From positions 7,025-71,024 of the IMG/VR virus record IMGVR_UViG_3300033388_005371: 64,000 nt of DNA. One strand, given 5' to 3'. Positions 1 through 64,000 of this stretch are shown one piece after another. The notes under the pieces were generated by a model. The model was not told the DNA's origin, made no database searches, and saw nothing but the letters and a program-made list of their open reading frames with translations. This DNA is from a virus. Every line of letters starts with the position of its first letter. Position 1 is the first letter of the stretch. Both the position numbers and the translations under genes were made by a program.

Positions 1-2
1 AC

Positions 3-122
3 GGAAACCCAAACATTGTGGGTTCTGGTAGAATTCAAAACTTAGTTATTAACCAATACAACGATAATAATGGTTATACTGCCCCAGATACATCTGGTAA
101 CGTAGGTCAAGTTACAATATAA
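3..122 (+). CDS. 3' end of a gene truncated by the window edge
   Basis: Open frame GNPNIVGSGRIQNLVINQYNDNNGYTAPDTSGNVGQVTI* ending at TAA 120-122, 9 nt before the next ATG. Confidence 0.6.
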   Translation, partial: GNPNIVGSGRIQNLVINQYNDNNGYTAPDTSGNVGQVTI

Positions 123-131
123 AAATTTCTA

Positions 132-515
132 ATGAAGCTTTACAATCTATATAAAGAGCTTATAATGGAAAACACAGCACGTAACTCCATAATAGATGCT
201 ATCGATAACCATTATCGTGTATCAATCTATTACGAAGGTGATGATAATACTGCAGCTGGTAAGCGTACTATTGAGGTATACGCATATGGTACGTCCGTAA
301 GCGGTAATCAAGTGATAAGAGCTTACCAAGTCTTCGGTGACACGAAGACAGTAATACCACAATGGAAGTTATTTAGGGTTGATAGAATCTCTAGATGGGA
401 ACCACAAAATTTCAAGTTTTACGGTCCTATATCAGATAGAGACCCAAGTATTGGGAAATACAACCCGAATGGTGATAGAAGTATGGTAGGTTCCGTGTAT
501 AATGCAAAATTTTAA
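132..515 (+). CDS. Stand-alone WYL-domain protein
   Basis: VSIYY...KRTIEVYAYG...IRAYQ...WKLFRVDRI matches the WYL pattern (R-x-(I/V)-E...F-R-x-D-R-I). Confidence 0.75.
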   Translation: MKLYNLYKELIMENTARNSIIDAIDNHYRVSIYYEGDDNTAAGKRTIEVYAYGTSVSGNQVIRAYQVFGDTKTVIPQWKLFRVDRISRWEPQNFKFYGPISDRDPSIGKYNPNGDRSMVGSVYNAKF

Positions 516-526
516 AATAAAACAAT

Positions 527-1165
527 ATGAGTAATCAAAACCCATTACCACCAGCAGATTTAAGTAAACTTAAGAATATTCTTGGTAATGCTAAGGCTAT
601 CATGAGAAAAACAGAAGGTGGTAACTATGAGACTGGTAACGTTAGTTTAGATACTAGTGTTTCTGGAAATCAATTAGTTGAGGGTAATCAACAAACAGGA
701 CAACCCCAACAAATGAGTAACCCAACAAATAATCCAGCACCACAAATTGTTAATGGGCAAGCAAAATACAGGAACATGGAAACATCTAAGATGCCTTCTT
801 TTATTAAGGAAGCGATGCAGAATAACCCAATACCACAAATGAGTATGGCTGGTAATACTTTTTCATTAGAAGACATGGGTGACTTAGTTGACAAACCAAT
901 ACCAACACAAATGAAAAACCCTAAAAGACCAGCTCAAATTCAAGAGCAACGTCAAGCACCACAGGTACAACAAAATGTAAATGATTCATTTACTGTTAGT
1001 GAAACTGCATTAAGAGGAATCATTAAAGATGTGGTAAAGGATGAATTATTAGAATTCATGTCAGAAACTTTCACAAAGAAATTAACTGAACAAGCAATTA
1101 AAAGAACCATCAACACCCTAATAAAAGAAGGTAAGTTGAAAACTAAGAAACCAGTTAACGGTTAA
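527..1165 (+). CDS. Hypothetical protein, Q/N/P-rich, possibly virion-internal
   Basis: 212-aa ORF followed by a terminator. Confidence 0.6.
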   Translation: MSNQNPLPPADLSKLKNILGNAKAIMRKTEGGNYETGNVSLDTSVSGNQLVEGNQQTGQPQQMSNPTNNPAPQIVNGQAKYRNMETSKMPSFIKEAMQNNPIPQMSMAGNTFSLEDMGDLVDKPIPTQMKNPKRPAQIQEQRQAPQVQQNVNDSFTVSETALRGIIKDVVKDELLEFMSETFTKKLTEQAIKRTINTLIKEGKLKTKKPVNG

Positions 1166-1183
1166 TACTTAAACAATATTTTT

Positions 1184-1213
1184 AAAAAGCTCACATTTAT
1201 GTGAGCTTTTTTT
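1184..1213 (+). terminator. Rho-independent terminator
   Basis: aaaaagctcacat-tt-atgtgagcttttttt hairpin with a T-tract. Confidence 0.8.
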
Positions 1214-1262
1214 ATTTACAAATGAATTTTGTTTCATATCCTTAAAATAAAATACTTTCATT

Positions 1263-2525
1263 ATGAAAAATAATAAAATTAAAGTACTAGTGGTACCAAG
1301 CGATAGAACTGGTGTTAGTTTTTTTCGCTCTACTAAACCACATTTGTATTTAGAACAAATGTTTCCAGAAGAGTTTCACGTAGATATTGATTACTCACCA
1401 CAATTAGATAATGATGAATGGTTAAAACAATATGATGTTGTACATTACCACAGAACACTTGGGCCATACGAAAAGATGGGTCAATTAGTTGAGAGACTTG
1501 ATAATCTTGGGATTGTTAGTGTTATGGATTTGGATGACTACTGGGCACCAGGTACCCACCACCCAGCTCACCTAATCATTAAGAATAACGAATTAGATAA
1601 AAAGATTGTAAGTAACCTACAAGTTGCTAAAAACGTAACCACAACAACACCATTGTTTGCGGAAGAACTTAAAAAGTTAAATAAGAACGTACACGTATTA
1701 CCAAACGCAATTGACCCCAAAGAAAAACAATTCATACCTAATTTAGAAAAATCAGATAGGATTAGAATTGGCTGGCTTGGTGGTTCTTCACACTTGAAAG
1801 ATTTAGAAATATTAAAAGGATTAGTTAGTAAACTTAAAGCAGATAGATTAATCGATAAAGTTCAATTTGTTCTTTGTGGTTTCGACCTTAGAGGGCAAGT
1901 CACTATGATTGATAAAAACACGGGAAAACAAACCCAACGAAAGATTCAACCTAAAGAATCTGTTTGGTACAAGTACGAACAAATTTTTACAAATAATTAT
2001 GATATTGTTAGTCCAGAATATAAAGAACATTTATTAAGGTTTACTAAGGAAGAATTTTACGGAATTAAAAATGAACCATATAGAAGAGTTTGGACCAAAA
2101 ATATTAATAGTTATGCATCTAATTACAACTTATTTGATATTTCATTAGCACCACTTGAAGAAAATAAGTTTAACAAAATGAAAAGTCAGTTGAAGGTAAT
2201 TGAGGCTGGATTCCATAAAAAAGCGATTCTTGCCCAAGACTTTGGCCCTTATCAACTAGATTTAAAAAGTGCATACGAAAAACCAACTAGTAAGAAGGAA
2301 CAACCTAAATTTAATGAAGATGCGAATTCATATTTAATTAAGTCTGAAAAAAATCATAAAGATTGGTATAAACATTTAAAAACCCTAATTAAAGAACCAA
2401 AAAAAATTAAATTATTAGCAAATAACCTTAATAAGACTGTTAAAAACACTTATTCGTTAAAAACAACTACAGAAAATAGGAGAAAATATTATCTAGACCT
2501 TGTGAGTGGCATTAAAAAACCATAA
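1263..2525 (+). CDS. Glycosyltransferase, GT-B fold (GT4-like)
   Basis: DLDDYW, VLPNAID, RIGWLGGSSHLKDL, FDISLAPLEENKFNKMKSQLKVIEAG. Confidence 0.8.
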   Translation: MKNNKIKVLVVPSDRTGVSFFRSTKPHLYLEQMFPEEFHVDIDYSPQLDNDEWLKQYDVVHYHRTLGPYEKMGQLVERLDNLGIVSVMDLDDYWAPGTHHPAHLIIKNNELDKKIVSNLQVAKNVTTTTPLFAEELKKLNKNVHVLPNAIDPKEKQFIPNLEKSDRIRIGWLGGSSHLKDLEILKGLVSKLKADRLIDKVQFVLCGFDLRGQVTMIDKNTGKQTQRKIQPKESVWYKYEQIFTNNYDIVSPEYKEHLLRFTKEEFYGIKNEPYRRVWTKNINSYASNYNLFDISLAPLEENKFNKMKSQLKVIEAGFHKKAILAQDFGPYQLDLKSAYEKPTSKKEQPKFNEDANSYLIKSEKNHKDWYKHLKTLIKEPKKIKLLANNLNKTVKNTYSLKTTTENRRKYYLDLVSGIKKP

Positions 2526-2537
2526 CTTTGTAAAGTA

Positions 2538-2591
2538 TTTTAAATGGTATACCTATAAAAACAAATAATTTTATAGGTATACCATTTAAAA
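2538..2591. repeat. Perfect 23-bp inverted repeat with an 8-nt loop
   Basis: ttttaaatggtatacctataaaa / ttttataggtataccatttaaaa; each arm contains the palindrome GGTATACC. Confidence 0.9.
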
Positions 2592-2626
2592 AACAAATAA
2601 AAATAACAAAGACTTAATTTTTTTTT

Positions 2627-3187
2627 ATGTCTATTACGAGAGAAGAAACTGTTAAAAACGCTAAAAAATATTTTGAAAGTGGTGAAAAGTATGGGTTCAT
2701 GACTTTAGCACTACAAGATAGGTTAGGCGCAAAATTTATTGGTGCACCCGCATCAACTAGAACTGATTTATTTAACGCATATGAAGGTGGATTAATTAAA
2801 CATCTATTAACTATTACTAAATACGCCGTAAAATTAAAAGATATAACACCTAACGGTGATAAAATCGATATGAAATCTTTAATAAAAGTGTGTTGTCTAC
2901 ATCAAATTGGTAAAACAAACCTTTATGTTCCTAATGATTCAAAATGGCACAATGATAGAGGTATGATGTATGAGTTTAACGATTCATTGGTATCTATGCA
3001 AGTTGGTGAACGTTCTGCACACATGGCTATGTGTTGTGGTGTTGAATTATCTGAAGATGAATTTCAAGCAATTGTTAATCATGATAAAACCGATGATGAT
3101 AAACAAGCTAAGTGGCATTCAAATACACTTGCAGTTATCTTAAGGCAAGCTAATGAGCTTGCAATAATGGAAGAAAAAGGTAAGTGA
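2627..3187 (+). CDS. HD-superfamily (YhaM-like) protein with HQ in place of HD
   Basis: APAS...NAYEGGLIKH...LHQIGK...AIVNHD...LRQANELA follows the HD-hydrolase layout. Confidence 0.6.
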   Translation: MSITREETVKNAKKYFESGEKYGFMTLALQDRLGAKFIGAPASTRTDLFNAYEGGLIKHLLTITKYAVKLKDITPNGDKIDMKSLIKVCCLHQIGKTNLYVPNDSKWHNDRGMMYEFNDSLVSMQVGERSAHMAMCCGVELSEDEFQAIVNHDKTDDDKQAKWHSNTLAVILRQANELAIMEEKGK

Positions 3188-3188
3188 T

Positions 3189-3785
3189 ATGGTTAGAACA
3201 AATAATGATAGTCTAATGTCACAGATGAAAAACAAATTAGCAGAGGCACTAGACCCGACTAATAAATATACTCATGAGGAATTTATTAAAGAATATGGTG
3301 AAAAAGATTTTATGGTTTCTAACCCAGACCATATGAAAATAGAATTCAAGTTTGTTAATAACTCAAACAACCAAGACCCAGAATACGCCACTAATGGTTC
3401 ATCTGGTTTTGACTTGAGAGCAAACTTAAAAGAATCGGTAACACTTGGGATTGGTGAAAGAGCCTTAATTCCAACAGGGTTACATTTTCAAATCCCACCA
3501 AATTTCGAAATACAAGTTAGACCAAGAAGTGGATTAGCATTAAAGAAAGGTATATCAGTGTTAAATTCACCTGGTACTGTTGATGCTGATTATCGTGGTG
3601 ATGTTGGTGTGATATTAATTAATCATGGTCAAGAAGAATTTGTAGTTAAGCACGGTGAAAGGATAGCTCAAGCGGTAATCGCAACAGTTATGTCTAAAAC
3701 CATAGTTAACTTAAACAAAGTAGAGTCTATCGATAATAACACCGAGCGTGGTTCTGGTGGCTTTGGACATACTGGTACAAAATAA
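3189..3785 (+). CDS. dut: Trimeric dUTPase
   Basis: SSGFDL, RPRSGLA, NSPGTVDADYRG, RIAQ, RGSGGFGHTG. Confidence 0.95.
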   Translation: MVRTNNDSLMSQMKNKLAEALDPTNKYTHEEFIKEYGEKDFMVSNPDHMKIEFKFVNNSNNQDPEYATNGSSGFDLRANLKESVTLGIGERALIPTGLHFQIPPNFEIQVRPRSGLALKKGISVLNSPGTVDADYRGDVGVILINHGQEEFVVKHGERIAQAVIATVMSKTIVNLNKVESIDNNTERGSGGFGHTGTK

Positions 3786-3794
3786 TTAAAATAT

Positions 3795-4823
3795 ATGAAA
3801 GATATTAAATTTGATTTTAATGATGTGTTGATTCAACCAGCACAGATTACTGATATTTCATCAAGAAGTGAAATAAACCCATTCGATGCGTTTGGGTTTT
3901 TGCCGTTAATAACGGCACCAATGGATACTGTAATAAATGCTGAGAACCAACAAGTGTTTTTTGATAATAATATCATCCCTTGTCAACCAAGAGGTATTGA
4001 ATCTGGACACCAAGGTTTCACATCTTATTCTCTAGTTCAATTCAAAGAGAAGTTTATTGACCAAGATGGTGTTGAACTTACATCAAAAATTCTAATTGAT
4101 ATGGCTAATGGTCATATGAAGGAATTAATTGAGGTAACTAAGGAAGCTAAAGAGATTTATCCAGATATGGTTCTAATGGTAGGTAATGTCGCTCACCCAA
4201 GAACATATCTAGAATTATCAAATGCTGGTGCTGACTATGTTAGAGTTGGAATTGGTAATGGTGGTGGATGTCTAACAACACAACAATTGGGTGTCGGATA
4301 CCCAATGGGTTCATTAATTAGAGATTGTTTCCACATGAGTCTAGCTTTGGATGAGCCAGCTAAAATTGTTGCTGATGGTGGGATGAAAGATTATTCAGAT
4401 ATCATTAAAGCATTAGCATTAGGGGCTGATTATGTGATGGTTGGAAGTATCTTCAATAAAGCACTAGAGAGTGCTTCACCTTGTTTGAAACCTAACACTA
4501 AATTAGCTGGTGGTAAGTGGGCTAAAATTGATTTAGAGGCAGCACAATTGAGATTGAATGCGGGTCAAAAGGTTCACAAAATGTTTAGAGGTATGTCAAC
4601 TAAAGAAGTTCAAAAAGAATGGGGTGTTGAGAAACTTAAAACATCTGAGGGTATCGTTAAGTACCAAGAAGTTGAATACACTATTGATGGTTGGGTTGAA
4701 AACTTCGAATCTTACTTACGTTCAGCTATGAGTTATACTAACTCTAGGGAACTTAAAGCGTTTTGTGGTGGTGTTAAAATGATTCGAATAACTGATAACG
4801 CCTTAAATAGGTTTAAAAAGTGA
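3795..4823 (+). CDS. GMP reductase / IMP dehydrogenase family (no CBS domain)
   Basis: FNDVLIQP, TAPMDTV, IDMANGH, RVGIGNGGGCLT (catalytic Cys), IVADGG, FRGMS, RSAMSY. Confidence 0.85.
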   Translation: MKDIKFDFNDVLIQPAQITDISSRSEINPFDAFGFLPLITAPMDTVINAENQQVFFDNNIIPCQPRGIESGHQGFTSYSLVQFKEKFIDQDGVELTSKILIDMANGHMKELIEVTKEAKEIYPDMVLMVGNVAHPRTYLELSNAGADYVRVGIGNGGGCLTTQQLGVGYPMGSLIRDCFHMSLALDEPAKIVADGGMKDYSDIIKALALGADYVMVGSIFNKALESASPCLKPNTKLAGGKWAKIDLEAAQLRLNAGQKVHKMFRGMSTKEVQKEWGVEKLKTSEGIVKYQEVEYTIDGWVENFESYLRSAMSYTNSRELKAFCGGVKMIRITDNALNRFKK

Positions 4824-4978
4824 TATTAAAAACCAAAAAAGAAATAAAAAGTAGAATTAACCAACTAAATACTGAAATAAGTATGAGTAATTATTATGAT
4901 GGTTGGACCCTTAAAGGGTTGAAAAAAGAATTAACTATCTTGAAAGACAGACTTGATAGAATTAGAAAACGAAAATAA
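4820..4978 (+). CDS. Small hypothetical protein (52 aa, not in the ORF track)
   Basis: GTG start overlapping the upstream TGA; MILKTKKEIKSRINQLNTEISMSNYYDGWTLKGLKKEL...; fills the gap exactly. Confidence 0.5.
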   Translation: MILKTKKEIKSRINQLNTEISMSNYYDGWTLKGLKKELTILKDRLDRIRKRK

Positions 4979-4980
4979 AA

Positions 4981-6633
4981 ATGTTAACAGTTGTATATTG
5001 CACAAAAGAAAGTAAACCAGAACACAAAGAACACTTAATTAAGTCCTCTGGTTTACATAAACACATTGAGGTAATCGAAATCATAAATAAAGGTGAATCA
5101 CTAACTAAATGTTATAATCGTGGCTTAAAACAAGCTAAAAACGATATTATAGTATTTTGTCACGATGATATAATTATTGAAACCAAACAATGGGGTAAGA
5201 AACTAATGAAACAATTTGATACTAATGAACAGATTGGTATTATAGGTGTTGCTGGTTCTAAATTCATGAACACCACTGGTAGATGGTGGGATGACAGAAA
5301 GACAATGTATGGTCGTGTTAAACACACACATAATGGTAAATCGTGGTTATCCGCATATAGTCCAGACCAAGGGAATAACCTAGAACCAGTTTTAAACGTT
5401 GATGGTGTGTGGTTTGCTGTACATAAAGAAAGAATCAAAGAAGAATTTGATGAATCTGTTGAAGGTTTCCACTTTTATGATGTTGATTTTTCATTTTCAA
5501 ATCACTTAGCTGGTTGTGGTGTAGCTGTAACAACAAAGATTAGGGTTAATCACATGTCAATTGGTGAAACAAATGATGAGTGGGAAGCAAATAGAGTTAT
5601 CTTTTCTGAAAAACATAAAGAACGGTTACCACTTAAAATAAATCAAACTTTTGAAAATAGACGATTAAAAATTTTATTATGTTGCCTTAGTTTTAAAAAA
5701 TTAACTGGCTCAGAATTATCAACATTTGAATTAGCAAAAAATCTAATTGAAAAAGGTTGTGATGTTTCAATCTATTCCAATATAGGTGGTCAACTATCAA
5801 TTGAGGCCAAAAAATTAGGTATTAAGTTATATGATATAAACAACCCACCATCATATCGTTTAGGTGATGGTGTCTGGACGTTAAAATCAAATAAAGGTGA
5901 TATTATAAAATCAGAACCAAATAAATTTTATAAAATAAATAACATTGAGTTTGATGTGATACAATGTAATCACAAACCAATTACTCAGAGGATGTTAAAT
6001 TTATACCCAAATAGTAAGTTTGTTAACATTGTTAGGTCAAGATTATTAGAATTAGAAGACCCTATTATTGATGATAGGATTACTGATTATATCGCAATCA
6101 ATGAGTTAGTTAAAAATCATTTAATTAATGAATTTAGTATACCTGAGAAAAAAATTAAATTAATTTACAACATTGTTGATGTTAAAGACACTAACATGAA
6201 TAATTTCATTAAACCAGAAAAAAAATTATTCGTATTCCCAGGTACAATGAATTATTTAAGGAAAAAACCAGTCCATGATGCTGTTGAATATACAAAAGAT
6301 AAGGGTGAATTATGGTTAATTGGTGACGACAATGATTTTGGTTACGCTAAAAAGTTATCTGAAGAAAACGAACACGTAAAATATATTAGTACCACTAAAG
6401 ATATGGGTTCGATATATACAATATGTGATACTGTGTTAGGTTTACATTTAGGTAGAACATTAATTGAGGGGTTAGTTAGTGGTAAAGAATGTATTGGATA
6501 TGATGTTGATAAGGTTGGTAATATACTTAATCGTGAGGATATCACAAAAATGTATGATATTAATTTATTTTCAAAAGAACAAATAATTAATAGTTATATT
6601 GATTTATATATTGACCACTATAATAGATATTAA
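4981..6633 (+). CDS. Two-domain glycosyltransferase (GT-A/GT2-like N-terminus, GT-B/GT4-like C-terminus)
   Basis: YNRGL...VFCHDD...GIIGVAG...GFHFYDVD, then LKILL...TGSELSTFELAKNL...GRTLIEGL. Confidence 0.8.
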   Translation: MLTVVYCTKESKPEHKEHLIKSSGLHKHIEVIEIINKGESLTKCYNRGLKQAKNDIIVFCHDDIIIETKQWGKKLMKQFDTNEQIGIIGVAGSKFMNTTGRWWDDRKTMYGRVKHTHNGKSWLSAYSPDQGNNLEPVLNVDGVWFAVHKERIKEEFDESVEGFHFYDVDFSFSNHLAGCGVAVTTKIRVNHMSIGETNDEWEANRVIFSEKHKERLPLKINQTFENRRLKILLCCLSFKKLTGSELSTFELAKNLIEKGCDVSIYSNIGGQLSIEAKKLGIKLYDINNPPSYRLGDGVWTLKSNKGDIIKSEPNKFYKINNIEFDVIQCNHKPITQRMLNLYPNSKFVNIVRSRLLELEDPIIDDRITDYIAINELVKNHLINEFSIPEKKIKLIYNIVDVKDTNMNNFIKPEKKLFVFPGTMNYLRKKPVHDAVEYTKDKGELWLIGDDNDFGYAKKLSEENEHVKYISTTKDMGSIYTICDTVLGLHLGRTLIEGLVSGKECIGYDVDKVGNILNREDITKMYDINLFSKEQIINSYIDLYIDHYNRY

Positions 6634-6707
6634 TTTTTCTTTAATATTTTTATATTTATATATAAGATATATTAAATTATTGATACAAAATTAAATAATT
6701 ACAAAGT

Positions 6708-7316
6708 ATGTGTGTAAATAAATTTTCAAAAACGATAAAAATTGGTGACAATGTTAAAATTGGTGACAATGTTAAAATTGGTGATTACTGTATTATTGGA
6801 GATAATGTGGTGATTAGTAATGGTGTTATGATTGAACCGTTCACAATTATTGAAAGTGGTGTTAAATTAAATGATAACACTAAAATTGGTTCACACACAA
6901 TACTACATAAAAACTCAATTTTTGGTGAAAACACTATAATAGGACCATATTGTGAAATTGGTGCAGATTTATTAGTTGGGTCAAATTGTATCATACAGGG
7001 TAGAAACAGAACAGCCAATGAGTGCACTATTGAGGATAATGTAACCATTAAATACGGAACAATATTAACATCAAAAGTCTTATTAAAAAAGAATTCTTTT
7101 TTGGGACCAAACGTTATAACTTTAGGGTCAACACATGAACGTATAACCAAACACGGTACCACTATAGGTGAAGATTGTTTTATTGGTGCTGGTACAATAA
7201 TAAATAGTCAAACTATAATCGGGGACAATGTAGTAACTGGGGCACATAGTTACGTAAATAAGGATATTAAAGATTCTGGAATATATGTTGGTACACCTAT
7301 AAAAAAAATTAAATAA
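6708..7316 (+). CDS. Left-handed beta-helix (hexapeptide) acyltransferase
   Basis: Repeated (V/I)xIGxx hexapeptides, IGEDCFIGAG, YVGTP. Confidence 0.85.
   Translation: MCVNKFSKTIKIGDNVKIGDNVKIGDYCIIGDNVVISNGVMIEPFTIIESGVKLNDNTKIGSHTILHKNSIFGENTIIGPYCEIGADLLVGSNCIIQGRNRTANECTIEDNVTIKYGTILTSKVLLKKNSFLGPNVITLGSTHERITKHGTTIGEDCFIGAGTIINSQTIIGDNVVTGAHSYVNKDIKDSGIYVGTPIKKIK
6736..6784 (+). repeat. 18-bp tandem repeat encoding KIGDNV
   Basis: taaaattggtgacaatgt about 2.7 copies. Confidence 0.8.
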
Positions 7317-7318
7317 TT

Positions 7319-7822
7319 ATGTGGATAATAGATGATAAAAATAATAAAATACATGAGACCGCAATAATATGTGATAACGTAACATTAGGGTCTAATAATA
7401 TAATCTACCCATACTGTGTTATTGGCATGCTTGGATTCATAAGAGGTAAAGATGAAGGTACTGGTGAAATAATTATTGGTGATAATAATAAACTTGGTAA
7501 TCATGTCATAATTATGTCTAGTTTTGAAGGTAAGACTATAATCGGTAATGATAATTTAATTATGAATTATGTAAATATTGGTCACGATGTCATTATTGGT
7601 AGTAATAATGAAGTAGGTCCTAGAAGTATTCTTGCTGGATGGTCATCTATTGGTGATAATAATAAATTAAAAATAGCGGTTAATGTCAGAAATAGGGTTA
7701 AAATTGGTAATACCAATATTATCGGTATGTCATCCAATGTTGTTTCTAACATAGATAGTGACACACTATCATACGGTAACCCATGTAAGTTTGTAAAACC
7801 TTTGATTGATGGAAGATATTAA
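7319..7822 (+). CDS. Hexapeptide acyltransferase (LpxA/PglD-like)
   Basis: IHETAII, VNIGHDVIIG (conserved His), YGNPC. Confidence 0.85.
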   Translation: MWIIDDKNNKIHETAIICDNVTLGSNNIIYPYCVIGMLGFIRGKDEGTGEIIIGDNNKLGNHVIIMSSFEGKTIIGNDNLIMNYVNIGHDVIIGSNNEVGPRSILAGWSSIGDNNKLKIAVNVRNRVKIGNTNIIGMSSNVVSNIDSDTLSYGNPCKFVKPLIDGRY

Positions 7823-8816
7823 AGTAAACCCATTAATCGCAACAGTGATATGGGGTAGATTTGATTTATTTAAAATATTCGTTAAACATTATCAACAATT
7901 TGGATTTGACATTCTAGTTATAGGTAGTGAAGGTAAATCTAGTAGGGATTTATGTGAAAATCTAGGTTGTATATATATCGAACACCCAAACACCCCACTA
8001 ACAAAAAAATTCAACAAAAGGGTTGAGTATTTTATGAAACACAAAGAATACACACATCTTTTTATGGTTGGAAGTGATGATTTTCTTGACAAAAAAGGTA
8101 TGGAATTACTTTTAAGACACAGTAAAACATACGATATCGTTCAATGGAATGACATTTACTATTATAACATGGTAACTAACGAAACTATATACTCCTACGG
8201 TTACAAAGGGACAAGACGTAATGGTGAACCCTTAGCACCAGGTCGATGTATTAGCAGGAAAGTAATTGAAAAATTAAATGGTTCATTATGGGGTGTTAAC
8301 ACTAATTCATCTCCAGACTCTAAATTATGGGCCAACTTAAAAAAGAACAACAATAGTATAACATTATCATGTAGGGATAATTCAGTAATATTAGTTGATG
8401 TTAAAACACCTAAAAATAAAAACTCTTTCGATAAAATCATAACTTACGGTATTAAAGCTGGTGTTGATGGTGAAACTAATATGGATATTGTTGACATGTT
8501 AAATGAAGCCAAACTAAAATTAGACCCGTTGAGTAACTTAATTGATAGGAATAAGGTAAGGTCTAAAATTTTAAAAAAAATAGACAATACAAATTATAAT
8601 CAACCTAAAAATATTAAGGAAAAACGAAAAATAGAAAAGGAAAGTAAATTAATCGAACAGAGAAAGAAAACATTAGCTAAAAATAAAAGTAGGAAACCTA
8701 AACACACTAAAGTTAAAAGTAATAATATTGATTTAAAGAAAAAGTTTACCAGTGAGGTACAACAACTTAAAAAAAAAAAGACTCTAACAAACGGGAGACA
8801 AAGACCGATAAGATAA
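7806..8816 (+). CDS. GT-A-like glycosyltransferase with a Lys-rich tail
   Basis: TVIWGR, VIGSEG, NTPLTKKFN, MVGSDDFL, GRCISR. Confidence 0.6.
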   Translation: MMEDIKVNPLIATVIWGRFDLFKIFVKHYQQFGFDILVIGSEGKSSRDLCENLGCIYIEHPNTPLTKKFNKRVEYFMKHKEYTHLFMVGSDDFLDKKGMELLLRHSKTYDIVQWNDIYYYNMVTNETIYSYGYKGTRRNGEPLAPGRCISRKVIEKLNGSLWGVNTNSSPDSKLWANLKKNNNSITLSCRDNSVILVDVKTPKNKNSFDKIITYGIKAGVDGETNMDIVDMLNEAKLKLDPLSNLIDRNKVRSKILKKIDNTNYNQPKNIKEKRKIEKESKLIEQRKKTLAKNKSRKPKHTKVKSNNIDLKKKFTSEVQQLKKKKTLTNGRQRPIR

Positions 8817-8868
8817 TTAGAGATATTAATAATTCACCAAGTAGTATACAAATAAATAAACGATAATC

Positions 8869-8897
8869 TTGCCTATACTTAAAATTTTACATATATT
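8869..8897 (+). promoter_or_regulatory. Sigma70-type (-35/-10) promoter candidate
   Basis: TTGCCT-N17-TATATT, 6 nt before ATG 8904. Confidence 0.45.
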
Positions 8898-8903
8898 AGA
8901 CAT

Positions 8904-9866
8904 ATGAGGTTAGTAAAATGGGTAAAAAATAAAATGGTTGATGTAGCCTTAGCTATGTCTAAGGTTGAGGAAGATACATTATCACAAGGGGGGCTTAATG
9001 TTGAAGGTGGTATTGGTTCTTATCAAAGGGTAAATCAAGGTCGATTATCAGATTCATTACAAAGAGGTGAAATCACCCAAGAGGTAAAGGAACTTAGGTG
9101 GAGAATGTATAAGATAATGAAAGCAACCGATGGTGTTACAGCAACAATTAATGGTTACGATGAATACGGTATGCCAATTGTTGAGGTCAAAGAGAAATCA
9201 AAGAAAAGATACCTTAAAAACATTAAGGTTGATGCTGAGGATTCATACAAACCAATTATGGTTGTTGATAATTCTGAGGTTACTTTGGGTGTGTTCTTGG
9301 AAAATGTTGAGGAACTACCACCAGAAGAGATTGCAAAGACAATTGAAATCACTAGGAACGAAGCTACAGGTAAAGATGAAGGTCGAGCTAGTATTGGTAA
9401 GATATCAAGTAAAACATTAGATTCCAGTAATAAATCGGATAGACCAATTAAGATTATTAGGGATATTAGAACTAAATTTAATATTGAGGATTACACAAAT
9501 AAAATGGTTGTAAGGGAAATTGGTGAGACTGAAAGACTCTTAGAGTTTTATGTGTCAATATATCCAGATGAATATAATAAGAAATCAAGATTTTTTTTAA
9601 GTGAATTAAAAAGAGCCACTAAAAACCCAAGAGCTTGTAACTCGTTAGACATTAATGGTGTTAATTATATCACCTCAAATACTATGGGTGCTAGTGATTA
9701 TGAGTTATACGAATATGGAATCAGTGGTATACATAAGATTGTTGAATTCGATGGTCACTACGTGATTAAGTTTAAAGCTAATGTTACAACCAACGGTGAG
9801 AATATCATCGATAAATTCCGTGAGTTAGAATTAGATAAACGTTACGAGAATAAGGAAGTGAAGTAA
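8904..9866 (+). CDS. Hypothetical protein
   Basis: 320-aa ORF, translationally coupled to the next gene (TAATG). Confidence 0.65.
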   Translation: MRLVKWVKNKMVDVALAMSKVEEDTLSQGGLNVEGGIGSYQRVNQGRLSDSLQRGEITQEVKELRWRMYKIMKATDGVTATINGYDEYGMPIVEVKEKSKKRYLKNIKVDAEDSYKPIMVVDNSEVTLGVFLENVEELPPEEIAKTIEITRNEATGKDEGRASIGKISSKTLDSSNKSDRPIKIIRDIRTKFNIEDYTNKMVVREIGETERLLEFYVSIYPDEYNKKSRFFLSELKRATKNPRACNSLDINGVNYITSNTMGASDYELYEYGISGIHKIVEFDGHYVIKFKANVTTNGENIIDKFRELELDKRYENKEVK

Positions 9867-10084
9867 TGGGAAAACAACCGTTTGTTGTTGTATACAAAAG
9901 ACCTAGAGGAAGAAAACACCTTTTAAAGGTTCTGTATATGAACTTAGAAGATATAATTGACACGAAGAAAAGGAAACCACCAATTCCTCATGAATATGAA
10001 CTAATTGAGATTGGGTGGGGTGAATCCTTTGTTGAGAAATACAAATTAGAATACAATATTAAAGAAATCGATAAAGATGAGTGA
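9866..10084 (+). CDS. Hypothetical protein
   Basis: 72-aa ORF overlapping both neighbours. Confidence 0.6.
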   Translation: MGKQPFVVVYKRPRGRKHLLKVLYMNLEDIIDTKKRKPPIPHEYELIEIGWGESFVEKYKLEYNIKEIDKDE

Positions 10085-10445
10085 TAGAATTAAACAAGTA
10101 CTAGTCGTACGTAAGGATTTAAAAATGAGGCGTGGTAAGGAGAATGCGCAGTGTTCTCACGCATCACAAGCGTTTATGGTTAAAACATATCTTAATGGTG
10201 GTAAACCCACAAAAGAAGCTATTGAATGGTATCAAACTGAACAAACAAAAATTTGTGTTTCAGTTAATTCTGAGAAAGAATTATTACAGATATTTCAAGA
10301 TGCAAAAAACAAGGGGCTTGAGGCTCACTTAATTACAGATGCTGGGCACACCGAATTTAAGGAACCTACTAAAACCGTTGTGGCTATAGGACCAAACAAA
10401 GAGTCACAAATCAATAAACTTACTGGTGGTTTACCTCTAAGGTAA
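10077..10445 (+). CDS. pth2: Peptidyl-tRNA hydrolase, Pth2 family
   Basis: KQVLVVRKDLKMRRGKENAQCSHA, QTKI, LITDAGHTEF, TVVAIGP, TGGLPL. Confidence 0.92.
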   Translation: MSDRIKQVLVVRKDLKMRRGKENAQCSHASQAFMVKTYLNGGKPTKEAIEWYQTEQTKICVSVNSEKELLQIFQDAKNKGLEAHLITDAGHTEFKEPTKTVVAIGPNKESQINKLTGGLPLR

Positions 10446-10447
10446 GA

Positions 10448-10455
10448 TATTTATA
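10448..10455 (+). promoter_or_regulatory. Putative late promoter motif TATTTAT(A/T)
   Basis: The same motif precedes many structural genes (see findings). Confidence 0.5.
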
Positions 10456-10468
10456 ATTAAAACAATAT

Positions 10469-11284
10469 ATGGCTAGAAAGCAAGAAGTTAAAAAGACTGT
10501 ACATGACACAATAAGTTTAATTCTCCCAACGAGATATAGGTTAAAATGTAAAAATCACGTTCAGAAAGATTTTGCTAATCTTATCACTAATAAAGAAATA
10601 ATTGTGGCTGCGGGACCAGCTGGAGTAGGTAAATCTTATGTGGCAGTGGCTAGAGCGATTGAATTACTACAAAACAAATCAAACAGCTACAATAAAATTC
10701 AAATCGCAACTTCTGGTGAGGGTGTCGGTAAAGACCGTGGATTTATACCAGGTTCTTTACGTGAGAAGATGGAACCAGAAATGGGACCTGTAATTAGTAT
10801 CTTTGATAAAATAATTGGGAAATCAAAAAGAATCCAACTAGAAGAGGCTGATATATTAGTCTTGGGTCCATTAACTTATATGAGAGGGGCTTCTATCGAT
10901 AACACCATCCTGTTGATGGAAGAGGCTCAAAACACTTCCCCATTCGAATTGAAATCATTATTAACTAGAATTGGTGAAAATTCAAAATTCATTATTTCTG
11001 GTGACCTTGACCAATCTGATAGGTTTAAGTATGTAAATCAATCTGGATTATATGATGTACTACACAGACATAGAAATATTGATGAGATTGGGTTTATTCA
11101 ATTTGAAATAAAAGATATCGTTAGGAACCCATTAATTTGTAAAATATTATCTAACTATAAAATTTTGGCCTCAGAAGAACCAAAAAAAACCATTAAAAAC
11201 AAACAGAAAGAATACATTAAAAAAAATAAATCATTTAAGGACTCTAGATTCATATTATGGATTAGGAAAAATTTTAAATGGTAA
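10469..11284 (+). CDS. phoH: PhoH-family ATPase
   Basis: GPAGVGKS Walker A, GFIPGSLREKM, YMRGAS, EEAQN, LLTRIG, GDLDQSD, DIVRNPL. Confidence 0.93.
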   Translation: MARKQEVKKTVHDTISLILPTRYRLKCKNHVQKDFANLITNKEIIVAAGPAGVGKSYVAVARAIELLQNKSNSYNKIQIATSGEGVGKDRGFIPGSLREKMEPEMGPVISIFDKIIGKSKRIQLEEADILVLGPLTYMRGASIDNTILLMEEAQNTSPFELKSLLTRIGENSKFIISGDLDQSDRFKYVNQSGLYDVLHRHRNIDEIGFIQFEIKDIVRNPLICKILSNYKILASEEPKKTIKNKQKEYIKKNKSFKDSRFILWIRKNFKW

Positions 11285-11300
11285 ATATATTAAAAAACAT

Positions 11301-11330
11301 AAAAAACCACTATATAGTGGTTTTTTTTTT
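11301..11330 (+). terminator. Rho-independent terminator
   Basis: aaaaaaccacta-ta-tagtggtttttttt. Confidence 0.75.
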
Positions 11331-11388
11331 ACTTTTAATGTTTACATCCCACCTTTTATTAATATTATTATTCATATAATATAATAAT

Positions 11389-11991
11389 ATGAAAATAGGG
11401 ATAACATTAAATGAGGTGATTAGAGACTTCATCGGTCAGTTTGAATATACTTACGATAAGTATATTGGTAAATCTGAAATTAAAGAAGGGGATGTTACTA
11501 GTTTTGAATTAGAAAAATATTTTCCATTTCCTAGCAAAGATGAGTTAAATAAGTTTTTATATTCTGAAGCATCTTTAGAAATATTTGGTCACGCAGACCA
11601 ATTACATGAAAACATCATGAGTCTATTCAACATATTTCTTATGGACATTGAAGATGAGGAAGAACATGAAATTATTTTAATTAGTAGGGAAGCCATTAAA
11701 AGTATTCCAGCAACTTTATTCTTCTTATCTAAGTTAGGGTGTAGAGCAAAGAACTACAAATGGGTTTCAAAACATGAGGATAAATGGGGTGATGTTGATA
11801 TTTTAATCACAGCCAACCCAGAAGCACTGAAATCTAAACCAGAAGGTAAAATATCAATTAAAGTTAATGCATCATACAACAAGGGTGTTGAGTCTGATTT
11901 TGAGATTAACACAATTATGGATTTTATGGATGAATCAACAAGAGGTAAAATATTAAATAGTAAAATAATAACAAATAAATTAATTAACTAA
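11389..11991 (+). CDS. HAD-fold 5'(3')-deoxyribonucleotidase-like protein with a degenerate motif I
   Basis: MKIGITLNEVIRDF (usually IGIDxDxV), ILISRE, K...DILI, ASYN. Confidence 0.55.
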   Translation: MKIGITLNEVIRDFIGQFEYTYDKYIGKSEIKEGDVTSFELEKYFPFPSKDELNKFLYSEASLEIFGHADQLHENIMSLFNIFLMDIEDEEEHEIILISREAIKSIPATLFFLSKLGCRAKNYKWVSKHEDKWGDVDILITANPEALKSKPEGKISIKVNASYNKGVESDFEINTIMDFMDESTRGKILNSKIITNKLIN

Positions 11992-11992
11992 T

Positions 11993-12355
11993 ATGATTAA
12001 CATTGGTGGAACTATGTACTATATTAACTTTGAAGCTTTAGACGAACTTATTTCTACGGATGATAGTTTAAAAGCTCAAGAAATTAAAGAGACAGAAAAT
12101 AAAGAATCTTATGATGATAAAGGTAATTTAATAAGTAGTGTTTTAACTACTAAAACTTATCTAAAAAGTAAAGAAATTGATGGTGCAAGGTATGATTGTG
12201 TAGGTTTGATGCTACAAATCATAATGAATAGTGATGTTGAACTCGATGGGACATTAGGTTTTGAAAGAGCACTTAAATCACAACCACTTAATTGGCAAAT
12301 CGCATACAATACATTAATACATAACGGTATTTTAATTGCTGAAGAAGAAGAATAG
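11993..12355 (+). CDS. Hypothetical protein
   Basis: 120-aa ORF in the operon. Confidence 0.6.
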   Translation: MINIGGTMYYINFEALDELISTDDSLKAQEIKETENKESYDDKGNLISSVLTTKTYLKSKEIDGARYDCVGLMLQIIMNSDVELDGTLGFERALKSQPLNWQIAYNTLIHNGILIAEEEE

Positions 12356-12393
12356 GATGTATAGTAAAATAAAAAAATTAAAAATTTTTTAAA

Positions 12394-13500
12394 ATGAAAG
12401 ACAAAAAACAAGAAGAAATTAAAAAAATAACAGATGCAATTGAGAGGTTAGATAATAAAAACTTCGGGTTATATTTTTTTACATTAGACACAAAAGGAAA
12501 CCCAACAGCTGGTATCGCTAACATTTATGAACACGTTAAGGTTTTAAACAATCTAGGGTATAAAGCTAATATCTTACATGAAAAAGATGATTACCATGGT
12601 GTTCAAGATTGGTTGGGTGAGGAATATACAAAATTACCGCACGTATCTATTGAATCACAAGGCTTAAGTATAACTGCAACTGACTTTATTATCATACCTG
12701 AGATATTTGCAGGATTGATGGACCAAGTAAAGGGGTTACCTAGTAAGAAAATAGTTTTTTCACAATCATATAATAGCGTATTAGATATGCTACCAATAGG
12801 TAAAAGATGGGCTGATTATGGGTTTTTTGATGTAATCACCACATCAAATAAACAAGCCACCTATTTAGGTCACCTATTCCCCAATTTAAAAACACATGTT
12901 GTTCCAGTATCTATACCAGATTACTTTAAACCAACTAAATTAATGAAAGAACCAACCATAGCAATCTCTTCTAGAGACCAATCAGACGCACTTAAGATTG
13001 TTAAATCATTTTATTTACAATACCCAACGTATAAATGGGTTACATTTAAAGACCTTAGAGGATTACCAAGAAAAACTTTTGCAGAAGAATTGGGTAAGAG
13101 TTGTTTAGGTATTTGGGTTGATGATAATGCGGGTTATGGTACGTTTCCACTTGAAGCTATTGAATGTGATACACCAGTAATAGGTAAAATACCAACACTA
13201 GTACCAGAATGGATGGAAGCTCCATCAGAAAACAACACAAATGAAATCACAATTACCAATAACGGTGTGTGGACAAACAATTTTCTTAATATTCCAGAAT
13301 TAATCGCAACCTACATGAAAGTGTGGTTAGAAGATTCAGTACCAGAGGATTTACTATCTGGTATGAAAACTATTAAGGGTGTGCACTCCGAGGAAAACCA
13401 AGTAGCTAAAATTAAAGAAATATATGGTGGTATCATCACTAATAGAAAAGAAGAGTTCGAAGCTATGTTAAAATTACATGAAGAAAATAAAGAAAAATAA
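12394..13500 (+). CDS. Glycosyltransferase, GT-B fold
   Basis: PTAGIANIYEHVKVL, DFIIIPE, GYGTFPLEAIECDTPVIG. Confidence 0.75.
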   Translation: MKDKKQEEIKKITDAIERLDNKNFGLYFFTLDTKGNPTAGIANIYEHVKVLNNLGYKANILHEKDDYHGVQDWLGEEYTKLPHVSIESQGLSITATDFIIIPEIFAGLMDQVKGLPSKKIVFSQSYNSVLDMLPIGKRWADYGFFDVITTSNKQATYLGHLFPNLKTHVVPVSIPDYFKPTKLMKEPTIAISSRDQSDALKIVKSFYLQYPTYKWVTFKDLRGLPRKTFAEELGKSCLGIWVDDNAGYGTFPLEAIECDTPVIGKIPTLVPEWMEAPSENNTNEITITNNGVWTNNFLNIPELIATYMKVWLEDSVPEDLLSGMKTIKGVHSEENQVAKIKEIYGGIITNRKEEFEAMLKLHEENKEK

Positions 13501-14300
13501 TGGCTAAAAAAACAAATAAAACAGACATCACTGTAATTATTCCTGTTCACGATTTAACAGAGAAAACAGAAAAATTATTTACTAACGCCGTATCTAGTGT
13601 GGCAGACCAATTTGTTAGACCAGATACATTAATGATTGTTGTTGCATCTTCGATTAAGAAGGTAATTGATAATTTTGATTTTGGTGAAGTTGCAGATATT
13701 GTAACTATCGTTGAAAATAAAGGTAATACGGATTTTGCATCACAATTAAACCTAGGTGTATCCAAAACCAAAACAACTTGGTTTAGTTTATTGGAATACG
13801 ATGATGAATTTTCTAAAATATGGATTAAAAACGTTAACCAATACAAAAATGTTTATAATGATGTGGAAATGTTTTTACCAATTATTGTTGATGTAAATGA
13901 AAATGGTGAATTTTTAGGTTTAACTAATGAAGCTGTTTGGGCTGCTGAATTTTCTGATGAAATGGGTATACTTGACAATACAGCATTATTAGCTTACCAG
14001 AATTTTAACTTTGACGGTATGGTAATGAAAAAAGAAACATATGAAGATATGGGCGGTATGAAACCATCAATGAAATTAACATTTATTTATGAATTTTTAC
14101 TAAGAGTGACACACTTTTCAAGTAGAGTAATGATTATACCAAGGTTTGGGTATAAACACGTAAATCAAAGGGTAGGTGGGTTGTTCCAAACATATAAAAA
14201 TGAATTATCAGCTGATGAGGCTAGATGGTGGATGGCAACAGCTAAAAAGGAATCTTTTCACCACGAAGATAGAAACATAACGTACGATAAGGGTGAGTAA
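13500..14300 (+). CDS. GT2-family glycosyltransferase
   Basis: DITVIIPVH, AVSSVADQ, QLNLGV, WFSLLEYDD, EFLLR. Confidence 0.8.
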   Translation: MAKKTNKTDITVIIPVHDLTEKTEKLFTNAVSSVADQFVRPDTLMIVVASSIKKVIDNFDFGEVADIVTIVENKGNTDFASQLNLGVSKTKTTWFSLLEYDDEFSKIWIKNVNQYKNVYNDVEMFLPIIVDVNENGEFLGLTNEAVWAAEFSDEMGILDNTALLAYQNFNFDGMVMKKETYEDMGGMKPSMKLTFIYEFLLRVTHFSSRVMIIPRFGYKHVNQRVGGLFQTYKNELSADEARWWMATAKKESFHHEDRNITYDKGE

Positions 14301-15041
14301 ATGGCTGAAAAAAGAGGACGTAAAAGAAAAAACGATTTGTATTTTGGTCCAAATGAAGAGAAAGCTGTTATCGAATTTTTAACATGTGAAGACCCTATTG
14401 AAAGAAATATGATTTACAATAAGTGGTTGAGGTTACCACTTGATAAAATGATTGAAAGTATCATTAGGAGGTATAAACTTTATAGGAAAACATATTCCTT
14501 TGAAGACCTCCACAGTGATACTTTATCATTTTTAATCACAAAAGTAGAGAAATTTGACCACACTAAAGGAGCTAAGGCTTATTCTTATTTTGGAACGATT
14601 TGCAAGAACTATATCTTAATGTTATTAATTAAAGATGATAAGGGGGTTAGACAAAACGCTTCATTTGAAGATGCATTTAACACCATTCAGGATAGAGAAG
14701 ATTTAACATACCACTTAAGTGACACTGATTATGAACTATCTGACTTCATTAAAACACTGTCAGACGAAATTAAAGAAGAACTGGAAGTGGAATATGAATC
14801 TAAAAAAAAGATAACAGAAAACGAGCGTAGGGTAGGTGAAGCACTAATTGATATTTTAGATAACTGGGAGTTTATATTTGAAAATATGGAAGGTGGTTCT
14901 AAATATAATAAAAATACGGTGTTAGCTACTATTAGAGATTATACTAGTTTAACCACTAAAGACATACGTGTCGCTATGCGTAGATTTAAAAAACTATATG
15001 CTTTCATTAAGGAAGATAAGATAGATGAAGGTTATTTGTAA
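14301..15041 (+). CDS. Phage sigma-like transcription factor (T4 gp55-like)
   Basis: LYF...IIRRY...EDL...KFD..KG.KAYSYFGTICKN resembles sigma region 2 and gp55; lies just before structural genes. Confidence 0.55.
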   Translation: MAEKRGRKRKNDLYFGPNEEKAVIEFLTCEDPIERNMIYNKWLRLPLDKMIESIIRRYKLYRKTYSFEDLHSDTLSFLITKVEKFDHTKGAKAYSYFGTICKNYILMLLIKDDKGVRQNASFEDAFNTIQDREDLTYHLSDTDYELSDFIKTLSDEIKEELEVEYESKKKITENERRVGEALIDILDNWEFIFENMEGGSKYNKNTVLATIRDYTSLTTKDIRVAMRRFKKLYAFIKEDKIDEGYL

Positions 15042-15101
15042 AAAACTAAATTAGTAAATATTTATTACTAGGGAATAACATAAAATAAAAACTATAATAA
15101 T

Positions 15102-15491
15102 TTGCCTAGAAAGAAAAAACAACAAATTAAAGTTAACAACTCAACAAGTCTTGAAGGTTTGATGCAAGAAGTTTATAATGATGCTTGTACTCAAATAAAT
15201 GACGCTCAGAGAACTATTAACGAACTAATTAATTCAACTACTGCTGAAGATGTTGATGATGCCACTAAAATTTCCAAAGCTAAAACCGATGCTCAAAAAA
15301 TTAAAGAATCTGGTGTTAAGATTAAATTAGAGGTAGCTAAATTACAAGCTGACATCATAAAACATAATGGTAGTTTAGAAGATGTTAATCAAGCTAGAAC
15401 CAGTAACGGTGCACCATCATTAGACGATTTTAAAAAATTAAGGTCTTGGGTTAAGAATGGTGGTGACGATAATAACGGTAGTGAAACTTAA
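15102..15491 (+). CDS. Hypothetical helical protein (TTG start)
   Basis: 129-aa ORF preceded by TATTTATT at 15059-15066. Confidence 0.55.
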   Translation: MPRKKKQQIKVNNSTSLEGLMQEVYNDACTQINDAQRTINELINSTTAEDVDDATKISKAKTDAQKIKESGVKIKLEVAKLQADIIKHNGSLEDVNQARTSNGAPSLDDFKKLRSWVKNGGDDNNGSET

Positions 15492-15502
15492 ATATTAGTT
15501 AG

Positions 15503-16945
15503 ATGTCTATAGTTGATAAAAAAAAAGAAATATTTGGTCAAATTTCAGCATTAAGAACATCTTGTGAAGGATTTCCAAAATTCGAATTGAATAATTCAAT
15601 GTGTTCAATTGACAACTCAACAAACCCATTAGATTTATTAATTGATTTACTTAAAGTAACAATAGGGTTTGAAAAACTAAGTTCTATATTAACTAATACA
15701 CTCACCTACGATTTAGGTAAGATTGAAATTGAAATTAAAAAAGCACTTAAGAAAGAACTTAAAAGTTTAGTTAGTTGTGGTGTAAACCCATCAATACCAA
15801 ATTTTTTTTTACACCAGAATTTTAATGCATTATCAACTGGTATTAATCTAGATTTAAGAAAAATAGATTATATGGGTGTAATGTTAGTAGACCCCAACAC
15901 TAATGCTGGTTTATTAACATATGAAGACACTAACGGTGGTTTAAATAGTACTGATTTTCACACATATTTATTTGAAACAATCCAACTAGATGGTACACAG
16001 ACTGATTGGGGGAGTAGCACAATTGGTAATGACATATTGTCTATTAAATTTAACTCCACAGGACCAACAAATAATATAATAAATATTAAAGCCAGTGAAT
16101 TTTATAGTAACCCAACTAACAACAAAAAATTGACTGATTTAAATAATGACTTTATAGATAGCGTTAGTTTATTTGGGTCTGGAATTATGATTAACTCACT
16201 AGTTGATAGTTTATTTGGGTCGATTAGTTTTGAATTAAATAAAACAACTGAACAAATAAAAAAAGAGGTCGAAATAGAACATATTATAGAATGTTTTTTA
16301 AATACTGATGATACAACTATTGTTGATGACTCCTTTTTTGAGTTTTCAAATGAAGCTATTAGGATTCAAGAAGAGGAAGCAAACAATAGACAAAAAGGTA
16401 TTAAAGTTTTATCAAATTGTGGTAACGTAGCTAGTTCAGTGCCAACAAGTACTTTAAGTGCGTTAACTATGAGTATCATGTCTGCAACAACAGTTGGTAG
16501 TACTGCTGATATAATTACTAAAGGTATAGATAATATCGCTAACGAAGCTTCTGAAGAAGTTGATGATAAAAATAAAATAACTGCAAAATTAAACTTCATA
16601 GATGGTGCAATTAGAAAATTAATGATTAAAATGGGTAACGTAATACTATCACCTAAAGTTATATCAATATTTGCTGTTAATCACGCTATAGTTTATGGAA
16701 CTGATTTAGACAACCCAGTAAACTGGATGAAATTAAATAAAACATTAATGAATTCTATCGTAACAGCAATTAGAGAGACATTTATCAAAATACTTTTAGA
16801 AGAAGCTATTAAAAACATAAAAAATATAGTTAAATGCGCCTCTCAACAAGTTGTGACTGAATATGCTAAAACACAATCAGCACAATTAGCTAGTCTTGTT
16901 GGTATACCACAAGATGTTTTACGTATGATTCAGGGGTTAGGTTAA
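15503..16945 (+). CDS. Putative virion structural protein
   Basis: 480-aa ORF in the operon with the gp5-like gene; function inferred from context. Confidence 0.5.
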   Translation: MSIVDKKKEIFGQISALRTSCEGFPKFELNNSMCSIDNSTNPLDLLIDLLKVTIGFEKLSSILTNTLTYDLGKIEIEIKKALKKELKSLVSCGVNPSIPNFFLHQNFNALSTGINLDLRKIDYMGVMLVDPNTNAGLLTYEDTNGGLNSTDFHTYLFETIQLDGTQTDWGSSTIGNDILSIKFNSTGPTNNIINIKASEFYSNPTNNKKLTDLNNDFIDSVSLFGSGIMINSLVDSLFGSISFELNKTTEQIKKEVEIEHIIECFLNTDDTTIVDDSFFEFSNEAIRIQEEEANNRQKGIKVLSNCGNVASSVPTSTLSALTMSIMSATTVGSTADIITKGIDNIANEASEEVDDKNKITAKLNFIDGAIRKLMIKMGNVILSPKVISIFAVNHAIVYGTDLDNPVNWMKLNKTLMNSIVTAIRETFIKILLEEAIKNIKNIVKCASQQVVTEYAKTQSAQLASLVGIPQDVLRMIQGLG

Positions 16946-16958
16946 AAAAATATAAATT

Positions 16959-17426
16959 ATGGCATGTGAAGACGGAGGTGTTGGATGTAGAGGCACCAAA
17001 AAAGGACAAAGTAGGGGTGGACTTAATTTAAGTTCAATAACTAATGTATTAAAAATATTAGGTGCCGCATTTAAGTTGCAGAGTACACCAGCAACACCAT
17101 TACCACCACCATTATTAATGGTTGGGGCCAAACTAAGGCCTGGGTTATCCGCTCGTAATATAGCATCTAGAATCATATCTAGACAATCAGAAGCTGGGGC
17201 CCCAACAGGGGATATTTTTTCTGAAGGCAATAATATTTCTGAATCACTAGAAACCATTAGAGTCCAAGAAATAACTAATGCAATACTTACTGAAGCAAAA
17301 GTTGAAATAACTGTTGCACCTGGTTCAATACAAACAACTTCACTTGGTATTGGTAACTTTGGTGCACCTGTAACATCCACAGGTATGAATACTAACATTG
17401 TAAGTGGGGATGGAATATTAAGGTAA
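16959..17426 (+). CDS. Putative baseplate/spike-associated protein
   Basis: 155 aa, Gly/Thr-rich C-terminus, upstream of the gp5-like gene. Confidence 0.4.
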   Translation: MACEDGGVGCRGTKKGQSRGGLNLSSITNVLKILGAAFKLQSTPATPLPPPLLMVGAKLRPGLSARNIASRIISRQSEAGAPTGDIFSEGNNISESLETIRVQEITNAILTEAKVEITVAPGSIQTTSLGIGNFGAPVTSTGMNTNIVSGDGILR

Positions 17427-17427
17427 T

Positions 17428-17613
17428 ATGAAAAATTATAAAGACATGGGCAATAACCAAATTATGGTAGAAATCGTATCATTACAAGCTGAACATGAAG
17501 CTATTAAGGTTAGAATCCTACAAGAAATGGATAATTTAGAGTTAATTGAAAAAAAATTTAATGAAGCTAATAAAACATTAGTGGCTAGGATTAAAGGGCA
17601 AAGAGATGAGTAA
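17428..17613 (+). CDS. Small coiled-coil protein
   Basis: 61-aa ORF tightly packed in the operon. Confidence 0.55.
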   Translation: MKNYKDMGNNQIMVEIVSLQAEHEAIKVRILQEMDNLELIEKKFNEANKTLVARIKGQRDE

Positions 17614-18535
17614 CAAATATAATTTTAAAGGAAATAGTATATACGATAAAAATGGGGAAAATATTAAAGTATTTCACTTCGCAATCGTTGAATCAACCAA
17701 CGACCCATTTGAAGGTGGTAGGATTAAAGCTAGAATTAAAGGTGTTGATGATTCAAAAACAACTGGTAACTTACCATTTTCATTCCCTATGCTTCAAAAA
17801 TTCTTTCATGTTGTACCCAGAATTGGTGAGACAGTCATGGTATTTACGCCAGACCCTAAAAACACTAATGTTGATAGGGTTTATGTGGGACCAATAATTT
17901 CACAACCTCAAAGACTATATAATGACCCAGAATTATATACATCCAGGTCATTACTAGATAGTGGATACAAAGACCCATCACCATCACCATCAAGTATTCC
18001 AGAAAATAAAGGTGTTTACCCAAACAAAAAAGAAGTGGCATTTCAAGGTAGGAAAAACACTGATATAATTTTTAAAGATAACGAAGTTAGAATTAGAGCG
18101 GGTAAATTTATTACGACTAACAATGGGGAGATACCAAAATTTAATAAAATAAATCCAGCATACATCCAACTTAAACACGAAGCTGTTATAAAAAAAGAGA
18201 ATGGTAAAAGTGATGAGTTAGGTAGTGTCACGAACATTGTTGCCTCTAAAATTAATTTATTAACACACAAAGATGGTGCACCTAGATTTACATTGGATGA
18301 CCAAGATGATTTAATTAAAGAAGGTGAATTATTAAAAATATTAGAAGATTCACATCAATTAGTATTCGGCGATAAATTAGTCCAGTATCTTAAATTACAA
18401 AGGGCAGCCTTTAGCAACCACGTACATAGGTACCATGGTAAAAAAGCGGAAGACCTTTCTGGGTCAGACGATATCGATAATTATCTTGACTATGACCTAG
18501 ATTCTATGTTATCTAAAAACGTGCGTACAAATTAA
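17606..18535 (+). CDS. Baseplate hub/spike protein with a gp5/VgrG-type OB fold
   Basis: AIVESTNDPFEGGRIKARI...LPFSFP...VVPRIGETVMVF; C-terminal HVH metal-binding motif. Confidence 0.7.
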   Translation: MSNKYNFKGNSIYDKNGENIKVFHFAIVESTNDPFEGGRIKARIKGVDDSKTTGNLPFSFPMLQKFFHVVPRIGETVMVFTPDPKNTNVDRVYVGPIISQPQRLYNDPELYTSRSLLDSGYKDPSPSPSSIPENKGVYPNKKEVAFQGRKNTDIIFKDNEVRIRAGKFITTNNGEIPKFNKINPAYIQLKHEAVIKKENGKSDELGSVTNIVASKINLLTHKDGAPRFTLDDQDDLIKEGELLKILEDSHQLVFGDKLVQYLKLQRAAFSNHVHRYHGKKAEDLSGSDDIDNYLDYDLDSMLSKNVRTN

Positions 18536-18566
18536 ATTTTGTTGATATTTATTATAAAAGAATATC

Positions 18567-19973
18567 ATGGTAATACGTACATTTTTCGATAGAAATAATA
18601 CAATCATTTATAATGATTTAACAAACACAGGTAGAAACCCAGTAACCGAACTATTTTATGGTGGTGCTGTTGGAGACGAAACATATAGTAGGTTTTTATT
18701 TCACTTTGATGAATCTAGACTAAAAGAAATTCATGAGTGCGGTGGGTTTGGTGACTTAACTAAAGTAAAACACACACTAAGGATGACTAACACTGGTGCT
18801 TTCGACACTGACCTATTAGGTAAAACAACTTGTGGTGGTAAAGCTAGGTCTTGTTCATTTGATTTAAACGTATTTAAAATAAATCAAGAATGGGACGAAG
18901 GTAATGGTTACGATTATGGCTCATGTGGTTTTTTAAGTACTGGTAATGGTTCGGTAGTGTCAAGCTGCCCATCTAACTGGATGGAGGCTGAAACACAAAC
19001 ACCATGGTTTAATGGTAATGGAACATATACCGCAACAACTAGTGGGGACACTGTAGGTACACAACACTTTGAACAAGGGAACGAAAATATTAAAATTGAT
19101 ATAACCGATTATGTTAATAATATTTTAACTGGTGATACAAATTATGGGTTAGGGTTAGCATACTCACCACTACTAGAAGCCACCCCAACTAATGAATTAC
19201 AGTACGTTGGGTTCTTTACTAGACACACACAAACATTCTACGAACCATTCTTAGAAACAATTTATGATAACCCGATTAAAGACGATAGGGCAAATTTTTA
19301 TTTAGATAAAGTTAATAAAATTTATTTATATTCAAATGTAGGTGGTACACCAACTACACTGGATAATTTACCAACATTAACAATTACAGACCAATCAGGT
19401 GAAGTTATGACTGGATTTACAGTAACACAAGTTAGTTGTGGGGTATACTGTGCTGAAGTTATGATACCATCTTCTGGTTATAGTGATTGTATAACATTTG
19501 AAGATACTTGGGGTGACATTAATATTAATGGTGTTTCTTTACCAGACGTTGAATTAGAGTTTTTTGCAAAAGATGCCTCAGATTATTACAATATTGGTGA
19601 TAGTAGTGAATTACCTAAAAAATATGGTTTCACTGTCACAGGTATTAATAGCGATGAAAGGATTAAACGTGGTGACATTAGAAGGGTAAATGTGTCCGCT
19701 AGAATACCATACACCGTTAATCAGACCCAAGTTATAGATGATTTACAATACAGACTGTATGTTAAGGAAGGTAATGCAGACTATAATGTAATTGATTTCC
19801 AAGATATAAATAGAGCTTTTAATGGTAACTATTTTCTATTAGATACAGCTGGGTTAATACCAAACACTTACTACTTAGATATTAAAGTAACATCTAATTA
19901 TGAAGTCAGAACAATACCAAACGTACTTAAATTTGAAATAGTTAACCAAGCTGAATTAAGAGACTCACAATAA
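18567..19973 (+). CDS. Putative virion structural protein, beta-rich
   Basis: SRFLFHFD...QEWDEGNG...IDITDYV...YGLGL; late motif at 18546. Confidence 0.55.
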   Translation: MVIRTFFDRNNTIIYNDLTNTGRNPVTELFYGGAVGDETYSRFLFHFDESRLKEIHECGGFGDLTKVKHTLRMTNTGAFDTDLLGKTTCGGKARSCSFDLNVFKINQEWDEGNGYDYGSCGFLSTGNGSVVSSCPSNWMEAETQTPWFNGNGTYTATTSGDTVGTQHFEQGNENIKIDITDYVNNILTGDTNYGLGLAYSPLLEATPTNELQYVGFFTRHTQTFYEPFLETIYDNPIKDDRANFYLDKVNKIYLYSNVGGTPTTLDNLPTLTITDQSGEVMTGFTVTQVSCGVYCAEVMIPSSGYSDCITFEDTWGDININGVSLPDVELEFFAKDASDYYNIGDSSELPKKYGFTVTGINSDERIKRGDIRRVNVSARIPYTVNQTQVIDDLQYRLYVKEGNADYNVIDFQDINRAFNGNYFLLDTAGLIPNTYYLDIKVTSNYEVRTIPNVLKFEIVNQAELRDSQ

Positions 19974-20046
19974 CTGAAATAACTTAATTACGATATTAAA
20001 ATGAGGGTTTATACGAATTCTCATTTTTTTTGCATAAGTTTGCCAC

Positions 20047-20988
20047 ATGAAGAATATATTAATTACTGGTGGTGCTGGTTTCATTGGGTCACATGTTGCG
20101 AACCACTTTTATAAAAAATACCCAGAGTATAATATCTTTGTACTTGACGACTTACTATATGCCGCTAATGAGGGGTATATTAATAAAAAAATTAAATTAC
20201 TTAAGGTCAATATTTGTAATTACCTAGACTTAAATGAAGTATTTGTGGATTATAATATCACTGACATTATACACCTAGCTGCTGAATCACATGTTGATAA
20301 TTCAATTAAAAACCCAACAACTTTTATAGATACAAATATTGTTGGCACACACAACCTACTTATTCTAGCTAAAAAGTATTTTAATAGTGATAGTACATTC
20401 TATCATGTATCAACAGATGAGGTTTACGGGCATTTAAGTTTAACTGACAAACCTTTTACAGAAAATACCCGATATGACCCTAGAAGCCCTTATTCAGCAT
20501 CAAAAGCTGCTTCTGACCATTTAGTTAGGAGTTATTATCACACATTTAATTTACCTATTGTGATATCTAATTGTTCAAATAACTATGGACCACACCAACA
20601 CCTAGAAAAATTAATACCTAAAACAATAACAAACGCATTAAAAGGTGATAAGATACCAGTCTACGGTACTGGTGAGAATATTAGGGATTGGTTATGGGTT
20701 GGTGACCACGTTTCAGCTATTGATATAATATTCCATAAAGGTAAATGTGGTGAAACTTACAACGTTGGTGGGAATAATGAAATTAGTAATATTAATATCG
20801 TAAAACAAATATTAGATATTGTTGGTGCCTCACATAACCACATAGAATTTGTTGAAGACAGGTTGGGTCACGATTTTAGATACGCAATTGATAACACCAA
20901 ACTAAAAACTGAATTAGGGTGGGAACCAAAGAAAGATTTTATAAGTGGGATTAAAGAAACTACTTATTTTTATGGAAAAATATTGTGA
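20047..20988 (+). CDS. rfbB: dTDP-glucose 4,6-dehydratase
   Basis: ITGGAGFIG, HLAAESHVDNSI, HVSTDEVYG, PYSASKA, CSNNYGP, RDWLWV, DRLGHDFRYA. Confidence 0.95.
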   Translation: MKNILITGGAGFIGSHVANHFYKKYPEYNIFVLDDLLYAANEGYINKKIKLLKVNICNYLDLNEVFVDYNITDIIHLAAESHVDNSIKNPTTFIDTNIVGTHNLLILAKKYFNSDSTFYHVSTDEVYGHLSLTDKPFTENTRYDPRSPYSASKAASDHLVRSYYHTFNLPIVISNCSNNYGPHQHLEKLIPKTITNALKGDKIPVYGTGENIRDWLWVGDHVSAIDIIFHKGKCGETYNVGGNNEISNINIVKQILDIVGASHNHIEFVEDRLGHDFRYAIDNTKLKTELGWEPKKDFISGIKETTYFYGKIL

Positions 20989-21139
20989 TATAATATTTTT
21001 TTACATATATTTGCATTATATTAAACATATAAGTTTTAATGTTACTTGATATTATTAGGTAAACATATTAAACTAAAGGAACACACCCACCATCAATAGA
21101 TGGTTTAGGGTTATTTATAGATTGATAAAAAAAAATAAA

Positions 21140-21271
21140 ATGACTAAATCAAATTTTTTAATAGTGGAATCAAAAGAATTGGAAGAAATTAAAGAAATAA
21201 TTAAAACAACACCTAATAATTCGAATTTAGGTAAGAAAATTAGGGAATATATTAATAAACAAAAAAAATAA
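21140..21271 (+). CDS. Small hypothetical protein (43 aa, not in the ORF track)
   Basis: MTKSNFLIVESKELEEIKEIIKTTPNNSNLGKKIREYINKQKK*, downstream of TATATTTG at 21006-21013. Confidence 0.5.
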   Translation: MTKSNFLIVESKELEEIKEIIKTTPNNSNLGKKIREYINKQKK

Positions 21272-21276
21272 GAAAA

Positions 21277-21501
21277 ATGAAAAGAATTACAATACATTTA
21301 AGTGGCGTTAAACAAATATTAACTGAAAAAAAAGTTAAAAACGACAATAATGGTTATGATTATGTTAAGAAAAAAATTTGTATAAATACAATAACAAAAA
21401 AAGTCTTTAATGATGAGGACGGAATTACATTTATGAATAACTATATTGAAAGACATAGGGGACAAAAAGTAACCAAATATTATTTTACAAACATTAAATA
21501 A
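21277..21501 (+). CDS. Hypothetical protein
   Basis: 74-aa ORF ending before a bidirectional terminator. Confidence 0.55.
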   Translation: MKRITIHLSGVKQILTEKKVKNDNNGYDYVKKKICINTITKKVFNDEDGITFMNNYIERHRGQKVTKYYFTNIK

Positions 21502-21518
21502 TATACTGTTATTTATAC

Positions 21519-21556
21519 AAAAAAAAAAGGTCTAGAATTTCTAGACCTTTTTTTTT
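21519..21556. terminator. Bidirectional terminator between convergent units (ends the capsid transcript)
   Basis: A-tract-ggtctagaa-t-ttctagacc-T-tract. Confidence 0.85.
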
Positions 21557-21574
21557 ATATAAGTAATATTACTA

Positions 21575-23362
21575 TTATCTTAATTCTGCAATGTTGAATG
21601 TTGGAATACCGTCAACTCTTACGTGTCCGTAGAATCTATTGTTAACAACTTTCTTCGCATATCTTGTCATAATCCCCTTCACTGGTGCGAAGTTAAATGG
21701 ATTGTACATTGTAGGTGTTAATTGCATTGGTACGTAAGGTGCATAAATGTACCCTGTATCTAATAATGACTTACCTTTGTGACCGATAATCATTGAGTTA
21801 GCTGGAGCGTAAGGGTCTCTATATACTTGGTATCTACCAGATAATGAACCTACTCTCTCAATTCCCATGTTATATTGGTCTTGCTCAGGAGAAGCATCAC
21901 TTACGTGGAAGTACTCTAAATCATCCATTACTGCTGAGATTTCAGAAGAAACAACAATGAAGTTGGCTCCACCTCTCAAAGTAGACTTATGGATTTGTGC
22001 AGAAATTTGATTAACTTTAGTAATTAAAGTTTGGTTCCACTCTTTTTGTGTATATGGTGATGCAGCAGAAGAAGCTTTTCTCCATCCGTTGTAATCCCAT
22101 CTTAATTGCCATGCAGCAGCTTTTCTCAAATCTCTTAAGATTTCTCTATCGATTTCAGCAGCAACTTGCTCAGAAAGCATCGCAGTTAATTCAGCTTCAG
22201 CATCGATGTTGTGGAATGCACTAACATCTTGAGCTAATTCTGGTGACCATGTTGCTCTTAATTTTCTTTCTTCAACAGAAACAACAACTTCATCAAGTTT
22301 GAATGAAACCTCACCAAGCTCAGTTTCTAACTCTAAAGAAGCATATTCTGCCCATGAAGCTACGAAATCAGCAGAAGTAGCACCAGTAAGTGTAGTTCCA
22401 ATATAACCATCGTAAGTTTCAGTTACAGTAGCAGGGTGACTTAAATCAGCCTCTAAATATATGTTCCCTAAAGAATCACAAATATCATCATACTCAACAA
22501 TACCTTTACCGTATTTGTTTGTCACCAATCTAAATGGGATTTCAGCGTTAGCTGCAATAATCTCAACACCATCAGCATCAATAAATGGTGTAGAACCGTT
22601 AACAATCTTAAGTGATGCTAAGAACGACTCAGTATCCATGTTGTTACCATCTGGTCCAGTTAATCTACCCTTGTCATTTCCAGCTCCACCAGTGAATCCA
22701 GATACTCTTAACATAACGTTTCTTAAAGAACCGTCTGTAGATAATGCAGATGCTGAAGCATCAGCTTGGTCAGTAAACTCACCATTAGCACCCATAGTAA
22801 CGATTGTTACATTACCAGCAACAATAGTGATTTCACCCTTAGAAGCATCAAATAAACCATCATTGTAATAGATATCGTAAAGGTTCTTTGCAGCGAAATT
22901 AGTTAACGCACAACCAGCAGAAGCAGTAACACAATCTGGTAATTGGTCAGCCATAGATGTGTGTGCAGACAATGATGCATTACCTGTTAAATGTGGGTTA
23001 CCGTAGTTACCAGCATTATCTGTTCTATCAGATGTTTGTGGTACAAAGAAGAACAATTTACCAATAGGCATGTTCATTGCTTGTACTGAAACGATATCAT
23101 TCGCTAAAAGTTTAGAGAATACTCTCCTTACAATAGGAAATACTACTGTCTCGAAAGACCCAGAAGAATCTGCTGTAGTTGATTCGTTTAATAAATGAGA
23201 CGCTTCATTTTCATATAATTGAGCGATATTCTCTTTTACGTGTCCTTTAAGTCCCTCTAAGAAACCTAAACCTTCCCATTTTTGTTGAGTTTGTTGACGT
23301 ACTTGTTTCATGTGGTTTAATCCGATATTTCCGATTTCTCCAGATGTTAATAAATGATTCAT
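21575..23362 (-). CDS. Major capsid protein, T4 gp23 family, with a central insertion
   Basis: PIVRRVF..LLANDIVSVQAM, RKLRATWSPELAQD, HNIDAEAEL, EIDREI, GYIYAPYVP, GIMTRY. Confidence 0.95.
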   Translation of the reverse strand: MNHLLTSGEIGNIGLNHMKQVRQQTQQKWEGLGFLEGLKGHVKENIAQLYENEASHLLNESTTADSSGSFETVVFPIVRRVFSKLLANDIVSVQAMNMPIGKLFFFVPQTSDRTDNAGNYGNPHLTGNASLSAHTSMADQLPDCVTASAGCALTNFAAKNLYDIYYNDGLFDASKGEITIVAGNVTIVTMGANGEFTDQADASASALSTDGSLRNVMLRVSGFTGGAGNDKGRLTGPDGNNMDTESFLASLKIVNGSTPFIDADGVEIIAANAEIPFRLVTNKYGKGIVEYDDICDSLGNIYLEADLSHPATVTETYDGYIGTTLTGATSADFVASWAEYASLELETELGEVSFKLDEVVVSVEERKLRATWSPELAQDVSAFHNIDAEAELTAMLSEQVAAEIDREILRDLRKAAAWQLRWDYNGWRKASSAASPYTQKEWNQTLITKVNQISAQIHKSTLRGGANFIVVSSEISAVMDDLEYFHVSDASPEQDQYNMGIERVGSLSGRYQVYRDPYAPANSMIIGHKGKSLLDTGYIYAPYVPMQLTPTMYNPFNFAPVKGIMTRYAKKVVNNRFYGHVRVDGIPTFNIAELR

Positions 23363-23392
23363 AATTTTAATTTTTAAATCTTAATTGTTAGA

Positions 23393-24841
23393 TTAATTTT
23401 TTGGCGTTTCCACCCTTTTAATTAAATCTATTATTCTGTGTGTTGAAGCATCAACGTAAGCTGTGTTTTCATTTAATCGTTTAGAAACACTACTTCCAGC
23501 TTCTTTAGAAATTTTATTTTCTATCGCTTCATTGATTGGTGTTTTTTTAGTCAATTCAGATGCGATTGTTTTATATAACCTTTTTGATTCTTTGATAGTT
23601 GATACCTCATTATCAAATCTTGCAATAATTGCTTCCTTTTCCACTTTAGTTGTTGAGTGTTCAGTAAACAACCTTGTTACGTTGGTTAAATTAGTATTAA
23701 AAACAACTGTTTCCCCTAACATAGTTCTAAACTTTTTAAGTGCACCCTTAAATTCAGAGTTTTCTTGTTTTAATCGTTTAGATTCAGCTAAAAGTTTGTT
23801 GTATTTTTTAACAGTTTCCTCAAGTTTTTCATTTGTGTGCGCAGTACCAACATATTTAACTTTACCACCAACTTTTTTAGTCTCATCAACAACCTCTTCT
23901 TCATTTTCATCAATAGCTTCTTCTTTCTCCATAATGTGGTCAGCGTGATTATCACCACCTTTTTTACCATTATCGTCAAATCCACCTTTAAGATTGTCAC
24001 CAGCCCAGTTATCATCATTTTCATTTCCGACTTTAGCTTTTTGACCTTCGATGTCACCAGTATTAGGAGCCTTAGCTTCACTACCCATAGTCACATCAGA
24101 CGTTGATGTTCTTGGTTTACCGTTTGCAGTTGCACCAATACTTGTCTCTTCTGTTATTTCTTCATTTTCAGAAACCTCTTCCTCTTCTTCAAGTGTTACT
24201 TCATAAACAACACCCTCACCTAGACCTTCTTCGTAAGGAGTCTCAGTTTCAGTTTCTTCGTACTCACTATCAACACCCATCCCCATTTCTGAGTCAAGTC
24301 CTAACCCCATTTCTGGTGCTAATCCTTCTACTGATTCATCATTACCACCTAATTTAACATGGTACTCAGAACCACTAGGGTCTTTGATATGTACTTCATT
24401 ATCGGATACTACTTCGATTTCATCATCACCAGATAATTTCTTATATACAGAAATTACTTCCTCGTCTGATGCCCCAGTCATGTCCATTTCATAATCCTCT
24501 ACAGATTCTTCTTCACCACCATAGTTCATTTCACTATCTTCCGTGTCGTCCATACCAGCCTCTTCGTAGTCGTCAGATGCCACATCCAATTCTAATTCGT
24601 CTTCTTCAGTTTCATCACCAGCAACTTCATCATCACTAGCATCTTCTAAATCTAACTCATCAGCATCTTCAACATCCTCTTCCTCATAGTCATCTTCTTG
24701 CAAAGATTCTTTAACCAAACCATCAATTTCTTCTCTAGCTACACTACGAAGTATTTCTTTAGTATTGGAATTTAAAGCTTCTTGAATCCTATTCGCATCC
24801 AATAAAGCTTCTTCAATTATCGACTTTTTCTTTTCGGCCAT
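23393..24841 (-). CDS. Prohead core/scaffolding protein (gp22-like position)
   Basis: Very acidic, coiled-coil C-terminus, lies between protease and capsid genes. Confidence 0.75.
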   Translation of the reverse strand: MAEKKKSIIEEALLDANRIQEALNSNTKEILRSVAREEIDGLVKESLQEDDYEEEDVEDADELDLEDASDDEVAGDETEEDELELDVASDDYEEAGMDDTEDSEMNYGGEEESVEDYEMDMTGASDEEVISVYKKLSGDDEIEVVSDNEVHIKDPSGSEYHVKLGGNDESVEGLAPEMGLGLDSEMGMGVDSEYEETETETPYEEGLGEGVVYEVTLEEEEEVSENEEITEETSIGATANGKPRTSTSDVTMGSEAKAPNTGDIEGQKAKVGNENDDNWAGDNLKGGFDDNGKKGGDNHADHIMEKEEAIDENEEEVVDETKKVGGKVKYVGTAHTNEKLEETVKKYNKLLAESKRLKQENSEFKGALKKFRTMLGETVVFNTNLTNVTRLFTEHSTTKVEKEAIIARFDNEVSTIKESKRLYKTIASELTKKTPINEAIENKISKEAGSSVSKRLNENTAYVDASTHRIIDLIKRVETPKN

Positions 24842-24964
24842 TTTATTTTTCTTTTAGAAATTTTGTTAAATGAGCTTTACGCTCTTTCTTGTTAATAAAT
24901 ATGTATTAAAATTCAAAAAATCCTGTTTTCACTAAAAAAAACTGAATCTAATTTTAACACATGT

Positions 24965-25663
24965 TTAGTCATCAAGTAAAAATTTATTTAACTTGTCAAC
25001 TAATAGTGGTTTTTTCTTCTTAGTATTTTCCACAAACGGTCTCGCTTCTTGAGAACCTTTAAACATATAAGCACCTGGGGTTGACGGACTAGTAACAATA
25101 TCCCAACAGATTAATTCAAAATCATCTTGCACAATATTTTTTCCTTTTATTTCTTTAAGTGAACCAACACCTCTAGAAGAAACACCAACCCTAATTCCTT
25201 TTCTCAACATGTTGGCAACCCTATCACCCTCACATGAAATAATTCCTTGGGTAACAAAACCTGGTGACATTAAGATTTCTATTTCACCCACAAGTGTTTT
25301 ACCTTCCCACCATATCTTAGTGATTTCATGTGACACCCTATCGTTAGAAATTATAGATGATTCTGGGTGGTCCGATTCACCAATAGCTGACCTATTGTCA
25401 ATTAATACTTGATAAGCTTCCGCTTGTTTTCTTAATAAATGTTCTGGGTATATTCTTCCGTTTCTATTCTCAACTCCGTACTTCTGTAGGACTACAAATA
25501 ACTTCAATGGCTCAGCCATCACTATTCCACCTTTTTCTAACTTCTTAACCTCCGTAATGAAAGGTTTGTTACGAATGTCGTTTGGTGCGATAAACCCCGC
25601 ATCACTTTCAATCATAATACCGAAACCAGTTTTCCCAGCTTTTAATAATTTTATATCAGACAT
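24965..25663 (-). CDS. Prohead protease, T4 gp21 family
   Basis: NRNGRIYP, GESDHP, VSHEI, GVSSRGVGS, DFELICWDIVTSPSTPGA. Confidence 0.93.
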   Translation of the reverse strand: MSDIKLLKAGKTGFGIMIESDAGFIAPNDIRNKPFITEVKKLEKGGIVMAEPLKLFVVLQKYGVENRNGRIYPEHLLRKQAEAYQVLIDNRSAIGESDHPESSIISNDRVSHEITKIWWEGKTLVGEIEILMSPGFVTQGIISCEGDRVANMLRKGIRVGVSSRGVGSLKEIKGKNIVQDDFELICWDIVTSPSTPGAYMFKGSQEARPFVENTKKKKPLLVDKLNKFLLDD

Positions 25664-25699
25664 ATTGTTTGCTTTAGTAATAAATATATCACCACAAAC

Positions 25700-25732
25700 A
25701 AAAAACCCTTAACTGAATTAGTTAAGGGTTTT
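25700..25732. terminator. Rho-independent terminator
   Basis: aaaaacccttaact-gaatt-agttaagggttttt. Confidence 0.8.
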
Positions 25733-25751
25733 AATTGAAAATTATTTTATA

Positions 25752-26201
25752 TTAATTTTTCTTTTTATTAAAAGTAAATTGGTTAAAGTTATCCAAACAC
25801 GTTACTGCTTCACTAATTATACTCGATAATAATTCTGGTGTCGCCCCACCATTAATTGTACTATTATTTGAATGTTTTTGAAATATAGTCATCTCACAAT
25901 TCATAAAACTTCTCTTACCAAATCTAACACCAGATTCTCGCATATCTAAATCAACAATTGTCCTATCTGAATAAAACTTGTTCGGGTGTTTACCAACTAA
26001 GTGATTATAAGTTGATTGTCTAACACATTTATTTAGTTTACTAATCACCCTACCGTAATCCATATCTTTATCTGATGTTGGTTCACCCCAGGCTGATATA
26101 TTTACATAAATTGCTTTAGCGTTTTTATTATCAACGGTCCCACAAACTATATTGTAATTTGGTGATAAATCCATTTTCACTTCTTTCCCTCTTTTAGACA
26201 T
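25752..26201 (-). CDS. Hypothetical protein
   Basis: 149-aa ORF with its own promoter and terminator. Confidence 0.6.
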   Translation of the reverse strand: MSKRGKEVKMDLSPNYNIVCGTVDNKNAKAIYVNISAWGEPTSDKDMDYGRVISKLNKCVRQSTYNHLVGKHPNKFYSDRTIVDLDMRESGVRFGKRSFMNCEMTIFQKHSNNSTINGGATPELLSSIISEAVTCLDNFNQFTFNKKKN

Positions 26202-26232
26202 ACTTTACTATTATTAGTGTATTATTAGTATA

Positions 26233-26261
26233 AGTATAGTTATTTTTTTTTAAAATGTCAA
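26233..26261 (-). promoter_or_regulatory. Near-consensus sigma70-type promoter
   Basis: TTGACA-N17-TATACT on the minus strand, upstream of 26201. Confidence 0.55.
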
Positions 26262-26268
26262 CTAATAA

Positions 26269-26649
26269 TTACGACCCAAAAATTTTATCCCAAAAGATAG
26301 CAATAGTCATTAAAGCTTGAACTATCACCCATATCATCATGGCTTGTGTTTTAAACGTCTTAAAACTATCATGTTCTTTTAAATGTTGTGTTAATTGTGT
26401 TGGTGACATCTGTTCTTCCATTTTTTGTTTCCAATCCTTAATTTCTTTAAGTTCTGCGGTAGAAATGGTCTCCTGAACCTTAGCTTTCCAGTTTTTAATG
26501 TCATCTACAGTATTTTCGATTGTCTTAACCTTAGCTAGTTGAATACTTAACTCTTCAACTTTTTTATTAAAGTCGTCTTGTTTCCTAGAAATCTCATCTA
26601 ACCTGTGTAATATTAATTCTACATTCACGTTATCCATATTGTTTTCCAT
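26269..26649 (-). CDS. Coiled-coil protein with a C-terminal transmembrane helix (holin-like?)
   Basis: Heptad region, then AMMIWVIVQALMTIAIFW. Confidence 0.5.
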   Translation of the reverse strand: MENNMDNVNVELILHRLDEISRKQDDFNKKVEELSIQLAKVKTIENTVDDIKNWKAKVQETISTAELKEIKDWKQKMEEQMSPTQLTQHLKEHDSFKTFKTQAMMIWVIVQALMTIAIFWDKIFGS

Positions 26650-26656
26650 ATTTTAA

Positions 26657-27430
26657 TTATTCGCTTAAATCATTTTTTAATTCAATTAGTTTACTAATAT
26701 CACTTATAAAACTTTCTGAAATAAACTCTAATCTAAGTAACCTATCTTTTACTGCCAGTAATTTTTCCTTAGAATCAATATCAGACTCAACTAGATTTTT
26801 ATCAACTAAATCAATACATTCTCTTGAAAGATTTTCATAGATTTCTTTTTTACCATCTTCATCAGATTCTAAGATGGATTTAAAAACACTTTTTTCATTC
26901 TCACTTAATTCTGAGTACTTATCGTTAAACTTATCAACCGCAATATTTGATAAAACACTATTTGGTAAGTGATTCATCTCGACTGATTCTTTAACTTCAT
27001 TTTTTTTAATATAATCAACAACCCCACTTAATGATTCAACTATTGTATCAACATTTTTTGGTTTTTTATCAGTGAATATTAATGATGTGATATTCTCATG
27101 TAACTGACTGAAATCATTAGATTCTAAAGGTAATTTATCTTCCATAAGTAAAGCTTTAGTTAAAGACATGTTTGCCTCTCGTATTTCATCTTTTGAGTAT
27201 TTAGATAAAACATCAATGTTTGTCTTAACAAACTCAGTTGCTTTATGTTCATTTGTTTCTACCTTACCCTCTATATTGTTGTATATTAAGAATTGTGCTT
27301 TAAGGATTTTATTACCCTTAATAGATTTAACATACTCTTTAAATATTTTTTTCTTTTTTGTGTCATTTGTTGCAATCGCCTCAACCAATAATGAATTGAA
27401 TATATTTTTAATTTTCCCGAAATTTTGCAT
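26657..27430 (-). CDS. Putative head-assembly protein
   Basis: 257 aa, helical, downstream of the portal gene, late motif at 27447. Confidence 0.55.
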   Translation of the reverse strand: MQNFGKIKNIFNSLLVEAIATNDTKKKKIFKEYVKSIKGNKILKAQFLIYNNIEGKVETNEHKATEFVKTNIDVLSKYSKDEIREANMSLTKALLMEDKLPLESNDFSQLHENITSLIFTDKKPKNVDTIVESLSGVVDYIKKNEVKESVEMNHLPNSVLSNIAVDKFNDKYSELSENEKSVFKSILESDEDGKKEIYENLSRECIDLVDKNLVESDIDSKEKLLAVKDRLLRLEFISESFISDISKLIELKNDLSE

Positions 27431-27479
27431 AACTATTGAATTTATTAATAAATATTAGTGGTCAACCAAAAAGGTAGTT

Positions 27480-29540
27480 TTAATCACCTAATTTATTATC
27501 GATTTCATCAATCATATTATTAATGTCATCATTTATTTTAAGATTTTTATTAAACATTTTAGTTCTTTTCTCAATCTTTTCTTCTAATGGGGTTATAGAT
27601 TCAGCCAATTTATCTAAATAACTACCACTATATTTTTTAATTTTACGATTATGTTGTGCCACTAATCTTTTTTTACCTTCGGTTAACATATTATTAACTA
27701 TTTTGTAGTTTTCACCAAAATCTTCTACATCCCCATCAGCATCACCAAAATCCTCACTACCAGCACCATCAAAATCACCAGCATCACCTAAATCACCAAA
27801 ATCTTCTACATCCCCATCAGCATCACCAAAATCTTCCTCACCAGTTTCACCAAAATCTAAATCATCAGCACCTAAACCGCCGCCTCCACCGAAGCCACCT
27901 CCTCCAGCACCAGAAGAACCACCTTCTTCACCACCTTCTTCACCAGAAGAACCACCTTCTCTAGCGACATCCATATCACCATAAATTTTATCAACCTTAT
28001 CAAATAAACCAGTGTATTTAATAACTTGTGATGTATTTTCTAATTCAGAAGCTGCGGCTTTTTCCATTCGTTGTTCTAATAAATCTTGCTTAATCTCATC
28101 ATCAGACCACCCTAAAATCTCCCTCTTAGCCTTTGTCATACTCATAAGACCGAAACCATTACCAGAATCACTAACAGCGTCTTTATATGCGGTAATTTTT
28201 TGTTGTAGGTGTTCAATTTTAAGCATTTCCGCTTGAGTTGATGGGTTATTAAGTGTAAGTGTAAAGTTATCTAAATCTTCCTCAAACCCTAATAAGTATA
28301 GATGGATGATTGCAACTTTATTTAACTCCATAATCATCGCCTGTTGAATCCTATTTATCGTCCTAGAAAATCTAATATCTTGTAAAGCCAAATTTTTACC
28401 CTCACCAACAGCCTCTTCAAACCCTAAAAATGCTTTAGGTACCCTTAGTGCTGTAAATAGTTTTCTTTGTAAGTATTCAATATCTGCAATTTGGTCTAAG
28501 TTTTGGGCCCCTGGCAATGTATCTATCGGGTTTTGTGCGTTTTCATCTCTAACTGGGATAAAAATATCTTGGTCCATACCTAACTGGTTATATCTTAAAT
28601 CAATTTGACCAGTTTGTGGGTCAACCAACGGACTACGTTTAAACCTATTAGCGATATCATTAACATATGAAGGTACATCCTCGTTATCAATATTACCAAC
28701 AAACACTTTATACACTCTCCTTTCTGGGGCCCTTGTAACCCTATATACTAACATTGCGTCCTCAGATAACACAAGTTGTTTCCATATTCTTCTAGCCTTC
28801 TCTAATACAGATGTACCATAAGGTATCCTTCTATCATCACCAAGTAATCTAAAGTGAGCAATCTGCCATGAATTAAATTCAACATCTTTAGTTTTCCAGT
28901 AAAACTTAACATTATTTTGTTTATCATCATAATTAGAATCATATCTTTGTGTACCACCAACAACATCGTGAATATCACCCTCTTTTCTTTCCATCTCAAA
29001 AGTAGGTAACTGTTTAACCCCTTTAACACCTTCCTTATCACTTATATTTAAATAAACAAAATTATCACCATATTTACAAGTATTTCTAGTCCACATTGGT
29101 AATGAAGTGTGAATATCCAACCTATTTTTGAATAAATCCTCTAATATTGATTTAACTCTATTTGAGTCCGAATAAATATTAATAACTTGCCCCTTATCGT
29201 TAGGGGTAGTTGCTTCTTCCATCATAATATCCAACGCCGCTGAAATCTCAGGGTAAAATTCCATTGATTCAAAATCAGAATAAGAACCAATACGTGTTGT
29301 TTCGTAATGAATCGCTTGTTGGTACAACTCATTATCCACCTTAGACCACATACCACTAAGGTATTTATTTTGTTGAGCTTGTAACTTAGCTGCATTGTAT
29401 TCGTCCTTTGATTGAGTTTTAAGTAACTCGTCATTCCCCAACGAATAGTGATTAGTTTTATTTTTTGGTAAGTTCACACCATCTGGTGCAAATATATTAT
29501 TTAATCTTTGAAATACTGTCAAATTTTTCTTTTTTGCCAT
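27480..29540 (-). CDS. Portal protein, T4 gp20 family
   Basis: PEISAALDI, KYGDNF, YGTSVLEKARR, LVYRVTRAPERRVY, IDTLPGAQNL, LFTALRVPK, DIRFSRTI. Confidence 0.93.
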   Translation of the reverse strand: MAKKKNLTVFQRLNNIFAPDGVNLPKNKTNHYSLGNDELLKTQSKDEYNAAKLQAQQNKYLSGMWSKVDNELYQQAIHYETTRIGSYSDFESMEFYPEISAALDIMMEEATTPNDKGQVINIYSDSNRVKSILEDLFKNRLDIHTSLPMWTRNTCKYGDNFVYLNISDKEGVKGVKQLPTFEMERKEGDIHDVVGGTQRYDSNYDDKQNNVKFYWKTKDVEFNSWQIAHFRLLGDDRRIPYGTSVLEKARRIWKQLVLSEDAMLVYRVTRAPERRVYKVFVGNIDNEDVPSYVNDIANRFKRSPLVDPQTGQIDLRYNQLGMDQDIFIPVRDENAQNPIDTLPGAQNLDQIADIEYLQRKLFTALRVPKAFLGFEEAVGEGKNLALQDIRFSRTINRIQQAMIMELNKVAIIHLYLLGFEEDLDNFTLTLNNPSTQAEMLKIEHLQQKITAYKDAVSDSGNGFGLMSMTKAKREILGWSDDEIKQDLLEQRMEKAAASELENTSQVIKYTGLFDKVDKIYGDMDVAREGGSSGEEGGEEGGSSGAGGGGFGGGGGLGADDLDFGETGEEDFGDADGDVEDFGDLGDAGDFDGAGSEDFGDADGDVEDFGENYKIVNNMLTEGKKRLVAQHNRKIKKYSGSYLDKLAESITPLEEKIEKRTKMFNKNLKINDDINNMIDEIDNKLGD
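27712..27833 (-). repeat. 41-bp direct duplication in the acidic portal tail (DFGDADGDVEDFG x2)
   Basis: Identical copies at 27712-27752 and 27793-27833. Confidence 0.85.
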
Positions 29541-29587
29541 AACTCTATTTTTACACTATTATAACCTATTATTAACCAAATTAAAGG

Positions 29588-29830
29588 TTATTTCACATAA
29601 TCACACTCAACGTAAGCAATCCTATGTTGTTGACCTTTTGAATCAACAGTAATTTCAGCCATATACCTAACAATCCAGTCTTCACCTTGAGACCTTGGCA
29701 CAGCTGTACACCCAGTATTTCCACTAAGTTTAAATTTTTTCGCCTTCTTATCAGAAGCGGATGGAGACCATTTATATAAGTTTTTATCATATGGTTTCCT
29801 TACGAATGTTTTATTTTTATCTAACCCCAT
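29588..29830 (-). CDS. Hypothetical protein between terminase and portal
   Basis: 80-aa ORF. Confidence 0.55.
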   Translation of the reverse strand: MGLDKNKTFVRKPYDKNLYKWSPSASDKKAKKFKLSGNTGCTAVPRSQGEDWIVRYMAEITVDSKGQQHRIAYVECDYVK

Positions 29831-29838
29831 AATTATAA

Positions 29839-31644
29839 TTATCTCATTCCACTAAATAACCACATGTAATCACCATTTGGGTCCTGCATATTTTTCTTAA
29901 CAGAATCAGAAAACTTAGGTTTTGGTGTTGATACCTTGTTTCTTTGCTTTTTAGAAACAAAATTATTTCCTTGATATTTTTCTTTACCATCCGAATCACC
30001 AACCATAACCCAGCCAGACAACATAGCTTTAGTTTGTTTATTTGCTTTTTCTAATTTTTTAAATGAATGTTCTAACACCCATAACGACATAGCCAATGCC
30101 ATAAGTAAATCATCATGTTTACCCTCCTGATGGTCTGGCCTACCATTTTTATATATAAAAGTTTTCATCTCAGAAGTCATTCTTCTAGACCTAACTTTAA
30201 TTTGGTCAGTTCTAATCATATACTCCAAGTTTTGAATCATAGGAAGTCTAACACCATTAGCATTAAAGCCTGGTACATCATTACCCCCACTTGAATATTT
30301 TTCTAAATCTTTTTTCCTAGCCAACACCTTACTTCTATCATCATAATGTAAATTAGTGTAACCAATTTCAAGTAACTTAAGGACAGTTGTGACTCCCATA
30401 CCACCCGCAATATCAACTACAGCCATAGCATTGTAAATCTCACCATATTCTTCAACAACCTGAGCTAATAAATCTGGCGGTGTTTTACCCTTATATTCCA
30501 TAACTTGCTCCATAGTAGTAAAGTCTAAAACAACTATAGTAGATGAATCAGCACCATCACCTCTAGCCACATCTACCCCCATAATATATTTATGGCCTTC
30601 TATGGGTTGTTCCCATATCCAAATCTCACCATCATTACCAGCAATCCATTTAGGGTCCCTAACATTATATTTTTCTTGGTGCATAATATGTTCATCAGCA
30701 ATAACATTACCACCAGAACCTAAAAATGACACATCAAGCTCTTGTGCAATCATACGGGCATCATTATTCATACCTTTACACATTTCTTCATACCAGAATG
30801 ATTTTGGTTTCCAACCATCCGAAACTCTTTTAGCATACGATTCTTTGTTGAAGATAATTTCACGCTCCATAACCTCTTCTACCTCACCAGACTCATTTTC
30901 AATATCTTTATACCATCTAAGGTCTTTGTTATATCTAGGGTCTTCATACCAGTACATCTCAATAATATTAAAGTTATTATCCTTAGTTTTAGCTTGTTCA
31001 TATGTTTCATAATACAAAGCATCTTGACCATTTGGTGTGGAAATGAGTGTTGCCCTACCACCAGTACCAAGTGCCGTTAAAGCAGCACCAAAAACAATTG
31101 CACCATTATCAATAAAGGCAGCCTCATCCATCACTAAATGAGTAGGTGTATAACCCCTTAACGCATCTTTAGATGTTGCAACAGCTTTTACCCTAGAATT
31201 ATTTGGTAATTTAAGTTCTTTCTTAGACTCAGTAAGAAAAATATTTTTAGCTTCTTTTTCTGGTGAACCATAATAATCTGAACCCCATACCCACCTTGGT
31301 AATTGTAATAAAAAATCTTTAACTTTAGCTAAAAATTCCTGAGCCATATCTTGCTTATTCGCTAGAATCAACATTGCCTCTGGGTTATCTTTATCAGCTA
31401 AACCAACTTGGACAGCTAAATAAGCAGCAGTGGTGGTAGACACCCCAGCTTGTCTAGGTTTAACCGCAATGTTAAATCTATGTTCTTTATAAGCAGAAAT
31501 AATTTCTTTTTGTTTTGGGAATAATTTAAACGGAACGAACCCCTCCTGAGTCTTATCAAATGTTTCTAAATAGGATTCAATAGCGTATATTGGGTCCATT
31601 AAACAATGTGCGTACTCCTTCATTATTTCTTGTGCTGTTAACAT
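29839..31644 (-). CDS. Terminase large subunit, T4 gp17-like
   Basis: KPRQAGVST, LVMDEAAFI Walker B, ISTPNG, QELD, YIMGVDVARG, HDDLLMA. Confidence 0.93.
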   Translation of the reverse strand: MLTAQEIMKEYAHCLMDPIYAIESYLETFDKTQEGFVPFKLFPKQKEIISAYKEHRFNIAVKPRQAGVSTTTAAYLAVQVGLADKDNPEAMLILANKQDMAQEFLAKVKDFLLQLPRWVWGSDYYGSPEKEAKNIFLTESKKELKLPNNSRVKAVATSKDALRGYTPTHLVMDEAAFIDNGAIVFGAALTALGTGGRATLISTPNGQDALYYETYEQAKTKDNNFNIIEMYWYEDPRYNKDLRWYKDIENESGEVEEVMEREIIFNKESYAKRVSDGWKPKSFWYEEMCKGMNNDARMIAQELDVSFLGSGGNVIADEHIMHQEKYNVRDPKWIAGNDGEIWIWEQPIEGHKYIMGVDVARGDGADSSTIVVLDFTTMEQVMEYKGKTPPDLLAQVVEEYGEIYNAMAVVDIAGGMGVTTVLKLLEIGYTNLHYDDRSKVLARKKDLEKYSSGGNDVPGFNANGVRLPMIQNLEYMIRTDQIKVRSRRMTSEMKTFIYKNGRPDHQEGKHDDLLMALAMSLWVLEHSFKKLEKANKQTKAMLSGWVMVGDSDGKEKYQGNNFVSKKQRNKVSTPKPKFSDSVKKNMQDPNGDYMWLFSGMR

Positions 31645-31735
31645 ATCTTTTTATAATAAATATGTTGAACCCCCTAAAAACAAAAAAACCCCATGAATGG
31701 AGTTTTTTTTTTGTTGTGTAATATATTTTTATTTG

Positions 31736-32959
31736 TTACAAATTAGACAAATCAATATCGTCTAATTCATCAAAACCAAAAGAATCATCATCATTGTTCA
31801 TTTCTTTTATTGAAGCTTCATAATCATCCCTTTTAATATCCTCATCAATATTAGATACAATCTCTTTAATTTTATCTTTACCTTCTTTAGACCCCAACAT
31901 AATTTCCCTCATTGTGTGGTTAAATTCTTCAGTTGGTAGTGAAACTAAATCAACATATATGTGGTGTTTTTTATCAAAATCTTTAGAATCAATACAATCA
32001 GTAAATCTTTCCCATATTGGCGCACCCAACCTCATATCCCAAGGTTCAGCATTAATATAGTCAGCCTTACCTAAAACATACTCAGTTAACTTTTGGTCTT
32101 CTGGTAACCCATGCATAGATAAAATTTCCATAACTCCTTTAACTAATTCGTGAATTAACACTGGAAATACAACTGCTTGTGCGTGTATTATTGGTTTACC
32201 ATCAACGAATTCAACCTTAACAACCCCACCAGCTTCCCTTTGCATAGTATCATCCATGGTCAAATAACCATAATCAGCCGCCGCCATCATTTTAGCGTAT
32301 TTATTTGGTAATGTTGGATTAATACCTAATAATTCTTTATCAGCTAAATGAAACATGTGGTGACCTTTCTTGGCAGCACCTTGAGACATAGCATTAATAA
32401 ATCTTCTTTTATATACCTCACCATTTGCTGAAGTAACACTATCATGATTATCAAATTCCATACTTTCAATTCTAACTGGTGAAGGGTTTTTCCTAATACC
32501 TTCAATATCAATGTCTCTTTTAAGTTCTGCAATAATTTCAACATCATCTTCACCCATATCATATTCTTTTCTAACCATATTAATTGCTAACTCTTGTAAT
32601 ACTTCTTTACTAGAATCCTCCAACTTCATACAATCACTAATTAATGGCATCATGTTTTTAACCGCATCCATTGGGTCAGCAGTTTCAGAATCAAATTGTC
32701 TCTTATAGTTTTTTAGTACATCACCAAATCTTTTGGATATAATCTTTTCTTCAAAGTGTGACTCATCACTATCTGGAAATATTGGGTGTACACCAAGTGT
32801 GTGACTCCTATCTCTCAATTGTTTAGCTAAGTTAGGATGTACCCTTTCTGAATGTCCTTCCTCATATACAATTCTACTTTCATTAACTAACTTTGTTGGT
32901 TTACCTTTAAGCATTTCTCTCTCTAATGCTTTTTTAATTATATCTTCTAACCTACCCAT
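31736..32959 (-). CDS. Hypothetical head-associated protein
   Basis: 407 aa; FPVLIHELVKG is HE-like but not a full HExxH. Confidence 0.6.
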   Translation of the reverse strand: MGRLEDIIKKALEREMLKGKPTKLVNESRIVYEEGHSERVHPNLAKQLRDRSHTLGVHPIFPDSDESHFEEKIISKRFGDVLKNYKRQFDSETADPMDAVKNMMPLISDCMKLEDSSKEVLQELAINMVRKEYDMGEDDVEIIAELKRDIDIEGIRKNPSPVRIESMEFDNHDSVTSANGEVYKRRFINAMSQGAAKKGHHMFHLADKELLGINPTLPNKYAKMMAAADYGYLTMDDTMQREAGGVVKVEFVDGKPIIHAQAVVFPVLIHELVKGVMEILSMHGLPEDQKLTEYVLGKADYINAEPWDMRLGAPIWERFTDCIDSKDFDKKHHIYVDLVSLPTEEFNHTMREIMLGSKEGKDKIKEIVSNIDEDIKRDDYEASIKEMNNDDDSFGFDELDDIDLSNL

Positions 32960-33525
32960 TATTTTTTATTTTTTAATATATGTTCCACCATCGCTGATTT
33001 TGTCATTCTTGGTCTAGTATTTTCTAATTTAACCCCTTCCCCATTTGATTGTTTACCTAACTCTTTTAACGAAGATAAGACTGATGTTAATTTAACCCTA
33101 GGAACACCAATTCTTTCCGCAAACGCAGCGATTAACTCAGCCTTTTCAACTGGTTTATCTATTTTTTTAATTACAGCTTCAAATTGCCCTAGATTTAATT
33201 TATCCATAAATCTTTGCACATCAGCCTGTAATTTAGGGACATCAGTTGTTTCCGTTTCACCAATATTCTTTCTACCCATTGGTAACTTACCCTTTTTAGG
33301 TTTTTCAGCTGGAATGTCTTTTCTACCCATTGGTAACTTACCCTTTTTAGGTTTTTCAGCTGGAATGTCTTTTCTACCCATTGGTAAAGTTTCATCAACA
33401 ATCTTAACGATTGTATCATCATCTAAATCATCTTCCATTTCCTTATATTTATCGGAACTCATGACAACATTTTTTTGGTTACTCATTTCTACTAATGCTC
33501 TCCCTATCTTCTTTTTTTGGTCCAT
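32959..33525 (-). CDS. Hypothetical protein with an internal 17-aa tandem repeat
   Basis: LPMGRKDIPAEKPKKGK x2.3. Confidence 0.6.
   Translation of the reverse strand: MDQKKKIGRALVEMSNQKNVVMSSDKYKEMEDDLDDDTIVKIVDETLPMGRKDIPAEKPKKGKLPMGRKDIPAEKPKKGKLPMGRKNIGETETTDVPKLQADVQRFMDKLNLGQFEAVIKKIDKPVEKAELIAAFAERIGVPRVKLTSVLSSLKELGKQSNGEGVKLENTRPRMTKSAMVEHILKNKK
33269..33387 (-). repeat. 51-bp perfect tandem repeat, about 2.3 copies
   Basis: Units start at 33269, 33320 and 33371 (partial). Confidence 0.9.
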
Positions 33526-33928
33526 TACTTTTTACTTTATATTCTAATACGAAATCTTTTTCGTATAATGAGTCCTCAACGGACTTTATTGTTTGTCCGA
33601 ACATAAAACTAAGTCTACGTTCTGGATACACCTCATAATCAGTTATATTCTCCCAAGCTAAAGCGATTATACCATCGATAGAATCCCAAACAGCAAAAGT
33701 ATCACTATTTTGAACTGTATCTAACTTAAAATCTGGTGTTAAAACACCCACAGCTTTAATTAAATCTTTCCTTGGTGGACTTGGCTGACCAGAAGCAGGA
33801 TATAAGTCCCAATCCTCACCATCAACATCTTTTGTCGTGTCTGAAAAGATAAACTCATAATTAGTTTCACCCTTCCAATCACTACCTAAAACATTCACAT
33901 ATATTAAAAACAAACCTTCTTTATCCAT
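33479..33928 (-). CDS. Hypothetical protein
   Basis: 149-aa ORF in the late operon. Confidence 0.6.
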   Translation of the reverse strand: MDKEGLFLIYVNVLGSDWKGETNYEFIFSDTTKDVDGEDWDLYPASGQPSPPRKDLIKAVGVLTPDFKLDTVQNSDTFAVWDSIDGIIALAWENITDYEVYPERRLSFMFGQTIKSVEDSLYEKDFVLEYKVKSNGPKKEDRESISRNE

Positions 33929-33929
33929 A

Positions 33930-36134
33930 TTAATTTATTTCTTCAATATAATCACTACTAATATCACTTAATTCTAAGTTAGTGTCTGGATTACCATAAA
34001 ACTCAACACCCAGAACATAAGTTTTACCATCTGGTGAATCAATTGATTCATAATTATAAACCCAAGGTTCATCATAAGCCAATGGTTTATCAATATATTC
34101 ACCAGTGTTTTCGAATTTTAAATCAATCTCACTATCACCTAAATTAACCTTTACAATAGCTATGTTTTTATCTAAAAATTTAGTGTTAATTATTTTACCG
34201 TTAATGTCATTTACCTCAGACAAAACACCATTATCGGTATTAGCTTTTGGCTCAACTTTTGGTTGTATGGTTGGCCTGAAAGGTTTTTGTCTTCTAGTTG
34301 GTTTAACATCTGGAGCAGTTTTTGGTTTAACTTTTGGTTTAACCTCAGTTGCCTCAATTAACTTCTTCATAATATCCTTTTTACTTACAAAGTTATACAT
34401 TTTTTTACCATTTTCCAAATCCTCACCTAAAATATTTGAAACAGACCTTGATGACCACATTTTACATGACCAATAACCTGCACTGGTTTTATCTTTCTTT
34501 TGGTCACATTTATGTCTAGCTCTAAACGATTTTCTCCTTTCTGGGTCGTCTCTTTTAATTTCCATATTTTTATCACCGAAATTAACTTTAACCACATTAC
34601 CTTTATCATTTTTAACATAAACCTTATATTTTTTAACATCACCTCTACTTGGTTTATTAAGTTTAACTTTTTTACCTTTATATTCGGCTTCACTGATGTA
34701 CTCACCTTCAGATAGTGCATTAATAAATGATTCTTCTATAGATTCACTTTTCTTACCCCAACTCTTACCTTTACCTTTAGATTTACACGCTGATGGTGTT
34801 GGTCTACATGCTGGATACTTAGCTCTTTTCTCACCATCCTTTCTACCACATGGTTTACATTTATTTTTACCATCAACTTCCCTACAAGTGTTACAATCAA
34901 CCCAACCACTAGAACTACCTTCACCACCTTGTCTACTAAACCATTTATGTAAACCTTCTTTTTCCTCAGTAGTTAATGATTCTTCATATTCAGTGTTTTC
35001 TATAATAGAATTAGATTCAACACTTTCATTCTTCCAAATCTTACCTTTCCTACATTTTACGACAGCACCAGATGCATAAGCTGACGGCCACGTATCATAT
35101 TTTCTTTTTGCTATCCTAGTACACCTATCATCTTTTTTTTCATCAGATTTTTTTTCATTAACCGTTTGACTAGACCAAAGCTTAATTTCACCATTTTCTG
35201 TGGTTAAAAAATCAGCGACTTCTTCCGCATCATCAGCAGATGTGGATATATGGTCATCAGCCCAACCCATACCCTTTAATTTATTAACCCTATCGGATTT
35301 ATCCATAGATAATATTTTTTCAGCATCAGTCTTCATGTTTTTTAGGTTTTTAACCATAGTAGTATCGTCTTCACCAATATTGGTATTTAAACTATTGTGG
35401 TTACCAAACCTAGAACTTTCCTCCATTTCATCACCTTCACCATCAGTATTAGTGTCAACATTGACATCACCACCTTTGCCGTCAGTATCAACATCAACAT
35501 TAACATCAATATTTTCACTATTTTTTCCAGATGATTTAACTTTTTTAATAATATCTGATTGGTCATCGCTATCCATTTGACCAGTATGTGTTGCCGACAA
35601 CACAGAGTTAACCACAAACTTCTCTAAATCAAAATCTGGTTGACCCTCTTGGTCACTGTACGACCTAAGTGATTGACCTATTTTACCTGCTAATTGTTGA
35701 ATATATTTATCTGGCTCAGTCTCTTCATCAGCTTCCACACCAGCTTCAAATGGTTCATCATTAAATGGTTTATCACTTGGTTTATTACCACCATTATCAC
35801 CAAACTCATCACCACCTAAGTCATCACCGAACTCATCACCGAACTCATCACCACCTAAATCTTCTAAACCATCCAAGGAATCACCAACTGAAGGTTCCGA
35901 ATTTGGAACCTTCAATTTGAATTTTGTTTCTTTTATATCATCTAAGTTATAACCATCTTCTTCGTCCGCAAATAAACCAGTAGACATATTGTCAGAATGG
36001 GTTTCATTTACAACTAACTTATAATCATTAAAAGATGGGTTGTTTTTGTAAGAATTAACGTCAGACATCAACGCTTCAAGAGAATTGAATTTTTTTGGTT
36101 TACTAAAATAAGGTTTATCGTTTTGATAAACCAT
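33930..36134 (-). CDS. Modular putative internal head protein; probable -1 frameshift extension of 36179..36949
   Basis: Acidic linkers separate Cys/basic modules (WPSAYASG; WVDCNTC...YPACRP; FGD...RRKSFRARHKC...AGYWSC); the frame stays open upstream to the A10 run. Confidence 0.65.
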   Translation of the reverse strand: MVYQNDKPYFSKPKKFNSLEALMSDVNSYKNNPSFNDYKLVVNETHSDNMSTGLFADEEDGYNLDDIKETKFKLKVPNSEPSVGDSLDGLEDLGGDEFGDEFGDDLGGDEFGDNGGNKPSDKPFNDEPFEAGVEADEETEPDKYIQQLAGKIGQSLRSYSDQEGQPDFDLEKFVVNSVLSATHTGQMDSDDQSDIIKKVKSSGKNSENIDVNVDVDTDGKGGDVNVDTNTDGEGDEMEESSRFGNHNSLNTNIGEDDTTMVKNLKNMKTDAEKILSMDKSDRVNKLKGMGWADDHISTSADDAEEVADFLTTENGEIKLWSSQTVNEKKSDEKKDDRCTRIAKRKYDTWPSAYASGAVVKCRKGKIWKNESVESNSIIENTEYEESLTTEEKEGLHKWFSRQGGEGSSSGWVDCNTCREVDGKNKCKPCGRKDGEKRAKYPACRPTPSACKSKGKGKSWGKKSESIEESFINALSEGEYISEAEYKGKKVKLNKPSRGDVKKYKVYVKNDKGNVVKVNFGDKNMEIKRDDPERRKSFRARHKCDQKKDKTSAGYWSCKMWSSRSVSNILGEDLENGKKMYNFVSKKDIMKKLIEATEVKPKVKPKTAPDVKPTRRQKPFRPTIQPKVEPKANTDNGVLSEVNDINGKIINTKFLDKNIAIVKVNLGDSEIDLKFENTGEYIDKPLAYDEPWVYNYESIDSPDGKTYVLGVEFYGNPDTNLELSDISSDYIEEIN

Positions 36135-36178
36135 TTTACTTAAATCACTTTTACTCCAAACAACCTTAATACTTTCAT

Positions 36179-36949
36179 TTAGACTTTTTTTTTTAAAGCC
36201 TCTTGTAGTGCTTTAATTTCTGTTTCAGACATACCATTAACCATATTTAGTAACTTGTCTTCACTTTCTTCAATCGATAAAGCTTTACCAATCTTAAGTC
36301 TATTATTCACTAAATAACCATGTGACTCTTTAATATTTTCTTCACCAGTAATCATTTTATCGATAGCTGATTCATCTTCAGATAATTCAACATCCTCACC
36401 CATAATTTCAGTATCATGACCTTGCTCCCCAGCTTTGTGTTTACCTTGATTAGTTAAACTATCAACAGGGTCTTTATCAAAATCACCATCTAAATTATCA
36501 CCAGACGTAACTTTATCAATATCGTAGTTGGTCCCTTCCATTTCACCAACGAAACCAATACCACCAGCACTAGATTCCATTAAATTATCATTTTCAAACA
36601 CATTAACTTTATCTCCACCGAATGATTCATTTATACTTAAGAATTTAAGGTTAAGTTGTTTTATTGCCTTTGCATATGTTGGATACGCTTCACTTTTTTT
36701 ATTTTTAAGACCACCAATATAGTTAAAATCTTCACTTATCAAACCACTATTTTTTTCAGATGTCTTAATATAATATTCATGATTTTCTCTAACAATACCA
36801 TATACAACACCGTTAGGTGCAATCTTAGTAAGTTCCACAACTGAGTTACTTGTTGATTCATTAATAGTACCACCCATTAACTCTCTCATACGGTCTAATA
36901 CTTGATTACCCTTAAGACCTTTAGGGTTGATTCTGTTATTTGTTTTCAT
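36179..36949 (-). CDS. Putative internal head protein (N-terminal part of the frameshift fusion)
   Basis: 256 aa, ends GCT TTA AAA AAA AAA GTC TAA; late motif at 36966. Confidence 0.65.
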   Translation of the reverse strand: MKTNNRINPKGLKGNQVLDRMRELMGGTINESTSNSVVELTKIAPNGVVYGIVRENHEYYIKTSEKNSGLISEDFNYIGGLKNKKSEAYPTYAKAIKQLNLKFLSINESFGGDKVNVFENDNLMESSAGGIGFVGEMEGTNYDIDKVTSGDNLDGDFDKDPVDSLTNQGKHKAGEQGHDTEIMGEDVELSEDESAIDKMITGEENIKESHGYLVNNRLKIGKALSIEESEDKLLNMVNGMSETEIKALQEALKKKV

Positions 36950-36985
36950 ATTAAATCGATTTTATAATAAATATACGTTTATTCT

Positions 36986-37222
36986 TTAAAGTATTATATC
37001 TACCTTAAGTGTGTTAATTGGTGAACCAACAAGAAAAATTCCGTTTGTTGGTGAAATTTCACCAACCCTAATATCTAGTGTTGAACCAGCCGTCATAGTA
37101 ACTGTAGTACCATTAATGGTAGGTGAAGCATCCGAACCTGCGTAAACTTGTGTGTACGTAAATTCTGTTAAATCAGCATCAGCTGCTGCATGTATTACTG
37201 AATTATCTTTAAAAAGTGCCAT
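36986..37222 (-). CDS. Small beta-rich protein, possibly structural
   Basis: 78 aa, late motif at 37240. Confidence 0.55.
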   Translation of the reverse strand: MALFKDNSVIHAAADADLTEFTYTQVYAGSDASPTINGTTVTMTAGSTLDIRVGEISPTNGIFLVGSPINTLKVDIIL

Positions 37223-37289
37223 AGTTACGTTTATTTATTTATAAATATATAGGAAGAAAAAAAAAGTACCCACTCGGATACTTTAAATT

Positions 37290-37475
37290 TTAATAACATT
37301 TTACACAACCAATGATGGGATTAAACATTCTCATATCGGAATACCATTTATCTAGTTTGTACTTACGTAACCTATTAAACCTAATATATACCGAAAATCC
37401 ATAAACACTATCATTTTCAATTAGCGCATAAATTCTTTTTTTAACTGACTTACTCATACACTTATTTAATTTCAT
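37290..37475 (-). CDS. Small hypothetical protein
   Basis: 61-aa ORF downstream of thyA. Confidence 0.35.
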   Translation of the reverse strand: MKLNKCMSKSVKKRIYALIENDSVYGFSVYIRFNRLRKYKLDKWYSDMRMFNPIIGCVKCY

Positions 37476-37509
37476 TTTTTTTCATTGTTTAATTTAATAA
37501 ATACATATA

Positions 37510-38619
37510 TTAATTAGAAAGTGGGGCTTTAATTTCTGGATGTGATTGATAATTTAAAATCTTAACATTCTCATAACAATAGTCGAAGATACTATCAGCC
37601 CTCCCCAACTTCAACTGAGGTAGTGGTTTAGCACTCCTAGATAACAACTCTTCCACTTGTTCCATGTGGTTATTATACAAGTGTACATCACCTAATGACC
37701 CAATCAATTCATTAGGTACCATATTAACTTGCTGTGCAATCATATGTAGTAATAACGCATAACTCGTAATATTAAATGGTAACCCTAAGAACGTATCAAC
37801 AGACCTTTGGTTCCACATTAGTGATACCTTGTACTTTGGTATATCAGCTCTCTCGTAATCCGATTCGTAATGGTCTTCCATAACAAATGTACCTTCCCTC
37901 ATCATTGCTCTATCAATACTAATCGCCCAGTTATTATCCGCACAATGTTGTACGTACAAGTTCTCACGCTCTTCGTTTGTTAGTTCTACCGTATTCAATT
38001 GGAATCCGTAGTGGCATGGTGGTAACGTCATTTTATCTAAATCACCCACATTCCATGCATTAACCATAATTCTCCTTGAGTTAGGGTTATCCTTAAGGGT
38101 ATCAATTGCCTTTTGAATTTGATTGTGACCTTTATTAAGCCCTTCAATCTCATCACCAGATACAATCTTATATCCACCCCAATCAACCCATTGTTTACCA
38201 TATACAGGACCCAATTCACCCCACTTCTTAGCGAACTCACCATCAATTTTAATTTTGTTGATGAATTCTTCTTTTGTTAATAAATTATCATGTTGAAGTA
38301 CATCATGTGATTCAACTGGTGGTAGATTAGTAATATATTTCTTATAAGCATCTCCAACCCAAATCATATTCCCTTGCTGAACTAATGGTTTAATATTAGT
38401 ATCACCATTTAAGAACCATAATAATTCTGTAGTAATACCCTTCATAAACATTTTTTTTGTTGTTAACATTGGGAAACCATCACCCATATTAAACCTAATC
38501 ACCCTACCAAAGACAGAAACTGTACCCGTCCCAGTACGGTCTTCTTTTTTAACCCCATTAGTTATTATATCTTTAAGTAAGTCTTGATAAACTTTATCAA
38601 CCTTATCCATTTTTTTCAT
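37510..38619 (-). CDS. thyA: Thymidylate synthase
   Basis: DRTGTGT, ELLWFL, LGPVYGKQW, SRR, LPPCH, QRSVDTFLGLPFNI, GDVHLYNNH. Confidence 0.96.
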   Translation of the reverse strand: MKKMDKVDKVYQDLLKDIITNGVKKEDRTGTGTVSVFGRVIRFNMGDGFPMLTTKKMFMKGITTELLWFLNGDTNIKPLVQQGNMIWVGDAYKKYITNLPPVESHDVLQHDNLLTKEEFINKIKIDGEFAKKWGELGPVYGKQWVDWGGYKIVSGDEIEGLNKGHNQIQKAIDTLKDNPNSRRIMVNAWNVGDLDKMTLPPCHYGFQLNTVELTNEERENLYVQHCADNNWAISIDRAMMREGTFVMEDHYESDYERADIPKYKVSLMWNQRSVDTFLGLPFNITSYALLLHMIAQQVNMVPNELIGSLGDVHLYNNHMEQVEELLSRSAKPLPQLKLGRADSIFDYCYENVKILNYQSHPEIKAPLSN

Positions 38620-39034
38620 TATTTAATTTAGAGATTAAGAACTGAACTCTAGTTAACATTGAGTCATCTATAGTTTCGTTTTTACTATAACCTTTTATTG
38701 TCGTATCCATCGCTTTAATCAAGTCACCTTCTATCGCTTTAATTTCAGCAACTTGGTGTTTCTCAACTTCAGCAATGATTTTTGCTGGGTCAATATCTTC
38801 ACCTTTAGTAACTGGGTGTTTTTTAATGTACGTATTTAAAATTTTCCCTTGGGACTCAGCAATTTCGAATCTTGTATAATCCGTAGCTGGAACACCTGTG
38901 TACATATAATTAGTACCTTTATTAAATGTGATTGTCAACGTTTCGTTCACTTTATCATACTTTGACGCAAGTATGTTTGATGATTTGTAAATTGCTTTTA
39001 CAATCCCTTCTTTTTCTACTTTTTTTAAAATCAT
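38603..39034 (-). CDS. KTSC-domain protein
   Basis: SSNILASKYD...LTITFNKG..YMYTGVP...F..AESQGK..N..IK. Confidence 0.8.
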   Translation of the reverse strand: MILKKVEKEGIVKAIYKSSNILASKYDKVNETLTITFNKGTNYMYTGVPATDYTRFEIAESQGKILNTYIKKHPVTKGEDIDPAKIIAEVEKHQVAEIKAIEGDLIKAMDTTIKGYSKNETIDDSMLTRVQFLISKLNNEKNG

Positions 39035-39050
39035 TGTTCTATTTATTTAT

Positions 39051-39272
39051 TTATTTTTTATTAAAAGTCTGGTAAGACTTCATATCTGATAGTTCAAATA
39101 CTGAACCTTCTGTTTTAACCATATTAGTTACACTATCGTGACTTTCACTAACTATAATAATTTTATCAGCAGTTACAACCATACCAACATTTTCAAATTC
39201 TGTTGTTTTTTCCATAATAGTATCACTCTTCCAAGTTAAAATAATTTTTGCGTATTTTGGGGCACTTTGCAT
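39051..39272 (-). CDS. Hypothetical protein
   Basis: 73-aa ORF below a TACCTTTG promoter element (39309-39316, minus). Confidence 0.55.
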   Translation of the reverse strand: MQSAPKYAKIILTWKSDTIMEKTTEFENVGMVVTADKIIIVSESHDSVTNMVKTEGSVFELSDMKSYQTFNKK

Positions 39273-39388
39273 TTTATATAATTTAAAATTTTGGTTATTT
39301 ATTTAATGCAAAGGTACAAAACTTTTTTTGAAAAACAAGATTGATTTTTAAAAAAAAACACATATCTTTGTACTAAATAATAAATAAT

Positions 39389-41890
39389 ATGAAGAGGGAT
39401 ATAACACCTAAAGTTAAATTAATCATGAAAAATGCCTTTGCTGAAGCAAAGGCTTTTGACGATACCAAACTTAGGCCAGAACACATCATGATAGCTATAT
39501 TAAATCATGATAATAATAAATGTGTTAGTATTTTAAGAGATATGAATGTTGATTTATTAAATTTATACGATAAAATAAGTGAACATTTAAAAGGTGTTGA
39601 TATAACACCTAGAATTACAATGACAAAAAGAAAATTACCACCTAGTGATGTCACAGCTGAAATTTTTAAAACTGTCGATTTAGTGTGCGATGAGTTGGGT
39701 CACTCATCTATCGACACCAGACACGTTATGTTAGCGATTTTAGAAAACGACACACCAACGACCAACATACTAAATAATATAGGTATTAATTACAAAAATT
39801 ATAAAAAAGAAATTATGAATGAAAATGAAAATATAAAAGGTACGTTCGATGAGTTTGAAGATGATATAAACGACACACCTAAAAAGTCTAATAACAAAAA
39901 AAAGAAAAAGGTTAATAGTAAAACCCCAGTACTAGATAACTTTTGTAGAGATGTATCTAAATCTGCTGAGGACGGTTTAATTGACCCAGTAGTTGGTAGA
40001 AAGTCAGAAATACAAAGGGTTTCCACCATCCTTTCTAGGAGAAAAAAAAATAACCCAGTATTGATTGGTGAACCAGGTGTTGGTAAAACATCTATAGTTG
40101 AGGGTTTAGCCTCATTAATTAAAGATAAAAAAGCACCTAGGGTTTTATTAAAAAAAAGAGTCTTATCATTAGATTTACCATCAATAGTTGCAGGAACAAA
40201 GTATCGTGGGCAATTTGAAGAAAGAATGAAAGCTATATTAGAAGAACTTAGAGCTAACTCAGATGTTATTTTATTTATTGATGAGTTACACACAATGGTT
40301 GGTGCTGGTAATGCTAGTGGGTCACTAGACGCATCCAACATACTTAAACCAGCATTAGCCAGAGGTGAAATACAAGTGATTGGTGCAACCACATTGGATG
40401 AATATAGGGAAAATATTGAAAAAGATGGTGCACTTAAAAGGAGATTTCAAGAAGTATTAGTTGAAGAACCCACTAATGAGGAAACTAAAGAAATACTTAT
40501 CAATATTAAAGATAAATATGAGGAACACCACAAGGTAAGATACACTAATGAATCGATTGAAGAATGTGTGAAGATGGCTGATAGATATATTTCAGATAGG
40601 GCCATGCCAGATAAAGCAATAGATATACTTGATGAAGCTGGTGCAATTACTAACGTAAACATTGATGTCCCAGAAAATATTAAAAAACTTGAAGCTCAAA
40701 GAGAACAGATTGAAGAACAAAAAATACTTGTTGTTTCAAAACAACAATATGAGAAAGCAGCGAAACTTAGGGATAGTGAGGTGAAAATTGAGGAATCACT
40801 TGAAAAAGCTAAGAAACAATGGATTGATACACTAGATAAAGAACCCACACTAATTACTACTGATTTAATTTCAGAAGTTGTATCCAACATGACTGGTATC
40901 CCACTTAACAAAGTATCTACTGAAGACACTAAACATTTAGCAAATATGATTGAAGATTTAACTGGTACGGTTATCGGTCAAGACGATGCTGTTGAAAAGG
41001 TTAGTAAAGCAGTCAAAAGGAGTAGACTTGGCATTAGAAAAGGTGGGAAACCTATTGGTTCATTTATATTTCTAGGACCAACTGGTGTAGGAAAGACATA
41101 CCTTGCCAAACTATTATCAGAATACGTATTCGGTGATAAAGAATCAATGGTTAGAATTGACATGTCAGAATACATGGAAAAATTCTCAGTATCTAGATTG
41201 ATAGGTGCACCTCCAGGGTATGTGGGTTATGAAGAAGGTGGTAAATTAACGGAAGCAATTCGTAGAAAACCTTACTCAGTAGTACTTTTTGATGAAATTG
41301 AGAAGGCACACCCAGACGTGTTTAACTTATTATTACAATTATTAGATGAAGGCCAATTAACTGATTCATTGGGTCGTAAAATTGACTTCAAAAACACGAT
41401 GATTATTATGACATCAAATGTTGGTGTTAAAGAAATGAATAGTTTTGGTTCAGCTGTCGGATTCTCAACTGGTGACACCTTAGCTAAGGAAGAAAAAAGG
41501 TCCCACACTATTCTAGAAAAAGCACTTAAGAAAAAATTTCCACCAGAATTTCTTAACCGTTTAGATGATACAATAATTTTCAACTCATTAAGTGAAAAAG
41601 ATATTCAACAAATTATTGAACTTGAGATGACTGATGTTGAAGCTAGAATGTTTGAACTTGGTTACAAAGTTAAGTTGGATAAAAAAGGTATGGAATATAT
41701 AGCCAAACAAGGTTATGAACCAGAATTTGGGGCTAGACCATTAAGTAGAGCGATTCAAAGGTATGTTGAAGACCCAATAGCTGACGAAGTAATTAAGGGA
41801 AATATTAAAGAGGGGGATACAATCAAAATAACTTACAGTAAAGCTAAAGATAATATGGTTATTAAAGTAACCAACCCCAATAAAAATTAA
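39389..41890 (+). CDS. clpC: ClpC-like Hsp100 AAA+ ATPase
   Basis: Clp N-domain, GEPGVGKT, FIDELH, UVR-like QQYEKAAKLRD, GPTGVGKT, RIDMSEYME, VGF loop, GARPL. Confidence 0.92.
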   Translation: MKRDITPKVKLIMKNAFAEAKAFDDTKLRPEHIMIAILNHDNNKCVSILRDMNVDLLNLYDKISEHLKGVDITPRITMTKRKLPPSDVTAEIFKTVDLVCDELGHSSIDTRHVMLAILENDTPTTNILNNIGINYKNYKKEIMNENENIKGTFDEFEDDINDTPKKSNNKKKKKVNSKTPVLDNFCRDVSKSAEDGLIDPVVGRKSEIQRVSTILSRRKKNNPVLIGEPGVGKTSIVEGLASLIKDKKAPRVLLKKRVLSLDLPSIVAGTKYRGQFEERMKAILEELRANSDVILFIDELHTMVGAGNASGSLDASNILKPALARGEIQVIGATTLDEYRENIEKDGALKRRFQEVLVEEPTNEETKEILINIKDKYEEHHKVRYTNESIEECVKMADRYISDRAMPDKAIDILDEAGAITNVNIDVPENIKKLEAQREQIEEQKILVVSKQQYEKAAKLRDSEVKIEESLEKAKKQWIDTLDKEPTLITTDLISEVVSNMTGIPLNKVSTEDTKHLANMIEDLTGTVIGQDDAVEKVSKAVKRSRLGIRKGGKPIGSFIFLGPTGVGKTYLAKLLSEYVFGDKESMVRIDMSEYMEKFSVSRLIGAPPGYVGYEEGGKLTEAIRRKPYSVVLFDEIEKAHPDVFNLLLQLLDEGQLTDSLGRKIDFKNTMIIMTSNVGVKEMNSFGSAVGFSTGDTLAKEEKRSHTILEKALKKKFPPEFLNRLDDTIIFNSLSEKDIQQIIELEMTDVEARMFELGYKVKLDKKGMEYIAKQGYEPEFGARPLSRAIQRYVEDPIADEVIKGNIKEGDTIKITYSKAKDNMVIKVTNPNKN

Positions 41891-41930
41891 TACCATTAAT
41901 AAATAAGTTTATTGGTAATTAAATTAAAAA

Positions 41931-41954
41931 TAAAAGCGACTTAAGTCGCTTTTA
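41931..41954 (+). terminator. Rho-independent terminator
   Basis: taaaagcgact-ta-agtcgctttta. Confidence 0.7.
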
Positions 41955-41970
41955 TTGTATATTTATATTT

Positions 41971-42681
41971 ATGATTAAAAGTATTTTAAAATCAAAGTAT
42001 GGTGAGTATTTAGAATCCATAGATATCTATGAGAATAAAACTAGTTTAATTCTTTCTAGAATCATTATTAAAGATAAGTTTAAAGGTGAAGGTATTGGTA
42101 GTAAACTAATGAGTGACTTAATCGATTACGCCGAAAGTAATGACCAAATAATTGCACTAACCCCATCATCTGACTTTGGTGGTAACAAAAATAGGTTAGT
42201 TCAGTTTTACAAGAGATTCGGATTCAAACACAACAAAGGGGTTCATAAAAGTTATGAATTTACTCACACAATGATAAGATACCCCAGTTTAAGTGAAAAT
42301 ATGGAGACAATTAAGGAAACGAAACAAAAACAATTAATTAGAAAATTAATTAGGGAAAACATTAATTTAAATGTTACTGATGAAACACCAGATACAATAA
42401 CATACGACATTTATTATAAAGAAAGACCAGCTGGTTCAATTACTACAGGTCCAGCACCAGAATCATTGGGTGAATATACTGAAGAAATAGTGAGTTTATA
42501 TTTAGAAGATGAGTATACCAGCATCAATGTGGCAAATCAAGCTGTAAAAGCATTATGGAACGCTCATAAGGACATCAATAGGTTCGTTATAAACATTCCA
42601 TATACCAGTCATTTATTTTGGGAGAAACTAGGTTTCCAAAGGCTAAATGATTCCTTTCACATGTTAATGAGGGGCCACTAA
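41971..42681 (+). CDS. Tandem GNAT-fold acetyltransferase
   Basis: KGEGIGSKLM...LVQFYKRFGF, then a second degenerate GNAT ending FWEKLGF. Confidence 0.75.
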   Translation: MIKSILKSKYGEYLESIDIYENKTSLILSRIIIKDKFKGEGIGSKLMSDLIDYAESNDQIIALTPSSDFGGNKNRLVQFYKRFGFKHNKGVHKSYEFTHTMIRYPSLSENMETIKETKQKQLIRKLIRENINLNVTDETPDTITYDIYYKERPAGSITTGPAPESLGEYTEEIVSLYLEDEYTSINVANQAVKALWNAHKDINRFVINIPYTSHLFWEKLGFQRLNDSFHMLMRGH

Positions 42682-43460
42682 TTAGCCACTAAAAGTTTTG
42701 ACTGTATCCCTTTAATGTATTTGTGTTGATTTATATCACCACCATTGGCAATATATTTGTTAGCACCACTACTACCCATATTGTAAGAAACAAGTTGAGT
42801 TGTAATATCACCTATTTTATCTAAGTTACGTTTAGTAATGAATCCCCACATAATTATGTTGTTGGTGACATCACTTAACCATTCTCTAGTTTTAACTATC
42901 TTTTGAGAATTACTTAAAGTATCTGCAAATGCAAATGAGAAATCACCAGCACCTAAAATCCCCATAACTTTAATATCGGCTGTGTCAGCATGTTTACGCA
43001 TATAACCTAAAGCGGTAGAAGGCATAATCTGACATAAACCAATACATCCAGCTGAACTAACAACTAAATCACCATTAGACCTATATTGCTTAGCCCCAGA
43101 TTCAAGTAAAATTTGTCCACTATACATTTCCCTATGTTTATCAGTTTTATCTAATCCATAAGTATTCATAACATCAACAAATTTTTTTACCGTTACTGAA
43201 TCAATATTTTTGTTAAACACTTTAAATTTAGGAAACACATAATTAAAATTACTATCTATAATAATTTTAATTGAATCAATAACTTCCACATTGTGAACCA
43301 CATTAGTATCAATAACTAATGAATCATTTAGGTTATTTAAAACAACAAAATCTTTAGGATTATTTGGACCCTTAAGTGCAACACTTAATAAAGTCACTAA
43401 TACAATATTTACACAACCACCCAGTAACACCAAAAGTGTTCTTAATATATCTTTATTCAT
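42678..43460 (-). CDS. Membrane-anchored lytic transglycosylase (SLT family)
   Basis: N-terminal TM helix; QILLESG (catalytic Glu), SSAGCIGLCQIMPSTA, SYNMG. Confidence 0.85.
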   Translation of the reverse strand: MNKDILRTLLVLLGGCVNIVLVTLLSVALKGPNNPKDFVVLNNLNDSLVIDTNVVHNVEVIDSIKIIIDSNFNYVFPKFKVFNKNIDSVTVKKFVDVMNTYGLDKTDKHREMYSGQILLESGAKQYRSNGDLVVSSAGCIGLCQIMPSTALGYMRKHADTADIKVMGILGAGDFSFAFADTLSNSQKIVKTREWLSDVTNNIIMWGFITKRNLDKIGDITTQLVSYNMGSSGANKYIANGGDINQHKYIKGIQSKLLVAN

Positions 43461-43501
43461 AACAAACTTATTATTTTAACAACAAATATACAGTTAATAA
43501 A

Positions 43502-43927
43502 TCACTTTTCAAAATTGTTACCAATATATTCATAACTGAAACAAACTCGTTTGTTATCACCATAATGATTTTTAAAGACATTTAAATGATTTATATCAGT
43601 CCTTAATTTCCTATTCTTACTAGTTGCTTTCCATAATGGTGAGTGTTGCATATAGTAACCCATTCTTGGGTGAGCACTTTTAGAAAAAAATCGTTTTCCA
43701 TCGTCTAAATAAATTTGTGCAATTGCATCTATGAATTTAACACCAATACCTAACCCTTGATAATCTGGAAGCACAACAACACGATGTCCACGCCAAGCAT
43801 TTTTTAAATAACCACTAGGCATTGCAATTGTTGCCAGAAATCCCACAACATTACTACCCCATGTGGCCACATAACACCTAGTTGGCCCGTGTAAGTCCCC
43901 CCTTAAATAGTGATGGTCTTTAAACAT
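43502..43927 (-). CDS. Mom-like GNAT domain (C-terminal half of the frameshifted ABC-GNAT)
   Basis: FKDHHYL, RVVVLPDYQGLGIG, HP; the frame is open upstream to the U9 run (RPEINIEI...W). Confidence 0.8.
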   Translation of the reverse strand: MFKDHHYLRGDLHGPTRCYVATWGSNVVGFLATIAMPSGYLKNAWRGHRVVVLPDYQGLGIGVKFIDAIAQIYLDDGKRFFSKSAHPRMGYYMQHSPLWKATSKNRKLRTDINHLNVFKNHYGDNKRVCFSYEYIGNNFEK

Positions 43928-44592
43928 GGGCCAGATATTGCGATTTGCTTTATGTATTTCGATATTGATTTCTGGTCGGACAAAAAAAAACCATCATAGA
44001 CTTCTCCACTATCAGTATTAATCACCCAATCTGGTTCCAACCAGTCTAAAACATCTTCATGGCAGGTGACAATCACCACATTTTTAATATTGTTCTTTTT
44101 AATATACTTGGATAATGACACTGAGGCTGCTTTAGCTACGTTCCTATCCACTACCGATGTAAATTCATCTATGACTGCCCCATCTTTTATTTTTCTAGCT
44201 AAATCAGCCCTAAATTTCTCACCATTAGATAACACATGGTATGGTTTATACCAATTGGGTACCGTATTTAATCCAACAGCACTTAATTTATTAATCCCAT
44301 CATCTGGGTCATCGAAATGTGATATGATTGATTTATTTGGGTCCCATGTTGGATAAATTTCTTGACCAAATTCTTGCATAAGGGTTGTCTTACCAGAACC
44401 AGAAGACCCAACAATAACGCCTACACTAAAATTTTTAGGTAATTTTTTAGGTTTAAGCCAAGGATAGTACTTAGAAGTCCCATCAAATATACAATCGAAT
44501 GCTTTTTCAGAAGCTTCAATATATTTATCCTTATTTACCGAAGATGTTATAGGTGTTTTATTCTTAATTAATTTTTCGATTAATCTATCCAT
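43903..44592 (-). CDS. Soluble ABC-type ATPase (N-terminal half)
   Basis: GSSGSGKT, LSNGEKFRADLA signature, IDEFTSVVDR, VTCH. Confidence 0.85.
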   Translation of the reverse strand: MDRLIEKLIKNKTPITSSVNKDKYIEASEKAFDCIFDGTSKYYPWLKPKKLPKNFSVGVIVGSSGSGKTTLMQEFGQEIYPTWDPNKSIISHFDDPDDGINKLSAVGLNTVPNWYKPYHVLSNGEKFRADLARKIKDGAVIDEFTSVVDRNVAKAASVSLSKYIKKNNIKNVVIVTCHEDVLDWLEPDWVINTDSGEVYDGFFLSDQKSISKYIKQIAISGPCLKTITI

Positions 44593-44629
44593 AAAATAAA
44601 CCTACACCCTCATAGTTTAAAGTAAACGT

Positions 44630-44661
44630 TTTGGTTTTTAAAAATATTAACCATATATTTG
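44630..44661 (+). promoter_or_regulatory. Bacteroidota-type promoter
   Basis: TTTG-N20-TATATTTG upstream of ATG 44689. Confidence 0.7.
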
Positions 44662-44688
44662 TGGTAAATAAAAAAAAATATTAAAACT

Positions 44689-45101
44689 ATGGCAGGTATA
44701 AAGAACAAACCCGTATATTTATACGGTAAAAAAGGAAATTTTATCAGGGAATTTAAAAATTCAGTAGAATTTTGTAAAATTTTTGGATTTAATAAAAACT
44801 TTTTTGCTGTAAAAAATTCAAGAAAATAGCGAGTTTAAAAAAGATTGGTAGGGATGGAGTGCTAAAATTTCTTAAAAGGACACATAGCCCTTATGTAGGG
44901 ACAGGTAAAGCAGTTTCTAACACTAAGTATAAAAAAAGTGGTGATGGTGAAGTAAAACTATTTGATTTAGATGGAGATGAAATGGCAACTTTTAGAGATT
45001 TATTTACAGCTAAGGCACTTTTACCTAAATATGCTCAATCTTTTTCTGCAAGGGTAAAAACCACAGATAGTGGTATAAAAATAGTTTATTTAAAAAAGTA
45101 A
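44689..45101 (+). pseudogene. NUMOD1-like protein split by a -1 frame break (44689..44829 plus the 44859..45101 frame)
   Basis: KPVYLYGKKGNFIREFKNS in frame 1 and EVKLFDLDGDEMATF in the -1 frame; the frames overlap at GTA AAA AAT. Confidence 0.45.
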
Positions 45102-45199
45102 ATAACTATGGTATTAACAAAAAACAAAAAAAAGTGAATTACACAACAATAGCTGGTCACAACGCAACCAGCTATTATTAAGGTATTTTATGGGTACAA

Positions 45200-45394
45200 C
45201 TACTTAGTTGACTCAGTAAGTCTATTAATCTTTGATTCTAAATCTTTAATTCTAGACTCAAGAATAGCACTACCTTCTTTGGTTGCATTTTCAGCAATCC
45301 ATTCTTTTTTCTTTTCTGCTACAGCTTCTGTAACTATGTTGTCAATTAATTCAACCAACTCTGCTTCTGCAATTTTTACAATTTTCTTAGACAT
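45200..45394 (-). CDS. Small protein with a KIVKIxExEL...IVTE motif, putative head-packaged
   Basis: Late motif at 45430; hairpin terminator at 45148-45177. Confidence 0.6.
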   Translation of the reverse strand: MSKKIVKIAEAELVELIDNIVTEAVAEKKKEWIAENATKEGSAILESRIKDLESKINRLTESTK

Positions 45395-45456
45395 GTTTTA
45401 ACGTTTAAAATATATTTTATTAGTCTAATAATAAATATGTACAAAAATGTTAAAGT

Positions 45457-46137
45457 GTGGATTTTGGTAATATTTATCATAAAATGACTATGATGAAATT
45501 ACATAATGATTGGATTATAAATGGGGTGCTTGACATAGAGTACAAACAATATGAGTTATTAACATATTTACAAAAAATAGAAAAAAAATTTGATAATTTA
45601 AAACTTTACCCTTATTTTTCTGACTTAACTAAACATTATGTTGATTTACTAGAATACAAAAAAACTAAAAAAAAGTTAATAAAAAAAATAATTTATGAAA
45701 ACCTAACCATTAATGATGGTTACATTTTAAATATTGATAATTTAATCGATTTTTCATTAATAGAGTTAAGAAAAAAAATAAATTTAGGTAAATTTATTTA
45801 TGATGAGGTTGAAAAATGTGTTGACATAGTGGGGATTGGACCAACGTCAGTTGTGAATGACAAAGGTTACTTTATAATCCATGATGAAACTATTGATGTT
45901 TATGGATATGAATTAAATCCACTAAACCATATTAAAACAAAAATAATTAGGTCCTACCCTAATGATTATCATTTTAGTTATGAAAATATAAGAATGGATT
46001 TAATTTGTGATTCACAAATTATTAATCCACCAACATTTCTTATTGATACACCAATAAAATACCCAATAAAAGAAACACTAATACCAATAACAAAAATACT
46101 TTTGGTTAAAGAACTTTCTCAACCAAAAATATTTTAA
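45457..46137 (+). CDS. Hypothetical protein (true start probably ATG near 45484-45493)
   Basis: DW...DIEYKQYELLTYLQ...LYPYFSDL. Confidence 0.55.
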   Translation: MDFGNIYHKMTMMKLHNDWIINGVLDIEYKQYELLTYLQKIEKKFDNLKLYPYFSDLTKHYVDLLEYKKTKKKLIKKIIYENLTINDGYILNIDNLIDFSLIELRKKINLGKFIYDEVEKCVDIVGIGPTSVVNDKGYFIIHDETIDVYGYELNPLNHIKTKIIRSYPNDYHFSYENIRMDLICDSQIINPPTFLIDTPIKYPIKETLIPITKILLVKELSQPKIF

Positions 46138-46258
46138 GTAATTGTTTTTTTTTCAAATTTTTCATTTTTGCAAAGTATGATATTGCATCATCAACACACG
46201 TTGCGTTAATTTTTTTAATGATTTCACCATTAAATAGTTTTAATACATATTCTCCCAT
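46106..46258 (-). CDS. Small hypothetical protein (start trimmed to MGEYV)
   Basis: The longer track ORF overlaps the YkuK-like gene. Confidence 0.4.
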   Translation of the reverse strand: MGEYVLKLFNGEIIKKINATCVDDAISYFAKMKNLKKKQLLKIFLVEKVL

Positions 46259-46307
46259 ATATGAAATATATATGATTATACACAAAAGTCCAAAGATTAT
46301 GATGTAT

Positions 46308-46883
46308 TTATTTACACATTTTATCAGCACCTTTAGAAGCCGCATACGCATCGGGCTTTATTTTAGCATCCCAACCCATACCCTTAATATAACCTAAAGC
46401 CTCACTCATTGCAACATTAGAATCATACCTTGGGTCCTGATTTATATCAGCATGAATCTCCATAGTTACACCATATAAATCTAAAAGAGGCCATATTTCA
46501 TAACCAACAGCGATAGAACTACTAACCTCCTTAAGCATTCTTTGGTTAATAACCTCCTTCTCCCTATGCTTCTTTTTGTTCGTTGAAGCTTTCATTTCTT
46601 CCCAGAATGTGGTACCTAAAACCATCGCACCCCTACCAGCATAAACATCAACTTTTTCTTTTGAACCATCCCATTTTTTTTTATATTCAATACCCATATA
46701 CTCACTAGTTTCAATTACAATAGCAGTTGCAAATTTATAACCAGCACCAGCCTTTTGTGAATCAGTACCAATACATACTTTAAATTCAAAACCTTTTGCT
46801 ATTTCTTTTGTAAATAAGTCTTCTAAATATTCTAATAGTGGTTTATCTATTTTACCACTATTTACTCTTTTCCATGTAGTCAT
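46308..46883 (-). CDS. RNase H-like YkuK family protein
   Basis: VCIGTDSQ, FATAIVI, RMLKEV, EIHADIN, KPDAYAASKGADK. Confidence 0.85.
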   Translation of the reverse strand: MTTWKRVNSGKIDKPLLEYLEDLFTKEIAKGFEFKVCIGTDSQKAGAGYKFATAIVIETSEYMGIEYKKKWDGSKEKVDVYAGRGAMVLGTTFWEEMKASTNKKKHREKEVINQRMLKEVSSSIAVGYEIWPLLDLYGVTMEIHADINQDPRYDSNVAMSEALGYIKGMGWDAKIKPDAYAASKGADKMCK

Positions 46884-46973
46884 AGTTATTTTATTTTAAT
46901 AGTTTTTTAATTTAATAACAAAACCCTCCTATAATAGGAGGGATTTACTAATACCATATTTAATTTAAAACAT

Positions 46974-48440
46974 TTAATCAATGTTGTTTTTAAATTTAAC
47001 ATTAGGTAATAATTTTTTTAATTTATTATAATTTTCATCCCCTATCTCGTCTTTTTTTACAGAAACACCATAAAGGTTACCCCCCATACTTGAATCCAGA
47101 TAACAAATTTCATCTGAAATATCATTAATATTATTACCGAGTAAATTAATATAAACTAAATTTTTACACTTACCAATCTCTTTAGGTATTGAAGTAAGTC
47201 TATTATTAGGTACTGACAAAACTTCAAGCTCTGGTAAAGTAAACATACTCGGTGTTAGTTCACATAAACCTAATTCTGCTAAAAATATAAATTTTGTTTT
47301 TCTAAATCTAGATAAATCTGGTAGTTTAGGTATATCTACTTGTTTAAACCTAATCGTTGGTTGGTCTTTGTCAAGTAAATCAAACAATATATTTGTAAAA
47401 CCAAAACTAATTAAGTACTTAATATAAGGATTATCATTAGTCGAACCAACAAATTCTGATGCGTGTGGACTTAACTCCTCATAGAAAAAATCACCTAATA
47501 CCTCAGATTTTGAAATAATATCATTATAAATATTTATGTTTGGACCATTACTCCTATCTCTTAATTGGTTACTCTCAAAATGTATTTGACACATAAGATT
47601 GTTAGGGATGTCATCTTCAACGAATTCACCATTTAAAAATTTGTTATCTATAATAATATATATTTTAGACTTATCACCACTTGGTGTTTTACGATTAGTA
47701 TAATTATCAAACATACCGTTATTTGGTTTAGCTGTACACCAACTAGCAACACTATCAAATAACACACTAGCATCCCTAGTAAGTGGAATATATAATGTGA
47801 AATTTCTATCTCTAACTGGTATTAATGCTTGACCAGCATCAACAAATCTTTGCATATTTCTCTCAAACCCACTTAAATCTCTTTCAATAAATGGGTCAAC
47901 AGCAACAAACAATTGCGATAAGTCTTCATATTGATTAATATTTGTTGGGTCACTAATATTTTTAAGTGTGAAGTTAGAGGTACATAATTCATTAAATAAT
48001 CGTTTACGTTTATTAGTATCAAATAACTTCAAATACATATTTGCTTGAGGCAAATCCTCAGCCCCAAACCTAATTGCATCACTATTTTTGCCAGATTTAA
48101 TTAACTTAGTAAACACACTTAACATCCATTGTAAATATATTTTATTTTTAGTTGGGTCGGCAACAACCATTGCTGAAAAAATACCCTCATGAATATGAAC
48201 TTTTTTCTTATAAGAAATTGTCTCAGAACCATTATAAATGGTGGTTTTACTAACCACTGAATCTAATAGACCATAAATAATCTCATTATCCACACCAACC
48301 ATATTACTATTAGAAGTAGTTACTTTAGTTACTTCATGCCCATTTTTAATTATCCCATCAACTAGTCCATCAACTTCATCATCTAAAAAAACGTTATATT
48401 TTTCAGCTAAGAATTTTAATCTATTTTCAATATTAACCAT
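46974..48440 (-). CDS. Protein with a C-terminal leucine-rich repeat
   Basis: ADPT...YLQW...SWCTA...QIHFES, then LPELEVLSVPNNRLTSIPKEIGKCKNLVYINLLGNNI. Confidence 0.75.
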   Translation of the reverse strand: MVNIENRLKFLAEKYNVFLDDEVDGLVDGIIKNGHEVTKVTTSNSNMVGVDNEIIYGLLDSVVSKTTIYNGSETISYKKKVHIHEGIFSAMVVADPTKNKIYLQWMLSVFTKLIKSGKNSDAIRFGAEDLPQANMYLKLFDTNKRKRLFNELCTSNFTLKNISDPTNINQYEDLSQLFVAVDPFIERDLSGFERNMQRFVDAGQALIPVRDRNFTLYIPLTRDASVLFDSVASWCTAKPNNGMFDNYTNRKTPSGDKSKIYIIIDNKFLNGEFVEDDIPNNLMCQIHFESNQLRDRSNGPNINIYNDIISKSEVLGDFFYEELSPHASEFVGSTNDNPYIKYLISFGFTNILFDLLDKDQPTIRFKQVDIPKLPDLSRFRKTKFIFLAELGLCELTPSMFTLPELEVLSVPNNRLTSIPKEIGKCKNLVYINLLGNNINDISDEICYLDSSMGGNLYGVSVKKDEIGDENYNKLKKLLPNVKFKNNID

Positions 48441-48492
48441 AAGTCATAATTTATATGTACTTTACAAATATATGAAAATAATCGTTAATAAC

Positions 48493-48527
48493 AAAAAAAA
48501 ATGTGACTAATAGTCACATTTTTTTTT
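48493..48527. terminator. Bidirectional-type terminator
   Basis: A-tract-tgtgacta-a-tagtcaca-T-tract. Confidence 0.75.
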
Positions 48528-48865
48528 TATTCGTAGAACCTTTTAAATAGGTCATCATTTTTGTATTCCATAAGTTTTCGTGAATAAACACATAATGTTG
48601 TTTTAACATCATTATTTCTATTTATAATGTCCAGTATGATATCGTTAGGGTCTCCACCCCCAGTAAGTCTATACTTAACCTCTTCGAATAAATTAACCCT
48701 ATTTAATGTAATTAATTCACTCATTATTGTTTCATAAGTGTGCCACCTTTCTATGGTCTCTTCGTCAGTGTTAGCTAATGAGTTTTTTATAAATCTGTTA
48801 TACATTTTATCTAGCACATTGTACGTACCAGAACCCGCTTTGATAGTAATATTAGAATTATCCAT
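48527..48865 (-). CDS. Hypothetical protein, paralog of 49331..49681
   Basis: Shared W..Y...I.E...E.xYRLT...DPND...xII. Confidence 0.6.
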   Translation of the reverse strand: MDNSNITIKAGSGTYNVLDKMYNRFIKNSLANTDEETIERWHTYETIMSELITLNRVNLFEEVKYRLTGGGDPNDIILDIINRNNDVKTTLCVYSRKLMEYKNDDLFKRFYE

Positions 48866-49009
48866 GTTACCATAAATTTAACTTTGTTATTTGATTATAA
48901 ATATTAAACTAAACTTAAATATTGAAGCTTTATTAGTTAAAAATCATTTAACCTTGGATAGGATTTAACTAGATAGGATTTATTTAAAAAAAAAATTATG
49001 AGTATAATT

Positions 49010-49213
49010 TTATGATAATTTTTTTAACATTCTTTGAGCTTTCTCAAGTTGCTCAGGTGAACTTAAAATCTTTTCAAAAAGCTCATTCTTTTTATCAACA
49101 AATGTATCAATAGCGTCTAGTTGTTTTTTTGTGAACTTTGACTTTCCTTTAAAAAACTCTTCAGACTTTTCCATTTGTTCTTCAACAATTTTATCTAAAT
49201 TTTTATTTCCCAT
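49010..49213 (-). CDS. Small hypothetical protein
   Basis: 67-aa ORF. Confidence 0.5.
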   Translation of the reverse strand: MGNKNLDKIVEEQMEKSEEFFKGKSKFTKKQLDAIDTFVDKKNELFEKILSSPEQLEKAQRMLKKLS

Positions 49214-49330
49214 AATAGTACAAATTTAATAATTTTTTATTTAACTATGCCTCTTCCTTTTCTTTTAGCTTAATTAATACGAATTGATAACCATTTTTAT
49301 TACCCTTATAATTAAAGTTTTCCCTACTCA

Positions 49331-49681
49331 TTAATTAAAATTCATAATCTTATTGTATAGACGCTCTAATTCTGGTGAACGTTGTTTAATTTCTTTAATT
49401 ATTTCAATACAAACATCGTTTGGGTCTTCTTTATCTGTAAGTCTATACTGTAACTCTTTAACCCTAACCATATCTTTAATATTGTGCTTGAATTCAATTA
49501 TAACTTGATTATACGTAACCCAAGCCTTTTTAATACTAAGTGACTCCGAACTAAGTCTACCAGTTAAGTTCTCCTCATAAAGTTTTTCCACAATAGTTTC
49601 CTCATACTTAGACTCTAAATAAGTTTCAAAACCACCATACAAATCTTTAAGTTCTTTCTTTATTTTATCCCTCAAACACAT
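49331..49681 (-). CDS. Hypothetical protein, paralog of 48527..48865
   Basis: ELQYRLTDKEDPNDVCIEII. Confidence 0.6.
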   Translation of the reverse strand: MCLRDKIKKELKDLYGGFETYLESKYEETIVEKLYEENLTGRLSSESLSIKKAWVTYNQVIIEFKHNIKDMVRVKELQYRLTDKEDPNDVCIEIIKEIKQRSPELERLYNKIMNFN

Positions 49682-49685
49682 ATAA

Positions 49686-49952
49686 TTAAGTCTTAATATA
49701 GATGTTTTTCAAATGTTCAACAATCTCACCACTAGTAATGCTCAAATCCAACTTACACTCTAATTTTATAGATAATAATTCAAACAAATCAATTACACCA
49801 TCATAAATCATTTGTTGGTGTAATAACCCTTGTTCTGTTTTTTCACCAGTTAACCTTGAATGATAAAAATTAATCATACTTCTTTCAATCATTTTAGATT
49901 CTTTCGGGTAGTGTGTGTTGATGAATTCTAATATTATATTCTCAATACTCAT
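49686..49952 (-). CDS. Hypothetical protein
   Basis: 88 aa, ATGA-coupled. Confidence 0.5.
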   Translation of the reverse strand: MSIENIILEFINTHYPKESKMIERSMINFYHSRLTGEKTEQGLLHQQMIYDGVIDLFELLSIKLECKLDLSITSGEIVEHLKNIYIKT

Positions 49953-50290
49953 GACATTGTTATGTTTTTAGATAACCGACTAGAGTTATTTAAATCCCCC
50001 CTATACCAATCATTAATTATCTGTTGAATAAATTCATCACCTAACTGATATTTATACTTAAAATAATCGAATAATGACCTAACAGTCATTAATTCTTGAC
50101 TCACTTTATTAAGTATCATCGCTTCCTCATGGAATTCACCCCCTTTTTTATATGTACCTTGTGATGGTTCATAGTTTAAATCTAAGTCAGCGACAATACG
50201 TCTAACCATAGTTTCGTGAGCATCAGATTCACAAATATAATTTTTTAATACTTTTAATTGGTTCTCTGATATTATTACTTTTGTTCCCAT
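49949..50290 (-). CDS. Hypothetical protein with a KVIISENQL...ICE N-terminal motif
   Basis: Late motif at 50294-50301. Confidence 0.6.
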   Translation of the reverse strand: MGTKVIISENQLKVLKNYICESDAHETMVRRIVADLDLNYEPSQGTYKKGGEFHEEAMILNKVSQELMTVRSLFDYFKYKYQLGDEFIQQIINDWYRGDLNNSSRLSKNITMS

Positions 50291-50311
50291 ATTAATAAAT
50301 ATTTGGTTAAT

Positions 50312-50350
50312 AAAAAAAAAACGAGGTGATTATCACCTCGTTTTTTTTTT
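50312..50350. terminator. Rho-independent terminator
   Basis: A-tract-cgaggtgat-t-atcacctcg-T-tract. Confidence 0.8.
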
Positions 50351-50357
50351 ATCATTA

Positions 50358-50675
50358 TTATTTTAAAGAATTAATTTTATCTTGATAAACAGTTTTTGAT
50401 TTTAGACCAATTAACCTATCCACTTCCTTACCATCTTTAAAGTAAATAACTACTGGAATACTTTTAACCCCGTATGATGTAGCCAATTCTGGATTTTTAT
50501 CAACATTAACCTTACCAATCGCAACATTTTCATCACTTTTATTATCCAAGGTTAATTCATCAATGATTGGACCAACCACCCTACATGGTCCACACCACTG
50601 AGCCCAAAAATCCAACACTACAATATTTGTTTTTAAAACCCCATCTATGTTTGAGTCTGTAACTTCTAATGTCAT
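50358..50675 (-). CDS. trxA: Thioredoxin
   Basis: LDFWAQWCGPCR, KVNVD, YGVKSIP, FKDG. Confidence 0.95.
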   Translation of the reverse strand: MTLEVTDSNIDGVLKTNIVVLDFWAQWCGPCRVVGPIIDELTLDNKSDENVAIGKVNVDKNPELATSYGVKSIPVVIYFKDGKEVDRLIGLKSKTVYQDKINSLK

Positions 50676-50742
50676 ATGTATTTTTTATTTTTTATTTTTT
50701 ATTTTATTTGAAATAATAATATATATTTATAATTAAAAATCA

Positions 50743-51015
50743 ATGACACCTACAACATTTATTTGGAAACACTTCTTTTCTAGGTTAATACCCCCAAGCC
50801 ATCCCGCAGTTTATCAGTACGTTAAGGGTGGACACAGAAGTAAAGAAACTGCAATTAAACGTGTCACCGAAGAGGTCTATGATTATTGTAACCCTTACTG
50901 GATGGGAGATGATGTTTTTGACTTAGTATTCGTCAAAAAAGTATCTAAACAATACCTTAAGGTTATGGAACAAGAATATAAATGTGGTAACATTAAGATA
51001 CGAGAAATATATTAA
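50743..51015 (+). CDS. Hypothetical protein
   Basis: 90 aa, TATTTATA at 50724. Confidence 0.5.
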   Translation: MTPTTFIWKHFFSRLIPPSHPAVYQYVKGGHRSKETAIKRVTEEVYDYCNPYWMGDDVFDLVFVKKVSKQYLKVMEQEYKCGNIKIREIY

Positions 51016-51307
51016 ACTTACTTTTAATTTCTTTAACCTTTAAGTAATAATCTTCGTACTTTTTGTACTTAAAAAATTTAGCAACATATGTTGCGGACTC
51101 TTTAACCGATATACCCAATATATCAGTTACCTCACCTAAAATTGGTAACATATACATCTCAACACCCCCATAATTATTATCCTCAATACCTTTAGTAATA
51201 TAATTTGTAAATAAATAATAACCATCAAATTCACTATTATTAAAAACTATAATGGATGCATCAACAATAACTAAATTAATATATTCTTCAAAAATATCCT
51301 TACTCAT
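50993..51307 (-). CDS. Hypothetical protein
   Basis: 104-aa ORF. Confidence 0.5.
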   Translation of the reverse strand: MSKDIFEEYINLVIVDASIIVFNNSEFDGYYLFTNYITKGIEDNNYGGVEMYMLPILGEVTDILGISVKESATYVAKFFKYKKYEDYYLKVKEIKSKFNIFLVS

Positions 51308-51319
51308 AACTATAAATTT

Positions 51320-52123
51320 TTAATTATCACCAATGACTACAACACCAAAATTTTTAAGATTCCCCTTCTCTGGTACATTAACATACATTATTTTCTCCAT
51401 ATCTGGAAATACCCCACCTAACTTTTTAAAGTCTAAAATATCTAATTCAGTACCATATAAATCAATAAGCTTAGACTTAAAAGTCACCACATAACCACCA
51501 AGTTCACACAATGCACCAAACGAAGATAATTCACTAAGACGCAAATCCAATGACCCATTAATATGGTATAAACGACCTAATGAATTTAAAGATTTACACC
51601 CACTAATTATAACATCCCCACTAACTTCTCTCAAATCACCAAGGGAACTAAGCTTATTATTCAATAATAAATTCAGTTTACCATTTATTAGTTGAATATT
51701 ATTTAATGACTCAACTTTAGTACCAAATAAAAATAAATCCCCATTTATTTCAACCAAATTATTAAATTTTTCGAAACTTGTTGTTTCAATATATAGACTA
51801 CGACAATATGATAATTTACTAGTTGTTTCAATCCTACACTGTGATACCCTAATATCCCCTTCAACGGTTTTTAAATCACCAAAATCTTCAATATCACTAG
51901 CACCAACACTTAAGTTACCATCAATTCGTTTCAACTTACCCATAGATTTCACCCCTAAAATACCATTCAAATTAATATTACCAGTAAAATATTCTCGTTT
52001 ATTAAAATAATTAATTAATGTGTCACCAACCTCACTAGTTTTACAATCAAATAATCGTGAGACACTAGTGACATTAATGTTATCTAATTTATCAATTAAT
52101 TTATTTTCAATTCTATCAAACAT
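51320..52123 (-). CDS. LRR / receptor-L-like beta-solenoid repeat protein
   Basis: About 22-aa repeats of the form SLGxLxxVxGxLxL. Confidence 0.7.
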   Translation of the reverse strand: MFDRIENKLIDKLDNINVTSVSRLFDCKTSEVGDTLINYFNKREYFTGNINLNGILGVKSMGKLKRIDGNLSVGASDIEDFGDLKTVEGDIRVSQCRIETTSKLSYCRSLYIETTSFEKFNNLVEINGDLFLFGTKVESLNNIQLINGKLNLLLNNKLSSLGDLREVSGDVIISGCKSLNSLGRLYHINGSLDLRLSELSSFGALCELGGYVVTFKSKLIDLYGTELDILDFKKLGGVFPDMEKIMYVNVPEKGNLKNFGVVVIGDN

Positions 52124-52200
52124 AGTACAAATATAAAGATTAAATGTTAAATAACCAAATAATTTATTGACAAATTAATTTATTTTAATTAAACTTAGGT

Positions 52201-52581
52201 ATGAACAAAATAAATGATAAGGTAAAAAACCTAATATTAAGGTATATAAATTGTAATTATAAAGTCCTTAATAATTATATTTTTTGCAATACAGATTATA
52301 AAATATCACCAAACAAAATGTCACAATCTATTAGTCTAGCATTTGATATTTCATTAAACTCATCTGACCAAATAATAATGACTTGGTTAATAAATAATGA
52401 CTATCAAAACATAATCGTTAATTGGTATCGAGTACCAGAAGAATATGATTATAAACCCAGTTGGTTTCAAACCATTGAATCTGGCACCTATACCTACACA
52501 ACTAATAATAGTAATTATATTATGGGTGTAGATGCAGCAATTACAATCGACCAACATATTGTTTTAACAACCCAAGCATAA
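52201..52581 (+). CDS. Hypothetical protein
   Basis: 126 aa; TTGACA-N17-TAAACT upstream (about 52167-52195). Confidence 0.5.
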   Translation: MNKINDKVKNLILRYINCNYKVLNNYIFCNTDYKISPNKMSQSISLAFDISLNSSDQIIMTWLINNDYQNIIVNWYRVPEEYDYKPSWFQTIESGTYTYTTNNSNYIMGVDAAITIDQHIVLTTQA

Positions 52582-52821
52582 TTAAACACCATGGAGTTCA
52601 TTAATAATTTCTTCAATTTCATTTATCTTATCAGACAAATCTGGATTTGAACCCATAAAACCCTCAAAAACCCTCCAATCCTCAATAGAGGTAATACAGT
52701 TAGTTAATAACTTGTTGTTTTCAAAATCATTGTAATCTTCATGAACTTTTTTTAAAACAACAGCGGCTTTATGTAGTTTTTTTATTTTATCTCGATATAC
52801 CATTAAATCAACTTTTTTCAT
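52582..52821 (-). CDS. Hypothetical protein
   Basis: 79-aa ORF. Confidence 0.5.
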   Translation of the reverse strand: MKKVDLMVYRDKIKKLHKAAVVLKKVHEDYNDFENNKLLTNCITSIEDWRVFEGFMGSNPDLSDKINEIEEIINELHGV

Positions 52822-52892
52822 AAAAAAATATTTTAAACAAATTTAGGGTATTAGTTTGATTTTGACAAGTATTTTAATATATATTATCTAAT

Positions 52893-53165
52893 ATGAATAA
52901 TATAGATGAATTTTCTATGAAAATTATGTTAGATTTTCTTCAAACAAATTTTCCAGTAAAAAGATTAAAAGACGGTAGACGTTTTAGACGTGGTATTGTA
53001 TTGGACAGCGGGTTTATTGGTAGACAAAGTATTAAAACCTACATGGCACCAAAATCTGAACGCAGACGAACATTCATATTATTATCTAAAATATTAGAAG
53101 ATGTGTTTGGCATCCCTAAATACGAAATAAATACTGTTCTAACCATATACTTAAATATAATATAA
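52893..53165 (+). CDS. Hypothetical basic protein
   Basis: 90-aa ORF. Confidence 0.55.
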   Translation: MNNIDEFSMKIMLDFLQTNFPVKRLKDGRRFRRGIVLDSGFIGRQSIKTYMAPKSERRRTFILLSKILEDVFGIPKYEINTVLTIYLNII

Positions 53166-53170
53166 CAAAA

Positions 53171-53740
53171 TTATTTTTTCTTTTCAAAAGTTAATTCACT
53201 AAAATATTTTACATTATTACCATCAATACTCCCATATGTCTCTTGGACATAAAAGTTAGCTTGATTATCCGTACCATTAAGGTACGCTGATATAGGTCTA
53301 GAACTACCACCTAATTTTTGAGGACCAAACCCATTTTCAACTATAGTCATATTACTAGTAGTTAAATAAAACCCATAGGGTTGTATACTATCATTATTTA
53401 ACCAAAACTCACCAGTATTAGGTATGGTAGGTGGTGCAATAAACGTCCATGTGGTCGAATCTTTAACAATTCTTTCAAAATCAAATACCACACCCTCATA
53501 CCTTAAACTAGATACTGTTTTATTGTTGTCAAAATGCCCGTAAACAGTTTTTTCACCAGTATCTAGATTATCAATATACATTTTCCCATCCACTAATAAC
53601 CATTCCCCAAACACAGAAATTGTACTATCAACATTTTCTACTTGTACTATAGGTTCAACATTAGGTGTTATAATCTTTTTTTGACAAGAAGTTAAATTGA
53701 TAAATAAAAATAAACCTAATAGCACTAATAATTTTTTCAT
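53171..53740 (-). CDS. Lipoprotein (lipocalin-like?)
   Basis: MKK-hydrophobic-LTSC lipobox; GEW motif; host-type promoter at 53769-53799. Confidence 0.75.
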   Translation of the reverse strand: MKKLLVLLGLFLFINLTSCQKKIITPNVEPIVQVENVDSTISVFGEWLLVDGKMYIDNLDTGEKTVYGHFDNNKTVSSLRYEGVVFDFERIVKDSTTWTFIAPPTIPNTGEFWLNNDSIQPYGFYLTTSNMTIVENGFGPQKLGGSSRPISAYLNGTDNQANFYVQETYGSIDGNNVKYFSELTFEKKK

Positions 53741-53905
53741 TCTGTTAATTTTAAATGTTAATGTGTGACAAATATAAGTAAATTAATTTAATCTACAAAA
53801 TTTTTTAATAAATTAATTTACTATTAAAGACATTTAATTGTGATTTAGTAATTATCCACCGATGAATACTTGTTTATAAATAAAAAAGTATGTACCTTTG
53901 TGTTA

Positions 53906-54439
53906 ATGGAAAATTTAGATAAAAGAAATACTGGGTTTTTAAAAGACTTATTAAAATATGGTAAAACTGGTGAAAAAGACATCGCTAGTTTTTTTAAATC
54001 CAGAGGTTATACAATTAATAAGACTAAAAATGATAGTAAATATGATTTTAAAATGACCAAAAACGGTAAAACAAAAACCGTTGAAGTTAAATCCGATTAT
54101 AAATGTATAACACCATCAATACCGTCACTACCAACTAAAGATACTGGTAATATATTTATTGAATACCAGTCTTGGGGTAAAGCTGGTGGAATTGAGGCAA
54201 CAGAAGCGGACGTATTTGCTTACATGTTTGGTGCCCTAAAACCTAGAGAACTATGGTTAATATCAGTATATGATTTAAAAGAATTGATTAAAAATAATAA
54301 TTTCATCACCACTAAAGATTCTGGTGATGAAGGTAGTGACACGGAAGGATATTTAATACCAAGATGGGAACATTTTAATTCATTCGCTGTGTACAAAGAA
54401 ATAGATAATTTATGGAAGATACAAAAAAACCAAAATTAA
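53906..54439 (+). CDS. PD-(D/E)XK nuclease (start trimmed to ATG 53906)
   Basis: GEK...YDF...VEVKSD...TGNIFIEY...GIEATEAD; TACCTTTG promoter element at 53893. Confidence 0.7.
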   Translation: MENLDKRNTGFLKDLLKYGKTGEKDIASFFKSRGYTINKTKNDSKYDFKMTKNGKTKTVEVKSDYKCITPSIPSLPTKDTGNIFIEYQSWGKAGGIEATEADVFAYMFGALKPRELWLISVYDLKELIKNNNFITTKDSGDEGSDTEGYLIPRWEHFNSFAVYKEIDNLWKIQKNQN

Positions 54440-54906
54440 CAATAGAATTGGTACCCACAACTTGTTTTTTTTCTAATGTTAGAAGTCAAATACCAAAAAA
54501 AGAATGGGATAGACTGCGTAAGGAATCATATAAGAACGCCAAATATAAATGTGAAGTTTGTGGTAGTACTGGATTAGAACAAGGCTATAAACACGCCCTA
54601 GAATGTCACGAAATATGGTCATATGATGATGAAACCAAAACACAAAAGTTAGAGGGTTTAATTTCATTATGTCCAAGATGTCACCAAGTAAAACATATTG
54701 GTAGAACAACAATAATTGGTAAGCAAGCGGAAGCTTTTAAACAGTTAGAAAAAGTTAATGGGTGGGACCATAAACAAGTTGTGGATTATGTTGCTGAAGC
54801 GTTCCTTACACATCGTTGGCGTTCTAATTGGGAATGGAAACTAGATATAAGTATGCTTACTGAGGTTTACGGGGTTGATAAAAAAATAATTAAGGAAGGG
54901 CGTTAA
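54412..54906 (+). CDS. HNH endonuclease
   Basis: CEVCG...LECHEIW...LISLCPRCHQVKH. Confidence 0.85.
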   Translation: MEDTKKPKLTIELVPTTCFFSNVRSQIPKKEWDRLRKESYKNAKYKCEVCGSTGLEQGYKHALECHEIWSYDDETKTQKLEGLISLCPRCHQVKHIGRTTIIGKQAEAFKQLEKVNGWDHKQVVDYVAEAFLTHRWRSNWEWKLDISMLTEVYGVDKKIIKEGR

Positions 54907-55130
54907 TTATTTTTTTTAATATCTTTTAACGTGTTTTTTAATATATCACTATTATTAAAAACTTGTATGTGTTCATCAACGGTACCATTCTTTTTATAGT
55001 GTGGTAAAACAACTAATTCAAAATGTTTTACTTGTTTCCTATACCACATACTATTTTCACGCATAAGTTCCTCGTATGAATACTGTGTCACCAACCATCT
55101 ACCAAATAAAACCATCTTAACTTCCTCCAT
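54903..55130 (-). CDS. Hypothetical protein
   Basis: 75-aa ORF. Confidence 0.5.
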   Translation of the reverse strand: MEEVKMVLFGRWLVTQYSYEELMRENSMWYRKQVKHFELVVLPHYKKNGTVDEHIQVFNNSDILKNTLKDIKKNN

Positions 55131-55150
55131 ATCTAATAATTTTTTTACAC

Positions 55151-55465
55151 TTATTTAGTTGGATTATACGCTTTATAACTAGCAACCAATTCATCACCAG
55201 CCTTTATTTTTTTAATCGTTCTAATCATCAAAACTTCAACTTGATACTCTTGATGAAATCTCATAAAATTTTCAATATTAGGGGTTTCCGAATGATTATA
55301 AAACCCACCCAAAGGTAAGCGAATTAACCCATTATCCCACCTAGAATCCTTAACGTGAGTAATCCCTAATTCAACTCCAATATCAATATCTTCTACTGCA
55401 AATAATCCTAACCCATCAATATCACTACTCTTAATGGTTAATTGTCTCGGTAACGGTCTATACAT
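55151..55465 (-). CDS. Minimal SET-domain methyltransferase
   Basis: SDIDGLGLFA, FYNHSETPN, IKAGDELVASY. Confidence 0.88.
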   Translation of the reverse strand: MYRPLPRQLTIKSSDIDGLGLFAVEDIDIGVELGITHVKDSRWDNGLIRLPLGGFYNHSETPNIENFMRFHQEYQVEVLMIRTIKKIKAGDELVASYKAYNPTK

Positions 55466-55481
55466 AATTTATCTTTTTTTT

Positions 55482-55847
55482 TTATGACCCAAACTTTTCT
55501 GGGTAATTATCTATTAAATTTTTAAGTATTCCTTCAAACTTACACACAGTCTCATAATCTAACCCAGAAATTGCATTGTAAGTCCTAATATCATATAATG
55601 AAATCATAGGGTTATTCTTACCCATATTTAACCCATTGCGACTAACATCACTAGGTTTCTTATCCTCAGCAGTCGTACCTTTTAACTGGTGCCATAAATC
55701 TTCAATACTAATTGAAACTTCACCAGTTTTCATCCCTTTTAACTTTAATATTACTTTTTGCTCACCACTAATTGTAATATTTATTTCCCTATCCCCAATT
55801 TTAACACTTGATTCCCTTATTAAATCCTTTACTAATTTAGTTGCCAT
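55482..55847 (-). CDS. Hypothetical protein
   Basis: 121-aa ORF. Confidence 0.55.
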   Translation of the reverse strand: MATKLVKDLIRESSVKIGDREINITISGEQKVILKLKGMKTGEVSISIEDLWHQLKGTTAEDKKPSDVSRNGLNMGKNNPMISLYDIRTYNAISGLDYETVCKFEGILKNLIDNYPEKFGS

Positions 55848-55848
55848 A

Positions 55849-56463
55849 TTACGCTCTTAATTTTTCTAATAATTCTGAAAATTCACCATAGTAATCCCTA
55901 GTATCAAATTCATCTGGGTGAATACTCTTAAACTTAAAATACATCTCATTGCAAACACTAAAGTCCACAATCTTTTGGTACTCCTTTAATTGTAAACCAA
56001 AGTGTAATATTCTCAATGCGTGGAACATCCCCTTTTTAGCCCTATCCTTGAACCCAGACTTAGCTTGTTGGTTAGCAACGTGACGACTAGAAGATGCCTT
56101 AGAAATAATCTTCTTAATCATAGTCTTTGTATCCCAGTTAGTAACCTTGAAGTCCCAACTATTTTTAAGCACAATATCGTCAGGTAATGACAAACACTCT
56201 AATGAGGTAACGTCATAATCATTTATTGCGTTAATGAACCCACCTCTGGAATAAACAACACCTTGAATTAAACCATCCACACTAGTTAATGGTGAAGTTA
56301 ACTTAAAGGAACCATCACCTAATATCCCACTTTTCATAATGATTATGAAATCACTATCCGACTTAGAATCAGCCGTACCATACACTTGACTCCCATAAGG
56401 AAAAATAGATAATACTTCACCCTTAATAGAAAGCTCATTTATTATCTTATCTGAATCTATCAT
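55849..56463 (-). CDS. Pol-beta-superfamily nucleotidyltransferase
   Basis: YGSQVYGT...SDSDF (GS...DxD), KGMFHALRIL. Confidence 0.8.
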   Translation of the reverse strand: MIDSDKIINELSIKGEVLSIFPYGSQVYGTADSKSDSDFIIIMKSGILGDGSFKLTSPLTSVDGLIQGVVYSRGGFINAINDYDVTSLECLSLPDDIVLKNSWDFKVTNWDTKTMIKKIISKASSSRHVANQQAKSGFKDRAKKGMFHALRILHFGLQLKEYQKIVDFSVCNEMYFKFKSIHPDEFDTRDYYGEFSELLEKLRA

Positions 56464-56479
56464 AAATTAGTTTTATTTG

Positions 56480-56531
56480 TTTTAACATCATCACTATTGT
56501 ACTTAAATAACCATAAACAATTACGTTATAA
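56480..56531 (-). mobile_element. Degenerate attC-like site (end of cassette cluster 1)
   Basis: TTATAAC carrying the upstream stop codon ... GTTAAAA; weak inner pairing. Confidence 0.3.
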
Positions 56532-56762
56532 AATATAAGAGGATTTACTTTGCCTTAAAATCTCTTTTTCTATAACTTTTGGGAAATCACTCCAACCCTT
56601 TTCATTTAACATATTTAACTCTTTAGCATATCTTCCATGCATAGAGTTTTCTTTATTTACTTTTATAAAGTAATAACAAACACCATCATAGTAGTTTATT
56701 AACTTAACTTTTTCACCTTCTATGTTGTATATTTTTTCGTCTTTACTTTCTTGTAATTTCAT
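56526..56762 (-). CDS. Cassette-like small protein
   Basis: 78 aa; stop codon lies in a TAAC box. Confidence 0.55.
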   Translation of the reverse strand: MKLQESKDEKIYNIEGEKVKLINYYDGVCYYFIKVNKENSMHGRYAKELNMLNEKGWSDFPKVIEKEILRQSKSSYIL

Positions 56763-56823
56763 ATTGTTCTGTTTTTATTTAATCCGTTAAAAATATAACC
56801 ATATTAGAGCGCATTAAAACACA

Positions 56824-57079
56824 TAATAACATTGTGTAAGTAAACATAAAATTTACTTAACAATAATATCTTGTAGTTTTTCAATTCTATTTAGCCACTT
56901 ATCACGCTCATAGATATTGCTGCCAACCGCATAAATAAACCTTATACCTTTTTGTTTTACTAACATTTCTTTTCTTAACTCATACTTTACGACTTTTTTA
57001 CAGCAAAAATCTATGAGCTTTCTAACTATCCATTGTTTCATAATCGTAAATTTTTTGTTTCTTATACTTAGCGTTATAC
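56824..57079 (-). mobile_element. attC-like site whose loop holds a 62-aa ORF
   Basis: GTATAAC-GCTAA-GTATAAG-AAACA-AAAAATTTAC ... GTAAATTTT-A-TGTTT-A-CTTACAC-AAT-GTTATTA. Confidence 0.6.
56853..57041 (-). CDS. Small protein encoded inside an attC-like stem
   Basis: 62 aa; TTACGATT-ATG ... AAG-TAA-ATTTT. Confidence 0.55.
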   Translation of the reverse strand: MKQWIVRKLIDFCCKKVVKYELRKEMLVKQKGIRFIYAVGSNIYERDKWLNRIEKLQDIIVK

Positions 57080-57403
57080 ACCATATTCACGATAATAAAC
57101 CTTCCCATCTTTTTTGTTTTTTAGATTAACAGAGAATTTACCATCAGTACATTCTACATCCCAATCTTCATCTTTCTCTTCTCCTTTTGCTCTGTTAAAA
57201 AACAAAAGTCTATTGCAGTCACAAGAGTAGTTGTTCTCTTCCCAATTAAAAACAGATGGGTGCTCGTCACCTATTTCTAAAATTTCGTGGGTTTCAAATT
57301 CTCTTATTTCACCAGTATCGTTTTTCCTAATTTCAGCAATGCATTCTACCCGAATACAGTTTTTTATTTGGTGACTTTCTTTTTTTACCACTATCCAATC
57401 CAT
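57074..57403 (-). CDS. Cassette-like protein with a CDCNR motif
   Basis: 109 aa; WEENNYSCDCNR; stop codon lies in a TAAC box. Confidence 0.65.
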   Translation of the reverse strand: MDWIVVKKESHQIKNCIRVECIAEIRKNDTGEIREFETHEILEIGDEHPSVFNWEENNYSCDCNRLLFFNRAKGEEKDEDWDVECTDGKFSVNLKNKKDGKVYYREYGV

Positions 57404-57580
57404 CTATTTTTAAATTAAGTTTTATAAAAATACGGTGCATAACACCCTTCTTTAAATTCATTCATAATATAATACTTTTAAAATACTCTATTCATTCCAC
57501 CAGTGCGTTATTCCCACTTCTTTAGCATAGTAACACCAAGTGTTGTGGTCGCTTACCATTGTAATACCTTGTGTGTCATT

Positions 57581-57823
57581 TTCATAACACAATAAAAATT
57601 ACTTACGTTCCTCTACTTTATATCTGTTGCTTAAAATAGAATAGGCTTCTAATTCTGATAGTTCATATTTTCTAACCATACTTAGCAATTCAAAAATATC
57701 GTTCCATTGTTTAAGTTGCTTACCTATTGTATTTCCTTCAATCTTTAATTCTTTCTTTGTTAATTTTCTTATATCGCTCATATTCGTAATTTTTAAAACA
57801 CTTCATACAATCGTCCGTTATGC
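57581..57823 (-). mobile_element. attC-like site with a partly deleted right arm and a 60-aa ORF in the loop
   Basis: GCATAAC...AAAAATTACG-AAT-ATG ... AAG-TAATTTTTA...GTTATG. Confidence 0.45.
57599..57781 (-). CDS. Small protein flanked by AAAAATTAC/GTAATTTTT inverted repeats
   Basis: 60 aa. Confidence 0.55.
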   Translation of the reverse strand: MSDIRKLTKKELKIEGNTIGKQLKQWNDIFELLSMVRKYELSELEAYSILSNRYKVEERK

Positions 57824-58132
57824 TTTATAAAAAAACCAATAAAGCAAACTAACACTAATTTAGGTAGAACTATATTTTTTCCCACCCAAATTGTGTGGTG
57901 TAACAGTATTTATCAAAAAAACACAAACCCCAACCATCCACTTTTATACCATCTTGTAGAGCAAATAACCCACACTCAATAAAACCTAAAATCTTAAACG
58001 TTTTTATCCCTTTTTTCATCTTAAAAGTGCCTAACATATAAAATATAGTTAGGACTTGTTTAATTATTTAAGTGTATTACAAGCCACACTTAATAGCTTA
58101 TTAATCAACAACCTTAGTTTCTATACCACAAA

Positions 58133-58690
58133 TCATATATTTAAATTTAATGTCGCAATAGCATCAATCTTGAAATGCGAAATAAACTTATTGAAGTAAA
58201 ATTTTTTACCACCAACAGTTTTGTAATTCGACTTGTAAGTAATCTCACCCAACCTAACATTACATGAACCAACACTAACATCCTTTGACAACAACACACC
58301 CCTGTGTGGTGGGGATGAATGCCATGAGTAAACAATATATAATAACGCATAATCAATAATCGATGGGTCATCGGTACCACCCAACGGTGCTGAATAAGAA
58401 TCCCCATAATAATCCCCTAAGAATTTATTAAATGAATCTAAGTCTGATTGAGTAGAAGCTAATGTAAATTGCCTAGTAACACACTCGTAAGTATTTGTGC
58501 CAGAATGCATCAAACTATCATTGAGAAACATGTTAATCGTATTAACCTTTGAAATAATATGTAACTCAGAATCGTACACTAATGGCACAACACCATTCGC
58601 AACCCTATATTCGTTAACGTAATCAAATAATAATGAATCTTGTCCGAATGTACTCACCGTAATCAATAAAAATAATACTAATAATTTCAT
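58133..58690 (-). CDS. Secreted CAP (SCP) domain protein (start trimmed to MKLLVL)
   Basis: Signal peptide; VNEYRVANGVVPL, HS, E, WHSSPPHRGVLL. Confidence 0.8.
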   Translation of the reverse strand: MKLLVLFLLITVSTFGQDSLLFDYVNEYRVANGVVPLVYDSELHIISKVNTINMFLNDSLMHSGTNTYECVTRQFTLASTQSDLDSFNKFLGDYYGDSYSAPLGGTDDPSIIDYALLYIVYSWHSSPPHRGVLLSKDVSVGSCNVRLGEITYKSNYKTVGGKKFYFNKFISHFKIDAIATLNLNI

Positions 58691-58709
58691 ATCTGTTAGT
58701 TTTGTTTCA

Positions 58710-58741
58710 CAAATATAATAACAATAACTAATATAACCAAA
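58710..58741 (-). promoter_or_regulatory. Bacteroidota-type promoter
   Basis: TTTG-N20-TATATTTG. Confidence 0.75.
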
Positions 58742-58978
58742 TAATTTCCCCATTATTTTCTAAATAATTACTACGTGTTTAATACATAATTCACCCACAC
58801 ACTTAATCCCCATTCATATATTTTTTTAATTTATTTTTTAGGGAAGAAGGGGGCTGGGGGATGAAGGGTCCGTTTAGGGCGGCATTACATAAAAAACCGC
58901 GATTCCAGCCAATTAGAGCGGTTTTTTAAATCCTCGATTCCTTAACCCTATCCACATTTTAAATAAGTATATACTTAC

Positions 58979-59425
58979 TTATATTTTTTTAAACCAAAAT
59001 TTCTTCTTAGGTAATATCACCATAAACATCTCCTTAGTCCCAATAGGTGAATCCCCAACCAATGTAGGTAAAATAGGTGCGTCAACCCCAGTCTTGTCCC
59101 CTAAAGCCTCATATTCTAATATAGCACTATCATATATAAGCTTCTTATCATTGTAAAGGTCAACCCTATCTCTCCACTCCTTATACTGTGTTTTGAAATT
59201 ACCCTGATGAACCAATTGATACTTTTCCGTATTATCTACCGTAAAATTAAATAATAAAGTGAAAGGGTTGGCAAACTTACACGTAGGATTAGACACAATC
59301 GTCTTACTACCCCTAATTATATGCTTCTCAGAACGAATTTGATAATACTTACTTATCCTACCTAGTAATTTACCATACCATATCGATAATCTACTCCCAC
59401 CTATTTCTCTTTTATTTTCTTCCAT
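58979..59425 (-). CDS. Hypothetical protein
   Basis: 148 aa; downstream hairpin aaaaaaccgc...gcggtttttt at 58891-58927. Confidence 0.55.
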   Translation of the reverse strand: MEENKREIGGSRLSIWYGKLLGRISKYYQIRSEKHIIRGSKTIVSNPTCKFANPFTLLFNFTVDNTEKYQLVHQGNFKTQYKEWRDRVDLYNDKKLIYDSAILEYEALGDKTGVDAPILPTLVGDSPIGTKEMFMVILPKKKFWFKKI

Positions 59426-59456
59426 GTTTTAACCTATTATTAATTTATATTTTTTT

Positions 59457-60410
59457 TTAACCTATTATAACAGTACCACTAAAATCCCACCCTGTCATTA
59501 AACAATGACTATCGTACGCATAATAAGTATGACCATCTGGTGACATGAACTCAACAGTATAGTCAACAATTTGACCATCATTGTGGTGCTCACCCTTATA
59601 GGATATGTTAATCTCCCAGTCAGTTAGTGAACTTATATCTAAACCAAATTCCTCTTGAAATATTTCTATATATATTTCATCAAATACCAATTCACCACTA
59701 TCATATGCGAATAACAAACTATTTAATTCACTACCTCTGAATACTATAGGAAATGGTGGCTTAGCAATAACTTCTTTTTTGCTGGTGGACCTAGTTCTTT
59801 TAATTTCAATATGTTTTAATATTTCATGCATCTCTAATTCGAATACGGTTTTATTCAAATAGTTTTTAACCCTCTTTTTAATCTTAGTAGATTTAAATAA
59901 TTTTAACTGCTTCTCTAACCATATATCAATTTCTTTAATACCATTAATGTAGTATTCCTTTTCATAATGAGTATCACCCCCATTACCAGTAGTAAATGTT
60001 AAATCATGATAATATTCACTTAGATTATCAAAATAATATGAAACAGAATGTCTATAATCGTTATCACTTAATAAATCCTTATTAAGATACACAGTTTTTG
60101 AATAACCCTTTTTTGGTGTGAAGTTTTCTGGGGCTTCATTCCACTCTTTAATTACCTTATTCGCAATACGCTTAATTTTTTTAACATCTTTAATTAATTT
60201 CTCAGATAACTTGGTAAGAACTTCTTCAACAACTTCATCAACGTTTGGATAGTCAATTATTTTAAATGTTGCACCATGTATATCTAACTCAATTAATTTA
60301 ACCCCCATCTCTGGTTGGGTCATGCTTGATTTAATTCCTTTTGTTTCCTTTAGAATATTGAATGTTGGTTTCAATATAAAGGGTTTATTAATGTTTCTTA
60401 TAAAATCCAT
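59457..60410 (-). CDS. Hypothetical protein
   Basis: 317 aa; host-type promoter at 60415-60446. Confidence 0.6.
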   Translation of the reverse strand: MDFIRNINKPFILKPTFNILKETKGIKSSMTQPEMGVKLIELDIHGATFKIIDYPNVDEVVEEVLTKLSEKLIKDVKKIKRIANKVIKEWNEAPENFTPKKGYSKTVYLNKDLLSDNDYRHSVSYYFDNLSEYYHDLTFTTGNGGDTHYEKEYYINGIKEIDIWLEKQLKLFKSTKIKKRVKNYLNKTVFELEMHEILKHIEIKRTRSTSKKEVIAKPPFPIVFRGSELNSLLFAYDSGELVFDEIYIEIFQEEFGLDISSLTDWEINISYKGEHHNDGQIVDYTVEFMSPDGHTYYAYDSHCLMTGWDFSGTVIIG

Positions 60411-60445
60411 ATTGCAAATATAATGATTATTATATGAAAGACCAA

Positions 60446-60584
60446 ATATTTTTTACCAAAAATTTCTAGAAAATTTTTTTTTAAAAAGAGGTAACTTATA
60501 TTTTTTACCAAAAATTTCTGAAAAATTTTTTTTTAAAAAAGGGGTAACTTATATTTTTTTGCCAAAAATTTCTGAAAAATTTTT
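60446..60584. repeat. About 52-bp A/T-tract tandem repeat, about 2.6 copies
   Basis: atatttttt(a/g)ccaaaaatttct(a)gaaaattttt...ggtaactt units near 60446, 60498 and 60551. Confidence 0.85.
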
Positions 60585-60620
60585 CTGTGACATCATGTGC
60601 CCTATTTTAGGGTCGCCACG

Positions 60621-60682
60621 GAGGGGGGTATAAGAGGGTTTACGGGGGGAGGGGTACGGGGGGAGGGTCTACCCACCCTCCC
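60621..60682 (+). other. G-tract cluster (G-quadruplex-capable) with an overlapping hairpin
   Basis: Six runs of 3-6 G; tacggggggaggg x2; GGGAGGGT-N6-ACCCTCCC. Confidence 0.7.
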
Positions 60683-60732
60683 TACGTCATTATCCCTTAT
60701 ATATCACCTAATTAATTATTAATATATACAAA

Positions 60733-60761
60733 TAAATCCACACATATTTTGTGTGGATTTA
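60733..60761. terminator. Hairpin terminator closing the early region
   Basis: taaatccacaca-tattt-tgtgtggattta. Confidence 0.7.
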
Positions 60762-60783
60762 TTAACATTGTATTATTATTAAC

Positions 60784-61374
60784 TTATATTGTTACACCTT
60801 GTAATTTTAATTCGTTAATTGAGTTAAAAGTAAATCGTCTAATTTTATCGTTTCTAAGGTTAGCAAGTTTTTTTATTTCTTTTTTTGCTAATGTTTTTGG
60901 TCTACTATTTACATTCGGGTAAGTACCTTTAACTAAAATTGTTTTTCTCTCACACACACCACTAACAAAAACCTTTCCACTCTCCTTGTTTTGTTTAATT
61001 CCTTTAGCAAGAGTAATAAAAGCGTCAGTTTGTCCATCAGAACGTCTTATTGTACTATCTCCGTCCTTTCTAAGTTGTTCTTTTTCTGTTTCTGTTGCAG
61101 TAAGTTTAGCAAGGCTAGTAAGTAATTCAGAATAAGCTTTCGTTGCTACCTCTTCACCGTATTTTTTAATAACAGTTTTAATGTTTAATTGTTTAAGTGT
61201 TTCAAGGTCTTTATTTAACATATTAGTGTAGTTATACCCTACTAATAATGTTTGGTTACTTATTTCCCCTTTAGAGTTCTCGTAACCTCTCACACCAACG
61301 AATGTTGTACCGTTAATAGTTTTAGCCGTTACTAATGCTTTAATCCCTCTAAGTGTTTCTTTTAATGTGTTCAT
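60784..61374 (-). CDS. Hypothetical early protein
   Basis: 196 aa; strong promoter at 61402-61433. Confidence 0.65.
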   Translation of the reverse strand: MNTLKETLRGIKALVTAKTINGTTFVGVRGYENSKGEISNQTLLVGYNYTNMLNKDLETLKQLNIKTVIKKYGEEVATKAYSELLTSLAKLTATETEKEQLRKDGDSTIRRSDGQTDAFITLAKGIKQNKESGKVFVSGVCERKTILVKGTYPNVNSRPKTLAKKEIKKLANLRNDKIRRFTFNSINELKLQGVTI

Positions 61375-61401
61375 AATTTCTATTGTTTTAATTTGACATT
61401 A

Positions 61402-61433
61402 CAAATATAATAAACTTTTATATATTTACCAAA
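61402..61433 (-). promoter_or_regulatory. Early Bacteroidota-type promoter in a repeated block
   Basis: TTTG-N20-TATATTTG followed by TAATGTCAAATTAAAACA. Confidence 0.8.
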
Positions 61434-61449
61434 CTTTTTTGTAATTAAA

Positions 61450-61569
61450 TTACATAAATTTATATAATTCTTTTTCAAATTCTTTTTCAGCTTGTTTTTT
61501 AATTAGTTTGTATTTAATACGACTACCAATTAGTAAAACAATAATAAATAATAATAATAGGGTCACCAT
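61450..61569 (-). CDS. Small membrane protein (not in the ORF track)
   Basis: MVTLLLFIIVLLIGSRIKYKL... Confidence 0.45.
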   Translation of the reverse strand: MVTLLLLFIIVLLIGSRIKYKLIKKQAEKEFEKELYKFM

Positions 61570-61571
61570 AA

Positions 61572-61748
61572 TTAACGTTTATTTGTTTTGTTTGGAATCA
61601 TTGGGGCTAACATACCCATCCAAAATAATGAACTGAATACGAACCCACAATACCAATCCATTGGGGTTGTTGGCATCACACCAAAAGCTGTTGTGAATAC
61701 TGCTAATAAAATAACGCTTAGAAAATAAATAAATAACATTGACTTCAT
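61572..61748 (-). CDS. Small two-TM membrane protein (58 aa, not in the ORF track)
   Basis: MKSMLFIYFLSVILLAVFTTAFG...FVFSSLFWMGMLAP; promoter block at about 61758-61807. Confidence 0.55.
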   Translation of the reverse strand: MKSMLFIYFLSVILLAVFTTAFGVMPTTPMDWYCGFVFSSLFWMGMLAPMIPNKTNKR

Positions 61749-61815
61749 AATATATATTGTTTTAATTTGACATTACAAATATAATAAACTTTTATTAATA
61801 TTCCTAATTTATATA

Positions 61816-62127
61816 CTATATTTTTTCAATATTATTTGTTTTAGTGTTTAATTTATAATTGTTATCACTTTCATTGTAAGGTTTATTTTTACTCCACATT
61901 GGGTAGAAACACCCACTATAATATCTAACACTATACACTTTATTACCAACATGAATATTACAATCTCTATATTTAGAAATATTCATTTGGTCGGCTAATT
62001 CCGTTGTATAAACATGCCCATTTAATTTCTTAAATTCACCATCACCCCAATTTTCAATACCTCTAGCAGTTATTAAGCCATTAGTGTATAATTTTTTCCA
62101 ATCTATTCTAGTTAATTCAGTATCCAT
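61816..62127 (-). CDS. Hypothetical early protein
   Basis: 103 aa; YYSGCFYP; promoter at 62155-62186. Confidence 0.6.
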   Translation of the reverse strand: MDTELTRIDWKKLYTNGLITARGIENWGDGEFKKLNGHVYTTELADQMNISKYRDCNIHVGNKVYSVRYYSGCFYPMWSKNKPYNESDNNYKLNTKTNNIEKI

Positions 62128-62154
62128 AATTTTATGTGTTTTAATTTGACATTA

Positions 62155-62186
62155 CAAATATAAGAAACTTTTATATATTTACCAAA
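62155..62186 (-). promoter_or_regulatory. Early Bacteroidota-type promoter in a repeated block
   Basis: TTTG-N20-TATATTTG plus the same downstream block. Confidence 0.8.
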
Positions 62187-62228
62187 GTTTTTTGTATGTT
62201 TTTTTATTTTATTTTAAATCACTTTTTA

Positions 62229-62260
62229 TTTGGTGGATACAAACATTATGCTTATATTTG
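62229..62260 (+). promoter_or_regulatory. Divergent Bacteroidota-type promoter with no sizeable ORF downstream
   Basis: TTTG-N20-TATATTTG on the + strand. Confidence 0.6.
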
Positions 62261-62476
62261 TATTGTTGATATAAAAGTGAATTGGGCTGAGTTAAATCTT
62301 AGAAGAGTAGACTCCAACCTACCTTATATTTTTTTTGTGTAATAAAAGTCGTATAAAAATTAGGTTTATTGGATTATTTTTTGTACCTTTACATATTATA
62401 CACTATACTAATATTAGTATAATTAAATCACCCAACATAAAACAATCTCATAATTTTATGTTGGGTAATTAGTTAT

Positions 62477-62821
62477 TTAGTCTTCAACAAATTTAATTGT
62501 ATCGTAATCAATAGAGTTTTCTAACACATCAAAATCGTATAGGTTTGTGTTTAGTAGTTGGAAATAACATTTAACACTTTCGACAATTATATAGTAATAG
62601 TTTTTAGTAATATTATTGGTGCTTACTGTCACTATTTTATTAATATTATTTTTATTACTTTTGTTAGCCATACCAAACACACCACCAAGTGTGTTAATCA
62701 CTTGTCCTTTACAATTTGGGAAAACAATAAGGTCGTGTTTAGTATTTCCATATGGTTCGGTACATTTAATATCTTTAAAGAATTGCACTTGTTTTACTGT
62801 TTTGAATGTTTTGTTTGACAT
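62477..62821 (-). CDS. Hypothetical early protein
   Basis: 114 aa; promoter at 62849-62880; hairpin at about 62430-62466. Confidence 0.55.
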   Translation of the reverse strand: MSNKTFKTVKQVQFFKDIKCTEPYGNTKHDLIVFPNCKGQVINTLGGVFGMANKSNKNNINKIVTVSTNNITKNYYYIIVESVKCYFQLLNTNLYDFDVLENSIDYDTIKFVED

Positions 62822-62941
62822 AATTTTAATTATTTTAATTTAACATTACAAATATAAGTATAATATATTGAACTACCAAATATAATACTGTTTTATTTAC
62901 ATTTGTGTGCACAAATGTGTACCTAAGCTAATACTATTTTC

Positions 62942-63163
62942 TTAGTTTTTGCCATAGTGGTGTAATTTTAAATTAACATTCTCTAAAGATGTTTTGATGT
63001 CTTCTAACTGCGAAGTGTAAGACCATTCTGTATCTTCTCTACTAATAGCCTCTATGCCTAATTCTACTTTTTGTAGAATACTTTGTAGTTCTTTTAAAGC
63101 CTCTACTTTTACTTTACTATTATTTGTTGCATCTGTAATGCAGTCTAATAAATTATTAGTCAT
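62942..63163 (-). CDS. Hypothetical early protein
   Basis: 73 aa; promoter at 63192-63221. Confidence 0.55.
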   Translation of the reverse strand: MTNNLLDCITDATNNSKVKVEALKELQSILQKVELGIEAISREDTEWSYTSQLEDIKTSLENVNLKLHHYGKN

Positions 63164-63250
63164 AATTTCTTTGTTTTAATTATCTATACGTCAAATATAG
63201 TAAATAGTTTGTAAATACAAAAGAAGTATTCAAAAAAAATACCGTGATGT

Positions 63251-63304
63251 AGATAACACGGTATAAAACGCCATTAAAACAGGCGTTTATACTCAACGTT
63301 ATAG
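63251..63304 (-). mobile_element. attC-like site (54 bp)
   Basis: CTATAAC-GTTGA-GTATAAA-CGCC-N9-GGCG-T-TTTATAC-CGT-GTTATCT. Confidence 0.65.
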
Positions 63305-63505
63305 GTAATAGAGTGAGCGTTCTTTTACCTTATTGAGACCTCTATGGTTTTTTAAGTAAATGTCATTATCTATTATCACCAAAGCCCCTATTATATCTAT
63401 TCCCCCATGTTCTGTTTCTCCACTATAACGACTACCTATAACAAAGTGTAAAACACCATTGTCATAAGTATTAATTGCTATTCTATCAGTTCCTATCAGT
63501 TCCAT
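63299..63505 (-). CDS. Cassette-like small protein
   Basis: 68 aa; stop codon lies in the TAAC box. Confidence 0.55.
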   Translation of the reverse strand: MELIGTDRIAINTYDNGVLHFVIGSRYSGETEHGGIDIIGALVIIDNDIYLKNHRGLNKVKERSLYYL

Positions 63506-63571
63506 TAATTCAATTTTTCAAAGTCAGTGGGTAAAATCCCACCGATTTCATATTATCAACGTTATATGCAA

Positions 63572-63808
63572 TTACAATTCGTCAAATTCATAATCTACTG
63601 CATCAGTTGCATCTAAACTAAATTTATACAAAGGTTTCTGTAAATCGTTAATATCAAATATCAACTTTCTATCAATTGAAATTATATATTCACCTTGTTG
63701 TAAGTTGTCCAGTATTCCTTGCTCAATATCTTGCTCTACCTCTGTTTCAGTATGGTAGTTGTATATTGTCATATCAAATAATCCGTTAATGCTAAATTCT
63801 ATTGCCAT
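63572..63808 (-). CDS. Cassette-like small acidic protein
   Basis: 78 aa; lies between two GCATATAAC/GTTATATGC boxes. Confidence 0.6.
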   Translation of the reverse strand: MAIEFSINGLFDMTIYNYHTETEVEQDIEQGILDNLQQGEYIISIDRKLIFDINDLQKPLYKFSLDATDAVDYEFDEL

Positions 63809-63840
63809 AATATTTCTCTTTTTTTATTGTTAATTAAAAA

Positions 63841-63905
63841 GCATATAACACTAGCTATATGCCATACTCGTTCCTCGTTCAGCACATAGCCAAACCGTTA
63901 TATGC
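63841..63905 (-). mobile_element. attC-like site (65 bp)
   Basis: GCATATAAC-GGTTT-GGCTATGTGC-N19-GCATATAGC-TAGT-GTTATATGC. Confidence 0.65.
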
Positions 63906-63999
63906 AATATACACAAGGTAACACCTCAACCGAATCAGAAGCATCTTCCAATATACTTTGGTCTATTTCATCTGAAAATGTTGGTGAGCCAAAGTTATC
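63898..63999 (-). CDS. 3' end of a cassette-like gene truncated by the window edge
   Basis: DNFGSPTFSDEIDQSILEDASDSVEVLPCVYCI*; stop codon lies in the TAAC box. Confidence 0.55.
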   Translation of the reverse strand, partial: DNFGSPTFSDEIDQSILEDASDSVEVLPCVYCI

Positions 64000-64000
64000 A

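What the first reader, a model, noticed from the sequence alone, without database searches (positions are those of the whole stretch)
56824..57823. Genes encoded inside the loop of the attC-like hairpin
Seen: the 62-aa ORF 56853..57041 sits between arms that pair over about 25 bp (GTATAAG-AAACA-AAAATTTAC with GTAAATTTT-TGTTT-CTTACAC, with bulged A residues). The 60-aa ORF 57599..57781 has the same layout. Both begin TTACG-A(A/T)T-ATG and end AAG-TAA-(A)TTTT, so the stem supplies both the translation start context and the stop codon. Known: classical attC loops are short and non-coding. Inference: a second cargo position in which the recombination site itself carries a gene.
Basis: partly seen in the sequence, partly recalled or inferred. 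Interest (0 to 1): 0.8.

Follow-up and report, generated by a model that had tools for sequence, protein, structure and literature searches.

The report
Small phage genes framed by attC-like hairpins
Two tiny genes in a marine T4-like phage each sit between the two halves of an integron-type (attC-like) hairpin that supplies their start context and stop codon, and the same hairpin frames carry many unrelated small genes in other phages, which points to a previously undescribed way of packaging and swapping genes.

Summary
ORF1 (56853-57041, minus strand) lies between arms matching at 20 of 23 positions. These arms extend outward to an ATAAC...GTTAT box. ORF2 (57599-57781) has the same layout but only a 10-bp inner helix plus a 6-bp outer box.

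The arms belong to a hairpin family shared by marine Flavobacteriia phages and Bacteroidota chromosomes. In the chromosomes it forms arrays of about 70 repeats beside a Xer/IntI-like tyrosine recombinase. These arrays carry the integron signature: each hairpin's 3' box is complementary to the next hairpin's 5' box. The phage cassettes show the same signature.

In other viral and metagenome contigs the ORF1-type frame holds 4 unrelated small proteins and the ORF2-type frame holds 12. Cargo is exchanged exactly between the ATG and the last codon(s) before the stop codon. The helix next to the start and stop codons covaries in at least 8 variants. dN/dS is 0.08-0.57.

Best reading: attC-type cassettes whose gene sits in the hairpin's variable loop. 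The normal cargo slot is reduced to about 11 nt. Recombination itself is not shown. A PeSL-like regulatory and homologous-recombination reading remains a serious rival. This is a new variant of a known kind.

The parts
57073..57077 (-). 5' outer box (R''-like) of the ORF1 frame: ATAAC followed by G. It contains the TAA stop codon of the upstream 109-aa gene.
   Evidence: Nine different upstream contexts abut the same frame exactly at AAC|G in other contigs. Metagenome contigs diverge at 57077 and 57084.
57046..57067 (-). 5' arm of the ORF1 frame (22 nt). It ends 4 nt before the ATG.
   Evidence: Matches the 3' arm at 20 of 23 positions. Conserved with unrelated cargos in L002, L003 and L067-L078.
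56853..57041 (-). ORF1, 62 aa, the cargo in the hairpin loop. Its last codon AAG and its stop TAA lie in the 3' arm.
   Evidence: Six homologues at 85-100% identity, all 62 aa. dN/dS 0.21 from 3 synonymous and 3 nonsynonymous differences. No Pfam or PHROG match.
56834..56856 (-). 3' arm of the ORF1 frame (23 nt, one bulged T). It also forms a local 8-bp hairpin on its own.
   Evidence: The relative L002 has T where the window has a C opposite an A, which makes that 7-bp segment perfect.
56803..56830 (-). 3' outer box GTTAT (56830..56826) plus a short tail that ends in a degenerate next box (CTCTAAT). This is the almost empty ordinary cargo slot. The ORF1 module shared with L002 ends here.
   Evidence: The blastn module boundary is 57084..56804. 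Tail classes are visible.
57074..57403 (-). 109-aa gene in the ordinary between-hairpin position. It is flanked by GTTATGCACC upstream and GGTGTATAAC at its stop.
   Evidence: The module 57444..57073 is shared at 93% with L005-L007, whose neighbours on both sides differ.
57439..57511 (-). Hairpin-like element between ORF2 and the 109-aa gene (ATAACG ... GTGTTAT). The relatives L005-L007 have a canonical family hairpin at this position.
   Evidence: Model R1 did not detect it in the window.
57817..57822 (-). 5' outer box (CATAAC, followed by G) of the ORF2 frame.
57786..57795 (-). Inner 5' arm of the ORF2 frame (10 nt). It ends 4 nt before the ATG.
   Evidence: Identical in the G001 homologue despite dS 0.81 in the gene.
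57599..57781 (-). ORF2, 60 aa, the cargo in the loop. It ends CGT AAG TAA, as do many unrelated cargos in the same frame type.
   Evidence: The homologue in G001 is 87% identical in protein, with dN/dS 0.08 (16 synonymous, 9 nonsynonymous).
57583..57602 (-). Inner 3' arm of the ORF2 frame (57602..57593), then TTGT, then the 3' outer box GTTATG (57588..57583). The outer part of the arm seen in relatives is missing here.
63843..63903 (-). Short (gene-free) member of the same hairpin family: outer box, unpaired spacer, second stem, small loop.
   Evidence: Hit by the bacterial-only model R1 at 46 bits, E=4.5e-10. A 55-nt stretch is 100% identical in G001 while the flanks are unrelated.
63253..63302 (-). 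Second short hairpin. Its arms (ATAACG..GTATAAAC / GTTTTATAC..GTTAT) resemble the outer half of the ORF1 frame.
   Evidence: Not detected by model R1 at E<=1.

Best explanation
ORF1, and in eroded form ORF2, are 'framed mini-gene cassettes'. Each is a small protein-coding gene that occupies the variable terminal loop of an attC-type imperfect hairpin.

Layout on the coding strand:
- outer box (Y)AAC-G
- an unpaired spacer of 4-6 nt
- a 10-23-bp arm that ends 4-6 nt before the ATG
- the gene
- the complementary arm, which starts in the last codon(s) or the stop codon
- a spacer of 3-4 nt
- outer box GTT(R)(Y)

The frame therefore supplies both the start context and the stop codon.

The hairpin family is the one that builds integron-like cassette arrays in Bacteroidota chromosomes. 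It is spread through the hyperplastic regions of marine Flavobacteriia phages.

Shown: the anatomy; family membership of the short hairpins; the integron-type box signature; the same frames with many unrelated cargos; covariation of the helix; purifying selection on cargos; single-gene mosaicism with breakpoints at the boxes and at the inner arm ends.

Inferred:
- Whole cassettes move by site-specific recombination at the AAC/GTT box of the folded single strand. The enzyme would be a host Xer/IntI-like recombinase.
- Cargos are swapped between frames by homologous recombination in the conserved arms.
- Because phage genes lie on the strand that folds, the same stem in the mRNA pairs the initiation region with the stop region and probably modulates translation or processing.
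For: 1. Arms and layout.

2. Class, not a one-off.
- Gene-flanking inverted repeats are enriched among 312 called genes of G000, G001 and G002. A score of 24 or more occurs in 15 genes (4.8%) against 1.4% of cross pairs.
- Further framed genes are listed. One of them (G002:28347-28496) has the canonical 5' arm.

3. Same frame, different cargo.
- ORF2-type arm pattern: 27 matches in 25 viral stretches. Nineteen have a 45-92-aa ORF ending in the matching 3' arm, and these fall into 12 protein clusters.
- ORF1-type arms: 11 metagenome and 3 real viral stretches, with 4 unrelated cargos.
- A metagenome contig joins 56858 to 57038, that is, both arms with other or no content.

4. Covariation.
- At least 8 variants of the innermost helix change on both sides together.
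- Cognate pairing averages -7.1 kcal/mol against -3.9 for non-cognate.

5. Coding. dN/dS is 0.08-0.57 in 7 pairs.

6. attC kinship.
About 60 of the 80 listed titles name Bacteroidota.
- G006 has 68 same-strand copies in 70 kb, ending about 480 nt from a 383-aa tyrosine recombinase.
- In that array R'(n) is 9/9 complementary to R''(n+1) in 22 of 33 neighbours. Own R''/R' is at control level.
- Phage framed cassettes: 7.35 of 9 for own R'/next R'', 4.96 for own R''/own R', control 4.74, n=23.
- Model R1 links bacterial and phage hairpins.

7. The motif strand folds better than its complement in 32 of 32 bacterial, 12 of 12 phage short hairpins and 8 of 8 framed cassettes.

8. Polaribacter phage P12002L carries the family next to its methyltransferase genes. 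Qi et al. 2023 (PMC9892861; abstract and section 3.4 read) report a cluster of attC sites there, one of which was recombined by IntI1.
Against: - No recombinase of the Phage_integrase family is in the 71-kb record. The record is estimated to be only 20% complete.
- The recombinase beside the bacterial arrays scores below the curated integron-integrase cut-offs. The match skips model positions 182-238.
- Breakpoints are of four kinds: AAC|G, GTT|, arm|ATG and cargo|last codons. A single-site recombinase explains only the first kind, or the first two.
- The 109-aa gene module starts at the 3' box of the preceding hairpin, not at its 5' box.
- No bulged extrahelical bases are evident in the canonical hairpins. 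Their mismatches are mainly G opposite T.
- No empty form of either frame type was found.
- Model R1 does not detect the framed elements or the second short hairpin in the window.
- MFE folds prefer local structure.
- A loop of about 190 nt is far beyond the described attC sizes. From Bouvier 2009 passages (PMC2727003), the variable terminal structure ranges from 3 nt to a branched structure.
- I could not confirm that the sites tested by Qi et al. are the hairpins I saw in P12002L, because the supplements are closed.
- The G.T excess could partly reflect C-to-T bias on a G-rich coding strand.
Confidence: 0.55

Rival explanations
1. PeSL-like regulatory cassettes only. The hairpins would be conserved intergenic RNA or regulatory stem-loops (terminator, attenuator, RNase processing or translation control). 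Because they are repeated, they would serve as patches for ordinary homologous recombination that shuffles single genes, as described for promoter-early stem-loops of T4-type phages. No site-specific recombinase would be involved. The resemblance to attC would reflect shared ancestry or convergence of hairpins.
For: - The terminase is T4-like, and the region is a hyperplastic block of small ORFans.
- Homology with relatives is confined to single-gene modules.
- All four kinds of breakpoint lie at the edges of conserved linker segments, as homologous recombination predicts.
- In phages the hairpins are always on the coding strand. All matches in G001 and G002 are on the gene strand.
- Stop codons sit in or just before the 5' box, and start and stop codons sit in the stem.
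- Some hairpin loops enclose only the start codon and the first ~10 codons of the next gene. That looks like a translational device.
- The sense-strand duplex is more stable in 8 of 8 cassettes.
- PeSL papers: PMC2839356 (sections 13 and 16 read) and PMC4122927 (abstract read).
Against: - Whole frames abut 9 (ORF1-type) and 14 or more (ORF2-type) different upstream contexts exactly at AAC, with only 4-5 nt of shared sequence outside. That is too little for homologous recombination.
- The R'(n)/R''(n+1) complementarity persists across genes of about 330 nt. It is the same signature as in the bacterial arrays beside a recombinase.
- In those arrays the larger ORFs lie on the opposite strand, so the strongly folding strand there is not the mRNA.
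- No sigma-70-type or Bacteroidetes-type promoter is part of the frames, unlike PeSLs.
Confidence: 0.28
2. Miniature transposon-like elements. Each small gene with its terminal inverted repeats would be a non-autonomous element moved by a transposase encoded elsewhere.
For: - Terminal inverted repeats flank a short cargo.
- Copies with identical ends occur in many contexts.
Against: - No target-site duplication is visible at the junctions.
- Internal sequences are unrelated between copies, while transposon families share them.
- The outer ends are the family-wide AAC/GTT boxes, with next-neighbour complementarity.
- No transposase was seen among the 40 window proteins scanned, 10 per call.
- The arms covary between cassettes, so no single end sequence exists for a transposase to recognise.
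Confidence: 0.05
3. Chance inverted repeats in AT-rich DNA, combined with shared start and stop contexts.
For: - 825 inverted-repeat pairs are found in 14 kb at loose settings.
- ORF2's 10-bp helix is reached by 1.6% of random placements.
- ATAACG (31 copies, 23.6 expected) and GTAAWTTTT (7 copies, 10.8 expected) are not enriched window-wide.
- A crude ATAAC...GTTAT hairpin scan did not beat its null.
Against: - ORF1's arms are reached by 2 of 5000 random placements.
- The same arms recur with at least 16 unrelated cargos in dozens of independent contigs.
- Both sides of the helix covary.
- A model built on bacterial copies hits the phage hairpins.
Confidence: 0.02

Closest known systems
Integron attC sites and gene cassettes, including clusters of attC sites without integrase (CALINs) reported in virulent phages (Qi et al. 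2023, PMC9892861)
   Same: - Imperfect hairpin with a conserved AAC...GTT outer box.
- G after AAC.
- Unpaired spacer, second stem and variable top.
- Sequence varies while structure is kept.
- One strand folds better than the other.
- The same repeat type is associated with unrelated small ORFan genes.
- The 3' box is complementary to the next 5' box.
- Arrays lie beside a tyrosine recombinase in the host phylum.
- The family is present in Polaribacter phage P12002L, where attC sites were reported.
   Different: - The gene lies inside the hairpin (the loop is 180-280 nt), with start and stop codons built into the stem. The ordinary slot is reduced to about 11 nt.
- Stems are 10-23 bp rather than a short L box.
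- No clear extrahelical bases.
- Phage genes are on the strand that corresponds to the folding (bottom-like) strand, opposite to the larger genes in the bacterial arrays.
- No integrase in the phage record.
- The array recombinase is Xer-like and below the IntI cut-offs.
- Cargo exchange also occurs at the inner arm ends.
PeSLs (promoter-early stem-loops) of T4-type phages (Arbiol et al. 2010, PMC2839356; Comeau et al. 2014, PMC4122927)
   Same: - T4-like phage.
- Hyperplastic region of small ORFans.
- Repeated intergenic stem-loop cassettes next to the stop codon of one gene and the start of the next.
- Single-gene insertion, deletion and replacement between relatives.
- G-T pairs in the stems.
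   Different: - PeSLs are direct repeats that contain a sigma-70-type promoter, and the stem-loop is local.
- Here there is no recognisable promoter.
- The two halves of one stem lie on either side of a gene.
- The boxes carry an integron-type next-neighbour signature.
- The family is shared with bacterial chromosomes.
Long-range processing stems that enclose a whole gene (the stems flanking 16S and 23S rRNA cut by RNase III); this comparison is recalled, not taken from a call
   Same: A roughly 20-bp helix is formed by sequences flanking a complete gene on the transcribed strand.
   Different: The enclosed unit is a protein-coding mini-gene. Cleavage was not tested. The helix includes the stop codon and abuts the start codon.

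Membership tests
Integron attC site | Imperfect inverted repeat R''-L''...L'-R' with conserved AAC and GTT triplets | tested here: met
   (Y)AAC...GTT(R) boxes bound ORF1, ORF2 and all framed cassettes and short hairpins.
Integron attC site | Unpaired central spacer between the R and L stems, and a G after AAC on the recombined strand | tested here: met
   The spacers are 4-6 nt on the 5' side and 3-4 nt on the 3' side, and AAC-G is invariant in A1 and in the frames. Feature definitions come from Bouvier 2009 passages.
Integron attC site | Extrahelical bases in the L stem that mark the recombined strand | tested here: inconclusive
   ORF1's frame has one bulged T. Canonical hairpins show G opposite T rather than bulges. 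Strand asymmetry exists but is of another kind.
Integron attC site | Size about 57-141 nt with a short, non-coding variable top (range recalled; one search gives 3 nt up to a branched structure) | tested here: not met
   Framed elements span about 250-400 nt and their loop is a complete gene. Short family members (50-130 nt) do meet the feature.
Integron attC site | Cassette signature: the distal part of R' belongs with the next cassette's R'' | tested here: met
   Bacterial array: 22 of 33 neighbours are 9/9 complementary. Phage framed cassettes: 7.35 of 9 against 4.96 for own R''/own R' and 4.74 for the control.
Integron attC site | Array adjacent to an integron integrase (IntI) with attI | tested here: inconclusive
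   No Phage_integrase-family match in the 71-kb phage record. The bacterial arrays lie beside a tyrosine recombinase that scores 178.5 bits on TIGR02249 (cut-off 265) and 192.7 on NF040815 (cut-off 220). attI was not sought.
Integron attC site | Recombined by an integron integrase as folded single strand | not testable with these tools
   Only literature is available: one P12002L attC was recombined by IntI1 (PMC9892861 section 3.4). Whether that site is one of the hairpins seen is unverified because the supplements are closed.
PeSL (promoter-early stem-loop) cassette | Host sigma-70-type early promoter joined to a local stem-loop terminator | tested here: not met
   No -33/-7 Bacteroidetes-type or sigma-70-type hexamers were seen by eye in the frames. 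The window's host-type promoter repeats are a separate family at 61.3-62.9 kb. No promoter scan was run on the frames.
PeSL (promoter-early stem-loop) cassette | Repeated intergenic motifs at the borders of ORFan insertions, deletions and replacements between related T4-type phages | tested here: met
TIR-bounded miniature transposon | Target-site duplication and family-wide conserved internal sequence | tested here: not met
   No duplications at the junctions, and internal sequences are unrelated.

The most novel reading that the evidence does not exclude
Virulent marine phages of Flavobacteriia run an integron-type cassette system of their own kind. In it the recombination hairpin doubles as an expression frame. 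The stem carries the start context and the stop codon, so whatever occupies the loop is delivered as a ready-made small gene. Whole frames move at the AAC/GTT box through a host Xer/IntI-like recombinase acting on folded single-stranded DNA, and cargos are swapped between frames through the conserved arms. The loop would then be a second cargo position and possibly a nursery for new small (host-takeover or anti-defence) proteins. The large Bacteroidota arrays would be an undescribed branch of integrons that exchanges cassettes with phages.
Probability: 0.25. Interest if true: 0.9.

Novelty: new variant of a known kind. Interest (0 to 1): 0.8.

Why it matters
- How integron cassettes arise, and how a gene becomes joined to an attC site, is an open question. 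Here the gene sits inside the site, and one frame type carries a dozen unrelated genes. That makes the gene-site relationship directly testable.
- It links three things usually treated apart: hyperplastic ORFan regions of T4-like phages, attC clusters recently reported in virulent phages, and large hairpin-repeat arrays beside a Xer-like recombinase in Bacteroidota. IntegronFinder 2.0 (PMC9024848, passages read) reported few integrons in that phylum.
- If the stems act on DNA, this is a route for gene flow between host integron-like arrays and lytic phages.
- If the stems act on RNA, it is a compact device that ties the initiation region of a mini-gene to its stop codon.
- Either way the frames are short, portable and experimentally tractable.

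Tried and rejected
- **Close relatives in cultured phages.** The 1.9-kb region, the first 25 kb, the 71-nt hairpin and a whole ORF2-type cassette gave nothing or only chance matches in the 50,697 phage records.
- **Known RNA families and tRNAs.** None in the window. Only one tRNA in 8 bacterial or MAG loci.
- **Motif enrichment window-wide.**
  - GTAAWTTTT 7 copies against 10.8 expected.
  - ATAACG 31 against 23.6, not significant.
  - TTACGAWTATG 4 against 0.07, but the two extra copies lie inside long genes.
- **Crude ATAAC...GTTAT hairpin scan.** Top scores did not exceed a Markov null, so the approach was replaced by comparative data and a covariance model.
- **T4-type late promoter.** TATAAATA appears on the antisense side of several 3' arms, but the motif does not precede the window's structural genes. 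Dropped.
- **Long-range pairing in unconstrained folds.** Not the MFE.
- **Empty frames.** 0 stretches for the ORF2-type arms and 2 chance in-gene hits for the ORF1-type arms.
- **Integrase in the record.** None.
- **Expression.** No RNA holder was listed for the stretch.
- **Laying contigs of 4 runs.** This showed only single modules. Uncovered parts are not interpreted.
- **ORF1 homologues.** Six, all close ORFans with no name.
- **Pfam and PHROG.** Nothing for ORF1, ORF2 or the 109-aa gene.
- **Print searches.**
  - Genes inside attC sites, phage attC-like hairpins, inverted repeats in T4-like hyperplastic regions and repeats in Polaribacter/Cellulophaga phages found no description of this layout. 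The library is limited to open-access papers and preprints.
  - The P12002L genome paper mentions no repeats.
  - Larouche and Roy 2011 gave nothing on loop length.
Full report
**Setting**

The window is bases 7025-71024 of a 71,024-base IMG/VR virus record with about 31% G+C. CheckV rates it 20% complete. Its major head protein, prohead protease, portal and large terminase match phage families. The terminase is T4-like: the best cultured matches are Flavobacterium phage vB_FspM_immuto and cyanomyoviruses at about 30% protein identity.

From about 42 kb to the end, most genes are small, of unknown function and on the minus strand. This is a hyperplastic region in the sense used for T4-type phages. 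The finding lies in this block, so all elements below are read on the minus strand.

**Check of the observation**

ORF1 (56853-57041, 62 aa) is flanked by a 22-nt 5' arm (57067..57046) and a 23-nt 3' arm (56856..56834). They match as an inverted repeat at 20 of 23 positions with one bulged T. Two of 5000 random placements of window pairs at the same spacing reach this score.

ORF2 (57599-57781, 60 aa) has a perfect 10-bp inner helix only. That is reached by 1.6% of random placements.

Both genes begin TTACGA(T/A)T-ATG and end AAG-TAA-(A/T)TTTT. The core GTAAWTTTT is not enriched in the window (7 copies, 10.8 expected). However, 4 of the 7 copies are the four borders of these two genes.

Reading outward, both frames end in a box. 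For ORF1 it is ATAAC-G (57077..57072) upstream and GTTAT (56830..56826) downstream. For ORF2 it is CATAAC-G upstream and GTTATG downstream. The stop codon of the preceding 109-aa gene lies inside ORF1's 5' box.

Unconstrained folds of about 300 nt prefer local hairpins to the long-range stem. The two-strand duplex of the ORF1 arms is nevertheless -22.4 kcal/mol.

**A hairpin family**

The same boxes bound two short, gene-free hairpins in the window (63903..63843 and 63302..63253). Each has an outer box, an unpaired spacer, a second stem and a small loop. The outer half of the second one resembles the outer half of the ORF1 frame.

Related viral contigs carry many copies. These contigs are G001 (71 kb), G002 (37 kb, rated 98% complete) and others. 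The conserved 5' half is (Y)AAC-GGTTTG-GCTATG, placed right after a stop codon. The top is variable and the closing half is ...TATAG(G/C)-NNNN-GTT(R).

Loop size forms a series:
- a few nt;
- 40-60 nt;
- loops that contain the start codon and about the first ten codons of the next gene (for example G001:413, 9049, 12006, 37548);
- loops that contain a whole small gene.

**Single-gene mosaicism**

ORF1, ORF2 and the 109-aa gene each have relatives at 84-95% nucleotide identity in other contigs. In every case the neighbours are unrelated.

The shared blocks are:
- 57084..56804 for ORF1
- 57444..57073 for the 109-aa gene
- 57828..57591 for ORF2

The junctions fall at the boxes. The 109-aa block runs from G|TTATGC to ATAAC|. 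The ORF1 block runs from AAC|G through both arms and its own GTTAT to the next, degenerate box CTCTAA(T).

Public metagenome contigs laid on the stretch cover only single modules. They diverge at 56859, 57077 and 57084. One contig joins 56858 to 57038, meaning it carries both arms with other or no content.

**Same frames, other cargos**

- *ORF2-type 5' arm.* A pattern for it gave 27 matches in 25 viral stretches.
  - In 19 matches a 45-92-aa ORF starts a few bases after the arm and stops in the matching 3' arm. These ORFs fall into 12 unrelated protein clusters.
  - Many end ...ERK because CGT-AAG-TAA belongs to the frame.
  - Four matches precede long ORFs, two precede a 13-aa ORF, and two have weak 3' arms.
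- *ORF1-type arms.* These occur in 3 real viral stretches and 11 metagenome stretches. They carry four unrelated cargos of 62, 56, 49 and 47 aa, all ending in the frame's AAG-TAA. One further viral hit is a chance in-gene match.
- *Empty frames.* None of either type was found.
- *All called genes.* Among 312 called genes of G000-G002, flanking inverted repeats scoring 24 or more occur in 15 genes. That is 4.8% against 1.4% of cross pairs.

**The pairing is selected and the cargos are genes**

The helix next to the start and stop codons differs between cassettes, but both sides change together. At least eight variants are seen. Cognate inner arms pair at a mean of -7.1 kcal/mol against -3.9 for non-cognate combinations. 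L002 has a T in the 3' arm where the window has a C opposite an A. That makes this 7-bp segment perfect.

dN/dS is below 1 in all seven cargo pairs. The clearest case is ORF2, with 16 synonymous and 9 nonsynonymous differences and dN/dS 0.08. ORF1 rests on only six differences. ORF1 has six close homologues and no named family.

**Kinship with Bacteroidota cassette arrays**

By my count about 60 of the 80 listed titles name Bacteroidota taxa. Seventy-two of 127 matches have the closing half within 110 nt.

One Bacteroidales chromosome (G006) has 75 copies at one mismatch or fewer. Sixty-eight of them lie in one 70-kb same-strand array. The array ends about 480 nt from a 383-aa tyrosine recombinase. 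G007 is similar.

The recombinase's best families are XerA/integron-integrase (192.7 bits, cut-off 220) and integron integrase TIGR02249 (178.5 bits, cut-off 265, matched in two pieces that skip model positions 182-238).

In the 32-kb stretch examined, the 3' box of hairpin n is 9/9 complementary to the 5' box of hairpin n+1 in 22 of 33 neighbours. This holds across cassette bodies of 250-1600 nt. A hairpin's own two boxes match only at control level (5.67 against 5.61 of 9). This is the signature expected when cassettes are cut and joined inside the box, as in integrons.

The phage framed cassettes show the same signature: 7.35 of 9 for own 3' box against the next 5' box, 4.96 for a frame's own two boxes, and 4.74 for the control, with n=23 distinct cassettes. 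In most of them only about 11 nt separate the 3' box from the next 5' box. The ordinary cargo slot is therefore nearly empty and the gene sits in the hairpin.

The 109-aa gene shows the ordinary arrangement, with its flanking boxes complementary across the gene.

A covariance model built only from 32 bacterial short hairpins gave 32 matches at E<=1 in the phage material:
- window 63843-63903 at 46 bits, E=4.5e-10
- 24 in G001 and 4 in G002, all on the gene strand
- 2 weak in G003
- 1 weak in P12002L

It did not find the second short hairpin or the framed elements.

Polaribacter phage P12002L carries clear family members beside its methyltransferase genes. Qi et al. 2023 report a cluster of attC sites with two methyltransferases in that phage, one of which was recombined by IntI1 (PMC9892861; abstract, section 3.4 and passages read). 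I could not check that these are the same sites, because their coordinates are in supplements that were closed.

**DNA or RNA?**

The motif strand folds much better than its complement:
- 32 of 32 bacterial hairpins (-25.5 against -14.0 kcal/mol)
- 12 of 12 phage short hairpins (-19.6 against -9.8)
- 8 of 8 framed cassettes (-22.4 against -16.3)

The reason is that mismatches are mostly G opposite T.

In the bacterial array the larger cassette ORFs lie on the other strand. There the folding strand is not the mRNA. That points to single-stranded DNA, as for attC bottom strands.

In phages the genes are always on the folding strand, and the stem contains the stop codon and abuts the start codon. 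The same helix must therefore also form in the transcript unless it is melted. An effect on translation or processing is likely, but it is inferred. C-to-T bias on the G-rich coding strand may add to the G.T excess.

**Mechanism and how far it is shown**

Shown:
- anatomy
- family membership of the short hairpins
- box signature
- frames reused with unrelated cargos
- covariation
- purifying selection on cargos
- breakpoints

Inferred:
1. Movement of whole cassettes by a Xer/IntI-like recombinase at the box. Whole frames abut 9 and 14 or more different upstream contexts exactly at AAC, with almost no outside homology. This favours a site-specific step.
2. Cargo exchange by homologous recombination in the 20-35-nt arms and in the conserved tails. 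This step is needed because breakpoints also lie at arm|ATG, at cargo|last codons and at GTT|.
3. An RNA-level role of the stem.

How unrelated genes first come to lie in a frame is unexplained.

**Comparison with what is known**

The closest families are:
- integron attC sites and cassettes, including clusters reported in virulent phages (PMC9892861);
- the promoter-early stem-loops of T4-type phages, which mediate modular shuffling (PMC2839356 sections 13 and 16; PMC4122927 abstract).

The features that define attC are partly met: boxes, spacer, G after AAC, next-neighbour signature and strand asymmetry. They are partly not met: size and a non-coding top, clear extrahelical bases, and a bona fide IntI nearby. 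Activity is untested.

PeSLs differ in having a promoter and a local stem.

My searches found no description of a gene lying inside such a hairpin with its start and stop codons in the stem. I therefore rate this a new variant of a known kind.

**Caveats**

- All relatives are uncultivated contigs, and some MAG contigs may be phage.
- Gene calls were simple ORF calls.
- ORF2's frame in the window is eroded.
- No experiment or expression data bear on the elements.

Noticed in passing
G006:C1:2556175-2628583 (loci L205, L206); G007:C3, C6, C10, C11 (L207): Bacteroidota genomes hold very large one-way arrays of the hairpin repeat. G006 has 68 copies in 70 kb and G007 has 78 copies. The arrays lie directly beside a 383-403-aa Xer-like tyrosine recombinase that scores below the integron-integrase cut-offs and lacks the part of the model where IntI has its extra segment. 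The arrays show the integron box signature. IntegronFinder 2.0 (PMC9024848, passages read) reports few integrons in this phylum, so this may be an undescribed integron-like branch.
   Followed up: partly
G001:413, 9049, 12006, 37548 (L030, L031): Family hairpins in which the 3' arm lies inside the next gene. The loop then holds the leader, the ATG and about the first ten codons. This looks like a translational device.
   Followed up: no
window 61367-62890 (minus-strand genes): Four to five copies of a 40-77-nt upstream repeat. On the coding strand it reads as a Bacteroidetes-type promoter (TAnnTTTG-like -7 box; that consensus is recalled) followed by a conserved leader and the ATG. It is a different repeat family from the hairpins.
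   Followed up: no
window 60449-60607 and about 60610-60700: Three tandem 53-nt repeats, next to an unusually C-rich stretch (on the minus strand) in an otherwise 30% G+C genome, inside a 373-nt intergenic gap.
   Followed up: no
window 56785-56795 (upstream of the 78-aa gene); also G001, G002 and P12002L leaders: A conserved motif, (T)AACGGAT(T/A)AA, lies about 25-35 nt before the ATG of several genes. It often follows a hairpin or a lone 5' half. It may be a phage-specific promoter or leader element.
   Followed up: no
window 54412-54906 (+): An HNH endonuclease gene (PHROG 5200, E=2.9e-49) on the opposite strand inside the minus-strand small-gene block, 2 kb from the finding.
   Followed up: no
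window 55151-55465, 55849-56463, 58133-58753 (all minus): Neighbouring genes encode a SET-domain protein, a nucleotidyltransferase, and a CAP/SCP-domain protein with a hydrophobic N-terminus.
   Followed up: no
3' arms of several frames (e.g. G002:28347-28496 and the ORF2-type frames): The antisense strand of the 3' arm reads TATAAATA, while the sense 5' arm has TATGAAT(A/T). TATAAATA is the T4 late-promoter consensus (recalled). The motif does not precede the window's structural genes, so I dropped the idea. The regular G/A difference between the arms remains unexplained beyond G.T pairing.
   Followed up: partly
L081, L089, L104, L126, L139, L156, L157: Complete family hairpins on contigs binned to non-Bacteroidota MAGs (Nanoarchaeota, Patescibacteria, Comamonadaceae, Roseobacteraceae and others). 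This is either mis-binning or wider spread of the repeat.
   Followed up: no
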